Made by a program: the position numbers and the translations under genes
Part shown: positions 1 through 20,000 of the stretch, piece by piece
Position numbering within the stretch: position 1 is the first letter of the stretch
Layout: each line of letters starts with the position of its first letter
Origin: Perkinsus olseni
Lineage: Eukaryota
NCBI GenBank assembly: GCA_013115125.1
Contig: JABANN010000109.1
Span: forward strand, 50,498 to 70,497
Reading direction: 5' to 3'
DNA length: 20,000 nt
Notes under the pieces: model-generated
Told to the model about the DNA's origin: nothing
The model's database searches: none
Seen by the model: only the letters and a program-made list of their open reading frames with translations

Positions 1-676
1 CTCCAGCGGACTGTGGTACATCTCACTAATACAATCTACGTACCTGAAGGGGGAGCGATGAAGGTGATAGACACTTGCTACGTGACTTCCACCCATACTT
101 CTCCAAAAGGTGCTTCAACTCGGTGCTACTGGACAGTGCAAATTTAGGATCAGCGATCTCTACTGTGCGCTGTGATAATCTTATAGGTAGTTCAAGTCGA
201 AGGAACCTGAGAATCCGTCAAATAAGACCCCGAAGGAACGACGTGAGCAGTGATGAAGTGGCTTGCCTTGCGAGCCCAATTAGGCTGTGCTCACTGGACG
301 CGGAACCCTGATGTTTGGAACCGGGCTGTTCTGGTCCGCCGAGGCTTGTTGTCGAGACGAACTCTCTCGTTTTGTGCAGGTCTCGCAAAGGGACGGCTGT
401 GGCAGGTAAGACCGATAGGCGTTGAACCTGGACGGAGTAGATATCGCTCAGGAGCGCAAGCCGAACGCCAAGAAACTTGCAAACTTGACGCGCGAGCTCG
501 ACGTTCTCCCGAGATTATCCACGAAAAGGTCGTGACGGTCATGCGTGTGCCGGATTGCGAGTGATGCAGTTCTTAAGCAACGGAACGAGAGCGGGTGAGG
601 CCAGTGTGCGACGTGATCTGATAACGGCGGCTGACCAATTGAAGCACCGTGCCAGTATCTGCCTGTTGGCTTGCAT
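1..676 (-). CDS. Mitochondrial alpha-ketoacid dehydrogenase kinase (PDK/BCKDK family), 5' part, multi-exon; continues beyond the left edge of the window
   Basis: Spliced minus-strand exons give ENVELARQ|VQRLSVLPATAVPLRDLHK...GSASSEHSLIGLAR|FLRLELPIRLSQRTVEIADPKFALSSSTELKHLLEK|YVDCISEMYHSPLE. This matches the N-terminal PDK/BCKDK pattern (..P.PLSL..L..FG / FLRxELPVRLA / WY.xSF.E). A candidate Arg-rich presequence MQANRQILARCF starts at 676; the start is uncertain. Confidence 0.72.
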
Positions 677-1117
677 CCCAGCTCTTGCAGTAATTTGGCA
701 TAGCGGCCTCCAGCTCGCGTGTGTCATAGCGGCCTCATTTCTGCATGCTGCATCTATTGCGTTGCAGATCATATTAGTACTCGCCATACCCCCAGTCCAC
801 CTTCCCTTAGTACTACCAAATTCCAGCCGGTCCGTAAGCTCATTCCTCCGACGATCAATGACGGTGAAAAACAACTACCGAATAATAACAATACTCGAAC
901 GAAGCACACATCCTATTCTACTCCACCGCCCTTCCTGATGATGAGCGGCTGAACCCCTGATAGGATACCAATAGGCCGAGCCCGAGAACGAAACAACGAC
1001 CAAAGGGTACCATGAAACCAGAAATAACATTTTGGGCGTATGCGGCACTACAACAAATCTGGGAGTCAACTTAAACCACGATGACAATACCCGCACGGAC
1101 ACACATCTTGAAAAGAC

Positions 1118-4552
<3,435 letters not shown>

Positions 4553-4706
4553 GATGTCAGGGGAAAAGGAGCGAACAACAACGCTGACAAGAAATGGAGA
4601 GCATCCCCCATCCGAGCTCAAGTCGCTGTAATGTTTAAAAAGAACCACAAACAAGCATGTTAACATGGTGCAAGCATATGTAAGTCCGCCAAGCATCTTC
4701 TTGAAC

Positions 4707-6678
4707 CTACACCAAGCCGCCCCCCTCCGACGCCCACAGCTGCACGAGACCGTCGCTGGAGACGCTCCACATCAAGTGACTGGCGGGGTCCATTTTGAGA
4801 CAAGTCTGCACACCTGCAGGCGGCCAACATCACCGGGGCGAGTTGATCGTCATGACTCACCCCCAGCTGATCCATCAGAAATTAAACGTCGGTGTAACTG
4901 AGCGACGAATCGGACGGAGATAGGTCTCCTAAGCGCGTACTGGGCGGAGTGTCCGGCCGCAGCTCCAGCTACATGCCACTGAGCCAGCACCAACACTGAT
5001 GAGCGGCCCGTTGTCGAAAGGGCCGTAGTTGAGGGACAGGACACGGTCCGCCGTTGGCGCCATCGACGTCGTCCTGCTTGAGGGATGGGGAACTCTCAGC
5101 ACGCATGCACAGACGCCAAGATTTGAAGCACCTCCCGGGAGGGTACGCAGACTCACTTTATCTCGCCGTCTTCGATGCTCATTTGAATGACTGCTGCCTT
5201 CACTGCATCGCCTTCGAAAACCCTTAGCAGCCCCGATGCATCACCAGCGGCGAAGAGTGGCCCAGCGGGAGCCCTCGACGAGGACTACTGCACAACACAC
5301 CCAATCTTGAGCTCTCGCGTACCGGCGGCACTCACTCGACCACGACCACTGTCACGCCAACGGCAGGACGGCTTCAACAGACAGGTCACACGGGTGATGC
5401 CTAGGAGCTCTTCGTGTGGAGCTACTCGAGCCACTACTTCCATTAAGCCCAAGTGTAGTATCTAAGGTTGACCTGGAAGACAGACGATCGGACACGGGCT
5501 CCGAGCTATGATAGAGGAGGTTGGATGCTCAGCATCATCGATCTTGCTGTACGCAGTGTCATCATACGCCACGTAGACGAACTCCTCATCAGCCGTTAAG
5601 GCAGACACGCTGGCCGGTGCTGATCATGCAGGGTGGCATCTCAAAGCCTGATCACTACTCACCACTGAAGCAACCATCCAGTAGGCAGTCTCGTGACTTG
5701 TTCCAAGACTTCAACTCGCTGCCTTCGGCCGCAATAATATGACTCCTGGTGACCACCTAGGCGGGAATCTAACCAGGTAGGTCATACTGTCGTGAACTGA
5801 CCATCAGGCCCGCAGGTCCATCCGCCGTAGTCTCCGTCAGCATAAGCTCCTTCACGGTCGTCGATTCCTGAACGTTCAAGCACGGACCGTGCTGCACGGT
5901 CCACAAAGGAGATGGGTCGGCCGCGACCATGCCTCACTGGCGACGTATAGTCCAGTATTCGGATCTGTGGCGACATCGACTGGTCAGTAGCTTCAACGCC
6001 AACATAACAGCAAATGTAACTTGCATGAGGCTGGCCGAAGAACGAGATGCTGTGGAGCTGCATCGATGACGAGTTCGTCCTGAGAAGCAGAAGATCGAGT
6101 GAGACTCGCTGAAAACAACAAGAGCTACCCAATCATCAGCTCATTTAAGGGCTCGACATCCAGAGAGGGTACTTCACCACACGACGAAGTTGGTGGTGTG
6201 GAGAGCCGGTACCTGCAACGAACGAACTATGAAGGGTGGGAGAGGCTGGTCGACCTACATCCGGATCATGGACCCGCTACCACATGCGAGGGTGTATGAC
6301 ACCTGAGGTCAGTCAATGCCCACGACGAGCCGCGATACCAAGTAGGAACTCACCGCCGATCGTGCACTGCTTGACCCCTCTGATCGCTCAACGTCAAGGG
6401 CGACCCTGATCAGCACGAGTAAAACCGCACCAGTCGATCGCCTCTAACAAGGTTGGATCCACCCTGTCCATATCCAGTTTGTGAGTGGCAACCACGTGCA
6501 GAGGCCAGCCGCCTGTCACCGATGCCCCGACCATCGGGGTATCGTCTTTGGATCTTCGGACGCAGCAGGACAAGTGAGAAGGAGGACGCGAGTCTGATGA
6601 ACAGCAGCCGTAGTCGCCTGCGTGACTGACAAGCCCACCTGCCGTAGACGGCGTTGACGATGATGTAGCAATGCCCAT
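4707..6678 (-). CDS. WD40/beta-propeller-like protein, multi-exon, possible N-myristoylation
   Basis: Spliced exons give WD-like blades: LACGSGSMIRM|YRL, IIAAEGSELKSWN, SVSALTADEEFVYVA, LFAAGDASGLLRVFE, RVLSLNYGPFDNGPLISVG and LMWSVSSDGLVQLWAS...GLV*. The proposed start is MGIATSSS (ATG at 6678). Confidence 0.6.
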
Positions 6679-7071
6679 CGTGAATGGAAGATGACACGAA
6701 ATAAAGTCGATCGACAGCTCCGTAGTGATCACTTTTAGGGCGCGCGCGATTCACTTTGCGCGTGCGTACAACGCGCTGCTGATGTCGAAGCGTGTCTCTT
6801 GCAAGGATGTCCGTGAGAGCCTCGAGCAAGCAAGTTGGCCTGGGCCGCAGCTGGAACGCGTCACTGGATCACAACGACCCGAGTGATTGAGGTGAAGCGG
6901 GGTCGAGGCTCGTATTAGAGGTCGGAAGCACGTCCACTTCCGGTCAAGCAGCCAGTCGGGAAAAAATTGCCACAGGTAAGATGGACCCGTGAGGAGGAAC
7001 TCAAGTGCAAAACAGATTAAACATAAAGAAAAGTCAACAATAGGAATGATAGTCCCGCCGGGACAATCAGC

Positions 7072-9094
7072 TCATGCGTGACGGAGCTTCTGCAACGCTG
7101 CTGTGAAATCGGGGCCTTCGATCACTCCGTACCTGAGGACATCCCTCTGGGAATCCAACACCGATCAGTGAGCCCTGTGACGAATCTGCCAGTGGATGGT
7201 TCACCCAGGAGGCGATGCAACGAGATGACGGTCTTCTGGCACCCGCAAGAAGGCCTACACGAGCGTCTTCAGAACGGTCAATCATTCGCTCGCACAATTT
7301 CAAAATTGAGACTCTTAGCGCTATGAATGGGTGATGACCTTATTCTTATTCTGAAGGAGCACAGGAGAAGCACCCTAGTGCGAACGACCCGCTGATTCTA
7401 TCACGGAATGAAATGCGGCAGAAAGGACTTGACGCCCAGGGACGCCTCACTCAGTGATAAAGGCCGAGATCAGCTCGGCCGGCGTCACGTCGAACGCAGG
7501 GTTGCAAACCTCGGTGCCTGCCGGGCATATCAGTTTGCCATTAACCTGACCATTCACGGCTTCCAGGCAGCAGCCACGCAATCAGGAGGAGCTACAGTGG
7601 TGACTTCGGAACCGTCGCGCTCCTCAATAATGATGTCCGCACCCGTCTTGCATGCCAAGTCCAGCGTGGAGGTGGGCATACAACAATAGACAGGCACTCG
7701 ATGGTACCTGCCCGACCGCGACCCTTCCATCGGTCGCCCCTTCGACAGACAGGCCTACCGTGCAACGATGGCCAGATTGTAAGTGCCAATCTTGTTGGCT
7801 ACATCACCATTAGCAGCCACGCGGTCACAGCCGAACACCACCGCATCCACGGACTTCGATTTCATTATCTGAAGATGGACGATACGCAAGGGCCTCGCGT
7901 TTGGCGTGTTGATGGCACATGCCCTGACATGCCGTCCGTGATGAGCCTATGAGGCACGCCTTGCTGTTGCAGCTCGAAACAAGTGAGGGATGCTCCCTGC
8001 ATGCGCGGCCTCGTCTCGTCAACGTAAACCTGCCATGACGATGGTAAGCTGGGAGGCTCGTCGAAGACGGCCGTTACACGAATGTTTCCTTTTCCTACTT
8101 CCTCTGCCAGACTGTAGCAAACACCCAGAGCTGTGCCGTGGCCGCAGGTAGCTAGGAAGCCTGAAGCACTCGCATTGGACACTCCCTATGTTCACGTGCT
8201 CGACAGAGTGCCCCCTCACCAGTGTTGCAATGATGGATGAGCCTGATCGGCCTCTCATCACCACACCTGCTGAGTATATGCGCAGCGCCATAAGCCCCCA
8301 ACCTGACCCAACATGGAGAACAGACGTTAACATGTACCCGCCCATTGCGGTTAGTTTCGGGACGTTGAGTTGAACCCTAGGGCCCGCGATCGAGGCAACG
8401 AGCAGCTTCAAAGCTCCTATACGACAAGTGCAGGAGCTGCCCACTTTCGATTGGCTATGATGTCCTCCTTGTGTATCATCTCAGCCGCCTCAACAACGCC
8501 CCTGACGTCAACTCCACCGTCGCGGAGGCCTGCCTTGAGCGCCACTCCTGTTGCCCAGCTCAGATTGACAGCAGTAGGGCGAGCACTGCAGATGAGGCCT
8601 TGCCCTAGGAAGCTGCCTAGTGTCGACACTCCTGACCTGTCGATATATGCTTTCGCATCGAGCAGAGCGTCATGCTCCACCTTCCCGAGGTCTTGCTGCA
8701 GCCTTAGGGCCTCCAGAGCGAGGGCGAAGGCTCCAGCGGATCCTATCGCCGGGGCGCCGCGCACCTACATGGACTGCCTGCCATTATTAATCTTTCGTTC
8801 TCAATTTCATGTGGGGATTGCGTTCGAGGTCGATCACGCCCGCAAACGGACGGAGGCTTTCCGCACACACCTTCATTGTCTTTATGACGTCGAAAACGTC
8901 TTCCTTGCTCGTACACTCAACATACGCTATTTGGTGCGGCAGCATTGATTGATCGAGTACCCGAAGAATGGACCGCCTGTCTGACAGTGGAACACCATTA
9001 ATGCCGTACCACAGCCGGCGGAACCCTTAGTGCTGAGAGACGTGGCGACTGTAACATGCACAGCACGATGTATAAGGCAAGCTCCTTTCGTCAT
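7072..9094 (-). CDS. mtnA: Methylthioribose-1-phosphate isomerase (methionine salvage; eIF2B-alpha-like family), multi-exon
   Basis: Exons give [94 protein letters not shown] and [37 protein letters not shown]. Catalytic Cys and Asp motifs are present. The start codon is uncertain (9094 or 9113). Confidence 0.95.
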
Positions 9095-9126
9095 AAGAGG
9101 GTCTAGTCAGCATTTCAAGCTCGTCG

Positions 9127-9245
9127 TAAGGGATGTTTTACTCTGGTGTGGGCGACTTCGAGGGCGTTTTCATCGCCAAGCATTCACCTCGGTCGGACGT
9201 CGGAAACGCCCTCAAGACACCTCACACCGGTGTAAAACACCCTTA
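9127..9245. repeat. Imperfect ~43 bp inverted repeat (palindrome/hairpin) at the divergent strand switch
   Basis: The left arm reads TAAGGGATGTTTTACTCTGGTGTGGGCGACTTCGAGGGCGTTT (9127-9169). The reverse complement of 9204-9245 reads TAAGGGTGTTTTACACCGGTGTGAGGTGTCTTGAGGGCGTTT. Confidence 0.85.
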
Positions 9246-9312
9246 ATAGGGAGTAACAGCTCCTCGCGGGACCGGATGGCTCGGCGAGTACTTACCTCCT
9301 CCACTCGACGGG

Positions 9313-10272
9313 ATGAACTGGAGGCTAGAGACGCCTGACGCCATTAAAGATGGCGTGAAAAAACTGCTGAACCTTTCGATGCTCGTCGAAGACTGCACGA
9401 GGGCGTGCTTTGATCCAGTTTCCGGAAAAAATTCCATCGTGTGAAATCGCCGATAGCAGCGTAGAATCGGACGGAGTAGAATCGCGCACAATGTATGATC
9501 AGATCAGTTCCGGCGGACGATTCGTTAATTGGTCCCGGTAGCCACGAGTGAGCGATCTCCGGGAAGTCCTGGCAGAATCGACTGTCACCAGAGACGACGT
9601 TGCAAACTCCGGCTTCACTGAAGTTGCCGCAATGTTCGAGTATCGTCAGAGTTGCATGGGTTGGCCTTAAGGAACCGCCGAATCGGTACGTAAAATTTAG
9701 GGCCGAGAGGTGCAAGAATCGACGGGAATTTCTGCGCCTTGCTCGTGGCCGGCATGTGAACGGATGGTACCATCGTACCATCGTGCTCGGAGTGGTCTTA
9801 ATTGCATCGGTGTCCGATTGAAGGGAAAACCAATTGTTTACAGTACTCATCACGATCGAAGCTGACACTGAGGCGAACGCTGTTCCGGGTACTCGTGAGA
9901 GAAGATTCACCGTGCTTTGATTGGAAACGAGATTAAACACGTACAATATGGTAGATTACACGGGTCGCAAGTGGCATGCTCACCAGCCCGGAGCATCCAA
10001 TCGAACAGTATGTTGAAGACATCCCCGTGAAGTCGCGCCCTCGCCCTCCGAACGCAGTCAGCTATCGATCATGGATTTCTGATACGTGCGCGATCATCCC
10101 AATTACGTGGCGCGTCAACCGCTCGAAATTTCCATTTCCAGCCTGACCTGCCTTCGTCGCATGCTTCAGTTGCAACCAATACTCCAAAGCCGCTTTCTCG
10201 ACTATGTACTTATCTTCTGTGGGGGATGGATTCTACCAGACGTGTCGCTCGTTAAAACTCATTTCGCCTTGA
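9313..10272 (+). CDS. Hypothetical multi-exon protein
   Basis: Open blocks are bounded by plausible AG/GT sites: MNWRLETPDAIKDGVKKLLNLSMLVEDCTRACFDP..., PEHPIEQYVEDIPVKSRPRPPNAVSYRSWISDT|LTCLRRMLQLQPILQSRFLDY. The middle exon frames are ambiguous and no family was recognised. Confidence 0.35.
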
Positions 10273-10365
10273 GCCAGGAATTCTCAGTGGGGTAAAGAAG
10301 TCCTCCTCCCCCTCTGGCGATTATCGATCGTAGTTGCCAACCCTTTTTAAATTCTGTCTTGCAAC

Positions 10366-13223
10366 ATGAGCCGCGATTCTGACGAGCAGCAGGCGTCGGG
10401 CTCTCGAGCTGTGGACCATGGTAGGCCACTGTTGCTACAACAATGCCGCGGTCGCCTTTATCCTTCTCGAATAGCTGTCTTCGGTCCATCTTAAGCCGTG
10501 CGGTCGCACTTGTGGCCCAGAGCATCTCCTTTAAGGGAAGTGAAGAGCACGATAGAATTGCAGAGTTTAACTGAGCATGGTACGCTTGGATCTTGCGCTG
10601 AGCGCTTCTTTCTCAGGCTCCGGGACTTCTGAGACCCCCGAGGACCGTAAAGCGAGGTTGATGGCGGCCAAAATGTATGACGGCTATGGCGACCGTTGCC
10701 GCTGATGGTAGCAGGCCCTTCTCAGTTCGATTTTTCTCAGGCCGGAGCAACGCTCTTATGACTATCTCTCTGACGAGGACAGCCTTTGCTCGGATTATGA
10801 AGAAGGTAGCGGCGAGTGAGCTGCCTCGTCGTTGTCGATGTGCGGTCGTCTTAGTGTCGTCGGATGCATCTTCAGCAGCGCACTACGCCTCGGTCTCGAA
10901 CGATGGCGGGCCTCGAGGCATCAAGCGGGTATGGATTACGTTTTTGTGTTGATGCCGTGACCATTGAGCGTCTCAGGTTCGTCGGACGAGCTCACCACGA
11001 GCGAGCCTTCAGAAGAGATGTTCCTCGGATATTAAAAAGCGGAAGATCTCTTGTTCTACCAGCTCTAGCGACAGTGAGTCTGAGCTTTTATGATAAGCCT
11101 AACTATTCACGGCCGCGGTTTCTGATGCAAGAAAGCATTTCGTGGGTCTCTCCATCGTACCTTGAAAGCTCCTATGAGCATTCGTCGGCGGGGATGTTGC
11201 CTTGACGAGAACTCGGGTCGTGTCCCATCGGGTGGCGGCTACAGCCTCCCCGCAACCTCCTACCATTGTCTTGTTAGACTGTCACACGCTGGCAGAAGCG
11301 CACGAGGAAGGTCGGTCGCCTAGGGCCGCAAGTGGTCTCACCGAGGAGCTTTGTGGCCCAGCCTTCGATGACTACTGCAAGTGCGACGACCCGCAGGATC
11401 CGGTGTCGTTGGTAAGCTTCGTGGGGCATTCTCGGCGACGTGTAGGCTGTCCGGTATTCGCGACAAGCTCGGAATCCCGAGTGATCAGCGACCGTGCCAG
11501 TTGATGGTGGTTTGCTTCAGCAACGGATTTGGGTCGAAGGCCAAGACGGCGGTCGGAAAGCTAGCGACGAGATAGAGTTTCTGTTTTCGTATTATGAAGA
11601 TGACAAGTTCATTAGAGGTGAGTCGCCGCTTTGGGTGTGTGCATGCGTGCATACTCACTGTGCAGGATTCTCCATCACAACATTGCAGTACATGCTCCGG
11701 CAGCCTCGTCCGATTCAGCATCCCGTCAGTCGAAAGGTCATACCCGATTCTGTTCTGGAGCGGGCGGAGCAAATGGTCAAGGTAGCGAGCTTCGCCGGCC
11801 GCATGGGTGAGGTGTCTTTATCTTGCAGCATCTAGAGTCAACCGGTGCAATTGACCCGGTCACTGTGAGAGACCTAGCATCCGTACCGCTCAAGGACCTG
11901 ACAAGGCGGGACGTGCAGCAGCTCAGCTTGGAGGTACTTGGGGGGTTCACTCTGTGCTAATGTATGCAGCCTCGACTGGTGATTGCTGAGTGCTTCAGGT
12001 GTGGCAGTTGATGGCTCGGCAGTCGGTCTACGTCGAGGAGGACACTCTGGTCGATATGGACCGGGCACAACTTTGTAATACGGACTTTAGCTCCCCTCTT
12101 CTCAGCAGTTTCTCGGCTCAGTAATGCTCAACTCCGAGCTTCGGTCGATGTTCACCGAGAACTTCACTGTGGAGCAGCGGCGGCTGTTCTATCCCCCGGA
12201 TGGCACCCCGTTTATGAAGATCCACGAGGCGATTATCGGAGGCAGCGAGGTGGGCTCCTCGAACTCGGCAGCTGCCTGGCGCCAGCAGTGATGCTGGTTA
12301 GGACATACCTCCCAGCTCTCGGTCGTTGGGTGCTGTGCAGGGCATTCTGAGGGACTTGCGGACAGTAGGTTCACGTTCATCGTTCCGTCATGGGCGGCCT
12401 GGGTAGACGAAATACTTTAGGCCCGTCCTGAGAGGCCTGTCCTGTGATAAATGTGTTTGGGATCTCCTCGATGCCGTGATGGGAGTTCTCGCCGGAGTGT
12501 GGAAACTAGGGTTCGCGCGGAGTGTGTCGCAGAGCTCTGAAATGATCTGGGTTGTATGGTAGTAGTGGGTGATTGCCTCAGATACTCACCAACGCCCCTG
12601 AAAATATGAAGTTCATGGTCTCGTATGTCATAGTGGGGGCGCTGGCAGTAGTCAGTAGCCCCATCAGGGCCAGGTGAGTTCTTCGGAATGGGCCGCAGCT
12701 CCGCTCCGGCCATACCCCTTATCAAGGGAAATGTTATAGCTTTGTTGGCGACGGACGAAGTAGATACGCTGAGGGATGGGAATCATTCGTTGTAGACCCC
12801 GACTGGGGAAGTTGCCGGTGTAGTCGCAAACACTCATGCAACGTCAGGAGTGCACCACACTTGGTGTGAGGCGGTACGCCTAGGTGCTGACGGTCTTTTG
12901 AGTGCTGAGGGCTTCGGCACAATCGACTGCGGACCGTATTGTACACACGATGTCGTCGTATGACGGCTCGCTGTGAGTTTTAGCGCTTGATGAGGTTGCA
13001 TGGAGCGCATGTGGCGTGCGGGTGGATGAAAAGCTGCTACGAAGTATCAATGGCGGGAAGGATCGGGTTTAGGTACATGACTGGACTCAGTCATTCTTTC
13101 GAAATCCCACCAACGGGTATACATGGTGACGATGGGTACTCGTCTGACGGGGATGATGGCGAGTTCGGCCATGGCGTTGAAGAGGATGATTCTGACGGAG
13201 AGGACTTGGGTGACGAATTCTGA
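10366..13223 (+). CDS. Multi-exon protein: low-complexity Ser/acidic/basic N-terminus, a degenerate U-box/RING-like plus helical domain resembling an NCLDV conserved hypothetical family, and an acidic tail
   Basis: Mostly phase-consistent splicing runs from MSRDSDEQQ through CDDPQDPVSL|QRIWVEG..FLFSYYEDDKFIRG|FSITTLQYML..QHPVSRKVIPDSVLERA..LSLE|VWQLMARQSVYVEEDTL..LNSELRSMFTENFTVEQRRLFYPPDGTPF..KFMVSYVIVGALAVVSSPIRAR|YMTGLSHSF to EDLGDEF*. The junction near 11093-11130 is unresolved. Confidence 0.75.
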
Positions 13224-13649
13224 CAAGTCGTCATACCAACTTTTTTGAAGATTTCGGCGGCTTCGCTGACCTACTACTTTTGTTAATATTTCCGTTCTGT
13301 CACAATTCTTGCCAGCTCGATCTGGCACCAGCAGCAGCCGCCCGTATCTCCTAGAAGAATCAAGAAAGAGGATTGCCGGGGCGGCGGCGGCGAGTGGAAA
13401 ACACTATCGAATGCTATAGTCGTAGCTGTAGGTGTTGCATATTTATCATCATACTACTACTAACATGACGTCCCGCTTACTTGCACGGTTAGTCATCGTC
13501 GTCTGTACCACTACCAGTATTATGATCAGTCAGTGAAGTTCTTGTCGAATTTATTCGAGGCCTCCCTGAAGAGTTGCGCTTTAATGAGCACGAGCGTTGG
13601 CAGCCGAGGCTAAGGCCACTCGGAGGTGCCTTTTCTTTGCTTTTTAGCG

Positions 13650-15112
13650 ATGTCCTCTTCTAATGTGGTTGTGGTTCAGATCGGGCAATGCGGCAATCAG
13701 GTTGGCGAGGTCGTTTATGACTGCCTTTGGGAGGAGTTAAATCAACTGAGGAGACCAGGGGGCAATGCTCTCCTGGCTGACAGGCTGCACAGCACGTTCT
13801 TCGACGGGGCGGATCGAGCCCGAGCGGCTCTGATCGACATGGAGCCTAAGGTTATTCAGGGCCTGCTCTCCCGGAAACGCTGCAATCGGTGGAGCTACGG
13901 TGGTGACAAGTCCCTCTACTTGCAGAGCGGCAGCGGCAACAGCTGGATGACAGGGTACTCGGTCCTGGCCAAGGGTCAAACGTCCGAGCTGGCGGCTGAT
14001 GTGATTCGGAGAACAGCGGAGAGTTGCGATAGAGTGGACGCCTTCCTGACGCTGTGTAGCGGTGCTGGGGGGACTGGTAGTGGGTACGGCAGCTATGTGA
14101 TCTCGGAGATCCTAAACGACTACTGCGGACTCAAGCACGGGTCGGCTTGCAGTGTTGTTGTGTGCCCGTTTGAGAGGGGGGAGGTGTCCGTGCAGAACTA
14201 TAATACAGCGCTATCACTGGCTACGGCAGTGGAGACGGGGGAGCTGACTATCACGTTCTCGAACTCTGCTTTGGAAAGTGAAGTAGGGGGCAAGGGCGGA
14301 GGTCTCACGGCGATCAACAGGAAGCTCGCCCGGACGCTAGTGGACAGCTTGCTGGTGCCCTCACGACTGTCGCCGGTTGGGACACTGGCAGAGGCTTCCC
14401 GCCATCTGGTTGGTCATCCGGATCATACAGTCGCGAGCTGTTGCTCAGTGCCGAGCATGGCACATTATGAGTTCTCTAGTGACACTTGGATGGGCCTATC
14501 GAAGGACCTCAGCGACAGGTGGAAGGGACGAAGCGCCACAGCTCTCCTCCATGCTTGCGGTGTTGGTGCCGACAAGCTGGATGATAGTGTGAGTAAGGGA
14601 GAGTGGGCGATGACCTGATGTTCTCGCTTTTATGCGGCTAACGTACTGTCACGTCTTCGGCCTCGAGCGTGGATCAGTGACTGTCCCGTGACAGCGTGAC
14701 GAGGGTATTGGGATGCTATGAGATTGTCATATGGTAGTCACCGTCCAGACGACCGCCTTAGGTGATGCTACCGTTCAAGTCCAAGGGCCGCTACTTTTCT
14801 CACGTGGCGCATCCACTGCGAATGGCCATCAATCCGGTAGCCCGTCGGGTCCCTAGTAGATCCCTGTCTGTTGTCGCCACCGACCAGAGAGCCCTGCAAC
14901 CTGTGGGTCCACGGATCCCTCCTTGTCGCTGCAGTACGTTTGTGGTTCAGGTGGCACACGTCGTCAGCCGCTGTAAGGCCGCCTTATCAAGAGGAGCATT
15001 CATCCACCATTACGGTGGTCATGAGGGGGAGGCTCGGATCGCCGATGCCCTGGCCACTCTGAGCGCCACCTTGCAGAGGTCGCATGCCATGTCGCCTGGG
15101 GAGGGAGGCTGA
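13650..15112 (+). CDS. TUBD1: Delta-tubulin (divergent), long first exon plus short 3' exons
   Basis: Motifs include VVVVQIGQCGNQVG, RAALIDMEPKVI, W.Y, GSGNSWMTGY, the tubulin signature GGTGSG, VCPFERGEVSVQNYN and C-terminal GAFIHHY. MEPKV and GEVxVQNYN are delta-type. A polypyrimidine tract plus AG sits immediately before the ATG. Confidence 0.85.
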
Positions 15113-15290
15113 GCTCAGAGCCAATTCATATTTCAATCCCATTGGCCACTTCTCTGCGTTCATAACCTGTGCTGCTGCTGCTGTTCGTTCGCGTCATGCT
15201 TCTCCTGACGGAAGGCGAAGTGAGACTGGTGCTTCTCGTGCGGGCTCTCTCGCAGCTATTACCTTTCACTTTGCTTCCTTCACTCTACTT

Positions 15291-17597
15291 ATGGCAAAGA
15301 CCCGGCTGGCGGCGGCGGCGCTCCTAGCGTCTCATATCATAGCAGGAACCTCGGTGGCCGAGCATATGTTGAGAAGGACTCTCAGTTTGGACGGCGTCTT
15401 AAGTACGACTAGCGTGGGCACGCGTGCACCGTCCCCGTGAATTCGCCGGAGTGTCGTGCAAGCTGCGCATTGGAGGGCCCTCCTTGGTATCGCCGTTTAT
15501 CGATGAAGGGGATGACAAGAGCTGCCTGGTCGCATAAGTATTCAGTCGTTCTGTGACTCCGTGACTGCGGTGTTGAGACTGACTTGGGGGATAGCAGCAA
15601 GGGTGGTTCATGTCGGAGACAAGGAGCTATACTGGGCAGTACTGAAGAGAACTGTGGCTCCTCCCCTGTTGTACAACCTTTAACTTATACAGGGCTCCAA
15701 GTTGAAATAGAATATTGCGTTTTTTTGGAATTTCTCTTTCACTTTGACGTGTTTTGGGCTGAGACTTGGTAGGGTACGCTAGTACATCCCCCTATAGATA
15801 CCCTATGAGTTTTGGCTATCATCTCGCGGTGGCAGACGAGAACCGGGAAATTAGCTCGAAAAAGTTGTCAAATATAAATAGAATATACACTGTAAATTTT
15901 ACCCTGGAATCCGCGTTTTTGCTAGAGAATCACAAGAAATAATGCGAATCTGATAATAAGCTGTACACCAATCGAAAAGCCGCGTATCCAATACCTATAC
16001 CTAGATGTGTCATGTAGAGAGTTGACCTAACTTGCTAGAAAGCCCAGCTGGAAGTCAGCCGTTCCCGATTTGCATCTTTTCACGGTTTAATATGGCACGT
16101 TTGGAGATTAACTATCTCTTTCGCCTCGTTCCCTATGAACTCTCTCCAACTCTCTAGGTATTGAATACGCGGCTTTTCGATTGGTGTACAGCTTATTATC
16201 AGATTCGCATTATTTCTCGTGATTCTCTAGCAAAAACGCGGATTCCAGGGTAAAATTTGAAGTGTATATTCTATTTATATTTGGCAGCTTTTTCGAGCTA
16301 ATTTCCCGGTTCTCGTCTGCCACCACGAGATGATAGCTAAAATTCATAGGGTATCTATAGGGGGATGTATTAGCATACCCTACCAAGTCTCAGCCCGAAA
16401 CACGTCAATCTGAGAGAGAAATTCCAAAAAAAAACGCAATATTCTATTTCAACTTGGAGCCCTGTACTCTCACACCGTGTGATGTGATTACAAACGCTTC
16501 CAGCGGTCTAGGCTCTGCGGGACGGGAACCCACCCTTCTCAGGCGACCCCACGCCGACTGCGGCAGCTCCGACAGTACAGCCGAGCGTGACGTCGACACT
16601 AGCGTCAACAGCAGGAGCCTCTACTGTTGCGCCGGCGTCAACCGACGCTCCGATGACGGTCAGTGCTGCGCCGACCCCCTCGGCCGCTCGAACGACTTCC
16701 GCTGACGCGAAGCAAGGTGAGAGATTGAACTCAGTGGATGCATTCGCCGGTCGCTGGGCCGTACGTTTGACCGTCGTTGCGGAGCCGCTACCACGATGAG
16801 CAGTACGCGACGCCTGCTTGCGCTGCTGTTCAGAATCACCAGCGGCTTCAGCCCGGGCCCCTCCGACATCGCCTTCCCTTGCGACAGCCCTGCCCCCCAC
16901 TGTGGCGGCGCAGAGTACAGTGGCCCCGGTCCCGACTGTGGCGACAACTTCTGCCCAGCAAAGCGTGACGGAGTGGGGCGATAGCTGAGCTATCATAGCT
17001 CAGTGGGGGTTCTGGGGTTTACCACGTGGCTCCCTTATCAGTTCCGGTACGAGCTTCGGCACTTTGCTGTTGCATTGCCTTCTCATCGGCTTGGGCCTCG
17101 GCTTTCTGGTCTGGGCGGTGGTGCTGGTCCACGAGCGGTGAGCGCCGAGGGTGCGGTGGGGTTGTTGATAGAACTATTGGTGTCAGTTGGAGAGACCATT
17201 ATAGAGTGCCTGAGAGACAGTCCAAGTCCAGCCAGAGAGTAGCAGCACGGTCCAAGGTAAGTGCTGCCTCTTCCGCTCCTCGCTTAGAGGGCTGTCCTCC
17301 CAGATCAGTGACTCCCAGCGAAGCTGGAACGAAGCGACGGATACAGGTGGGTTATTCCCACCTCCACGACACTTGTTGGATGTAGTTGCTCCCTGTTGCT
17401 AGGTGGGGCCGCACTCCCGTCGGAGGTAACCAGCTTCGATGAAGGGCCTCCCTCTACAAGGCGAGTGCCTCGTGTAGGTCAGCGACTCATGAACGCTTTC
17501 GGGACTTCCGTCGTTGTTATCTCAGTATAAGACCAGGAGAGCCGAGGCTCTTCTCGAGCAAAAACGAGGCCTTGGCGAACTGCCGTAATGCCACATG
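15291..17597 (+). CDS. Predicted type-I membrane glycoprotein: signal peptide, small Cys-rich region, Thr/Ser/Ala/Pro mucin-like stalk, one TM helix, cytoplasmic tail
   Basis: The signal-like start is MAKTRLAAAALLASHIIAGTS. Exon 16512-16716 encodes GDPTPTAAAPTVQPSVTSTLASTAGASTVAPAST.... The next exon encodes SPAASARAPPTSPSLATALPPTVAAQSTVAPVPTVATTS. The TM exon (~17042-17137) encodes FGTLLLHCLLIGLGLGFLVWAVVLV, followed by the basic HER|WRDHYR. The 5' Cys-rich exons and the last exon are uncertain. Confidence 0.7.
15690..16464. mobile_element. Non-autonomous Tc1/mariner-type MITE/foldback element, 775 bp, ~308-310 bp TIRs, TA target-site duplication
   Basis: The ends read TA|CAGGGCTCCAAGTTGAAATAG ... 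CTATTTCAACTTGGAGCCCTG|TA. The arms 15690-15997 and 16155-16464 differ by about 15 substitutions and a 2-nt homopolymer indel (manual count, ~95% identity). The spacer is 157 bp, the element is AT-rich relative to its flanks, and there is no transposase ORF. Confidence 0.93.
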
Positions 17598-17748
17598 ACT
17601 TAGCAGAGCCCTGGGCTCCCAGTGGGGCCACCGCTGTTATTAAGGCTGACCTACCGCCTGTGCTGAGTTGTGGCGGCTGAGTCAATCCGAGCCGAAGTGT
17701 GTTTCTTTGTCGTCAGTTGTCGACTACTGTTATTAGAACCATCGCCAG

Positions 17749-19242
17749 ATGTCTTCTATTACACTCCTCCCCGTCCATCGCTTTCCTCCAGACCAATGCG
17801 TTCTCGTCCGCTACGTGAATACCTTCCCAAAGTTCTTCGAGTTTGACTTCACGGCCTGTTCCCTGAGCAGCGGCAGCAGCAGCAGCTCGCCTCGTTCGAC
17901 GATGTACCAACCGCAGTATGACGGAGACCAAAACGGCCTCAGCGCATGCGGTCGGCATACTTGTCCAGCTTCAAGGTCTTCTGCGAAGCGGCGCTATAGT
18001 AGCTCCCCGCCGGGGTTCAGTCGAGACGGCGATCAGGTGGACGACGAATGTTTAGACGATTTGTCTTCTCCCGAACCCGGTTGTACGGCCGTGGTTGAGT
18101 CGTCCTGCGGAGTGGCTGCCAATGTTGATGTCGCTACCACGAGCAGTGAGGTCGAGGGAGATGACGACGACGGCAGAACTGCAACCACGGCTCGTCTCAC
18201 TACTGTTATGCTGCGTAACATACCCAGTCGCTACTCGAGCAAGGATTTCTGCGAAGTTCTGCGCGCCAAAGGCTTCGAGCCCGGTGTCCACTACGATTTC
18301 GTCTACTTGCCCGCAGATTTCCGTGACTACTCTTGTCTGGGATACGGCTTTATCAATTTCAAGACGTATACGGTGGCCAAGGCTTTTAACGCCATGTTCC
18401 ACGGGCTCAAGCTGCCGTTCTCCAATGGTTCTGGGAAAATCTGTCAAACCAGTTGGGCTCGTATTCAGGGCTTCCTCGATAACGTCAGGCACGCGCAGCA
18501 CTCGGCAAATCATGATTTGCCTCCCTTCTTCCGTCCTCTGGCCTTCAATTCTGACGGCAAGGAGGTTACCCTGGACGCGGTTTTGCGTGACGGTTCGCCA
18601 GGCAGCAGATCTTCTATGGCTGGCGGCGGGCCGGGGAGCCGGGGAGGCCGAGGAGCGTCTTCGGGGCTGCTGCCGCCGCAACAACAGCATCATCAGCATC
18701 ATCATCATCGTAGACAGAAAGACAGTGGCCGCGAGAATGAATCTATCAGGTCAAAGGACCATTACGAGCCAGACTCATGCAAGTTCTTTCTCGGTGGCTT
18801 GCCGAGTGAAGAGGAGAGACCTAATTTCTCTAAGGCCAACGTGTCCGAGGGCTTGGCTCCATACCTACCTGCCGGTGTACAGGTGGTTGACTGCGCTATT
18901 CTGAGCGCTGATGAGGCCTGCAATCGCTACGCGTTCGTCAGTCTCAATTCCGCGGACGCTGTTGTCGCCCTCCTGGAGAAGTACTATTTCTCGCCACAAC
19001 TTGGAGCTGTCGGCGTGCAAATAGATGGTTCTTCTGTCTCCCTCAAGCCCTACCGTCGTAGACGTGTTGACAGTGCACCGACTACTGTTGCTGCGTCCCG
19101 GCGGGGATCCAATTGGAGCGTGTCTTCATGGAAGTCCTCTCCAACCGGTCCGAGTGATCGACGGCTGGGAAGCGGCAGAGCCTCAGTTCTGAACAGACCT
19201 ACTAAGGGTCCGGTGAAGGCAGCCAAGTTCACGAGGCGTTGA
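17749..19242 (+). CDS. Mei2-like RNA-binding protein (Mei2 C-terminal RRM / RRM_2 plus a second, divergent RRM), intronless
   Basis: 497 aa ORF containing TTVMLRNIPSRY..YDFVYLPADF..CLGYGFINF..KICQTSWARIQG..FRPL, which are Mei2 RRM3 hallmarks. A second RRM follows with RNP2 KFFLGGLP and RNP1 RYAFVSL. Confidence 0.9.
   Translation: MSSITLLPVHRFPPDQCVLVRYVNTFPKFFEFDFTACSLSSGSSSSSPRSTMYQPQYDGDQNGLSACGRHTCPASRSSAKRRYSSSPPGFSRDGDQVDDECLDDLSSPEPGCTAVVESSCGVAANVDVATTSSEVEGDDDDGRTATTARLTTVMLRNIPSRYSSKDFCEVLRAKGFEPGVHYDFVYLPADFRDYSCLGYGFINFKTYTVAKAFNAMFHGLKLPFSNGSGKICQTSWARIQGFLDNVRHAQHSANHDLPPFFRPLAFNSDGKEVTLDAVLRDGSPGSRSSMAGGGPGSRGGRGASSGLLPPQQQHHQHHHHRRQKDSGRENESIRSKDHYEPDSCKFFLGGLPSEEERPNFSKANVSEGLAPYLPAGVQVVDCAILSADEACNRYAFVSLNSADAVVALLEKYYFSPQLGAVGVQIDGSSVSLKPYRRRRVDSAPTTVAASRRGSNWSVSSWKSSPTGPSDRRLGSGRASVLNRPTKGPVKAAKFTRR
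18679..18708 (+). repeat. CAN/CAT trinucleotide tract encoding QQQHHQHHHH
   Basis: The sequence caacaacagcatcatcagcatcatcatcat lies between the two RRMs. Confidence 0.8.
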
Positions 19243-20000
19243 GGGTTCATGGCCCTAGGTGCCACCTCGGTATACTATTCCGTTATCTCCGTGCTCAAAG
19301 CATGGTAATTCCGTTAACTTTATGTTTCGTCGTGCTAAAAGCGTCATGACGCTGCTGCTACTACTTATATTATTCCCATTGATAATAATAAAACTCTGTC
19401 CTGCTGTCCGTGGATGAGGACGCAGGGCAGCATGTTGACATGCGGTGCTATGCGTTGCATATCAGTCCTGTTACAATTGCATATCATTGATCATCTTTTC
19501 TGTGATTATTATTATTGCTATTGTCAGTGTCGTTATGGTTGCAGTCTTTATCGTCAGTATAGCGAGTCTACGAGGTCAGTGAGCCATAGACTAGGTGAAC
19601 GGAGGGCTCGCTTCCATGCGGGGTACCTCACAAATGTTAGCCCGAGCGGGAAGGGCCCCGCGAGGGCCTAGGGCGAGCGCGGGTGGTCTCTGCCACCGGA
19701 AACAACCATATTACATCTGCATCGACTCAGAGCGATTTTCGAAATTCGCCTATGAAATTTTCTCAAACTTTGCACGAGTAATCCTACCATGCATATGAGT
19801 AATCCTGTAAAGGCTCATGTCAAACGAAAACATCCACACCACAAACCAACCATTTCTCATGGGAAATTCAGGTGACGTGGCGCACAAAAGAGACAGAACT
19901 ACGCTCCGCTGCCAAAGTGCTGCACGATTCACAATTTTCGTCCGCACGCCGTGCAGGCCTCAAATAAGGCGTATTTCGCACGAAAATTCGCAAGAATATC

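What the first reader, a model, noticed from the sequence alone, without database searches (positions are those of the whole stretch)
11370..13223. Giant-virus-like (NCLDV) conserved protein encoded as a fully intronised nuclear gene
Seen in sequence: splicing about nine short exons, which the ORF track does not join, gives DPVSL..FLFSYYEDDKFIRGFSITTL..HPVSRKVIP..LSLEVWQLM..LNSELRSMF..FYPPDGTPF..KFMVSYVIVGALAVVS. From memory of family motifs, not a database hit: this order parallels a widespread uncharacterised Imitervirales/Mimiviridae protein (FFSYxDxxGFIYGFDIxS / NPYxRxxIP / LFQxI / ICPPxGxPF / YYVLGALTLV). The DPxS...HPxxR frame looks like a degenerate U-box/RING. Inference: either a virus-to-host transfer long since domesticated (many introns, added N-terminal and acidic tails, no viral neighbours), or the cellular source of the viral family, possibly an undescribed ubiquitin-ligase-like module.
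Basis: partly seen in the sequence, partly recalled or inferred. Interest (0 to 1): 0.75.

Follow-up and report, generated by a model that had tools for sequence, protein, structure and literature searches.

The report
Giant-virus U-box-like gene in Perkinsus
A shellfish parasite (Perkinsus) has a working, intron-rich gene whose closest relatives outside its own lineage are in giant viruses; it probably came from a virus long ago, and its shape suggests a protein that tags other proteins with ubiquitin.

The parts
10366..13223 (+). Whole coding gene, 14 exons / 13 introns, 436 aa (= P0002, named by NCBI as Perkinsus olseni FOL46_000431)
   Evidence: joints; translation; identity; name
10366..11073 (+). 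Exons 1-5 (10366-10420, 10617-10674, 10741-10805, 10855-10928, 10977-11073): Ser/Asp-rich, poorly conserved head, residues 1-117, with basic KRVR (83) and KKRK (104) motifs (possible nuclear signal, inferred).
   Evidence: residues 1-104 are 37/104 and 27/104 identical in P. chesapeaki and P. marinus
11278..11411 (+). Exon 6: start of the conserved core (residue 138 at 11340) and first U-box-like motif DPVS (157-160)
11340..11852 (+). N-terminal domain, residues 138-240 (exons 6-9): zinc-free RING/U-box-like fold with an inserted beta-hairpin; second motif HPVSR (212-216)
   Evidence: AF2 pLDDT 97 on the P. marinus orthologue's domain; VIA-align list; Atlas NleG 0.91; column counts
11521..11617 (+). 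Exon 7 (FLFSY motif)
11666..11781 (+). Exon 8 (GFSITTL, HPVSRKVIP)
11829..11933 (+). Exon 9
11886..12673 (+). C-terminal all-helical domain, about residues 252-387 (exons 9-13: 11999-12074, 12122-12249, 12302-12364, 12582-12673); probable substrate or partner-binding part
13073..13223 (+). Exon 14: end of core and acidic tail (residues 400-436, from 13110), stop TGA 13221-13223; contigs continue to 13499-13559

Best explanation
A single-copy, spliced Perkinsus nuclear gene whose 262-residue core belongs to an unnamed giant-virus (Imitervirales-type) family. SHOWN: gene structure, homology, one cellular clade, an old duplication, host-like base composition. PREDICTED: the core is a zinc-free U-box-like domain followed by a helical domain. 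INFERRED, origin (about 65%): one old transfer from a giant virus into the common ancestor of perkinsids and Syndiniales/dinoflagellates, then intron gain, duplication, loss of the viral head and gain of low-complexity tails. INFERRED, mechanism (about 55%): it works like a monomeric U-box E3. The two loops (DPVS and HPVSR) and the central helix bind a ubiquitin-charged E2, and the helical domain holds the target. In viruses, SAP, 2-cysteine-adaptor, CCCH or SWIB heads would aim it at DNA, chromatin or the transcription/replication apparatus. In Perkinsus the basic head motifs suggest a nuclear target.
For: Splicing. Core 212-258 of 262 residues identical across Perkinsus orthologues against 27-37 of 104 in the head of the other two species. 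Paralogue at G000:C2808 shares 6 of 8 core intron sites in position and phase, one approximately, and lacks one (paralogue sites are predicted); it also exists in P. chesapeaki (P0006). GC3 0.64 against 0.60-0.67 in two neighbouring genes and a median 0.22 in 88 viral members. Viral breadth: 96 of 123 representatives are AT-rich viral-type; 99 IMG/VR loci in three subfamilies (one search kept the best 80 of 584); BFVD E 4e-11 to 2e-7; Atlas 0.95-0.96 to Nucleocytoviricota clusters. Cellular clade 99/97 and 98/94. Fold: 21 of 50 top titles contain the word RING, and 44 of 50 are RING/U-box by title plus recall; TRIM21 RING and E4B U-box also lead the Foldseek list, non-significantly; nearest named Atlas family is the NleG U-box, 0.91, 182 features. 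D157 107/114, P213 113/114, I/V159 99/114. Heads among 114 members at E<=0.01: 2C_adapt 22, SAP 5, SWIB 1. SWIB gene within the locus in 85 of 88 loci of two subfamilies. UBE2D-like E2 genes occur in IMG/VR contigs (125 matches) and in the host genome.
Confidence: 0.5

Rival explanations
1. Same origin, but the U-box-like domain is not a ubiquitin ligase: it is a scaffold or pseudo-ligase, or a SUMO-type ligase (SAP head plus RING-like domain recalls Siz/PIAS).
Against: The two loop motifs are the most conserved columns of the whole family, as expected of an E2-binding face; the nearest named family is NleG, recalled as an active U-box ligase.
Confidence: 0.27
2. Host-to-virus: the gene arose in a perkinsid/dinoflagellate ancestor and giant viruses took it from there.
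For: Cellular and viral rows are separated by a single branch, which fits either direction; U-box folds are eukaryotic in origin, and canonical viral U-boxes were acquired from hosts several times (PMC11915834, passages).
Against: Viral rows are far more numerous and diverse (96 of 123; three subfamilies plus unplaced rows), with conserved gene neighbours in two subfamilies; no named cellular homologue lies outside Perkinsus and Amoebophrya; midpoint roots fell among viral rows in all three trees (for drawing only; weak).
Confidence: 0.15
3. The protein is mainly an RNA-polymerase-associated factor: the helical domain is homologous to D5 of ASFV M1249L, which binds the RPB2 lobe and RPB9, and the acidic tail plays the part of the M1249L C-tail.
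Confidence: 0.08
4. Artefact: contamination, a recent endogenous viral fragment, or a mis-joined gene model.
For: Three of the four runs laid are only guessed to be RNA.
Against: 13 canonical introns joined in contigs; host-like GC3; orthologues in three Perkinsus species; cellular neighbours.
Confidence: 0.01

Closest known systems
U-box E3 ligases (Pfam PF04564; E4B/Ufd2, CHIP, Prp19) and NleG-type U-boxes (PF06416)
   Same: Predicted RING-like topology without zinc ligands (only 6 of 114 rows have three or more Cys between the motifs); Asp-Pro and His/Asn-Pro loop motifs at the recalled E2-binding loops; nearest named Atlas family is NleG.
   Different: No Pfam hit; inserted beta-hairpin; a fixed helical C-domain of no clear known fold; Arg after the second motif not conserved; activity untested.
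Uncharacterised giant-virus family: Tupanvirus A0A6N1NW45, CroV E3T4L7 (2-cysteine adaptor domain protein), Faunusvirus A0A3G4ZXE0
   Same: Whole two-domain core, by sequence and by predicted structure.
   Different: Viral genes are intronless and AT-rich, often carry SAP/2C_adapt/CCCH heads and end at the core; the Perkinsus gene has 13 introns, a low-complexity head and an acidic tail.
DVNP (dinoflagellate/viral nucleoprotein)
   Same: A protein shared by large DNA viruses and the dinoflagellate lineage, proposed to be virus-derived (PMC9651163, PMC10624901, passages).
   Different: Unrelated sequence; DVNP is reported absent from MALV-I and psammosids (PMC10624901) and is recalled as absent from Perkinsus, so this gene would mark an earlier or separate transfer.
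SAP/SWIB plus RING ligases (Siz/PIAS, Rad18, MDM2; architectures recalled)
   Same: DNA- or chromatin-directed module joined to, or encoded beside, a RING-like domain in viral members.
   Different: Parallel in architecture only; no sequence relation tested; the Perkinsus protein has no such head.
ASFV M1249L domain D5
   Same: Best structural match of the helical domain over the whole D5 range.
   Different: Score within noise, 6-7% identity, no sequence support.

Membership tests
U-box E3 ligase | RING-like fold | tested here: inconclusive
U-box E3 ligase | No zinc-binding Cys/His set | tested here: met
   6 of 114 rows have three or more Cys between the motifs; D157 in 107 of 114
U-box E3 ligase | Match to PF04564 (or PF06416 NleG) profile | tested here: not met
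   0 of 4 Perkinsus proteins at E<=10; 0 of 114 members at E<=0.01
U-box E3 ligase | Hydrophobic loop-1 residue and loop-2 Pro on the E2-binding face | tested here: inconclusive
   I/V159 99/114 and P213 113/114, but the mapping to the E2 face rests on recalled motifs, not on a superposition; R216 only 16/114
U-box E3 ligase | Binds E2~ubiquitin and transfers ubiquitin | not testable with these tools
   Needs an assay; no complex model was obtained
Unnamed giant-virus two-domain family | Significant full-core sequence similarity to proteins on giant-virus contigs | tested here: met
   52 of 99 loci by phmmer and 89 of 99 by a Perkinsus/Amoebophrya profile, E<=1e-3 at 1.84e9
Unnamed giant-virus two-domain family | Same predicted structure as proteins of named giant viruses | tested here: met
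   BFVD: Tupanvirus E 4e-11, TM 0.67; 5 hits at E<=1e-3, the 4 named ones all giant viruses
Unnamed giant-virus two-domain family | Assignment to a GVOG/NCVOG cluster | not testable with these tools
   No such library on hand
Domesticated virus-derived host gene | Spliced, host-like composition, cellular neighbours, conserved across species | tested here: met
Domesticated virus-derived host gene | Cellular clade nested within viral diversity in a rooted tree | tested here: inconclusive
   One cellular clade, unrooted, deep branches weak
Domesticated virus-derived host gene | Narrow distribution among eukaryotes | tested here: inconclusive
   8 of 22 cellular-type representatives looked up are named, all Perkinsus or Amoebophrya; 14 carry no taxon
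ASFV M1249L D5-like polymerase-binding domain | Structural match above noise, or sequence homology | tested here: inconclusive

The most novel reading that the evidence does not exclude
Giant viruses of the mimivirus order carry an unrecognised ubiquitin ligase aimed at DNA-bound machines, whose helical domain is kin to the polymerase-binding D5 domain of ASFV M1249L. The ancestor of perkinsids and dinoflagellates captured it before DVNP arrived, kept and duplicated it, and uses it to tag RNA polymerase or chromatin proteins. It would then be an early viral contribution to the remodelled dinoflagellate-type nucleus, open to test in cultivable Perkinsus.
Probability: 0.12. Interest if true: 0.85.

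Novelty: new variant of a known kind. Interest (0 to 1): 0.56.

Why it matters
It gives a first structural reading (U-box-like plus helical domain) to a large giant-virus family that Pfam does not cover, and shows the same family kept as an ordinary spliced gene, in two old paralogues, in Perkinsus and Amoebophrya. If the direction is virus to host, it is a second old viral gift to the dinoflagellate lineage beside DVNP, reaching a deeper branch. Perkinsus grows in culture (own knowledge), so it offers a way to study a protein whose viral relatives mostly come from uncultured viruses. Virus-derived host genes and viral U-box proteins are both known kinds, which caps the score.

Tried and rejected
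Pfam on single exons and on the four Perkinsus proteins: nothing. NCBIfam: only the SWIB fusion row and noise. PDB by sequence: no real hit; the best, a PCIF1_WW protein at E 0.05, was set aside. Foldseek against PDB: nothing at E<=1e-3; colicin, CARD and spidroin matches to the helical domain were taken as common bundles. Pattern scans with Perkinsus-based queries found nothing in viral contigs or prokaryote genomes; these scans are insensitive and do not show absence. No locus was found for P0018, for the CCCH-headed viral-type group, or for the unnamed P0009/P0013/P0014/P0134 group, so that group's cellular nature rests on the tree (sister to Perkinsus, 97/94). Word-index searches with alignments mostly returned close kin. 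NCLDV capsid and one viral neighbour gene were not found in the own genome; with no positive control this shows little. The upstream neighbour genes of the two viral subfamilies could not be shown homologous (hhalign probability 0.1-21%); my recalled label of ssDNA-binding protein for them was not confirmed by Pfam and is dropped. A sister viral ORF with a CPITL..DPFT pattern beside E2 genes (L191, L196) matches the N-domain weakly (E 0.002; hhalign 44%) but has no Pfam or PDB U-box hit, so it is no firm bridge. No complex model with an E2 was obtained. A recalled mimivirus gene label search found no paper.

Full report
OBSERVATION. The window is Perkinsus olseni DNA: the protein it encodes is named so by NCBI, and the window lies on contig C102 of G000. 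I laid four of 20 listed runs, from four studies, on 9900-15400. They show 13 GT..AG joints between 10420 and 13073: 13 of 13 in X1 and X2, 12 of 13 in X9 (the only run on record as RNA) and 10 of 13 in X6. The exons give one frame from ATG 10366 to TGA 13223, 436 aa, identical to P0002. Contigs cannot give start, end or level of the RNA. A DNA search of the own genome found this stretch once.

SURROUNDINGS. Neighbours are cellular: malate synthase, an IF-2B-family gene (read as methylthioribose-phosphate isomerase from recall), a divergent tubulin and an RRM_2 protein. GC3 of the gene is 0.64, against 0.67 and 0.60 in two neighbours and a median 0.22 in 88 viral members. Orthologues exist in P. 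chesapeaki and P. marinus. The core, residues 138-399, is 220/262 and 212/262 identical; residues 1-104 only 37/104 and 27/104. A paralogue lies on C2808 and in P. chesapeaki. Of eight core introns, six predicted paralogue sites match in position and phase, one matches approximately and one is absent, so duplication followed intron gain and preceded the species split.

FAMILY. phmmer of the core against 1.84 billion representatives gave 123 hits at E<=0.001. By amino-acid make-up and tree position, 27 are cellular-type and 96 AT-rich viral-type (ten short rows and 13 near-duplicates were left out of that tree). Of the 27, 22 were looked up: three are Perkinsus, five Amoebophrya, 14 have no taxon. 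One MMETSP row and its relatives (P0040, P0147-P0151) may be core dinoflagellates; that is a guess. Nine viral-type rows looked up had no taxon, so viral identity was shown otherwise. Subfamily alignments retrieved 8, 80 (best of 584) and 11 IMG/VR loci. The P0002 core hits 52 of these 99, and a profile of 10 Perkinsus/Amoebophrya rows hits 89, at E<=1e-3 scaled to library size, best 2e-24. The Atlas put the core beside Nucleocytoviricota clusters at 0.95-0.96. The AF2 model (pLDDT 94.9, pTM 0.82) matched Tupanvirus, CroV, Faunusvirus and a Megaviridae sample at E 4e-11 to 2e-7, and Pithovirus proteins weakly. No Pfam or NCBIfam model covers the core.

TREE. Cellular-type rows form one side of a branch in all three trees (SH-aLRT 99; 99/97, 54 chosen rows; 98/94, 42 chosen rows). 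Rows of similar make-up (P0009, P0014 against P0048, P0093) fall on opposite sides, so composition alone does not explain it. The clade is not inside any of the three documented viral subfamilies, deep branches are weak, and there is no root. Direction therefore rests on distribution: wide and old in viruses, named only in Perkinsus and Amoebophrya among cells. I put virus-to-host at about 65%, host-to-virus at 15%, and leave the rest to wider, unsampled cellular distribution.

VIRAL CONTEXT. Among 114 members, 22 carry 2C_adapt, 5 SAP, 3 IQ and one each SWIB, HeH, YABBY and a CCCH finger at E<=0.01. 2C_adapt also occurs in the ascovirus DNA-condensing protein P64, where its own part in DNA binding is doubted (PMC6163548, passages). 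A SWIB gene lies in 85 of 88 loci of two subfamilies (Pfam confirmed on two members) but in none of 11 loci of the third. The 80 SAP-type loci are near relatives. RPB1 is one gene away in the six A4 loci printed. UBE2D-like E2 genes are common in IMG/VR contigs, though none of those 80 loci held this family. Together these hint at a DNA- or transcription-directed ligase; this is inference.

COMPARISON AND NOVELTY. It works like a U-box E3 by prediction. It is not filed as a PF04564 member, since that test failed. It is a member of the unnamed giant-virus family by sequence and predicted structure. Canonical viral U-boxes are known (PMC11915834, passages; no mention of Perkinsus or dinoflagellates), as is virus-derived DVNP (PMC9651163, PMC10624901, passages). 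Nine library searches showed no paper on this family or its presence in Perkinsus; most results were seen as listings only. Irwin et al. 2022, a systematic virus-eukaryote transfer survey, was seen only as cited in PMC9651163; its supplements, unseen, could list the family. The scan held no look-alike finding. Unchecked notes on the same genome report other virus-type spliced genes.

VERDICT. Real, spliced, conserved gene; homology to giant-virus proteins shown; U-box-like fold probable; old virus-to-host transfer and ligase function likely but unproven. New variant of a known kind; interest 0.56.

Noticed in passing
window 15688-16466: AT-rich element of about 780 bp with long inverted arms (278 nt at 95% plus 39 nt at 100% complementarity); looks like a MITE or foldback element.
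   Followed up: no
window 13650-15140 (+): Divergent tubulin starting about 90 bp after the end of the gene's 3' contigs; about equally distant from beta and gamma tubulins in PDB, probably delta-type by recalled motif; two introns joined in run X1.
   Followed up: partly
window 12674-13072: The last, 399-nt intron is partly covered by separate low-depth contigs in three runs: retention, pre-mRNA or DNA.
   Followed up: no
G000:C2808:16600-18010 (-), L010 4600-6010: Paralogue; public gene models (P0005, P0127, P0139, P0140) lack the first U-box-like motif and carry an unrelated, partly hydrophobic C-terminus, perhaps fused with the next gene, although the genome holds the missing upstream exons.
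   Followed up: partly
L191:10927-11646 and L196:10518-11198: Viral ORFs with a SAP-like-looking head and a CPITL..DPFT U-box-like pattern, within about 600 bp of a UBE2D-like E2 gene; weakly similar to this family's N-domain; no Pfam hit. Possible second hidden U-box family.
   Followed up: partly
P0098: A viral-type member fused to a SWIB/MDM2 domain, echoing the neighbouring SWIB gene in other viruses.
   Followed up: no
P0016 and P0022: The two Amoebophrya A25 paralogues have gene numbers six apart (GSA25T00015587001, GSA25T00015593001), as do AT5.2 g2480 and g2484 at four apart: probably an old local duplication.
   Followed up: no
P0040, P0147-P0151: Divergent cellular-type subfamily from transcript-length contigs with an altered C-terminus; taxon unknown, possibly core dinoflagellates.
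   Followed up: partly
window 17737-19242 (+): Intron-free 501-codon frame with an RRM_2 (Mei2-like) domain.
   Followed up: no
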